Below are positions 1 through 64,000 of a stretch of DNA of 64,000 nucleotides, piece after piece. The notes under the pieces are model-generated. The model was not told the DNA's origin and did not search any database. It saw nothing but the letters and a program-made list of their open reading frames with translations. Within the stretch, counting starts at the first letter, position 1. Each line of letters begins with the position of its first letter. This DNA is from Anolis carolinensis (lineage: Eukaryota). The position numbers were made by a program, and so were the translations under genes. The stretch lies in assembly GCF_035594765.1 (NCBI RefSeq), contig NC_085841.1:328609402-328673401 (forward strand). The letters run 5' to 3'.

Positions 1-1569
1 CATGATGGGGGAAAGATACACAACAATTTTCTAAAACAGCACATTAAAATATGCAGCAGAGAGAAACCAGAATAGTAGGGGAGGAAATAAAACAATATGC
101 ACAATGGCTAAGAACATTACCAGTTAAATAATGTTTCTTTGTTTCTTAAGAAAGTGAAAAGTGTGATGGTGATTGTGTTAAGTGTTTACAAATGCAACAT
201 ATGCATTTAATTGTGACCTCTTTATCACATTGCAGCCTACACCAGTATCACTGAAGTGGAGAGACACACACATACGTTGGATGATTTGATATCACTATCA
301 AAAAAGAGATTCCTAAATCAATGTAACCCACACATGTATTAGAAAATCTAGCAAAGAATTTAATTGCTGTCTCTAGCATGTGATTTCAAAATAATGTTTT
401 AGGACCAAATGCAGATTAAACATAACACTTCTCTCTCCAGGAAGGATTTTATTTTACTAAAACAAAGAAGCTTGCGAAATCTAACTAATGACTAACTAAA
501 GTATTATATAATATAAGGCAATTTGTTCCCCTTCCCATGTTTTTGGATGCCAGTTGCTATCAGCATGAGTCATGGGGCTGGTGGTCTAATATGATGGGGA
601 GTGTAATTCAAACATCAACTTGGGGAAGGCTTGCACTAGATCTTGTGGGGTATAATTCACTTTATCGTCTGTTGAAGTATTACGGTTACCATGTAAACAC
701 TATACAGTGGACATGAGAGGAACATCATTCATTCATCGGTTGCCGGTATCGGTTGTAACATTTGAAAGCATGCTATGCATTCCAATAAGAGACCTGGAAA
801 ATGTGCTGGAAGACCCTCTCACAATGTTCCTGGACAGAAAAAACAGCATCTCTCTATAGTCCCTGAAATGCTCAGGGAAGGGCAATCTTAATCTCAGCAG
901 AGAGATATTTTCGACTGCTGCTGATGACGTGCGTACGTGTTGTTCCTTTATGTTACGCTTCCCCAGAGCAGCCCCAGTACACCTCTCTCCCCCACTCTCC
1001 GCCCGTCCGTAACCCTCCTTCCTCCTTCCCCATTTGGGCATCTCTCACTGCCACGTGACATGCAGAGATGCAACAGGTGGGTCGTCTCCCTTCCCAACCT
1101 ATACAAAACCTCACCAGTTGAACTCCTGTCCCAGCTATACAAGAGAGCTCAGGAACTTTGCAAGACAAAAATGAAAAGGAAGCAAGGAGAAGCTTTCTTC
1201 CTTAATGCTTCCTAACCAACGGGTAGAGATGATGATGAGTTGGCTACCTGCCTCCCACCTTCCTCCTTGTTTGCAAAGGGATTTGTAGTACCTTAAAGAG
1301 TGTCAGAGAGAACTGACAACAGACTTCCTCACCTTTATAGAGCCCTGGGGGCAGACCTTTAGAGGCAGATCCCTTGGCAAGCTATGTTTCTAAAGGCAAA
1401 AGGATCTGGCAGCAGCTTTGAGGCTGAAAGAATAAATCTTTCTCAAGATGAAACTGTTTCCTCAGATGCATGGAGGGACATGCCCTAAGGGCCTGTCCAC
1501 TCTGTGCCTTGAGTCCCCGCAGGGGTGAGAAAGGCAGGATATAAATATAGTAAATAAATAAATAAGCAT

Positions 1570-2440
1570 AGCAATGGGCTTGATTAGTATTGAATAGCCT
1601 GGCAGCTTCAAAGCCTGGCTGTTTCCTGCCTGTATTTGTGATAGCGGTGGCAACAAGAGAACGGTCTCTCCAGAAGATCTTAATGATGTGTTGTCACAGG
1701 CTTTCATGACCGGAATCACCGGGTTGCTGTGAGTTTTCCAGGCTATATAGCCATGTTCCAGAAACATTCTCTCCTGACATTTCGGCCACATGTATGGCAG
1801 GCATCATCAGAGGTTGCGAAATATATTAGAAACTGGGCAAGTGGGGTTTATATATCTGTGGAACGTCAAGGGTGAGAGAAAAAACTCTTGTCTGTTGGAG
1901 GCAAGTGTGAATGTTGCAAATACTGCAATAGACAAGAGTCCTTTCTGACACCCAGGACATTCCACAGATATATAAGCTCCTTTGCCTAGTTTCCAACAGA
2001 CCTCACAAACTCTGAGAATGCTTGCCATACATGTGGGCGAAATGTCAGCAGAATGCTTCTGGAATATGGCCATACAGCCCGGAAAACTCACAGCAACCCA
2101 GTGATTCCGGCCACAAAAGCCTTTAACAACATATCATCAAGACCTTCTGGATCTTCTCTGTTTGCTGCTGCTGTCACAAATAAAGGCAGGAAACAGCCAG
2201 ACTTTGAAGTTGCCAAGCTATTCAATACAAATCAAGCTGGCCAATTGAAACATTCACACTTGTCTCAGGGAGAAAAGAGTTCTTTCTCCCACCCTGAACA
2301 TCCCAGATATATAAATCTCCCTTGACTAGTTTCCAACAGACCTCACAACCTCTGAAGATGTCTGCCATAGATGCAGGCGAAACGTCAGGAGAGAATGCTT
2401 CTGGAACATGGCCATACAGCCCAGAACAGTCACAGCAACC
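1570..2440. mobile_element. Cluster of Penelope terminal-repeat fragments in both orientations (FBXO33 intron 1)
   Basis: Repeated ggagagaatgcttctggaacatggccatacagccc...aaactcacagcaaccc motif and its reverse complement. Further copies at about 2975-3105, 4480-5130, 10750-11150, 11415-11800, 17795-18990, 23010-23070 and 49675-49980. Confidence 0.85.
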
Positions 2441-2545
2441 TAATATCTACTTCTGCTGGAAGAGTATGTGGTCTATTATCTCCGGTCTCCAACAGAAAAA
2501 ATTATTATTATTAACAATAATATCCACTTCTACCGAAAGAGAGTA

Positions 2546-2868
2546 CAGTAGAGTCTCACTTATCCAAGCCTTGCTTATCCAAGCGTCTGGATTATCCAAG
2601 CCATGTTTGTAGTCAATGTTTGCAATATATTGTGATATTTTAGTGCTAAATTCGTAAATACAGTAATTACAACGTAACATCACTGCGTATTGAACTACTT
2701 TTTCTATCAAATTTGTTGTGTAACATGATGTTTTGGTGCTTAATTTGTAAAATCATAATCTAATTTGATGTTTAATAGGCTTTCCCTTAATCCCTCCTTA
2801 TTATCCAAGATATTTGCTTATCCAAGTTTCCGTCGGCCCGTTTAGCTTGGATAAGTGAGATTCTACTG
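2546..2868. mobile_element. Tc1/pogo(Tigger)-type MITE
   Basis: TIR CAGTAGAGTCTCACTTATCCAA with TA TSD. Other copies at 17915-18546 (containing a nested copy 18136-18443) and 50011-50337; fragment at 49395-49440. Confidence 0.85.
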
Positions 2869-3539
2869 TATTTGGTCCTCAGTCTCCTATGGGAATAATT
2901 AATACTCAGTACTGCAGGTACAAATATGATTCATCATTCACTGATGCCCTTTTATGATGCTTTAAGATGCTCTATAAACCTCCCTTGCTTAGTTTCCAAT
3001 ATACCTCACAACCTCTGAGAATGCCTGCCATAGATGTACGCGAAACGTCAGGAGAGAATGCTTCTGGAACATGGCCTCACAGCCCGGAAAACTCACAGCA
3101 ATTCAGATCTTAATGATGTCGCTGTTTGATAAAGAGTCTTTTGCTTTCTCTGCCAAAGAGGGTTTGGTGCTGCAAGGAAACTACAACTCCCAGGGTCTGA
3201 GCTGCAGCAGTGGGGGAGGATGGGTCATCAAAGTGTGTTAAGTCTGGAGTGGAGGAAGGAATAGATGTAAAGTCCTTTGCAAAGTAGGCCCAAGCTGCAG
3301 CCATTCCATAGAAGAAGCCAGGCCTGGGCAAAGTTGGGGCCTGCAGTGTTTTGGACTTCAACTCCCAGCATTCCTCACAGCCTCAGGCCTCAGCTTAAGC
3401 GGCTGAGGGGGAAAAGGAAAGGGCCTGAGGCTGTGAGGAATGCTGGGAGTTGAAGTCCAAAACACCTCCAGGCCCAACTTCACCCAGGCCTGGCCTAGTC
3501 AAAACAACAGCTCCCAGGATGCCTTAGCAATGAAAGCGC

Positions 3540-4400
3540 GTCAATTCTGGGCTCACCTGTTGTTGCGGACGCTGCTCAAGACGCAGAGGACGAGCTCCAG
3601 GTAGGTCCGGAGCAGCTCCAGCCACCGAGGGCAGAGAGGCGCTTCCCCTCCTCCCTCGGGGCCCGAGGCGGAGACCACTCCCGCGGCGGAGTCGGCTTCA
3701 GCTTCGGCGGCTTCCTCAGGGCCTCCTCCTCCTCCTCCGGTGGGGTAGTTGTCGGCGGCGAACTGGACGCGGAGCTCCCTGACGAACCATCCGCACTTGC
3801 GCATGAGGAAGTCGAGGCGCGGGCGCTCGGCGGGGCAGACGCGGAGGCTAAGCCGCAGCCGGGGCCACAAGGCCGGGTAGAAGAGGCACTCGCGCCAGTG
3901 CGAGCAGGCGGCCGAGGCCCGGAGCCGGTCCGGCGCCGCCAGGAAGGAGAAGATGTGCACCACCAGCTCGCTGGGCAAGGAGCCCGCGCCCACCGGGGAA
4001 GACATCATGGTGGCCGGAGCGGGAGCCTCGGGAGCGGGAGCCGCCGCGGGGGGAGCCACCGGCCGCCGCCGCCGCCCCGAGCCCGGCCCCGGCCTCCCCT
4101 CAGGCTCCTGCGACAAAAACAACAACATCAATGACAAGGCGCTGAGGGAGGAGGAGGAGGAGGAAAGAGGAGGAGGAGGAGGGACCAGGCTGGGCTGCCT
4201 GGCGGAGCCAACCAACGCTCCCAAGCCGCGGGGGGAGACGGGAGAGAGGGAGGGACGTACCATTGGGACGGGAGGAGGAAGCGGAAGGAACCAACGCGCC
4301 GGAAGGGAGGGAAGAGAAGAGAAGGAGGGGGAGAGAGAGAGGAAGGAGCGAAACGGGAGGGAAGGAAAGGGAGCGCAGGACAGGATTGCCCGCAGTATCC
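3540..4400 (-). promoter_or_regulatory. CpG island / promoter and 5' UTR of FBXO33
   Basis: Very GC- and CpG-rich segment over exon 1, with a GA-rich tract at 4140-4380. Confidence 0.75.
3557..4128 (-). CDS. FBXO33: F-box only protein 33, coding exon 1 (rest of gene lies left of the window)
   Basis: Translation MLLFLS...SLPSELVVHIFSFLAAPDRLRASAACSHWRECLFYPALWP...FLMRKCGWFVRELRV...LELVLCVLSSVRNNR matches the FBXO33 N-terminus and F-box. ATG at 4128, donor AG|GTGAG at 3557/3556, in a CpG island. Confidence 0.95.
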
Positions 4401-5440
4401 TTATTCTATTGATTTATACCAGCTTTGGCCCTCCAGGTGTTTTGGACTTCAACTCCCACAATTCCTAACAGGCAGTAGGCTGGGTTGCTGTGAGTTTTCC
4501 GGGCTGTATGGCCATATTCCAGAAGCATTCTCTCCGGACGTTTCGCCTACATCTGTGGCAGGCATCCTCAGAGGTTGTGAGGTCTGTTGGAAACTGGGCA
4601 ACTGCGGTTTCTATATCTGTGGAATGCCCAGGGTGGGAGAAAGAACTCTTTTATGTTTGAGGCAAGTGTGAATGTTGCAATTGATCACCTTATTAAAATT
4701 GAATGGCTTTTCAGCTTCAAAGCCTGGCAGGTTCCTGCCTGGAAGAATCCAGACAAGAAACAATCAGGGCCAGCTAATCACTAGTGGGTGAAACGTCAGG
4801 AGAGAATTCTTCTGGAACATGGTCATTCAGCCCGAAAAACTCACAGCAACCCAGTGATTCTTGCTATAAAAATCTTCACCAACAGAAGTAGGTTGTGGGG
4901 TATTTTGGAAACTAGGCAAGTGAAGTTTATATATCTGTGGAAGGTCCAGAGTGGGAGAAAGAGCTCTTGTCTGTTTGAGGCAAGTGTGGATGCTGCAATT
5001 AATTAGCATTGAAAAGTCTAGCAGGTTCAAGGCCTTGCTGATTCCAGCCTGGAGGAATCCTTTCTTGGCCATACAGCTTGGAAAACTCACAGCAGACCAG
5101 CGATTCTGGCTGTGAAAGCCTTCGACAGCCAGTAGGCTGATAGGAATTCTGGGAGTTGAAGTCCAAAACATCTGGAGGGCCAAAGTTTGCCCATGTCTGA
5201 TTTATATACTGCTTTTTCTCTCATAAGGAGACTCAAAGTGGGCCTCTTTTATCTGGAATCCAGAATATCAACATTATTCAGCCTCCTTTATCTGGAATCC
5301 AGGATTGTCTATATCAGTGATTCTCAACCTGGGGTCCCCAGATATTTTTGGCCTACAATTCTCAGAAATCCTAGCTGTTATGATTTCTGGAAGTTGAAGG
5401 CCAAAAACATATGGGGACTCTAGGTTGAGAACCACTGGAC

Positions 5441-5483
<43 letters not shown>

Positions 5484-5486
<3 letters not shown>

Positions 5487-6595
5487 GCTAAGCCCGGCCA
5501 CGCTTTGCTGTGGCTCAGTATGATATGTAAGGAATGCGAAAGTAAATAAAACTATTGTAGCGAACATAGATTCACCAAGAAAACACATCATTCAATTCAG
5601 TTCCATGCCTTACATTGCTGTGTCTATGTGGAATGAAATCAAAGGAAGAAAAAAGAGGTCTTTACAAAAATTCTTTTTTAATTGTAATGCTAGTGGATTG
5701 ACTACATTTTTAGTTTGTCCGTTTTCTGCATAAACATTAAGCTCAGTTGGTTTACTAACTTTGGAGCATGTGACGTATAATTGTCCATGAGAGAAGTTTT
5801 TGTTTCTTAATTTCAAACCGCACACTTGCAAAGATTGCCCCTGTGCTTTATTGATAGTAATTGAGAACGTAAGGCGTATTGGTAATTGAAGTTGTTTGAA
5901 CCCGAACGCCATGTCAGTCGGAATGAGTGAGATTCGGAGGGCAATCACCCTCAATTCCTGCGTATATGTAGAGTTGGCCATGTTGGGTCTGTGTGCCAAT
6001 TTTAGTCCAGATCTGTTGTTGGCTGGGTTTAGTGCATTCTGGATAAGGGTGAACTATAACTCCCATAATCAAGGTCAATATCCCCCAAACTTATCCAGTA
6101 TTTTCTGTTGGTCATGGGGAGTCTGTGTGCCTCGTTTTGTCCAGGTCCATCATTAGTGTGGGTCTCTGTGGTCTGTTGAAGTTGGAATTATTTCAGATGA
6201 AGGTACTGCAAATCTCATCATTTCTGGTCCATGTCCATCGTTCTGTGGGAGCAGATTTGGGTAAAGGTACAGCAATCTCTTGGGTAAAGGTACAGCAATA
6301 AAGGTATTATTTGTGGGCTGTCCTCCTCTAACCACACCAGGATGTAAAGTTCTTGGGAGGGGGTCTGTGTGCCAGGTTTGATCCTGATCTGTCATTGGTG
6401 CAAGTCACAGTGGTCTGTGGGAGCTGAAGAGATTGAATGTACTGCATATCCCATCATCCATGGTTCTCCCCTAAACTCATTTTACTCTAAAAACGTGCAC
6501 ATGTTGAAATGCAACATTGTGTCAAAATTTCAAGTTAACTACTTTCGAGTTCTGTGTGCACAAACATATGCAAGCTGTACTTTTATATATAAAGA
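5484..6595 (-). mobile_element. Non-autonomous Helitron with PIF1 helicase remnant
   Basis: 5' TCTTTATATATAAAA at 6595; 3' GC hairpin gccac-agcaaagc-gtggc followed by CTAA at 5484; inserted in (TTA)n. Peptide QLPIRLTFSITINKAQGQSL...FSHGQLYVTCSKV (ORF 5610-5999). Confidence 0.85.
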
Positions 6596-6645
6596 TTATT
6601 ATTATTATTATTATAGTTATTATAGTTATTATTATTATTACTACT

Positions 6646-6903
6646 GGAGCCCCTGGTGACGCCTTGTGACTTGAAGGTTGGGTTGCTGATCTGAAAGCTG
6701 ACAGGTACGAATCCCACCCGGGGAGAGGGCGGATGAGCTCCCTCTATCAGCTCCAGCTTCATGCGGGGATATGAGAGAAGCCTCCCACAAGGATGATAAA
6801 AACATCCAGGCGTCCCCTGGGCAACGTCCTTGCAGACAGCCAATTCTCTCATACCAGAAGCGACTTGCAGGTTCTCAAGTCGCTCCTGACACGAAAAAAA
6901 AAA
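6646..6903 (+). mobile_element. tRNA-derived lizard SINE with gacacg-poly(A) tail
   Basis: GGAGCCCCTGGTG head, B-box-like ggtacgaatccc, and tail tgacacgA(n) similar to the Vingi tail at 15497. Confidence 0.7.
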
Positions 6904-6917
6904 TTATTACTACTACA

Positions 6918-8908
6918 GGGTTGTCGTGTGTCTTTCGGGCTGTGTGGCCATGTTCCAGAAGCATTCTCTCCTGACGTTTCGCCCACATCTATGGCAGGCA
7001 TCCTCAGAGGTTGTGAGGTATGGAGAAAACTAAGCAAAGAGGTAAATATATATCTGTGGAAAGTCTAGGGTGAGAGAGGTCAGTGTGAATGTGTGTAGTT
7101 AATCACTTTAATTAGCATTGAAAAGCTTATCTGCTGTCTTCTTCCTGCCTCTGGGGCATCCTTTGTTTAGAGTCGTTAACTGCCCTAGGTTGATTCATGT
7201 CTGAAAAATCCTCTGTTTTTAGAGTATTGCTTTTTATTTACTGTTCTGATTCTTGAGTTTTTTAATACTGGTAGCCAGATTTTGTTCATTTTCATGGTTT
7301 CTTCCTTTCTGTTGAAGTTGTCCACATGCTTGTGGATTTCAATGGCTTCTCTGTGTAGTCTGACATGATAGTTGTTAGAATGGTCCAGCATTTTTGTGTT
7401 CTCAAATAGTATTCTGTGTCCAGGCTGGTTCATCAAATGCTCTGCTATGGCTGATTTCTCTGGTTGAATTAGTCTGCAGTGCCTTTCATGTTCTTTGACT
7501 CTTGTTTGGGCGCTGCGTTTGGTGGTCCCTATGTAGACTTGTCCACAGCTGCATGGTATCCGGTAGACTCCTGCAGAAAAGAGAGAGGATCCCTCTTGTC
7601 CTTCGCTGACCGTAGCATTTGTTGGATTTTCTTCGTGGGTCTGTAGATAGTTTGTAGGTTGTGCTTCTTCATCAGCTTCCCTATGCGGTCAGTAGTTCCC
7701 TTGATGTATGGTAAGAACACCTTTCCTCTGGGTGGATCTTTGTCTTGACTCTCATGGCTTGTTCTTGGCCTTGCAGCTCTTCTGATGTCTGTGGTGGAGT
7801 ATCCATTGGCCTGTAGAGCCCAGTTTAGGTGATTGAGTTCACCTTGGAGGAGGTGAGGTTCGCAGATTCTTTGTGCACGGTCTGTCAGGGCTTTGATTGT
7901 GCTCCTTTTTTGACTTGGGTGATGGTTGGAGTTTTTATGAAGGTATCTATCTGTGTGTGTAGGTTTTCTGTAAACTGTGTGGCCCAATTGTTGATTGGGT
8001 TTGCGGATGACCAGAACATCTAGAAATGGCAGTTTTCCTTCCTTTTCTTTTTCCATGGTGAATTGGATGTTTGGGTGGATGCTGTTAAGATGGTCCAGGA
8101 ACTTGCTGAGTTCTTCCTCTCCATGGCTCCAAATCGTGAAGGTGTCATCTACGTATCTGAACCAAACAGTTGGCTTTTTTGGTGCTGTTTCTAGGACAAG
8201 AGGGATCCTCTCTCTTCTGCAGGAGTCTACCGGATACCATGCAGCTGTGGACAAGTCTACATAGGGACCACCAAACGCAGCGCCCAAACAAGAGTCAAAG
8301 AACATGAAAGGCACTGCAGACTAATTCAACCAGAGAAATCAGCCATAGCAGAGCATTTGATGAACCAGCCTGGACACAGAATACTATTTGAGAACACAAA
8401 AATGCTGGACCATTCTAACAACTATCATGTCAGACTACACAGAGAAGCCATTGAAATCCACAAGCATGTGGACAACTTCAACAGAAAGGAAGAAACCATG
8501 AAAATGAACAAAATCTGGCTACCAGTATTAAAAAACTCAAGAATCAGAACAGTAAATAAAAAGCAATACTCTAAAAACAGAGGATTTTCAGACATGAATC
8601 AACCTAGGGCAGTTAACGACTCTAAACAAAGGATGCCCCAGAGGCAGGAAGAAGACAGCAGATAAGCTTTTCAATGCTAATTAAAGTGATTAACTACACA
8701 CATTCACACTGACCTCTCTCACCCTAGACTTTCCACAGATATATATTTACCTCTTTGCTTAGTTTTCTCCATACCTCACAACCTCTGAGGATGCCTGCCA
8801 TAGATGTGGGCGAAACGTCAGGAGAGAATGCTTCTGGAACATGGCCACACAGCCCGAAAGACACACGACAACCCTGTGATCCTGGCCATGAAAGCCTTCG
8901 ACAACACA
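6918..8908 (-). mobile_element. Young Penelope-like retroelement, 5'-truncated, with inverted terminal repeats
   Basis: RT C-terminus WFRYVDDTF...LPFLDV...VYRKPTHTDRYL on the minus strand and GIY-YIG GVYRIPCSCGQVYIG in the arms. Inverted arms about 6916-7602 and 8193-8876; 13-bp TSD TATTACTACTACA at 6905-6917 and 8909-8921. Confidence 0.93.
8782..8822 (+). ncRNA. Minimal type I hammerhead ribozyme motif in the Penelope terminal repeat
   Basis: cct-CTGAGGA-t-gcctgc-catagat-gtgggc-GAAA-c-GTC-agg: CUGANGA and GAAA cores, helix II, GUC cleavage triplet, and cct/agg helix I. A mirror copy lies on the minus strand at about 6970-7010. Confidence 0.8.
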
Positions 8909-8919
8909 TATTACTACTA

Positions 8920-9865
8920 CATTTATATGCCTTTTTCTCTCTCTTAAACTCAAAGTGAGCCTCCTTTATCCAGAATCCAAGGTTGTCTGCGTTGTTGTTG
9001 TTGTTGTTATTATTATTATTATAGTTGTTATTACTATTTTTTATTTATTTTGTAAATTTATGTCCCGCCTTTTTCTGAGCACAAACCCAAAGCAGTTACA
9101 ACAGAATAAAAACAAACAATACAAAATTAAAACAACCCATTAAAACATAAATATTTGAAACAGCAAACAAAATTTAAACCGTGTGAACATTAAAACCAAG
9201 ATAAAAAAACCCGAGCTTCCACTACCATTTATTTGGCTTATTATTATTATTACACTTATATGCCTCTTTCTCTCTCTGAGACTCAAAGTGAACCTCTTTA
9301 TCTGGAACCCAGGGTTGTCATTATATTGACTTATGTGCCTCCTTTTCTCTCTTGAAGAGACTCAAAGTGAGCATCCTTTATCCAGGATTGTCTGCATTGT
9401 TATTATTATTAGTATTATTATTATCCATATGCCACTTTTTCTCTCTTAACGAGACTCAAAGTGAGCCTCCTTTATCCAGGATTGTCATTATTATTATTAT
9501 TATTATTATTACATTGATCCATATGCCACTTTTTCTCTCTTAACGAGACTCAAAGTGAACCTCCTTTATCTGGAATCCAGGATTGTCCACATTATTATTA
9601 TACTGATTTATATGGCACTTTTTCTTTCGTAAAGAGACTCGAAATGAGCATTCTTCATCTGGAATCCTGAATTGTCTATATTACTATTTTTATACTGATT
9701 TATATGCTGTTTTTTCTGTCTTAACGAGACCCAAAGTGAGCCTCCTTTATCTGGAATCCAGGATTGTCCACGTTATTATAATTCAATTGATGTATATGCT
9801 GCTTATTCTCTCTTAATGAGATTCAAATTGAGCATCCATTATCTGGAATCCAGGATTGTCTACAA
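8920..9865 (+). repeat. Degenerate ~65-75-bp minisatellite (also 5195-5310)
   Basis: About 10 units of tatgcc..ttttctctcttaacgagactcaaagtgagcctcctttatctggaatccaggattgtc + (att)n. Confidence 0.8.
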
Positions 9866-10619
9866 TTACATCATCATAATCATTTCTTGATAGTAATAAT
9901 AGCTCAGTGCTATGGTACCCTGGGAATTATAATTTTACAAGGTCTTTAGCCCTGTCTGCTAAATAGTGCTGGAGCCTCATCAAACTACAAACCCAAGGAT
10001 TTCCATGATGCAGCCATGGCATTTAAACTGCTTTAATCCTACAATGTAGATGCACCCCTGGTTTTCATACACACAATTATATTTTTAAAATGTGGTGTAT
10101 CATTATCTTAAAACTATATCTATATGAAACATAAATTAATGTTGTCTTTATCCTTGGGTCCCATCTCTAAGATATCTCATAATGTATATGCAAATATTCC
10201 AAAAATCCCTCCTCCCCCCTTTTCTAGAAAAAGTCTGAAATCCCAAACATTTCTGCCCCTTCCCCAGCCTTTCGAATAAAGAGGACTGTATAGGCGGAAT
10301 GTACCAAAGCGTCCTCGGCCGAAGGGGGAGCCGGGAAGGGCTGCTTTTATGACTCAGCATCCAGAAGGGCGGCGAGGCTGACGCCACCTAATTGATGGCG
10401 AGGCGCTCGCTCTCCGGAGGACTGTACCATCCCACTCCGGAGTGGGGGGGGGGGGGGCTTCTTGGCTTTGTCCCAGCAGTACAGACGCTGGAAGGCGCCC
10501 AGGGATGCTGCAACTTTCCCCAGTCCTCAAATCACCCCGAGCGAGGAGGACCAGGTTGCTGGAACGGTTGCCTCTGGAGCCAGAAAGCATCGTAAAAGGG
10601 CATCAATGCACGATGAATC

Positions 10620-12095
10620 ATGCAGAGCTGAGTATTAATTATTCCTGTAGGAGACTGAGGACCAAATACTCTCTTTCAGTAGAAGTGGGTATTATTGTTG
10701 TTAATAATAATAATTTTTCCTGTTGGAGACCACAGCAGAAGTAGATATTGGGTTGCTGTAGTTTTCCGGGCTGCATGGCCATGTTCCAGAAGCATTCTCT
10801 CCTGACATTTCGCCTGCACCTATGGCAGGCATCCTCAGAGGTTGGAACTGTTGGAAACGGGGCAATTGCGGTTTCTATATCTGTGGAATGTCCAGGGTGG
10901 GAGAAATAACTCTTTTATGTTTGAGGCAAGTGTGAATGTTGCAATTGATCACTGTAATAACATTGAATGGTCTTTCAGCTTCAAAGCCTGGCAGGTTCCT
11001 GCCTGGAAGAATCCAGACAAGAAACAATCAGGGCCAGCAAATCACTAGTGGGTGAAACGTCAGGAGAGAATTCTTCTGGAACATGGTCATTCAGCCCGAA
11101 AAACTCACAGCAACCCAGTGATTCTGGCCATAAAAACCTTCACCAACAGAAGTAGATATTGTTGTTATTATTCCCTTTGGGAGACAGAAAATAGATCAAA
11201 TACTCTCTTCCAGCAGAAGTAGGAATTATTATTATTAATATTAATAATTTTGTTTTGAGAGATAGAAAACCAAATACTCTCAGCAGAACTGAATATCATT
11301 ATTATTACCATTATTGTTGTTGTTGTTATATATTTCTACTGTTGGAGACAGGAAATAATGGACAAAATACTATCATCCAGCAAGAATGGGAATTATTATT
11401 ATTATTATAAAACACTAAAATCAGGACAGTAAATAAAGAACAACACTCTGAAAACAGAGGAATTCCAAACAGGAAACAATCAGGGCCAGCTAATACCTCC
11501 CAACAAAGGATTCCCTCAGACAGGAAGCATCCAAGGCTTTGAAGCTGCAAAGCTATTCAATTCTAATCAAGGTGGCCAATTGCAACATTCACACTTGCCT
11601 TAGGCAGACAAGAGTTCTTTCTCCCACCTTCTACAGATATATAAACCCCACTTGCCTAGTTTCCAACAATCCTCACAACCTCTGAGGATGCCTGCCATAG
11701 ATGTGAGCGAAACATCAGGAGAGAATGCTTCTGGAACATGGCCATACAGCTCAGAAAACACAGCAACCCAGTGATTCTGACCATGAAAGCCTTTGACAAC
11801 AAATTATTATTTTATCCTTTTAGGAGACAGGAAATAGCAGACCAAATACTCTTTTCCAGCAGAAATATTATTATTATATTATTATTAATGTATCCTCTTG
11901 GAGACAGAATATAGTAGACCAAATACTATCTTCCATCAGAGGTGGGCATTATTGGTATAATTATAAATTTCGTCTGTTGGAAAAAAGAGATAGTGGATCA
12001 AATACTCAGCTCCAATGGAACTACTTCTTGTTGTTGTTATTATTATTATTGTCCTTTTGGAGACAGGAGGTAACAGACCAAATACAGTACACACT
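10620..12095 (+). repeat. Second degenerate ~60-bp minisatellite interrupted by Penelope inserts
   Basis: Units of (att)n..ttggagacag..aatag.agaccaaatactct.ttccagcagaag. Confidence 0.75.
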
Positions 12096-13825
12096 TCCAG
12101 GTGGGAAATGCCTCCCATAAAGTGGACTTCAGTCCATAGATGCTCATGCCACAATCTTGTACTGATGCATTTGATTCTCAGGCAGGACTAATATGCAAAA
12201 TAATGGTTGCTTTTCTTTACATCGGGGTTACCAACATAAATTGTGTTGATTTGGCCAGAGCCCACCAAAACAACATTCTCAACCATCTCTGTATGCATTG
12301 CTGTTCCCTCTCTGAGCCTCGCTGCATATTTTGTTACACAACGTGCGTGCGTCTCTCTCTTCACTCCCTAAACCCTCTGGGCTGCCCTGCAATGACTAAG
12401 GCAAAGGCTGCGTGCAAAGGGCTTCCAAGACACAATGTCCTAATGAATTGATTTCAACTTCACATCCAGCATTGTTGCAAAGGATAGGCTATTGTCTGCT
12501 CAGTGCTAGTGTCATTACTCAAGGACAACTGAAAACCTGAGCTCACAAACAGTCACATTTTGCTGAGCTGATGTCACAAGGCAGGCAGGCAGGCAGACCT
12601 TCACCAGGTGCAGAACGATGGCTCCTCTGCTAGTGTTTGTGGCAGAAAGGGCAACATATAAGGCAGTCTGGGCAAGTGTCATTGCTTTTTTACCAGGTAA
12701 GTTCTGCAAGTGCATCTACACTGTGGATTTAATGCAGTATGGCCCCATGGCTCAAGGCTGTGGAATTCTGGGATATATAACTTGATGAGGCACTCTTGGG
12801 CCTTGTAAAACTGCAATTTCCATGACCCTGTAGCAATGAGCCCTGACAGTTAAAGTGTCAAACTGCATTCATTCTATAGCGTAGCTGTACCCTCTAACAC
12901 GCTCCCCTTCACAGGGCCAGATGAATAGCTTTAGAGGCCTTAGCAATTAAAATATTTTGCTGTCCCCATATACATCTATGTCAAAATATAAATGGCAAAA
13001 TAAACATTTATTTTTCAAAATGAAAATAACATGAAGATAGAAAATAAGATTTATTTCTGTATATTTCCACATCCTTTATATTTGAGACGTTTTCTCCTAT
13101 TTTTTTCTAACCCCAAAGCCGCTTGTCGTGGGAACCTCTTTTTGTGGAAACTGGTTCAGCTGCACCATGGTAAAGCCAGCAGTGGAAAATTTCTATGGTT
13201 CCCCTGTTCCCTTGATGCCCTAGGCACATGCTTATTTTGCTTAATAGTTAATGTAGCTGTGCCCTTCACAAGATGTGCCATTGGCTGCCTCTACAACTAG
13301 AATGAATGCAGTTTGATACCATTTTAAATGCTATGGGATCCTAGGAGTTGTAGTTTGGTGAGCCTCCAGCCAAGGCTGAAGACCTTGTAAAACTGTAATT
13401 CCCGTGGTTCCATAGCATTGAGCCATGGCAATTAAAACAGTTTCAAACTGCATTATTTCTGCAATGTATATACACCTAGATTCATATAAGAGGAAGCTGC
13501 CTCTACCTGGATAGACTTTCTACTTTTTGGCCAACAGAATTAACCTGAAATAAACCTCTGAGAACAATTCAATGGTTTGTACAATTTTTCTCTCCTTCCA
13601 ATCATCAAAATAAGGATCAGTGACAGCCTTTTGGTTAGAAAATCACCACTAGAGAAGTCCACATTTTCCTCTTGGTTTGGGGTAAGCAATGTGAATGTAA
13701 TTATAGTTTTTTAAAACTAGATGACACTTAGAGCAACAGGTTTTAGGATCCAGTTTCAATTCAAAAACACAGACCCTCGGGTGATAATCCATTTACTAAC
13801 CCACAAGAGAACCCTTAAAACAGTC

Positions 13826-14564
13826 TGTAAAGAAGTGTGTTTTTATTTTGATTTATAGATGTCATGTTTAATTCCGTTTTAAAAGTCATTTTTGGCTATG
13901 TTTAAAAGGGTAAATATTAGTTACCAGTGCGTGGGGGATGGTAACCAGCTCAGCATTCTAAGGCAGGTTACCATAGTAACGAGGGCGGAGCCAACCGCCG
14001 TTTGAAGGAAAAAGGAGGGAATGTTTTAAAAAACAGTTTAGTCTGTGATTTTAGTCACAGGGAAGACACTGGTTCCAGGTTAGGGAAACCAGGGAAACTC
14101 AGATCTCTAGTTGTGTCAAATAAGCAAGTTAGGTGACTTGTTTAGGTTTATTTGTAGAGTCTGAGTAATAAGCGGAAGCAATCCCAGTTGAATCCAAAGT
14201 GATCAGTTCATAGCTTTGAAACCATTATCTAAATGCCTTTAAAGAAGTTACTGTAACCACTAAGCTCTGTGCCTGAAATAAACTTATTTTTTATTCTTCC
14301 ATATCCAAGTCTCTGTCACATATATTCAAAACTAATTTACGATACCATCTAAAGTGAATAAGAAAAGATAAAGAAATTCCCCTCTGCCTGAGTTCTCCAC
14401 AAATTGGTGGCAGCAGTTAAATAAAACATATTTATATTGGTGGCAGCGGATATAGTTAAATATATAATAATATAATTAATAAAAAGATTCCTCCTCTGCC
14501 CCACATCTCCACAATTTGGCGGCAGCGGTGGGATATAAAGATTCCTCCCTGCCACATCTCCACA
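13826..14564 (+). mobile_element. Solo LTR (739 bp) with internal tRNA-Leu PBS-like repeats
   Basis: TG...CA ends, 5-bp TSD CAGTC (13821-13825 and 14565-14569), AATAAA at 14277, and TGG(T/C)GGCAGC copies near 14405, 14438 and 14517. Confidence 0.8.
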
Positions 14565-14579
14565 CAGTCTTTAAGTTTT

Positions 14580-15576
14580 TATACCAGCTAAGGTTGTTCC
14601 TCTTAATGTTCCACCAGCAACAGCAAGAGTATCCCTCTGGGCAGCTAAACCAGGCAATCCCAACTAGATGGCCCATGAGGGTCTGCCTCCAGGGGCAAAT
14701 GAAGAATGGGCAACTTGGGAGCCCATGAACAGACTCAGAAGCGGAGTGGGCAGATCAAAAAACAACCTGGCAAGATGTCACTACCTGGAGGAATCCTCCA
14801 CCTTGTGTGACTGAAGAGCAGAACAAACAACTGCATATGTATGCTTGCCTCATGTACGGAGGAAAAGTTGTTTAAAGCTATGGACAGTGTGGTCACTGTT
14901 GCCCACTTTTGGTCTAAAACTATTCCTTTATTTTATCACTTTTAAATGCTTTTGGGTGATGTGCGACGGGAAGTTGCTGCTAACGGTGTGAGAAATAAGG
15001 TTGAACACTGTGAAAGCCACCCACTGCATGACTATCAGCCTCCTCCCACCAGACTCAAATCAAGGAAGGGCTTCATGAGAACCACCACTCCTCTTGATGT
15101 TCCTCCAGCAACAGCAAGGGTGTCCCTCTGGGCAGCTAAACCTGGCAATTCTAACTGGATGGCCCCCCATGAGGGTCTTCCTCCAGGGGCAAACCAAGAA
15201 TGGGCAACTTGGAAGTCCCTGAACAGACTCAGAAGTGGAGTGGGCAGATCTAAAGACAACTTGGCAAGGTGGCACTACCTGGAGGAATCCTCCACCTTGT
15301 GTGACTGTGGAGCAGAACAAACAACTCCGCATATGTATGCTTGCCCACAATGTCCTGCCTCATGCACGGAGGAGGAGTTGTTTAAAGCTACGGACAATGC
15401 GGTTGCTGTTGCCCGTTTTTGGTCTAAAACTATTTAGTTGCTTGTGATTTCCTTTTTTCCCCATCATTTTAAAATGTATTTGTTATGCAACGCTTTTGAC
15501 ATGAAATAAATAAATAAAAATAAATCACTTTTAAACTTATTTATTATGCAATGCTTTTGAAACGAAATAAATAAAA
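14580..15576 (+). mobile_element. Older Vingi 3' fragment interrupted by the young copy
   Basis: 14580-14946 is a decayed paralogue of about 15075-15470. Its tail resumes at 15536-15576. Confidence 0.75.
14947..15523 (+). mobile_element. Vingi/ingi-clade LINE 3' end (young copy)
   Basis: ORF end WKSLNRLRSGVGRSK..LARW...CDCGAEQTTPHMYACP, (TAAA)n tail, and 12-bp TSD ATCACTTTTAAA at 14935-14946 and 15524-15535. Confidence 0.8.
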
Positions 15577-17129
15577 CTCCAAATCATTTGAGCCGGGCTT
15601 TGGTTTGAGGCGTAACAGCAATTTTTGAGTCCTTTTTGTCCAATTAAGTATTTTAATTTAAGCTTAGCATATCCAGGTTGAAATATACTCCTTTTTACAT
15701 CCATTTTAGGGGAACCATATTAGGACGTTGCAGGGAAAAAGAATGTGGCTATCTTATGACACTTTAAAGACTAGCATGCTTTATGTAACACAACTTTTGT
15801 GCACTACCTCTCAATCAGCTACGCAGGCAGTTGTCTAAAGGGGCACATGATTAAGCCCTTGCCTGGAAAGGATGAGGGATTAAATTAATTACCACCCAAC
15901 TACTGTTTGTCATTGTTAAAGCTGTTTGTACTTTTGCCACTTCAGTTCCCTCTTCCTCTACATCTGTCCAACAAACTGTGTATATCTTCCAGATATAACT
16001 TTCAACACACCATATGAAGTATGCATTGAGCCATCTATGGAGTCTCATGCTACCGAAAAGATGTCAGCATTTGCAATTATATCGTATAAACTTGAAGACA
16101 AGGACTGCTGTATCTATTATTTGTTAGCTGTTCTGAGAGTCTTTTCCAGACAAAAGAAAGAGTATAATACTTTAAACAAATCATAAATATTTAAACTGCT
16201 GCAGGACTTATTGTTCTTACCGTTCTGTCAAGGAGGCCTCAATGTCCTATGTAAATGTAGAATCTGCAGAAATCCCTCCGATTCCCTCCCTTGGTTCCTG
16301 AGGAATGGATTTAAATCTACCCCACTTATTCTCCCTATACATCCCTATATATCAGTTTTAGATCTTTTGTCAGCAACATGGGCTGCATCTACACTGTGGA
16401 TTAAATGCGTTTTGACACCACTTTAACTGTCATGGCTTAATGCTGTGGAATCTTGGAAGTTGCCTTCTCTGCCAAAGAGTGCCAGAGCCTCACCAAATTA
16501 CAACTCCCATGATTCTGTAACAAAGATGTTTCTATTACCACAACTAGCAGTTCAATGGCACAAGAAAGGGTTAATTTGTGTTTAATAGGCCTTCCTTCAG
16601 CTTGGTAGTTCAAGGCTAGAAAAAAAACCCTGAAGGCTGGGAACCATCTGGGGGAGGAAATTTTCCTTGTACCAACCTACTGATGCAAGTTCTCAGGGCT
16701 ATTAAGATGGGAGATGGATCATGGCTTCATGCACTTCATTTTCCAGGTAACACATACACACAGCACAGTGCCTTTGTAAACCATGACAATATGAGTCCAC
16801 ACTCAGATAATGCGGGATTTTCTGGCTTGATATTGTGGGATATAGGGCTGTGGGGAAGCTCCCCGGGTGGGTGGATCTTTGTCTTTACTCCTGTGACTTG
16901 GTTTTGGAGCTCTTCCACACAGTTGAATAAAACCCCACAATATCTGCTTTGAACTGGAATGTGTATGGAAATGTGGACTCAGCTAACCCAGTTCAAGGCA
17001 GATATTGTGGGTTATTCTGGGTTTTATGGCTGTGTGGAAGGGCCCTCAGACGTGAGGGAAATGTAACCAGAGAAGGAGACTCAAGCTGTGACCGAGAGGC
17101 TGCGGAGGCATCTTTTTATCCTCTGACTC

Positions 17130-17540
17130 TATAGCCCGTGCTAGAAGGCACCCACCTCGGGGTTTCCGGTGGGTGCGCGCGTCACATCCGGGCGGTTCTG
17201 AGATGCCGGTAAGCAAACGCTCGTCCCGGGAAAGGGGAGTGGAGTTGGCGGGGGAGCTCTGCCGCCGCCATTTCGGGGCCCGGCTCCGTCGCAGCCGAGG
17301 GGAAGGGGGCCAGAGCCGCCGGGCCCCTCGCCGGTGCGTCTCCGGCTTCTCCCGCCGCCCGAGTCCGGCCCCTTCCTCTCCCGAAGAGGAGCCCTTTCCT
17401 TCCTTCCTTCCTCGCAGTGGGCTGGGCGGAGGCCTGCTCTCAGTAGTCGCAGAGGTGCGCTCTCTGACAGGAGGCTCTTCCTCTCTCTCATATCCTTAGA
17501 CTGGAAAGGGGGGGGGGAGGTCGCTCGTGAAATGACGTTG
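17130..17540 (+). promoter_or_regulatory. CpG-island promoter and probable non-coding exon 1 of ZNF410
   Basis: CpG-rich, with ETS-type CCGGAA/CCGGAT motifs (17163-17192), a strong donor CCG|GTAAGC at 17208/17209 and YY1-type CCGCCATTT near 17265. Confidence 0.7.
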
Positions 17541-17722
17541 CTTGTTTTGTTTTTAGCCGCTTTGAGCCTCTTTTAGGAAAGGAAAGCGGAACATACATCG
17601 CCTGTATATAAATATCAAAATATGTATTATGTACATATGTTGATTTGTTCGTTTCTAAAAATAGAAGTGCCACGCTCATAACAACATCTTATCTCTGTGT
17701 CTATTTATGTTTGGCTCTATCC

Positions 17723-19076
17723 CGGTGGTTCTCAACCTGTCGTTCCTCAGATGTTTTGGCCTTCAACTCCCAGAAACCGTAAGAGCTGGTAAACTGGGTT
17801 GCTGTGCGTTTTCTGGGCTGTATGGCCATGTTCCAGAAGCATTCTCTCCTGATGTTTCGCCAGCATCTATGGCAGGCATTTTCAGAGGTTGTGAGGCGTA
17901 TTGAAAGCTAAGTACAATAGAGTCTCACTTATCCAAGCTAAATGGCTGGAAGAAGCTTGGATAAGTGAATTTTTTGGATAATAAGGAGGGATTAAGGAAA
18001 AGCCTATTAAACACCAAATTAGGCTATGATTTTACAAATTAAGCACCAAAACATCATGTTTTACAACAAATTTGATAGAAAAAGCAGTTCAACACGCAGT
18101 AATGTTATGTTGTAATTACTGTATTTACAAAATTACAGTAGAGTCTCACATATCCAACATAAACGGGCCGGCAGAACGTTGGATAAGCGAATATGTTGGA
18201 TAATAAGAAGGAATGAAGGGAAAACCTATTAAACATCAAATTAGGTTATGATTTTACAAATTAAGCACCAAAACATCATGTTATACAACAAATTTGACAG
18301 ATAAAGTAGTTCAATACGGAGTAATGCTATGTAGTAATTACTGTATTTACGAATTTAGCACCAAAATATCATGATGTATTGAAAACATTGACTACAAAAA
18401 TGTGTTGGATAATCCAGAATGTTGGATAAGTGAGATTCTACTGTAGCACCAAAATATCACGATATATTGAAAACATTGACTACAAAAATGGCTTGGATAA
18501 TCCAGAAACTTGGATAAGCGAGGCTTGGATAAGTGAGACTCTACTGTATTTCCATACTCCAGGAAATAATGCCTGGCTGCTCACTGGAGGGAAAGATATT
18601 AGAGGCAAAGATGAAGTACTATGGCCACATAATGAGAAGACAGAAAAGCTTGTAGTAGAGAATGATGCTGGGGAAAATGGAGGGAAAAAGGAAGACTAAG
18701 GGCAAGATAGATGGATGATATCCTTGAAAGGACTGGCTTGACTTTGAAGGAGCTGGGAGTGGTGACTCTGCTGACAGGGAGAGGACGACTGAACAAATAA
18801 ACAAAGCAAGGGAGGTTTATATATCTGTGGAAGGGCCAGGGTGGGAGAAATTACTCTTGTCTGTTGGGAGGCCAGTGTGACTGTTGTAATTAATCAACTT
18901 GATTAGCATTAATGGCCTTGCCAGCTTCAAGGCCTGGCTTCTTCCTTCCTGAAGGAATCCTTTGTTTGGAAACGTTAGCTGGCCCTGATTGATTCATATC
19001 CCATCTGATAAACTGGCTGGGATTTCTGGGAGTTGTAGACCAAAACACCAGGGAACCCACAGGTTGAGAACCACTG
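17723..19076. mobile_element. hAT (Charlie-type) MITE expanded by nested insertions
   Basis: TIR C(A/G)GTGGTTCTCAACCTG with 8-bp TSD ctctatcc/ccctatcc. Uninterrupted relatives at about 5315-5437 and 54301-54434. Confidence 0.8.
18595..18803 (+). mobile_element. RTE/BovB-clade LINE 3' fragment
   Basis: Decayed KYYGHIMRR...MLGKMEGKRK...RWMD segment and acgactgaac...aacaa tail. Confidence 0.7.
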
Positions 19077-22027
19077 CCCTATCCGAAAGTTTAACAGTTG
19101 CGTCTCTCCTTTCATACTCTTTCCTTCTTTCACCCCATACTCTCACCATTTCACAAGCAGTGATTTGATGGCTCCACTCAGGCCATGGGGCAACAAACAG
19201 CAAATCAGCCCAGTATTTTTCAAATGGTTCATTAGAGGAAAAAAAAACACCCAACCAAAGTGGATGCATATGTAATGTAGTAATTATTATCATTTTCATG
19301 TTGTCAGTTTTTGTCTTCAGTTTTACAGTCAGCCCTTCACATTTGCAGGTTATTTTTTTCGTGTATTTGATTATTCATAAATTTGATTAAAATGGAAGTC
19401 TGAAAATGCTGGTTATTTCACCAGCTGAAGCCAAGTCAGAACTGATGGAAACATGGGATTCAACCCTCAATCCTTTCCCCCCATATGATACAGCAACAAA
19501 AATAATTTGGCTCATCAACCAATAGACAGGTGACACTCTGAAGAAATGAGCAAAAGATGGGTGAATGCTCTTCTGGATGAAATGACTTGAAATAATTCTT
19601 CAGTTATTTGTCCATCAGACTGAACCACAGGGTGGATTGAAGATGTCTTAATTTTCCTTCTTTTCAGAATTTGGAAAGAATTTCCTTACAATTCATTTCT
19701 GTCTCTTAGCAATTATGCGTAAGGTGATATCATTGGGGTCTTTTCCAAACTCAGACATTACAGCACCAGGTCTTGGCTGCTGCACATAGCACCAGGGACA
19801 CCTTCTTGCTCTCTATCTTTCTTCCTCCAACATACTCCATCAAGTATCACGAAACTTCCACTGATGGACTCACCAGACCACTGTTTAATGTCTAGGAAAC
19901 TATGAACCCAACATAACTCAACCCTCAGTAGCTACCAAGATACCTATACCAAGATACAGCTTCCTTTAGAAACAGATGCCTTAAAATAGACTTTGGGCTG
20001 CTTCAATGCTTTAAAGCCACCAAGTTATTTACTTCTCTTTCTCTTAGTTCTGGTATTTAGTTTCTAAAAACAGAAATGCCACTCTCCTCTCCTACTTGGA
20101 AACTGCCTATTGAGGTCTTTTCCCATTGAGAAATGTTTGTTACTTTTTACAAACTCAGAAAAACAAGCTATATTGCCCTTGTTACTGCTTATTTCTTCCC
20201 CAAATCCTCTCTAAACAGAACCAAGGTTGAGCCTTGGGTGAAGTCCCAAGACCAAAGGCGGTTCCGCCAGTGGTGCAGTTTGGTAATGTTCAGACTTTGG
20301 AAGTAATTACCTTATCAGATGAGGTGATCCACCACCACCTTTTGTTCACTTTACCATAATTGACTATCCAGAGAGTCATCAAAATCCAAAACAGCCTGTT
20401 TGGGGCTGTAGTTCCTGCTACTGAGAAAATAAAAATGACAAATTGCTGACCTTGCCTGATAAAATGTAGAGAAACCTAATACTTTTTTCTCTGTGTACTG
20501 GTCATCCAGACTGGTGAAATTTTCTGGCCTCAAACAAAAGCAGCCTTAGAACAGTCTCAAGCTCCCAGGCCTCCTGGTCCAACCCCAATTTAGTGCACTT
20601 TTCTAGAAGAGAAAGAGATCTTGTGCCACCAGAGAAGGCACACATGAGACTGTGAGGTTTGTTGTCTTGTATTAGACATGGTAAAAAACTATATTTTGCT
20701 GAATTCCTTCTGCATAGGATGAGCTTTATCACACCAGGCCCTTCTACACTACCCTATATCCTAGGATGTGATCCCAGATTATCTGCTTTAAAATGGATTG
20801 CTGTATATGAGTCTCCACTGCCAGATAACCCGGGAAAAGCATAATCTGGGATCGGATTCTGGGGCCCCTTCATCACAGATGAATAAAATCCCACATTTTC
20901 TGCTTTGAACTGGAATACATGGCAGCGTGGACTCAGGTAACCCAGTCCAAAGCAGATATTGTCGGATTTTCTGCCTTGATATTCTGTGTTATATGGCTGT
21001 GTGGAAGGGCCCTGGGATACAGCAGCAGTTTGGAAGGGGCCAGCACTATTGTAGGAATATCACTGTTGAGGCAAACAGGCCCCTTCCACACAGCTGTATA
21101 AAAACCACATTGAACTGGATTATATTGCAGTGTGGACTCAGATAATCCAAAACAGATATTGTGGATTATCTGCCTTGATACTCTGGTTGTATGGCTGTAT
21201 GGAAAGGTCCAGAAACATACTGATATGGAAGCAGTCACTATCACACTTCTCTACAATTGATAACAATGGTGCTTTGGTGGTGCACAGTCTCTTGGTCACT
21301 TTTACGCACCGCATTATTAGGCCTGCCTTCCTGCCCATATATGCAGTATCTAGTCGATGTGTGCCTTTCAATTTTTTAATCTATTTTTGCTATGATGTGC
21401 GCAATTACAACAAAATATATATGTATAAAAGTCAAAGAATGTATGTCCATTTGTAGCACAAAGCCTCCATTCCTTAATTGAGCTGGACGAAACCTGTCAC
21501 ACATACTGTTTATTATCCAATTTAACATAATTGAGGGGTTTGAACTAAAAAGGCCACCCCTTTTGGGCCCAGAACAGAGGGAAATAAAAGTATCTGAAGT
21601 GGATTTGGCTGTTGCTAGGTGAAGTAGCCCATTGTGATGTCACTGGGAAAGAAAAGGAGTGAAGTGCAATAGCTGTGGCGTGTAAGAGGGAAAGGGAGAG
21701 AGTAAGGAAGGAAAGAGAAACGGAATTAAGAGAAAGGAAAGGGGGAAAGGTATGAGGGGAGGCAAGGGGGAAATAGAAAAGAAGGAAAGAAAGAAAGAAA
21801 AATAAGGAAGAAAAAGGAAAGGGGAAAATATATATACTGGGTAACAATGGGTATATATACTCGAATAATAATACCATACAATTGTTACATCAGCCGATGA
21901 CTATTCCTTTGAGACTCCAGATAATAAGCATTCATCATTTGCTAGGACTAATGGGAGGTATGGTCAACAGCATCTGATCTGATTTTAACCCTTCTTCCTA
22001 CAGTATTTCTTATTTATTATTATTATT

Positions 22028-22069
<42 letters not shown>

Positions 22070-22424
22070 GTAATGATGATGATGTCCAACACCCCTTTTT
22101 AATTTAGATCCTGAATGATCTTTGATACAAAATTGGCATTTGCAGGTCTTGGTGTTTTATGCTACATGGGGTGCATCTATAGTCTAGGATTAATGCAGTT
22201 TAGCACTACTTTAACTACCATGGCTCAATGCTATGGAATTAGAGGTGTTGTATTTTAATGAGGCACCAGCAGTCTTTGGCCGAGAAGGTTAAAAAACTTG
22301 TAAAACTACTGGTCACATGATTTCATAGCATTAGGCCATTGCAGTGAAAGTGTTATCGAACTGCACGAATTCTACAGTGTAAATGCAGCCATAAATATGG
22401 AAAGCTGGATTTTTGGCTTGCTTA

Positions 22425-22574
22425 GGGCCCTTCCACACAGCCCTATATCCCAGAATATCAAGGCAGAAAATCCCAGAATACCTGCTTTGAACTGGGTTAT
22501 CTGTGCCCACACTGCCATATATTCCAGTTCAAAGCAGAAAATATGGGATATTATTCAGCTGTGTGGAAGGGGCC
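22425..22574. mobile_element. PIF/Harbinger-type MITE
   Basis: TIR GGGCCCTTCCACACAGC with TTA TSD; relatives at 16905-17046 and 20740-21210. A second family with GGGTGCATCTACACTGTAG TIRs lies near 12710, 22170, 22580, 27820 and 46105-46955. Confidence 0.72.
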
Positions 22575-24679
22575 TTAAGAGTGTCGCCTACACTGTAGAA
22601 TTAGTGCTGTTTGATAGCATGTTAACTGCTATGACTTAATGCTATGGAATCATCAGAGTTGTAGTTTTACAAAAGATTTAGTCTTTTCCGCCAAAGAGTA
22701 CTGGTTCCTCACCAATCTTCAAATCTCAGTATTTCATGGCGTTGAGCCACAGCAGTTAAAGCAGTGTCAAACTTAATTCATTCTAGAGTATTGATGCACC
22801 CATAATCTATGGAGGTGATGTTTAATACGCATGGTTAGAGTATCTGATGTCTGCTTCTTGTTATTGTGTGCCTTTAAGCTGTTCTATCAAAAGGCTTCAA
22901 GGGGCTGAGAGAGAGTATGACTTAGGGTTTCCCAGTGGGTTTTCATTGCTGAACAGGGATTTGAACTCTGGTCTTCAGAGTTATAGTCCAAAATGCAAAC
23001 CATTACAACAAATGTCAGGAGAGAATGCTTCTGGAACATGGCCATATAGCCCAGAAAACTCGCAGCAACCCATTACAACACTTAGTTAAATAAAGAAGCC
23101 CCTAGCCCAAGGAGATTACAGTTTTGAGAGATTACAGTATTAAGAAAATTCTCTCATACAGTATTGAGAGAATAATCAAAGGATCATAAAGGAATTTATA
23201 AAGGAGGCTTCAAGTAAAAAGAGCAAGTAAGATTGCAGCAAACATTAAGAGATAAAGTTTATTTCACTTGGGAGTGAACATTAAAGAGGTTGATTTAGGG
23301 AGGGACAGAAAGTAAAATGGGATCTACTGGTCTGTCATAGATTTGCAGTAAATGTTACAGCAAAAGGTTGAATTATTTAGTTGTCTATTCCTACATAGCA
23401 AAACGTTGAATAGTTGAACAGCTCTTACTGTCAGGATGTTCTTTCTAATGTTTCAGTGGAATGTATTTTCTTGTAAATTGCATTTATTGGTTTTTGTATT
23501 AGTTTCTGGTGTGGCAGTAAACAAGCTTGCTCCATCTTCTACGTGACATCAGAAACTTAGTGTGCTAATGTGGTGTATTGGTTGAGCACTAGATTACAAC
23601 TGGAGACCAAGGTTCAAATTCTCACTCGGTTATGGAAGTCCAGTGGATTATCTTGGGAAGTCATACTCCCCAAGTCTCAGAGGAAGGCAAGGGCAAACCT
23701 CCCCTGAATGAATCCTGCCAAGAAAGCTCCATGATTGATTTGTCTTAAATTCTTCATAAGTCAGAAATGTTTTGAAGTCACAAACAACAAGAATTACATT
23801 ATCTTCCAATCTTCTCAAAGCTAAACATATCCAGTGCTCTAAATTATTCCTTATGAGGCTTGGTTTCGAGATCTTTTACCATCTTTATCAATTTCCTCTG
23901 GACATATTCTAGTTTATGCCTCTTAAACTGTGACAGATTTACCTCTGATACTTGCAAACATATTCCTGTATGGAATTATTTAATTGTTCTATGTATCTTT
24001 GTCACCTGATTCTTGTTTAGATCTTGGGATTCTATTAATGGATCAGTACCTAGTATCAACACAGCATGCTACTGTTGCCAAGGGTATACTGGTGATGACA
24101 CTCTGCTTGAGTATCTATAGCAATGCCACAATTGCCACTGTTCACATGGTGTTGTTTGAGAACCAGTTCAGTCTCTCCTTTTCCCTTCACTGGCCACTGA
24201 TCAATAGCTACTGTGGGTTCTGTGGTTCTTACAGGATTTAATCAGTGCTGGTTGGATGTTGTGATTAATGTCCCATTTGCAAATGCTGTAAAATATAAAA
24301 GATTATGATACTATGTTTAAAATGTTGATTGATGTTGCCCTAGATCTGGGTATCTATCAAGGGAACATAATAGCCTAATTCTGGCTGCAGTTTAATAGAT
24401 AAGGAAATAGAAATAGGGATGGCCACAGTATTGCTGTAGATTTTGCATATGAGAGGGAAAATGTTATTGTATATCAAGCATAGGCAGTCATGTAATTTAA
24501 TTTTAATTTCTCTTTCTTTTCAGGTGAATTTGAATACATGTCTATTACAGCTTCTTGTAAGAAGATCCTTACAAAAGTTTGGGTTAGAACATGTGTATAA
24601 ACACAGAATATTGTTCATTTTGAACTCTTAAGCTTTGTGCCTTATCCAGACTTCCTTTGGGAATCAGAAACTTGAATCG

Positions 24680-27600
24680 ATGTTATCAGATGAGTTAGAG
24701 TCCAAACCAGAGGTCAGTAACTAGTCTCTGCATTGTGTATTTTCTGGAAATCATAATAGTGGCAAATGATGGCTTTCCCAACAATTTACATACCTCACAT
24801 AAATTTTATCGCTTACAGCTATAGGGTTTGTTTTTACATTAAAGACTAAAACTTCTGAATTTATTTTATATTTATAGAGTAAGTATTATTTGAAAGCTCA
24901 TCACTTCTAGATGATACTTAGAATGTGTCTTTAGAAATATCGAGTTGAATGAGACCACCAGGCCCATCCAAACCAACCCACTGCCATGCAATCAAAACAT
25001 TCCTGACAGATGACCATCCAGACGCTGTTTAAAAATTTCCAAAGAAGGAGACTATTCTATTTGAGGCAGCATATTCCATTGCCAAACTGCTCTTGGCAGT
25101 TCTTCCTAATGTTTAGGTAGAATCTCTTTTCCTGTAGTTTGAATCCATTGTTCCATGTCTGTGAGTGTTTTACCTTGTACTAGTAAGATAATTTGACACT
25201 ACTTTAACTCCCATGACTCAATACTATGGAGTCCTTAGAAATGTACAAGTTCTTTAATCTTTTCTCTCAAAGAGTGCTGGGGCCTCACCAAACTACAAAT
25301 CCAAGGATTCCATAGCATTGATCCATAGTGGTTAAAGTGGCATTAAACTGCATTACTTCTACATTGTAGATGCATCCTTAGTCTCTGAAGCACAGAAAAT
25401 GCTTGCTCCCTGCTTAAGATGGCATCATTTCAAGTACCTAAATGTGGTTATCATGTCCCCTCTCCAACCTGCTGCTTTCCAGTTAAACATTCCCAGCTCC
25501 CTAAGCCATTTCCCATAGAACTTGGCTTCCAAAGCTTTGACCATTTGTTGCCTTTCTCTGGTCACATTCCAACTTGAGTGAGAAGGAAGCGCCATGATCT
25601 CAGTGGAGGTTTCTTCTGAGTAAATCTGAATAGGATTCCACTACACTTCAGGATCCATATGCAAAGATGTTTTCAATGGCCATCAGTGAAACATCTGGTG
25701 ATTTCAGTAGCAACTCAAGCTTCTGCCTTGGTTGAGAGAAGATTTGTTTTTCTATATATTGCTAATAAGCCAAGTCTCTGTTTTGCCATTTTTTTGTAGG
25801 AGGAAGAGACATCTAATGATTGTCTTTTACCTGAATATCTTTGCTTTCCTCCTCTCTAGCTGCTGGTTCAGTTCGTTCAAAACACAGCTATTCCACTAGG
25901 AGAGGAACTTGCGGAATCAGGACCTAAAGATCTCACCTGTCTGTCTCTCCTTCCCGTTGCTGAATCCCCAGAATGCAACAGGTTGATATTGCCAGGTAAA
26001 ATCTGAAATCTGATTATTCTAAATATTTGTTTAAGATACTGTAACAGGAAAAGAAAAGAGGAATCTTTAGCTATAGCTGTCTGTTCATAAGTAAGTCCCA
26101 CTGAGTTCAATGAGACATACTCCCAAGTATTGAATGCAACTCATGAAGCTTTGAGTTGAAGGGAGCTTTCTCTTTGTACTATACACCTTTGTGCTCAGAT
26201 CTGGAGTACTCCTATGATAGAAATACAAATATAATAAAAAGGGAGAATTCTGGTTATCAGCAGCCCTTGATTGTTTTATTATTAGTTTCTATATCTTTGA
26301 TACTATATCTTGGAAACATGTGACTTCATTAGGTTGGCTACTGAGACAACAGAATTCTAGACTAGATAAGTCTGTAGTCTGATCAAGCATGGGTTAATTT
26401 TTTATACATGTCAGATTCTTTGCTCTTGATTCATAAATGTTTTTTTTTTCCTGCATTCTCTTCATTAGATGACTCCCCAAGTCACACTAGCACTTCAAAG
26501 GATGTGTCCTCTGCTGCTCTTTTACGCAACCTCCAGGTGACTGTTGGCCCTGATGGTGAAGAGACAAGGGCACAGACGGCACAGAAGCCTCCTGAGCTTC
26601 TCCCAAGTCCTGATACGTCCAGTTTACTGCAAGATCTTCAGCCCAACGACAGCACTTCCTTTATCCTGCTCAATTTAACACGGACAGGTAACAGCCATAT
26701 CAGCATTTAGTTAAAGCGGAAGGGAGGCTTATGTATCACAAATTATTCTGAAAAGCATACTACAGTTTAAAATGCTCCTGAATTTGTAAGAATCAGCAGC
26801 AGGTCTAATAAAGTTACTGTGAAAGTTTCTTGAAATACATATATCCTCCTGTAAACATTGACTTCATGCATGGGTACTGGGCATGTTTTGGTGCCAAGAT
26901 CATGGATTTTGATATGACCCATGGATAAGTTGAGGCAGTTTCTGTGTAGAGGAGAGGGGAAGGTATTAACACAGCCCCAGGGAGCCAGCCATCTCTAGTC
27001 ACCACTGCCACCATTTTCCTACTCTGTTATTATAAAAAGCCAGAGGTGGGATTGATACGTGGGATTGATGCTTCTTTTAAGTTCTTCTGGGACAAAATAA
27101 GCTGTTGTCTTTCACCACTTTGCTTAGAGAAGGAGTTTTTTAAAAAAATAAGAGTTAAGGTACAGTACTTATGTAGACCCATGGGTTAGTTGACCCAGGT
27201 TTTTGCATTGATTTTTTGACTCAGATTTCTTGACGTACACAAAAGGGAGCTCAGTATTGTGGGTCACAGCTGAATTTGATTATCTTAGTGTCTGATGAAA
27301 CTGCTTCCTTCATAGGTCTTGGCTCTCTCTCAGAGCACCTGGTGTTTGTCCAGGATGAAGCAGAAGATTCTGGGAATGACTTGTTCTCTAATAATAGCAC
27401 TGACAGCAGCACTCCATGGTTTTTACGAGTGCAGGAACTCGCCCATGACAGCTTGATTGCTGCCACTCGAGCACAGCTTGCCAAGAATGCCAAAGCAAGC
27501 AATAATGGTAAGATATTAATTTCTGTAATTTAACAAGTTAAATCATATACTCTTTTAGTTAATTATTGGTATTTGTTGAATTACCCAATTTAAAATAAAG

Positions 27601-30600
27601 TTTTAAATTACTTAAGTATGTCTCATTAAATAAATTACTCTAGTATGGCTCATATTAATTAAATTACTAGTTACATCACTATTTAATTAGTATCAGTTAA
27701 ATTGCTTCAGTAGATCTCAAGTCTCATATGTGTTTACAAAACTGTTGTTCTCGAAGATATCATTCTAAGTATGGAGAAAAGGTCAGTTTTATAGAGATGA
27801 CTAACCACAATACTGATTGTGCATCTACATTGTAGAATCAGTGCAGTTTAACTGTTATGGCTCAGTGCTATGGAATCCTGGATTTGTAGTTTGTAGTTGT
27901 GGCAGAGAAGACTAAAACCTTGTAAAACTTCAATCTTCAAGATTCCGTAGCATTGGACCCTGGTAGTTAAAGTGGTGTCAAATTTCATTAATTCTATAGT
28001 GTGGCTGCACCCTAAGAAATATATCAAGTTTATGGGTTTGTTTTATATTAAATGTTTTATATTGTAGCCTCATGTTGCTTTTTTCCAACTCTTTCCAGGT
28101 GAAAATGTTCATGTTTGCTCAGGAGACTCACAGCCGAAAGAGCCCAGTCCCATTCCTCACTTGCCCCGGGTGGAGAAAAAGTTGGCATGCACTGTAGAAG
28201 GCTGTGATAGGACCTTTGTATGGCCAGCCCATTTCAGATATCACTTAAAAACACATAGGTGTGTAGATTTGTTGTGGCTGTGACTTCGCCTGCACTGTGC
28301 ACATTGGATAGATATTTATGTAGTATCTGACTGTGGAATAATCCATTATTTTGGCTGAGCAAACGTTCACTAAAATAAAGGAAATTTAGGTAAACAGCAC
28401 ATTCAAGGCAGCTTTTAATCGTGTTCATAAATACATTCTTTTAGAAGTATGGGAGCTATTTGTGCTTTGTTAACAATATGTTGGAATAAGAATCCTAGTA
28501 TTTTGTTTCGTGTATGCCTAACTCTTTTAAAAAGATGATTAAAATATGAAACAAAAATAGTCTCATAAATAATTTCTTTTTAAGATGCATCCTCTTGGAT
28601 GTTAAAATACTGCTAATTCAGAGATGGGCAACTGTCAGAGGTTGACAGGCTGCACTGAGCCCCTCCATGGGATTTTGGAGGGCAACATCCCCTCCTCACA
28701 ACAGTTTGTATTTTTAAAAAAACACAATAAAACACTTATTTTCTAAATGGCCAAAATGAAGAGACAGTTTTGGAACTGTCTAGGCCATTTTAGACTCAGG
28801 AGACATTCTTTAAAAAATAGGAAATTAACTTGCCAGTTGACTTCCTGTCCTAAAAATAAGCTCTCCTGAACCTAAAATATGGTGATACAACCTAACACTA
28901 TAAGGGACATGGAGACATTTGGACCAAATCTTTCTTAAAAAGCACTTTTGCACTGCCAGTTATACCTTTTCCTGCAGAGCACACTTTCTCCATCTCAACT
29001 TAATGCCAACCATTTCACTTTTCAGTCCATGCCCTTAGTTCTGAAGTAAAAAAAAAAAACCATCACACACGGCTTTGCATTATAGATCTTAGCACAGATT
29101 GCCTATGTCAGATTGTGGATTACTAAATTTGATCCTTGTCTATTAGGAATGATCGTTCATTCACTTGTCCAGCAAAAGGTTGTGGGAAAAGCTTCTATGT
29201 CCTGCAGCGCCTGAAAGTCCACATGAGGACACACAATGGAGAGAAACCATTCATTTGCACTGAACTAGGCTGCGGGAAGCAATTCACAACAGCTGGCAAT
29301 CTGAAGAATCACCTTCGAATTCACACTGGTATGTTGCCCTTTTTTCAGAACTTTGAATTACTACAATATTTAATAATTACTGTATTTTGGGTAGTCAGAT
29401 TGAGAACAGAGCTCTAACTGGATATCCTGCCTCTTCTCTGCCTGTTGTGAAATACTTAATTTTGGGTTAGATAGAATTTGTTCTCCATAACAGTTGAAAC
29501 CAATAGGTCTGCATTTTCTGTTCTCAATCTTATTACTTATCATTCTTATTAACTACAACTTAGCTATACAATACAATGATCAGCATTACCAAAGTGTACA
29601 GCCAAAGGGGTCTGTTAAAGATATGTAGCAATAGCAGTGCATAACTCTGTGCTACAGTGGGTATTTCCATTAAGATCCTTGAAACAAAGACTTTTCTTTT
29701 GGAGGGGAGTGTTTATGCTATTTTAGCTGAACTGTCTACCTAAACATACCAACCCAAAAGGAATTTCAAGGTATTTGCAAAATAAGACAAATACTGGAAA
29801 TAAAATACTGTATTGATTTCAGTGATGACTTGCTATGGTTTAAGACTTCATGTTTCTAAATAGTGTTGCTGTATAAACGATCTATAATTGCAAAATCGTT
29901 TCATTCTTTATAGCCATTCACTATTCCTTGACCTTGGTGTTTCCTGTATGATTTCTCGTTTTCATCCTATGCCAGCTTTCAGCAGCCTTCTGATGTAATT
30001 CTTCCTGCTGTGCTTGTTCTACTGAGCCAATGCCATATGGAGTGTTTATTTCTAACTTTAACAGATTTCAACCAGGTTTTCCTTTGTATCAGCCACTAAA
30101 ATTTTGTCTTTAGTCCAGTTATTTTAAAGAAGTCTCGATTTGAATGAAGATCCAGCTTTCCATGGTGCACTTGTTAAAAGCTTCCAATCTTTTTTCATTA
30201 CTATACAACCTGTCATGAACTGAAAAAGGGAATATTTAAAGTAATAAATTAATAAGTATAAATAAATTTTAAAATAACAAATCTTGGTAACACCTAATTC
30301 CAAAGAAACTGATTCCTGGTTTGGATTCTGTAGTTAACGAACCATAGACTGGCAGTGTTGAGGAGGTTGTATATTGTTTATCAGTGTTGAAGCAAACCGT
30401 AAGAGCACTTATTTTTGATATCAAACAAGCTTGTAGGAGTAGAACTGCATTTGGGAAACTGAAAGGTAAGGTGGAGAGTGAGTCCTCTGTAGCCAAAAGG
30501 GAGGGCTTATTAAACATTTTCACTCGTGACCCCGGGTATACAGTATAGATATCTAAAATAGGTGTAAAAAGACAACATTTATTGATACTGAATCATCAGC

Positions 30601-33600
30601 ACTTGCAAGGCTCCCTAAACAGACAGTTTTTTCTTTTTATGAAGTACAGCTGAAGAACCTTATGCAGAGTCAACTGTAAACATTGCACAGCAGATTCATG
30701 TAAATATCTAAAACAGACACTAGGTTACATTCAGAAAAGTCTTACTCTTGCCAAATTTTTGGGACCCCAACATTGAGCTAAGGGGAACCTGTTTTGGGTT
30801 GAGACCCACAGTTTAAGAAGCAGTGGTCTATGGCATATTCTACTTAAGTGCACTTTTCATTTAAGTTAAGCAGATATCTAATTACAATGTTTTACAATGC
30901 AGGGGAAAAACCTTTCTTATGTGAGGCGCAAGGCTGTGGTCGTTCCTTTGCTGAATACTCCAGCCTTCGGAAACACCTGGTTGTCCATTCAGGTAAGGGA
31001 ACGTCATCCTCTTAACTGAGACCCACATCACACAGAGTGTCTTTCTTGAAGTCAGCATACAAAAGGGTCTTCCAGCACCTTTGAGACTATCTGAAAGAAG
31101 TTGGTAGCATCAGCTTTTATAGACTAAGTCTACTCCATCAGATGCAGGTAATGAAGTGTCTAGAACTGGAGCTTGTGCATACATTCTGATTCTGCTGTTT
31201 CTTTTTCTAATTTTCCTTTGTAGATTTTGTTCAAGGACTTCTGTTTTGAGGTCTGAGATGGAATGCCCAGGAAGATTTAAGTGGTGAAGCGGTCTGCAAC
31301 TATTTTTGTGTATCCCCATTCCTAATATTTCAGAAATAGTAGAATTGGAATACATCTAGAAGTCCCAGTACATTAGCAGTGGGTTGACCAGAGACAGTGG
31401 TTTCCTGGCACACTGTGCGTCTTATAACACTATATAATAACCCTCCTCCTCCTCCTCCTCCTCCTCCTCCCCCTCCTTCTCTTTATTTATACTCTGCCTT
31501 TCTCCCCGTGGGGACTCAAGGCGACTAACAATCCACACTAGACAAGTTTAAAAAGTGCCATACAAAAGTTAAAAACAAATAGTAACAGTGTGGTAAAAAC
31601 AGAATTAAAATAGAGTAAATACACTAAAATGGCCTTTAAAACTCATATCCATATCCTGCTCCTTCCCCAAACCTGCCCCTTACCTTTCCGCAAATTTCTG
31701 CTGGCAGAAGATCTTGACCTGTTAACCCCACAGCCTCATGAGGGCTCTCTTACCATTTTACCATGTCTCCTTTCAGGTTGTCCATCATCTATATGGTCAA
31801 TTCAGCCTGGTAATAGGTAATATATTTTCCCCATCTTTGTCCCACTGTTCTTCATCTCATTCCCATAGGTTTTGGATTTCGATTGCTATTTGTGCACAAC
31901 TTGCTCATTCACAGCTATAAATGTTTGTCCCTATGTATTTCATACATCTGATGAGAAGTAGTCTTAAGCCTACAGAAGCTTATGTAAACAACTTCTTTCT
32001 TTCAGTCTCAAAGGTAATACAAGATCCCTTTCCAAACTGAGACAAATTAACACAGCTTTGACTTTGCAGTCAGTAATATATTCCCTTGATCCTGTGGAAC
32101 AATTACTGCTACTACTTTTTAAAAACGGATTTTTCAAAAAACATCTTGACCTGTCTCCTTTTTTCTTTTTCTAACCTACATCTCAGTCATATCAGAAGAT
32201 GGTGAGATTTCATCTTGCCTGTCCTATACTCTGTAAAACAAAGGCTTCAAATGTATTGGGAGTCCCTTTGGGGAGATAGGACGGGTTATAAATGAAGTAT
32301 TGTTATTAATGGAGGTAGAGACCTTTGACTTCAGATTACTTAAACTTCCTGGCAAAATGTAGCTGTGAATTTCATTATCTTTCCTAGAACTAAGCCTTTT
32401 AATAGGCCCGTGAGGTTGAAATATATCAACTATGTAAATACAGAAAATGAATATTTCAGTTCCTTGTTGAATAGATTTTGTGTCTTGTTTCAGGAGTAAA
32501 GCCACACCAGTGTCAAATCTGTGGGAAGACATTTTCTCAAAGTGGTAGCAGAAACGTGCATATGAAGAAGCATCATTCTAGAATTGGAATGACTAGCAAC
32601 AGACAGCATGAGCAAAGAGGTAGGAATTGAATAGTCCCTGGAGGTAGTGGAAAGGATGGGTCAGTTTAGAGCCGGGGTGGGGAAAGTGCAGGCTCCTCCA
32701 TACTCCCTTAATTGCCCTTTTCTGGGCCTCCAAAGGGCGAATGTTTTGTTCTAGAAGCCTCCAAGAGAGGCAGTTCATATCTTGAATGGGTTGTCAGGTC
32801 TCTGGGTACTATTTAAACATAAAATAATACCAATTTAAAAACCACAATAAATTTGGACTTCTGACTACTGAATTTTGGGGAGTCTGGCTAGCTCCTAGAG
32901 CATATGTGACAAAATCAAAGCCATGGCCCAAATCCAGCTTGCCATTACATTTTAGGTGGCCCTACAGATGCTGGACTTAATTCCTGTATTCCTCATCATT
33001 ATCATGACTAGACCCGAAAGAGAATCTTGCTAAGAAGTACAGAATTGAAAGGATTGTAGAGGTCAACAAATAAAAGCTTTTAAAATAGGAACAAGTGTGT
33101 GTTGTCAAAGGCTTTCATGGCTGGGATCACAGGGTTGTTTGTTTTCCGGGCTGTATTGCCATGTCCCAGAAGTATTCTCTCCTGACATTTTGCCCACATC
33201 TATGGTAGGCATCCTCAGAGGTTGTGAGGACCTCACAACCTCTAGGGGTGCCTGCCATAGATGTGGGCCAAATGTCAGGAGAGAATATTTCTGGAACATA
33301 GCCATACAGCCCAGAAAACATACAACAACCCTGGGAACAAGAGTGTTTGATCATGTAACACAGAAGCTTTCTTTGCTTTCAAAAATTGACCTCTTTTTTA
33401 GCTGTAAATATCTTTAATGAAAATAATCCTATTTAGTCAGAGCTCCCTTATAAAATTCCACCTTTTAGAAGTGACCCTCCTTCAGAATCCAATTTCCATG
33501 TCTCAAAGGGATACTTTTAAGTGAGATCTCAATTCTTCACCTTGTTTAGATTTCTGCGATAGGGAAAACTCCTTTGCTGAAGCAGTGGTGCAGACCACAG

Positions 33601-34663
33601 TAACAGTTCAAATGTCAGAATCTTGTTTTTTTTTTTTAAATCAGAATCACTGATGGGCAGTAGTTTGTTGGAAGAGTCTGAAGTGCACAGCAAGAACCTG
33701 GTGTCAATAAGTTCGCCTCCTAGCCTCGGTGTGGAATCCTTGCACCTGCCAGACACAGAATCAATTATTGGTGTAAAGGAGGGTGAGGAAATATTTGTAT
33801 AATATAAAAGTGATCAATATTGTACCTGGGATTGTTTAAAATGTTTTAGAGTTTTTTTTTATTTTTTCCATAACTTGAGGTTTGAATACTGTAAATAGTT
33901 TAATTCTATTTTAATTGTCACTTTTTGTATCCTTTTTATTCTACCCTTTTATATTCTGACCCCTTTTGAATAATAACAACCTGAAACTGAAGATGGGTGT
34001 GATTCTCTTTTTACAAGCCTGAAATAATTGGAATGTAAACAAATTTACTTCAGTGAACATTTGAAATGGGTTGGTGGAAGAGAAAATCAGATAATTTCTT
34101 AAATTTCCTTGAGAGCTGATACCAGTATCCAGATACTTTTTGAAGAGGTGCGATATTAATTGCTATTATCAGTATACATTGTGTCTGACCTGGAGGTGTT
34201 GGGCCTGGGGAAAAGGTATGCGGGTTTGTTTATGTGTTTGTTTTGTCCTTCCAAACCAGATGTCTTTTATCTTCTGTTTAAAAAGTGGTTATTTGTTTTT
34301 GGGGAAGACATTTTCTGTCTTCCCATTGTATCTTATCTTATCATCAGCAGACTTGACATTTGAGATTGCAGTTCCTTCTGTCATCTATTTCCTCTATGGA
34401 TTAGATATATGAGGAAGTTGGATTGCAGACAGTATGTGTTTCAGTTTTTTTCTGAAGATCGAATATCCTTCGAGTTCCTTGTGAAAAATTTTCTGTGTTT
34501 TTAAATAAAGTATAATTTCTTATTTTGTCTAATAGCAGAGGTTCTTGCTGAAGCAACATCAAATTCTCTTCATGCTGCTCCTGATGTGGTTTTGCCATCT
34601 CATCATTTAATGCCCATGTCAGTATCAAGACACACTTATGGGGTCTCATCTTTGCTACAGTAG
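24680..34663 (+). CDS. ZNF410: Zinc finger protein 410 (five C2H2 fingers), 466 aa
   Basis: Coding exons with GT-AG sites and consistent phases: 24680-24712, 25860-25995, 26469-26687, 27316-27507, 28099-28258, 29147-29328, 30903-30992, 32494-32619, 33645-33782, 34539-34663. Peptides include MLSDELESKPELLVQFVQN, PWFLRVQELAHDSLIAATRAQLAKN and CGKSFYVLQRLKVHMRTHNGEKPF. Confidence 0.96.
31055..32060. mobile_element. Older second Penelope family, inverted pair
   Basis: Minus-strand peptide HLNLPGHSISDLKTEVLEQ resembles the PLE GIY-YIG C-terminal region. Inverted ends ctttgagact / agtctcaaag, with degenerate CTGATGA...GAAAgctta hammerhead cores near 31110-31145 and 31945-31984. Confidence 0.65.
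33097..33333. mobile_element. Head-to-head Penelope terminal-repeat pair forming a hairpin (ZNF410 intron)
   Basis: Arms 33129-33229 and 33231-33333 are inverted about a 1-nt centre at 33230. Flanking GGAACAAG repeats at 33088-33095 and 33334-33341. Confidence 0.85.
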
Positions 34664-37600
34664 ATCCACAGGTTGGTCTAGAAAAATTCTATTTTGTTAA
34701 GCATAATTCTAGTTTCAGGAAAGCTTCACTTTTCTCTTGCTGAAGATGAACAGGATAACAACATATACACTAATTCTAAAGAACAAGATAAAATCAGTGA
34801 GAATTTTAGAGTCTACATTTGTGCATAATTTCAACCTAATATTAGTAAGTCTATAATCTAGTTAAACTGCTTTTATAATGTTTTTTTAAATTAAGAGCAA
34901 AAAAATTGATCTGGCATACCTGTTGTACCATATAGATTGGTCTGACTTACAACCGCCTTTACCGTCAATTTCAGACTTCATTTTAAAGCTTGCTTCATCT
35001 TTTGTGTGATTGTTGGGAGTGAATGGTGTCTATTCCCTGCATCTGCTAGCTGAACAGTGATTGAATGCGAGCCTGCATTACCATATGCTGGTGCTGACAG
35101 AGTAGTTTTATCCTCAATTGACATGCTGATTTCAAGAGATAATGCCAATACGTGTGCCGTCTGACAAAGGCAGAGTATCTCGTCCTGTGATGCTTTGCAG
35201 TGCAATATGCAGGCATCAGTATGCCTTCTCCTAGAGCAGGGATGGGAATCATGCAACTCTCCAAATGTTATTAGACTTCAATTCCCAGCAGCCCTAGCCA
35301 GCAGTGAGGAATATGAGGAACTGCAGTTAAACAAAATATTGAGGACATCATGATTCCTTTCCCTGCAGTGGAGTGTTATGTAAGAAAAGTGAAATTTTTG
35401 TCAGTGATTTCTTTAACATAGTCTTTTCTATGAACATGAGATTTGCTCCAAAATGTACTTTCACTCAGTACTTCTTTTACTAGTAACTGTTTCCCCCCTT
35501 TTTCTCATGACTGGATGTAACTGGGTTCCCCTAATTTCCCCTAACCATAATTGTTTAATTGTTTATTTTTTCTACACTGAAGATTATATGTTCAGATTTG
35601 GTTTGCCTTGGTTCATCTTAACTTTGGTTACTATTTGGCATATCTAAAGGGGCCAAAGATGTCCCTTTTCCTCTACATTAGAAGTAAAATCTTACACGCA
35701 ACATTGGTTGGTGGAGCAGCCCCAATCAGTGGACAGTGGAGGAGGTTTGAATTCATTTCTCTTCCCCATAATATCACCAAAATCTTCAGAGGGCTGGAAA
35801 AACCTCTGGAATAAGTTGTTAAATCGGGCTGCAGACTGAAGAGGAAAATAAAATTTTGGCACTGCATTGTTGGATTTAACCCCAGAATTGTATTGCTTTG
35901 AAGGGAGTGCCCGATGCTAGAGAAGCACATACTGTGTTTTATCTCAGTGAGGAAGCAGCTAATGTGTGCTGTTCACAGAGATTGAGAAATATATAGTCCA
36001 TACAGTGAGTCTCAGAAGCCTGGAAGCATTGTATGGATTGAATCCTCTTATTTCTCGTACTTTCAAAACATTTGGTTTATTAAAGCCTTTCATCTAAGAA
36101 GTGTTGGATTTAAACTATTTTGTGTTGTTTTGCACAGAAAGTTACAAAAGGAGGAACAAAGCTATGAAGCACTGAATACAAGAAATGAAGCTGTAGGACA
36201 TATCTATGTGGTGCTCCCAAAAGAACCCATTTGGTACTTCGGTTACCGGGATTTGTGAAATGCCTCTGCGGTACGTCTCCTGCCTTCTCAGACCAGAGGT
36301 CTCTAATATGGTTTCTCTTCAATCAGTGGATACACTGTTTTCTGAAGAATGGATTCAGAAGCTTCTACTAAAGTCTGAACAGTGTGATGCGTTCCTGTTA
36401 AATCTGGTGTACAAAGGTCGGCCAGTTATTGATGCTGTTATAACTAGTCTCAAGCCACTTTGTTTCTCTCCTGAAGCTAAACATAAACTCAGCATTGTAT
36501 TGACTTCTCATCAAGGCGCAGCAGTCCCATCCTTGCTTCTGAATTACTGGGCTGGTTCTGTGGCATTCTTTGAGCTGGAGCTTTCATGTCCCCTTGCTGT
36601 GTGTGGATACATTCAACTAATGCTGCTTTTGCTCCAAAATGAAGACCTGGTGTTATTCAGAGGGCTGTCTCAGACACCTTCAGTTATTGCTGTGATATTT
36701 TAATATCTAATTATTAGGCTTATTAGGGCTTTTAATTTAAAAAACAATCATAGTTAGAAACTACTGTGTCCTTCTGTTGTAAATAAACTATATACTTCAA
36801 TTTCTGATGTGCTTTAACTCAGCATTTATTTCCTTGTTACAGTTCACAACATTTGCTTGTTTAGAGTGTCAGGGTGAGTAATTTCTAAAAAAAACAGCTG
36901 CTTGATCACATCTTTGTGCAATTAATGCATTATAAAATACAACATAATGTTATATTTAAAATGCTTGTTAATTGCTCAGAGAAATTCAAATCAATGTGAA
37001 AAAATGTTACTTTGGGTTATCAAATTATATTCGATTTAGAATGCCTACAAAGCATACTTGGGAAGAAAAAAGCTGAGGAGCAGTCTGGCACTTGCCGTTG
37101 AGCGAAGCTTGAGTGGCAATATTAAATTGGATTCTTTGGATTGGTCTAAGAACACAGCAAAACACTTACATTTCAGTATAAAATACAGTACAATAATTAA
37201 TCATATCAAGAAATACCTGCTGTAACAAAAGTACGGTTTAAAATTTCTCTTTTACCATGAGTTTATTGAGTCAACATGAGTACACTTAAAGGTTTATGTG
37301 GGTACAAATCCTAAAAAATAAGGATGCACGCTACACATTTTTTGAAACTTAAACTTGTACCCAAATATAGAATGTAACAAAGATAGAATATTATTTGGCA
37401 TAAGGCAAATGTGTCTTTTGCTGTTTGTTGCTATGTGTCTTCAAGACCTTTCTGACTTACATTGATCCTAAAGTTAATCTATTATGGAATTTTCTTGGCA
37501 AAATTTGTTCAGAGGGGTTTTCTGCTACCTTTCTTCAAGGCTGAGAGAGTGTGACTTGCCCAAGGTCATCCAATGGGCTTCCATGGCCAACTGGGATTTT

Positions 37601-40600
37601 GAAACCTGATCTCCGAGGGTCCCCATCCAACAGTCCAACCTTAATTTCTTGCTTTTAGGCCAGAATTACTCACAAAACCACATCTCTGTTTAAAAGTTGT
37701 TTATGATCATCTTGCTCCTGCTTTGTGCAAACAAGCCAAGAAGGCTTGCATCAAAAGCGGAAACAATGACTAATAGATTGTAAACAAGTGTAAATATTGC
37801 TGCTGAGTTTAAATCATGACTTGATATTCTGGCTTGCTTAGACAGCATTAACCATAGCTTTCCAGCTGTGACAGGAAGCCATGGTTACTACTTTTTTAAA
37901 GTCATGTTCTAGTATTTGCGCAACCGTACAGGAACATCAGTTGTATCTCAGTTTATTAAAGTGAGAATAGAACCAGGTCCTAAGTATGTACTACATTTGG
38001 ACTACAGTGTTCCCTCACTTATTGTGGGGGTTACGTTCCAGGACCACCCGCAAAAAGTGAAAATCCTCAAAGTAAGAACGCTATATTTGTGTTGTTTGCA
38101 AGTAGCGTCTCTGTCCCCTCCTCGCCTCTCAAGCACACACATGTGTGCTCCCGCCGCTGCCTTGTAAGGCGAAAACAAAGCTGCTTCAGCCTCCTTTTCT
38201 CTCCCTTCCTTAGGCTTCTCCTTGGGAAGAAAGTAGAAAGAGGGATTTATAAGGGATTTATAATATTTTGTGATTTATACTATCATTTTAGTGTTTATTA
38301 AAAACCCGCGATAGTGAGGGAGTGAAAAGTGAACTGCAAAGTAGGGAGGGAACACTATAGGACTATCCAAATACCATATTGTGACTTCTCCAATACTCTT
38401 AAGATAGACTTTAAAGGGTTAAACTACTGGGTGCTATTCAAGATAAGGTTGCTGTTATATAGAAACAAATAATGACTAATTCCCTAGAAATCATGGAGAA
38501 CTTCATTACTCTTGTGCCACTTTGTGTGGTCCTTCCCTGCACCTAAATATGTGAAAGGCAGATTCTGCCTGACCTTGGAATCTAAGAAAGATGGGAGATC
38601 ACCAATGAATTTTGAATGCTGTAGATAAGATTTCAGAGGAAGGAACTGGCAAAACCACCTCTTAATCATTTCCTGCATAAGAAAACCCTAAGAAATTCAT
38701 GGGATCACCCTAAATTGACAGGTGACTGGAAGGCATATGCATACACATTAAAGATAGCTCTCCACATTCACTGGAGTTTGGGGTACAGGACATCTGTAAA
38801 AGTGAAAATTGGCAAATAAAGCTATTTATTCTGTTTGTTGTCTTATATATATATCTCAATGAATACAGGGTTTTTTTAAATTGCCATTTTGCTTTACCTG
38901 AAAACCCCTCTTTTGAAATTTTGAGGTCCTCCACCACAGCTCTGTGGTCAACCTCTGCTGGAAGTGGAGCACACAATCGCACTGGAGGATCTAGACATTC
39001 CTAGAATGTTTTAATCAAATAAATAAATAATCAAGCCCACAAATGTGGAGGGCTAATTATACTACCGCTCTTTGGATTTTGGAATTTTTTTAATACATAT
39101 ATGACATATTACTTCTTTTCTTTGTCACACAGAAATAATTACTGGCATTAATTAATTTTCAAATTTCTCAAAAATATTTTAAGAAAAGTATTGACAGTTG
39201 GATTTAAAATTTCACACATATTAAGATAATGTCAGTATACAAAACGTGGTATGACTGGATAGTGTGTACGTAGTAGCAAACATGCATTTGCTGCAGTGTA
39301 GTATGTGAAGTGGCTCTTAACTGAAGAGACAGAATTACTAGATAGAACAGTGATGGCTTAGGGGCATTAAATCTGAGCATAATTTCAGATCTCAAGTTCG
39401 TTAGATTTATTTTATTTGGGGAAAAACTGTCTGAAACAAACAGGAAACATCAAACTCTATGGTGTATCATACTATTAGGTGCAGTGTCTACAGTCTGAGG
39501 CTTACACAGACTTCTCTGCAAAATCAAGACAGATGAGCTATTAATACAGCCTGGATAAGGGTTTGATGGAAGTATATTTCAACAGGAATCAGGTGAATAA
39601 AAATACTTGAGTCTATTGTCTTTGAAATATCTCAGATGCAGTAAGCTGACTCGTAGTTTTAGACTCATTTACTAAGGATTGAATACCAGGGCTTGTCATA
39701 CATTCCCCTAGTCTGAGAGTTGCTCCTTGGAGTAAAAATGAAATGCAGACTCCACAATTCTTTTGGTGTACAACATTTGTGTACACCAGAGCTCGCAGCA
39801 CGTTACTGTGTTGGTTACAATGTGTAGGTGTGTCGAATGAACCTCTAACTGTGAAATAAACAATAAATAATATATTTTGAAAAATATAAATGACAGGTTT
39901 TCAAGAGACAGGTCCTCATACATTTCATTATTACAATTTACGTAAGTATTCAAATCTCTTATAAAGAGTTGTTGGAACCTCTAGTTTACTAGCAAAACTG
40001 TTGTGAAATAATGTATGTCTAAAAAGTGTCACCAATAGAAAATATTTGGAAAAGTTTGGTCTAAGCAGTGGGTATGAAAGCAGAAGGGCACTGGAAAAGT
40101 ATGTTGCTTGGTGCCAGAAAATTTTGTCTGCTTTCTCTCACCGCTAGTATGTAACCATAGAAAAAGTGAAATCACAAATGTAATACACCAATAGAATTCC
40201 AGGCAGTAAAGGCACATTTTAACTTGCCTGTTGTCCTACACACACGCACACCACTCGAATGAATAGAGCTTTCTTCCAAGAAAGCTACCTAGAATTAGAA
40301 ACGCATTTGGGATTGCAAAGTCTTAGTTAACTTGAAACAGTAATGCAATCGTCTCAGTTGCCACAGCAAATGCCTTTTTATTAGCCTCGTAGGAGGCTGG
40401 GAGTAGAAAAATTGAGAGTAAATTCTCTGACTGCTACTTAAAGTGGTGGTCCATGAACCAGTGTTGGTCCAGGAACCATAAGCTGCCACTCCTTGAAGAG
40501 ATTTCAGGCGAGAAAGAAATAATTGTAGTCAATGGATGCACATATGGTATCTGTCCCTGGCACACCGGAAGAAAAAAAAAATCACTAGTTCCCCCATATG

Positions 40601-40838
40601 AAATAACTTAAGAAGCACTTCCCTTGTTGTAGTAACTCATCTCTATTCTGTCCCGAAGCAGGGTATTGTGACCTTTAAGTTACCATAGAAATTAATACTT
40701 TCAATAATATGGGTATAGTGGGCAATTCAGCAAGCAAAGGGAGGGACTCTAGGGATTGTGTCAGCACAGTAGGAGTGCAAAATTATCTAAAGTGCAACAG
40801 ATCCAATTAGGTACTTAGCATGATCACGCATAAATAAC

Positions 40839-41978
40839 TGTTATGATTGAGCCTCATGGCTCTGTTACTGACAGACGTGGGCGTAAGACTCCTCGAGAGT
40901 CAGATACTCTCGAGGAGCGAGAAAGAAAAAGACTGCGAGACATTTTTGCAGCACCATCTGACGAAGAGTCTTTTGAGGGGTTTACGGAGAGAATGGAGGA
41001 GGGGCTGGTTAGCTCGGAGGAGGATGAGATGGATTGGACTCGGGTGAGGGAGGAATTGGGTGCCACTGGCCATGATGGGATAGAAGATGAATGGGGACCT
41101 TCAGGATTAGACCCATGGTCTAGCTGGAGGGATGGGACGGGATCCACAGCTGGAGATGCTGTGGGGCGTAGTCAGAGGTGTTCCAGCTCTGATGAGGAAA
41201 GTGATGAGGAAACGCCCGGGTTAAGGAGGACAGCTGACAGTGATGAGGATTTGTAACTGGCATAAAATGGGGCTTGGGAGCAATTGCAAATTGCGTTGGG
41301 CAAGGTAATCTGGACGAACGCTTGGGATCTGTGTGGGACGCTTTCCTGAAGACTGGTGTGTTTTCGTGTGCTGATACGTAAGTTGTTTTGGAATTCAGGG
41401 TCAGACGGCGGGAGGAATTGTGTGGGCATTTGTTTGTGCAAACCTGTGCTTACTCTTATTAGCTTGACCTTCCGTCGTCTTCTTGACGGACGCCATCTCC
41501 TGCTTTGAAATTCGGACTGAACTGACCACGGCTTGACTTCCCCCTTCTTGGACTTGGAAACTACAAACGTCTGCTTCTGGCTTTGATCTACGGAAAGGAA
41601 CTGGGTCTACTCTACTGCTACAATCCTTGGCTGATCTGTTCGTGCTGGAAATCCTGTCTGCTGTGTGTGTGGGAGCGACGCAAGTTACTCTAAGCACAGT
41701 GTTGGCAGCAGAGAGGAATCTGCTGCCAATTAGTTGCATTCTTTTGTATCTTTTGTTCCTCGGCTTTTGTTTTGTTTATCCCCAGGCTGAAGCAAGCAGT
41801 TTGTTTTTACCCGGATTAAACCCCGGTTTAATCCGGTTTATCTTTTGAACGTTTTTCCTTGTCCCTTTTTGCTCCTAAAGGCTAATACTGCCTGGCCCTT
41901 GTATTTTACGGGCATTTTTGAGTTCTGTAATCCAATAAACTCTGTTATCTTGAATCTTGTGGCGTTCTGTCCTTGACA
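40839..41978 (+). mobile_element. Solo LTR (1140 bp), probably Gypsy-like
   Basis: TG...CA ends, 5-bp TSD ATAAC (40834-40838 and 41979-41983), TATA-like CATAAAA at 41261 and AATAAA at 41934. Confidence 0.88.
40843..41256 (+). CDS. LTR U3-encoded acidic 137-aa ORF with an FxGF (LEDGF IBM/TIM-like) motif
   Basis: Intact ORF filling U3 from 4 nt inside the LTR to just before the TATA-like box. Basic N-terminus, DIFAAPSDEESFEGF, and several SDEE-type acidic clusters. Translation is unproven. Confidence 0.5.
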   Translation: MIEPHGSVTDRRGRKTPRESDTLEERERKRLRDIFAAPSDEESFEGFTERMEEGLVSSEEDEMDWTRVREELGATGHDGIEDEWGPSGLDPWSSWRDGTGSTAGDAVGRSQRCSSSDEESDEETPGLRRTADSDEDL

Positions 41979-42088
41979 ATAACATTATGCTGGCTCCATT
42001 TTTTCCTACTGTAAATATTGCCTAAATCTGATTGATTATATTTGATTAGAGAATAAGCTAGAGATACATGGAATGTCTCAACAGATTC

Positions 42089-45000
42089 CTACTCTAATTC
42101 CAATCTTCTCTGTCCTTCTTGAGACAGTTCCTTTATGATATCAACTTCTGTATCCCTCTGGGACTTCTGGATTCTGTTGATGAAAAACAGTAATTTCAAA
42201 TATTTTCAGAATGTAATGTGCCTCTTGCTAGTAACAAGACTGAAGAAGTAGTTGCAATACTATTTTGGAATTCCTTTCCATTTGGTAAGGATCCCACATA
42301 CATAATTTTCATCATGGTCTCCCAACAAAACTCCCAACAAAATTTGATGACAGTGTGACTCAACTTAGATAATCCAATAAATTTTACAGCCAGGCAGGGA
42401 ATTTCAGTATATAGACTACAAAATAAACCTAAAGTCAGGGCAAGGAAACATTCTATCATGGAGAAACCACCATTTCCCAAGTCTTCACTATAGGCCCAGC
42501 AGGCATTTGAGGGTGGACCTTTTCCTGTCTCAATCCCCCATTTTTAGTTCTAGGCTACTGTAAAGCTGAAATCACATTGGGGGAAATTAGAGACTCAGAC
42601 TCCTACAAATTCAAAACTTCCTAAATCAACCTCTGCTGATGGTATATCTATGCCTACAGAATTTTCCAAAGCAATTTCCTTACCATGGCAAATAATCAAT
42701 TATATCATATCCAGCAACCCCATAGCCAGCTCTGGCTGACTGTCGGATTATATATAACTGATTTTATTTTCAGCATAGATTTATTCTATGCCCTTTATAT
42801 ACCTTTTTGTTGCAGACTTCTCTTTCCTTACTGAGCCAGTGGCTTCTCTTCCTTTGTTTCTTACAAATTCTTCATCCAACCCAAATTGCTGCAAGGTTTC
42901 TTGGAAGAGCCTCTGAGCTCCCTGCCGAGCACCATGCTACCAAATCAAAAGTGACACATTTTAGCAGATCCTCTTCCCTTTGGGAATAATTCAAATTATT
43001 TTTACACTAAGATGGCAAGTAGATATCCATTTTAATATTGGTAGAAATGTGTGCTTTAGACTGTTCATTTGAGGGAATATTTCGAAGGCCATTATATTGA
43101 AACTGATCTACTTTTGACTAAATTGAAAAGTATCCTGTACTGCATTATGCTACCTGTACATTAAGGCCATGTTTACTTTTATATCAGTTATGAGAATCAT
43201 GCAACAATCTAGATATAACTCCCATCCCTCCTTGACAGTAGCTATGCTTTCATGGGTTGAAGGAAGTGCCAGTCAAACATTTCAGGGACTACATGATTCC
43301 CACTCCTGCTTTACAGAGTGTAGTATAGCTAATCTATAACTAAAACAGTCCTTTGTTCTTGATTCCCTCATCAGGTTTTTGCTAGCACTTCTTTTTTATC
43401 ACTCATACAAGAACTGGTTACCTTTGTGACCTGTTCAAATAAATATGGTCGGTTTTTCACTCGCATCTTCATTTCATCTAGTTCTTTTTGATACTCTTTC
43501 AGTCTTTTTTGGTCATTCTGCCTGTAACAAGAGTTTTCCTTACTGACAGAGAAAATAGTTGAAGACTTGCAATTAAACATTAAAAAAACAACAACATAAC
43601 AGTGCTGAAACAGGTTGAGCATCTTTATCTGGAATTCTGAATCCAAAATCCTGGAAAATCTGAAATTGTCCCCATAGGTAATAGTGACATCTTTGCTTCC
43701 TGAAGATTCAGTGTACATACATACAATTTTTGTTTTCATGAATAACATTCTTAAAAATACTGTGTGTCAAAACTTTGGTACATATTACTGTGCTCATGCT
43801 TTTTCCCCTAATCCTGTTCTATTCACTAAGTTCATTTCTTAGTAACCCTTTATTAAATTCCAGTAATGTATTACCTAACCAATTTGAATACTGACCAGTT
43901 CTGTTTCAGCTTTTCTTTGTACGTCTCCTCCAAGCTTTTATGGGGATCCATGGCTTTTGCTCGGGAATTCACAGTCTTATGCATAGCTTGACATTTCTTC
44001 CTCTGCAGCTCAGCCCAGCGAGCTCCTTCATTCTCCTTGTATTTTTTATCCTCTTGGAGGAATCTGTTGAGAAGGACATAGTAAGCAAAACATCAGTATT
44101 TCAAAATGAAATCATCCAAAACCAGAAATCAAACATGAGCCAGTCAAGTTTTCCAGGTAAAACAAAGTATGTGAACAATGTGAAGCTGTATTAGTCCTCT
44201 GCTAGAAAAAGAAATGTGGCTAATGGTGACACCTATTTCATAAGATGATCAAAAATTGCTGAAAGGTGAGAAAGTTTATCAAAACTGACCAGAATCTTTC
44301 CTCCTGGTCATATTTCTAATAATTTCTCCACATTATCTGAATACTGAGTTTTTAACCTAGAAGAGTTTGGGCCATTTTATAAAATATAAGCTCAGTTAAC
44401 ATGACTTGAACACAGTTATTACCCACAACGAATTAAAGAGATAATCACAGATATTATTGCTCACTTAATAGCAGATTTCCTCTTTCTTGCTGCATCCGTT
44501 ATATAGACTGGAAGTGTATTGGAGGAAAGGGAGGAAAGACAAGTCAAAGAACGGCTTCTTTGCAGCGGTGCCTTGGAAGGCTGGTGTACTTCCTGAAAGC
44601 AAGAATATTTTGTACTGATTTTAAAAGCTTTTATATCCCTTTAGCTGTATGTTCATTCTCTCGTGTACATGTATGTGTGAGTCACTCCATGCACTGAACA
44701 CCTATTAAGACATATGCAGTTGGGCTAGCAAAGCAGTTTTTCCTGCTGCTTTTACTAACCCAACTAAAGCCTCCAGTGGCTAGCTATTTTAGCTAAGGGA
44801 TTCAATGAGCTGTACTCCCAAAGAGTAAGTTCTGGCAAATACCTTCCATTGGAGGCAGTGGAAAGGGAAAACATTTGAAAATAGCCACCCTTTCCATCTT
44901 CTCTTCCTGTCAATGTTGAGCTGGTAAAGCTTATGAAATGGCATCTTATCTACCTCCTCTTTATCTCCATTTTAGGATTTTCTGTCAATAGTGGAAGTAC

Positions 45001-48000
45001 AATTGGCCCTCCGCATTGCAGATTTGATTGTCCATGGATTTGATTAATATGCTATCTCTAGGAATCTCTAGATCTTAAAACACAATTCTGTTGAATGTGT
45101 TGTCAAAGGCTTTTGTTGACAATTCTGTTGTCAACTTTCAGCAGAAGTTGACAGCAGAACTATTCTGAAAGACTTACAGATTCCTCGAGAGGTTAAAAAA
45201 CAGCATATTTTAATTTGTGTTGTTTTTTTTTTCCTTTTTGTGGGGGTCCTATGTCCCTAACCCTAAAAAATGTGGAGGACCCACTGTATGTCTGTTATCT
45301 CCTTCATTTTTAAAAGTTATTCCAATAGAAAGCAATTATATTTAAATATAAGTTCACTGCTTGTTGTTCTTGTTCCACAACATTTTTTTCAAATAGAAAG
45401 CAACTATTTTTTAAAGAAGTGGCACTACAGGTTTTTCTTGTTCCACAACAATTTTCTCCCCAATAAGGACTAACACTGCAATGTAAACATGAAGTAGGCT
45501 AAAGGAGTAGGTTAAAACTATTGCTTTTACCATCATCTCCTGATGTTTGCAACGGAGATTAGATGTTCTCAACTGGAATGGTTTATTATGAGTTGCTTCT
45601 TTCATTTCTCGTTTGCTTTGTGCATCTCGTTGGAAAGCCCAGTAAAGTCCTTCAAAGTCAGGCACTGATTTGTTAATTCTTGGTTTAAAACTGAAGTTCT
45701 CCTGTAGAAAGCTAAGCTTTTGTTCCCTGTTTTTGGTGGCAGTTTGGGATCCTTTCTTTCTTTGTCTATTGTCCAACTCAATAGGCGCCCAGGAGGTTTC
45801 CAGTAAATCCTTAGATCTCATCTGAATACGGATTTTTCTTAGAAGTTCAGTTTCTGAGAATTAAAAGCAAAACCAATAAACATTCAGCATTGGAAAAAGG
45901 TATGCAAATCTAGCTGATGTTGCAGTAAAAAAGCTGGGAACTCTAAAATCATGTAATTTGGAATCTCCTATACCAAATGCAAAACTATGTAGAATATATA
46001 TATTATTTAGAACAGTTCAGTAATTCTCATTGATTTCCTGTTTGAGTTCAGAAACTGTGCATTCTAGCCATGCCTTTGAACGAAGCAAGAGCAATCAAGT
46101 CTGAGGGTGCATCTACACTATAGAATTAATGTGGTTGATTTATTTATTTATTTTTACAGCTTTTATTTTCTGCCCTTCTCACCCCGACGGGGACTCAGGG
46201 CGGATCACAGAATACATATATGACAAACATTCAATGTTGATTATAACAATGACAAGACAGACAACAGATAGAGTATATAAGCTTTCCCATCTTTTGGCAT
46301 GTTTGGAGTCTGTGCTTGATTCCGGCCACCAGGGGGTGCTGTCACCCATCTCTCTGCCAAAGAGCTTTCTTTTTCGTAAATTTCCTTCTTTTTCTGATCA
46401 AAATGCCGAGCCTAAATAAATACCTGCCCGCTTTTAATGCGGTTCCTATTTATCAACTCAAATTTGTTTTCGAACTGCTAGGTTGGCGGAAGCTAGTCTT
46501 AAAGTCAGGAGCTCACCCTGACCCGTGCTTTGAACTGTCAGCCTTCTGGTTGGCAAGATTATTGCAGCTTGGTGATTAACCTGCTGTGCTAAAGCCCAGG
46601 CCGACAACCACTTTAACTATGGCCCCATCTGCACTGCCCTATAATGCAGTCTGAAACTACAGTATATGGCCAGTATAGACACATATAATACAGTTCAATA
46701 CAGTTAAACTGCATTATATGATTCTATACTGATCATATAATGTAGTTTCAGACTGCATTATAAGGTGGTGTAGATTGGGCCTATCATGGCTAAGTGCTAT
46801 GGAATCATGGGAGCTGTAGTTACACAAGGTTTTTAATTTCTCTGACAAAGAGTGGTGGTACCTCATCAAACTACAAACTGCAGAATTCCATAGCATTGAG
46901 CCAGTGCAGTTAAAGTAGTGTCAAACTGCATTAATTCAACAATGTAGATGCACCTTTAGTTAAAATCCATACTTAAAGAGGCTTGCTGCCACCAGAAACA
47001 TTGACCTCACAGGCAGAAAATAACAAGGGTCTACAGAGAAAATCTGCAGAAGCTTGACAAAACATTTTTAAAGAAACCCTTACATTTTATCTACTCTTCC
47101 CTATTGAGGAAGAAGAATTTCTGGCTACTAAGCCTAAATCACCCATACTGGAAGTTCCAGTCAAATTGCAAAACCCCCAGGGACAGCCTTCCCAGCAAAA
47201 GTAAACTTCTTCACAGAGGAAGAGTACATCTTGACAGCTGCCATAATATGACATGACTCTTTTCCTGGAATACACACTCAACCCTTTACCTTTGAGTTTA
47301 TCCCCAAACACTGGTTCAAAAGTGGACTTGGGGATCCTCTTCTTGATTTTTGGTGCTGTTTTGTTAGTAGAACCAATGATGTCCAGAACCTTTTGCCGGA
47401 TGGCCTCCTTTCTCTTTTTTTCTTTTTCTTCAAAGCTGAAGGGTTTTTGCATAGAAAAAAGCAGTTCCCTTCTTTTCTGCATCTCCACCTGTCTACGGAT
47501 TTCATTCTTTTCCATGATTTCCTGGTAGAGGGGCAAATAGACATGCGCAGGGACAGGTTGGGCCCTGAACTGTTTCTGGCATTCCACTTCTTCTTGGCTT
47601 TGTCTTTTCTGTTCAGTTGTCTCAAGTTCAAGGAACACGTGCGATTTTAACAACAGAGACTTTTTGCGAGCTTCTCGCAATGTCATTTTGAAGGGCTGAG
47701 GAATCGTGATAGAAGACATCCAAGCAGCTGAGGCACTCTTTGATTTGGAAAAAGATAGCGAAGGTGAATAATGATTGCACAGATCTTCTGAGTTATTTAA
47801 TGTGAGGTCAGTCAAAGAGCTGACCCTTCTTATGTTCCCGGACCTAAGGATAAGGTACAAAGGGCACAAAGGCAAAGAGAAAGATTATATCTGAGAATGC
47901 TTTCCTCTGAATATATGAAACAATTATGTACATTTTTAGCAGACACTTGCATATTATGGAAGAGTTTCAAGCCTACTGCATTCTTTTATTGGCTGGAAAG

Positions 48001-50620
48001 TCTTCCTTAGTATGACTTAGTAGAATAACAGCACTCAAGTGTATTGTAAAAAACTAGAGTTACCTCCCCCCAAGCTTTTTCTTCCCTTCCTTTCTTCCCT
48101 CCCTCCCTCCTCTTACTTATCTGGGCTTTGACTCTGCCCATCACTCCCTTTGTAGCTCTTTTCTTGCTCCCTCCCTCCTCATTCTACACAAATTACCTTT
48201 CTTTCCCAGTGACATCACAGAGGGCCACTTCACCTAGCAACAGCCTATCCTTGACCTAGCAACAGTCAATCTTTCCTTATCAACAGCCTTTGTGGGACAA
48301 ACACACCGACAAATAAACATACATGCTTTGACTTGTATATGTAGATAGATAGATAGACAGATAGATATGTAGGTGTAGATATAGATCAGGCATGGGCAAA
48401 CTCTGGCCCTCCATGTGTTTTGGACTTCAACATCCACAATTCCTAACTGGCTGTGAGGAATTGTGGGAGTTAAAGCCCAATACATCTGAAGGGCCAAAGT
48501 TTGCCCATGCCTGATATAGATAGATCTAGGAGAAATCTCTCCAATACAACTTGTTAATACTATGGAAAAAATAAGGCACTGTGATACATTTTACCTTAAA
48601 GCTTCACTGTACTTTGTTGGCAACATCAGTCTTCCATTGTCCTGGAAAAAGTCTTCCAGTTCCTTGTCTTCCTTGGATGGTTTGAGGATGTTCTCCAGTT
48701 TTAGCTGGTACATAAGACCTAACTCTAGCAAATACTGTCTGTTTTTTTCTTTAAGGATCTGAAGCGAGTCATAAAAGCCCTGGTCAGAATGTGAGGAAGC
48801 AGCTTCATCCGACAGGAGCAAATCCAGCAACTCCCCTCTATTGGGTAGACTGGCATGGCCGGCCTGCCCAATGTGTGACTGAGAATCTGACTGTCCTTCC
48901 ATCGAAAAAACCTGGGACAATGAGAACAACAAGAAAAAGACATTGAACACTGAAAAGCATTTCAAAAATCATCTTCATTATCATTATTGTTATTATGATA
49001 ATTATATTTATTCATATCTCACTTTTTTTTCTGTGACAAGAGACACAGAGTGGCTAGGGGGAAAAAGAAACATTGATTTCATATACACCACTTTCATGAG
49101 CTTCAGTTTTTCAACAAGCCAATCAGACTAGTAAATATGCTATGCCGTTTAATACTGTGATTTCTGTCCCTGCATAGCTACTTGCAAATGAAACCCTAAC
49201 TTTCAAATAAATGTGCTTCTAATGGTTTCCATGAAAGCAAATATTATTTGTGATGTAGTGTAATTTTAGATTGTTCCTACTGCTTATTTTTCTATCTTTT
49301 TTTTGCTGTTGCTTTCAGGAGTTCTACTTCAGAAAATGATGTCTCAAGATATCTAAAACTATCATCAGTGTATCAATACTATTAATAATAATAATCCAGA
49401 ACCTTGGATAAGCGAGTCTTGGATAAGTGAGACTCTACTGTAGTAAAATATTGTAATTTAATGCTTATATTGTGCTATGCCAATAATACATTCTGTGTTC
49501 ATTTGATTTGTAAGCTGCTCTGAGTCCCCTTCGGGGTGAGAAGAGCGGGATATAAATGTAATAAATAAATAAATAATAAATAAAATTATTAAAATATTTT
49601 AGTCACCACCTAAATAAATAAATAAATAAATACAGGGGAAATATTTTTTAAAAACAATAAAATAATGAGTTGGTATGAGTTTTCCAGACTGTCTCGGCAT
49701 GTTCCAGAAGCCTTCCCTCCTGACGTTTCACCCACATCTATGCCAGGCATCCTCAGAGGTTGTGAGGTCTGTTGGAAACTAGGCAAGTGGGGTTTATATA
49801 TCTATGAAATGACCAGGGTGGGAGAAAAAAAACACTTGTCTGTTTGATGCAAGTGTGAATGTTGCAATTGGGCAGCTTGATTAGCATTGAATAGCCTTGC
49901 AGCTTCAAAGCCTGGCTGTTTCCTGTCTGAGGGAATCTTTTATTGGGGGGTGTTAGCTGGCCCTGATTGTTTCCTGTCTGGAACAAAAAAATGATAATAA
50001 ATTATTAGTACAGTAGAGTCTCACTTATCCAACATAAACAGGCCGGCAGAATGTTGGATAAGCGAATATGTTGGATAATGAGGCATTACGGAAAAGCCTA
50101 TTAAACATCAAATTAGGTTATGATTTCACAAATGAAGCACCAAAACATCATGTTAGACAACAAATTTGGCAGGAAAAGTAGTTCAATACACAGTAATGCT
50201 ATGTAATGCTTACTGTAATGCACAGTAATGCTTACTGTATTTATGAATTTAGCACCAAAATATCACGATATATTGAAAACATTGACTACAAAAATGCGTT
50301 GGATAATCCAGAACATTGGATAAGCGAGACTCTACTGTATTTCAGTTATTACTACAGTATTTGCATTATATGTGTACTTTGCTTTATTATGCCAACCCCT
50401 GGTTTTATTTGGCAAGGAATAGTGCCATGTCCTTTCGTCAGAAATACAGACATATAGCAGCTGATATTCCTTGGCGGTCTCCCACCCAAGTATAAACCAG
50501 TGCTGACCCTGCTTAGCTTCAAAGATCAGCGAGGTCTACTGCTTTGGGATATTTAGGTCATTATCTGCACCGTACCCGTCCCATCTGCTTGGGCTCCGCT
50601 CCAGCCGCCGAGACCGTCAT
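42089..50620 (-). CDS. FAM161B: FAM161 centrosomal/ciliary protein B, 617 aa
   Basis: Exons in transcript order: 50620-50576, 48911-48595, 47843-47290, 45853-45531, 44592-44465, 44063-43896, 43521-43422, 42936-42803, 42173-42089. All are GT-AG with consistent phase. Motifs ITIPQPFKMTLREARKK, QFRAQPVPAHVYLPLYQEIM, KAMDPHKSLEE, RPYLFEQV. First and last exons are less certain. Confidence 0.92.
46138..46602 (-). mobile_element. SINE with Sauria-like head and L2-type tail, inserted in a Harbinger-type MITE
   Basis: Reverse strand has gccaacctagcagttcgaaaac and a tccgccctgagtcccc...(TAAA)n tail. Confidence 0.6.
48387..48513. mobile_element. hAT MITE (related copy about 3319-3492)
   Basis: TIR CAGGCATGGGCAAACT / AGTTTGCCCATGCCTG with 8-bp TSD ATATAGAT. 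Confidence 0.82.
50380..50540 (-). mobile_element. 5S rRNA-derived SINE (second copy about 38550-38750, + strand)
   Basis: Reverse complement tgatctttgaagctaagcagggtcagcactggtttatacttgggtgggagaccgccaaggaata follows the 5S rRNA A/IE/C box region. Confidence 0.75.
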
Positions 50621-50800
50621 TGTCGGCTCGACCACCACCATGCCTTGCCTCGAGAACCCCGAGCAATAGGAACCCTCCTTTTGGAACGTCGCTGACGCGG
50701 CCCCGCCCTCTCTCGGCACTCATTGGTCGGGTTCTGTTGTCCTCTCGCCGTTGTCAAGGTATTGGGCAGTTCATTTCCGGTCACGGGCATTACTTCCAAA
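50621..50800. promoter_or_regulatory. Bidirectional CpG promoter of FAM161B and COQ6
   Basis: Divergent ATGs 180 bp apart. GC box 50701-50708, two ATTGG (CCAAT) boxes near 50722 and 50761, ETS ATTTCCGGT near 50773, YY1 CAAAATGGCGGC overlapping the COQ6 ATG. Confidence 0.85.

Positions 50801-64000: not shown

What the first reader, a model, noticed from the sequence alone, without database searches (positions are those of the whole stretch)
40843..41256. Solo-LTR U3 ORF encodes a LEDGF/p75 (TND)-binding motif mimic: possible retroelement chromatin-tethering protein
Seen: an intact 137-aa ORF exactly fills U3 of a TSD-bounded solo LTR, from 4 nt after the TG to just before the CATAAAA box. It has a basic N-terminus (RRGRKTPR..ERERKRLR), then DIFAAPSDEESFEGF (nt 40939-40983), followed by CK2-type acidic serine clusters (SSEEDE, SSSDEESDEE, DSDEDL). 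Knowledge: cellular partners of the LEDGF/p75 and HDGFL2 integrase-binding domain (a TFIIS N-terminal domain), such as CDCA7L/JPO2, POGZ, MLL1 and IWS1, bind through an acidic [ED]-x-E-x-F-x-G-F motif preceded by a helical Phe, and binding is enhanced by CK2 phosphorylation. From memory, the CDCA7L motif reads DIFNAPSDDEEFVGF; this needs verifying. Lentiviral integrase hijacks the same domain for integration targeting. Inference: this LTR family may encode a U3 accessory protein (placed like nef or sag), or an integrase C-terminal extension reading into the 3' LTR, that engages LEDGF-type readers by mimicry or by capture of a host motif.
Basis: partly seen in the sequence, partly recalled or inferred. 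Interest (0 to 1): 0.85.

Follow-up and report, generated by a model that had tools for sequence, protein, structure and literature searches.

The report
Retrotransposon integrase tail mimics LEDGF partners
The short reading frame in this lizard solo LTR is the in-frame end of the integrase of a young jumping-gene family, and it carries a conserved copy of the motif that host proteins use to grip the chromatin reader LEDGF, so the element likely steers its insertions with the host protein that HIV also uses.

Summary
The solo LTR (40839-41978, 5-bp TSD) belongs to a very young Ty3/Gypsy family of the Tf1/sushi chromovirus lineage in an anole lizard. In full-length copies Pol reads in frame across the PPT into the 3' LTR, so the 137-aa ORF is the integrase C-terminal tail, in the place where relatives carry a chromodomain. 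It is not a gene of the solo LTR: the inferred transcription start lies downstream of it.

The tail is under purifying selection (dN/dS 0.21; 0.05 over the motif). Its motif matches CDCA7L/JPO2 M1 (10 of 16 residues to the lizard's own copy; 0 of 3000 shuffles as good). Older sister LTRs keep up to three copies. A separate lacertid lineage has such motifs behind a degenerate chromodomain (one clade rejected, p-AU 0.005).

Complex prediction with lizard LEDGF gave weak support only (0.39 vs 0.01). Binding and gene-body targeting are untested, and crude flank proxies showed no difference from a chromodomain-bearing family. Best reading: an integration tether to LEDGF/HRP2 by motif mimicry. Ten paper searches showed no report of this.

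The parts
40834..40838 (.). 5' target-site duplication ATAAC
40839..41978 (+). solo LTR (1140 bp, TG...CA) of a young Tf1/sushi-type Ty3/Gypsy family
40843..41256 (+). U3 reading frame = last 137 aa of Pol/integrase in full-length copies
40873..40890 (+). basic stretch RRGRKT (possible nuclear import signal; inferred, untested)
40909..40947 (+). predicted helix, tail residues 23-35, ending in the anchor Phe35
   Evidence: single-sequence model, local pLDDT about 64-77
40936..40983 (+). TIM / IBD-binding motif, residues 32-47: Phe35, 8-residue acidic linker with CK2-type Ser39, FxGF
41261..41267 (+). TATA-like CATAAAA box just after the stop codon
   Evidence: TAAAA-containing box at the same place in sister LTRs
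41293..41303 (+). inferred start of R: 11 nt complementary to the primer-binding site of full-length copies (self-priming)
41934..41939 (+). AATAAA near the LTR end
41979..41983 (.). 3' target-site duplication ATAAC

Best explanation
The ORF is the U3-encoded C-terminal tail of the integrase of a chromodomain-less Tf1/sushi-type Gypsy retrotransposon, and its conserved JPO2-like motif likely binds the LEDGF or HRP2 integrase-binding domain and would thereby tether integration to H3K36-methylated, transcribed chromatin. Shown: in-frame fusion to Pol, absence of a chromodomain, purifying selection on the tail, likeness to host motifs, and repeats of the motif in sister families. The motif most likely arose by mimicry, and more than once in lizard chromoviruses.
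For: Fusion: the Pol frame is 1214 aa stop to stop, with PR-RT-RH-IN-SH3 and then the tail. It is uninterrupted in 7 of 10 full-length copies examined. There is no Pfam chromodomain at E<=1, and only 32 aa lie between the SH3 domain and the LTR. Selection: subfamily A vs A2 gives tail dN/dS 0.21 (23 of 91 synonymous vs 20 of 320 nonsynonymous sites, Fisher p 1.7e-6) and 0.05 over codons 26-50 (p 9e-5), with no indel in the tail. Retention: in a sample not chosen by the motif, 28 of 30 LTRs keep a 137-aa frame and 28 of 30 keep the motif. A motif pattern excluding this family's Gly codon has 560 genomic matches vs 8 for the control. 27 of 30 older LTRs picked by their R start hold 1-3 motifs (46 in all; 0 in 3000 codon shuffles). 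Recurrence: Podarcis-labelled P0008 and P0048 and unnamed P0259 and P0394 carry such motifs behind a chromodomain lacking aromatic cage residues; one clade with the anole family is rejected, p-AU 0.005. Literature: FxGF is described as essential in all known cellular LEDGF/HRP2 partners (PMC9987994). Complex model with lizard LEDGF IBD: 0.39 vs best control 0.01, weak support (runs agree in at least 48% of contacts, partner pLDDT at least 51).
Against: The complex score is in the weak band: at 0.60 or under, the mark was reached by only 5 of 78 solved complexes and by all 4 mismatches that passed. It may also reflect memory of the solved JPO2 complex. Upstream flanks of 30 motif-family and 30 chromodomain-family insertions did not differ in GC (p 0.32), CpG o/e (p 0.14) or repeat cover (p 0.99); these are crude proxies and the two samples cover different parts of contig C1. 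Insertions are spread about evenly by length (89 of 252 on C1+C2, about 37% of bases), giving no sign of strong regional targeting. The rest of the tail is also constrained (dN/dS 0.19), so the motif is not its only function. Many older copies have Leu rather than Phe at the helix anchor. Whether protease leaves the tail on integrase is unknown.
Confidence: 0.6

Rival explanations
1. The integrase tail does bind LEDGF/HRP2 or another TND protein (IWS1, TFIIS, elongin A), but for general chromatin access, integrase stability or nuclear retention, without shifting where insertions land.
For: All motif and selection data fit. No flank difference from the chromodomain family. Even spread over C1 and C2.
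Against: The tail sits exactly where targeting modules sit in chromoviruses, and the motif goes with chromodomain loss or decay in two lineages. The two families differ in share of insertions in C1:1-144.7 Mb (15 of 252 vs 100 of 875, p 0.013), which cannot be read without gene annotation.
Confidence: 0.22
2. The tail is a generic acidic, disordered extension (a histone- or DNA-mimic spacer) and the FxGF likeness is incidental.
For: 39 of 137 residues are acidic; selection covers the whole tail; other reptile chromoviruses also read into U3 with acidic tails lacking FxGF; the PDB hit has E 1.5.
Against: Spacing and residues match CDCA7L M1 (10 of 16). dN/dS is lowest over the motif. The motif is kept and duplicated across diverged subfamilies and recurs in a separate lineage.
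Confidence: 0.1
3. U3 also yields a separate small protein, like nef or sag, from a spliced or read-through RNA, which would act as a decoy for LEDGF.
For: An in-frame ATG begins the U3 frame in subfamilies A and A2. A host gene model labelled XP_062830654.1 ends in such a tail (P0266), so read-through from neighbours can be annotated.
Against: The frame is fused to Pol; the ATG is part of the LTR terminus and is missing there in older families; the inferred start of transcription is 37 nt after the stop codon.
Confidence: 0.06

Closest known systems
Cellular TIMs / IBD-binding motifs of LEDGF and HRP2 partners (CDCA7L/JPO2 M1, PDB 6emo; IWS1, MLL1; fly JIL-1)
   Same: Helix ending in Phe, 8-residue acidic linker with a CK2-type Ser, FxGF; several motifs in series in older sister families, as in JPO2 and IWS1 (PMC9987994).
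   Different: Carried by a retrotransposon integrase and encoded in the LTR; binding not measured.
Lentiviral integrase-LEDGF/p75 tethering
   Same: Same host domain and the same predicted outcome.
   Different: HIV integrase uses a structurally prearranged site, unlike the unstructured motif of cellular partners (PMC10854676). Here it is a linear host-like motif in a Metaviridae element.
Plant CRM group A chromoviruses (CR motif)
   Same: A non-chromodomain module at the chromodomain position, with the coding region extending into the 3' LTR (PMC3059260).
   Different: CRM elements are centromeric, tRNA-Met primed, and their partner was unidentified in that paper. This family is self-priming and its module matches a known host motif.
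Tf1/sushi chromoviruses of vertebrates
   Same: Domain order, 5-bp TSD, self-priming, tree position among reptile chromoviruses.
   Different: Chromodomain absent.
Short integrase targeting domains: Ty5-Sir4, Ty1-Pol III (seen as reference titles); MLV-BET (recalled)
   Same: A short C-terminal integrase segment that engages a host chromatin factor.
   Different: Different host factor, element class and host.

Membership tests
TIM / LEDGF-HRP2 IBD-binding motif | Helix with hydrophobic anchor | tested here: met
   Predicted helix at tail residues 23-35 ending in Phe35; low-confidence single-sequence model overall
TIM / LEDGF-HRP2 IBD-binding motif | Acidic linker of 8-16 residues with Ser/Thr | tested here: met
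   Residues 36-43, same length as JPO2 M1; Ser39 fits S-x-x-E (definition)
TIM / LEDGF-HRP2 IBD-binding motif | FxGF | tested here: met
   Residues 44-47; retained across subfamilies
TIM / LEDGF-HRP2 IBD-binding motif | Binds the IBD/TND | tested here: inconclusive
   Predicted complex 0.39 vs control 0.01, weak support, may reflect the solved JPO2 complex
TIM / LEDGF-HRP2 IBD-binding motif | CK2 phosphorylation raises affinity | not testable with these tools
   Sequence fit only
Tf1/sushi chromovirus (Ty3/Gypsy) | gag then PR-RT-RH-IN, LTRs, TSD | tested here: met
   5-bp TSD exact in 9 of 10 full-length copies
Tf1/sushi chromovirus (Ty3/Gypsy) | Self-priming PBS complementary to the RNA 5' end | tested here: met
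   11-nt match; the PBS predicted for older LTRs was found 3 times vs 0 control, each followed by gag. Priming itself is inferred.
Tf1/sushi chromovirus (Ty3/Gypsy) | Nested among chromoviruses in the Pol tree | tested here: met
   Within a reptile chromovirus clade 96/95; with Podarcis- and Gekko-labelled elements 96/98
Tf1/sushi chromovirus (Ty3/Gypsy) | Chromodomain after the integrase SH3/GPY-F region | tested here: not met
   No PF00385 at E<=1; 32 aa between SH3 and LTR. A chromovirus by descent that has lost the domain.
nef/sag-like U3 accessory gene | Reading frame separate from pol | tested here: not met
   In frame with Pol, no stop between
nef/sag-like U3 accessory gene | Own spliced mRNA | tested here: inconclusive
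   Only contigs of runs guessed to be RNA were available
Plant CRM group A | Integrase frame extends into the 3' LTR in place of a chromodomain | tested here: met
Plant CRM group A | tRNA-Met primer-binding site | tested here: not met
   PBS is complementary to the element's own R start
Plant CRM group A | Centromeric localisation | not tested
   Copies are dispersed along C1 and C2; centromere positions not known here

The most novel reading that the evidence does not exclude
Lizard chromoviruses have repeatedly traded the heterochromatin-reading chromodomain for one to three host-like LEDGF/HRP2-binding motifs, switching integration from silent chromatin to transcribed gene bodies. This would be a retrotransposon route to the lentiviral cofactor by linear-motif mimicry, arising at least twice.
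Probability: 0.45. Interest if true: 0.88.

Novelty: new variant of a known kind. Interest (0 to 1): 0.74.

Why it matters
LEDGF/HRP2 tethering is described for lentiviral integrases; for LTR retrotransposons it has been proposed without supporting data (PMC10018349). Here a recently active vertebrate element carries a selected, recognisable LEDGF-binding motif on its integrase, in place of the chromodomain. A chromodomain-bearing relative of similar youth sits in the same genome as a natural control. That makes a standing question directly testable with existing annotation and a simple peptide-binding assay: do retrotransposons use H3K36 readers, and how do targeting modules get swapped? It also shows that LTR U3 regions can hold integrase coding sequence under selection in reptiles.

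Tried and rejected
Pfam scan of the ORF: no family.

RNA evidence: no holder on record as RNA was listed; contigs of four runs cover the element but cannot show expression or splicing. Whether the solo LTR lies in a neighbour's transcript stays open.

Micro- vs macro-chromosome test: score-ranked lists suggested more small-contig insertions for the motif family, but they may be cut in contig order. The unbiased pattern lists were cut at 100 rows, so I dropped the test.

Integrase-to-LTR junction of the older multi-motif families: not found. A PPT pattern gave only chance-level hits (26 vs 36 control). Two apparent junctions were other Gypsy families nested inside these LTRs. The three PBS-bearing copies are decayed and lack the junction. 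Read-through in these families is therefore inferred, not shown.

Recent capture from CDCA7L or CDCA7: no blastn similarity beyond chance to 90 kb around the two genes; the motif Ser is TCT vs AGT; 26 of 48 nt are identical. Old capture is not excluded. A nucleotide comparison was out of register and was redone.

Single-sequence fold: low confidence, mean pLDDT 46. The protein atlas gave no answer. Earlier scan findings: none. Two primary papers on the motif (Sharma 2018, Tesina 2015) were seen only as citations.

Full report
1. Observation. The ORF at 40843-41256 encodes 137 aa. It lies in an 1140-bp LTR (40839-41978, TG...CA) flanked by ATAAC on both sides. Pfam finds nothing. The best of three PDB hits is the LEDGF IBD-JPO2 M1 fusion 6emo, which aligns the JPO2 motif to residues 33-47 (E 1.5). 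The lizard's own CDCA7L M1 motif (locus L254) shares 10 of 16 residues and scores 53, against a maximum of 33 in 3000 shuffles.

2. The element. The 40 best genomic matches are 99-100% identical, among 2148 candidates. Many come in pairs about 5.18 kb apart. Ten such elements (6.3 kb) have LTR pairs differing at 0-4 sites and a 5-bp TSD that is exact in 9 of 10, so they are very young. They encode Gag with a zinc knuckle, then Pol in the -1 frame behind a slippery site and hairpin, with PR, RT, RNase H, integrase and a Tf2-like SH3 domain. Near-identical UniRef entries are labelled Anolis carolinensis.

3. The ORF is the integrase tail. Pol has no stop before the 3' LTR: it runs across the PPT and ends at the stop of this ORF, 1214 aa in all. 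This is uninterrupted in 7 of the 10 copies; two break upstream and one has a stop in the tail. These ten were chosen among the copies closest to the window's LTR. A second subfamily, A2, does the same (15 of 150 scored places show the 1214-aa frame; most others are solo or 5' LTRs). No chromodomain is detected and only 32 aa separate SH3 from the LTR, whereas most relatives carry PF00385 there. The PBS is complementary to 11 nt at window 41293-41303, 26 nt after the CATAAAA box, as expected for Tf1/sushi self-priming (PMC6317226, passages). Predicting the PBS of older LTR families from their R start gave 3 hits vs 0 control, all followed by gag. Transcription is thus inferred to start after the ORF, and the solo LTR should not express it from its own promoter.

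4. Selection. Between subfamilies A and A2, dN/dS is 0.03 in integrase, 0.21 in the tail (p 1.7e-6), 0.05 over codons 26-50 (p 9e-5) and 0.19 in the rest of the tail. The tail has no indel, while the non-coding LTR aligns in 26-28 blocks (Nei-Gojobori, one A copy against four A2 copies, so these are not independent tests). In 30 LTRs picked by their first bases, 28 keep a 137-aa frame and 28 keep the motif; young age alone could give much of that. Older evidence is stronger. A motif pattern that excludes this family's Gly codon has 560 matches vs 8 control. 27 of 30 older LTRs picked by their R start hold one to three motifs (46 in all, none in 3000 codon shuffles). Copies of these families with internal sequence show Gag and Pol pieces 31-74% identical to family A. 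Their integrase-LTR junction was not found.

5. Recurrence. Among 109 integrase tails from two homolog searches, the motif pattern hit P0002 and P0003 (this lineage) and P0008 and P0048 (Podarcis-labelled) only. Among 120 tails from the 150 best cluster representatives it hit P0259, P0394 and weakly P0075. In this second lineage the motifs follow a chromodomain that lacks aromatic residues seen in its relatives. On an RT-RH-IN tree the anole family groups with a chromodomain-bearing Podarcis element and a Gekko-labelled one (96/98). Holding all motif carriers in one clade is rejected (p-AU 0.005, LG+G4; a first tree left them unresolved). Two gains are likelier than one, though old gain with losses is possible. 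No DNA trace of recent capture from CDCA7L or CDCA7 was found.

6. Mechanism. The TND review (PMC9987994; first sixth of the text and passages) defines a TIM as a helix, an 8-16 residue acidic linker and, for LEDGF and HRP2, an essential FxGF, with CK2 raising affinity and several proteins holding two or three TIMs. The tail meets each sequence feature, and the helix is predicted at residues 23-35. The genome has PSIP1 and a second LEDGF-domain locus, probably HDGFL2. Folding lizard LEDGF residues 400-495 with tail residues 18-62 scored 0.39 against a best control of 0.01. The tool calls this weak support: 51 of 78 solved and 2 of 108 mismatched pairs reach the mark, but in this band only 5 solved complexes and all 4 passing mismatches; contact agreement is at least 48% and partner pLDDT at least 51; likeness to the solved JPO2 complex may explain it. 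I infer that the tail tethers the integration complex to LEDGF/HRP2 on H3K36-methylated chromatin, replacing the chromodomain.

7. Against, or untested. Without gene annotation the target bias could not be tested. Flank GC, CpG o/e and repeat cover did not differ between 30 insertions of this family and 30 of the chromodomain family (p 0.32, 0.14, 0.99). Insertions are near-proportional to length on C1 and C2 (89 of 252). The families differ in one large region (15 of 252 vs 100 of 875, p 0.013), direction uninterpretable. RNA runs were uninformative. The window copy lies between the 3' ends of two convergent genes, a single case.

8. Known work. The closest architecture is plant CRM group A, whose CR motif replaces the chromodomain and is encoded in the 3' LTR (PMC3059260, passages). 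The closest function is lentiviral LEDGF tethering, which uses a different, prearranged site (PMC10854676, passages). The review's viral-mimicry section names only lentiviral integrases. A fly study suggests LEDGF tethering of LTR elements but states there are no supporting data (PMC10018349, passages). Also seen as passages: PMC8149907, PMC9976928, PMC6877644, PMC3670739 and bioRxiv 10.1101/2021.07.27.453949; none of the passages seen describes this. Ten searches listed no paper on an FxGF motif in a retrotransposon integrase; most listed papers were seen only as listings. The library lacks most subscription papers and Repbase-type records, and I read no supplements, so absence from print is not proven.

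9. Verdict. A real, selected feature. The fusion to integrase is shown; LEDGF/HRP2 binding is likely (about 0.75); a role in steering integration is the best reading (0.6). New variant of a known kind; interest 0.74.

Noticed in passing
L154 (minus strand), L159-L188; proteins P0037, P0043, P0004, P0005: Chromodomain-bearing reptile chromoviruses also read Pol through the PPT into U3; the anole family has the same junction as this family (seen in DNA), the others are judged from protein. Two tails end in an RRSAR stretch, which recalls the HMGN nucleosome-binding core (from memory, untested).
   Followed up: partly
P0008, P0048, P0259, P0394, P0067, P0075: A second lineage with a degenerate chromodomain followed by one or two FxGF-type acidic motifs, apparently upstream of the PPT; Podarcis-labelled where named.
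   Followed up: partly
window 26408-33802 (+) and 42781-48902 (-): The solo LTR lies between convergent genes resembling ZNF410 and FAM161B (names recalled from the translations), about 800 bp past the last FAM161B-like coding exon seen.
   Followed up: partly
L036:2170-2235: Slippery GGGAAAA followed by a stable hairpin (z -3.6) at the gag/pol overlap: a -1 frameshift signal.
   Followed up: yes
L071 (G000:C2:143718346-143718648): Intronless, 5'-truncated copy of PSIP1 with a stop inside the IBD: a processed pseudogene.
   Followed up: partly
G000:C1:132553577-132554200: An older LTR with five tandem motif-bearing units at 150-nt spacing.
   Followed up: no
P0266 (XP_062830654.1): A gene model in which an upstream frame, resembling the end of a LINE reverse transcriptase by my reading, runs into a diverged copy of the tail; probably an annotation of nested repeats.
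   Followed up: no
window 60565-63879 (-): DIRS-like element with RT/RNase H and tyrosine-recombinase frames (judged by eye).
   Followed up: no
window 6915-8877: RT fragment between perfect inverted arms of about 670 bp; Penelope-like element or a local inversion.
   Followed up: no
L120, L151, L153: Older motif-family LTRs or internal regions interrupted by other insertions, two of them Gypsy elements of other families.
   Followed up: partly
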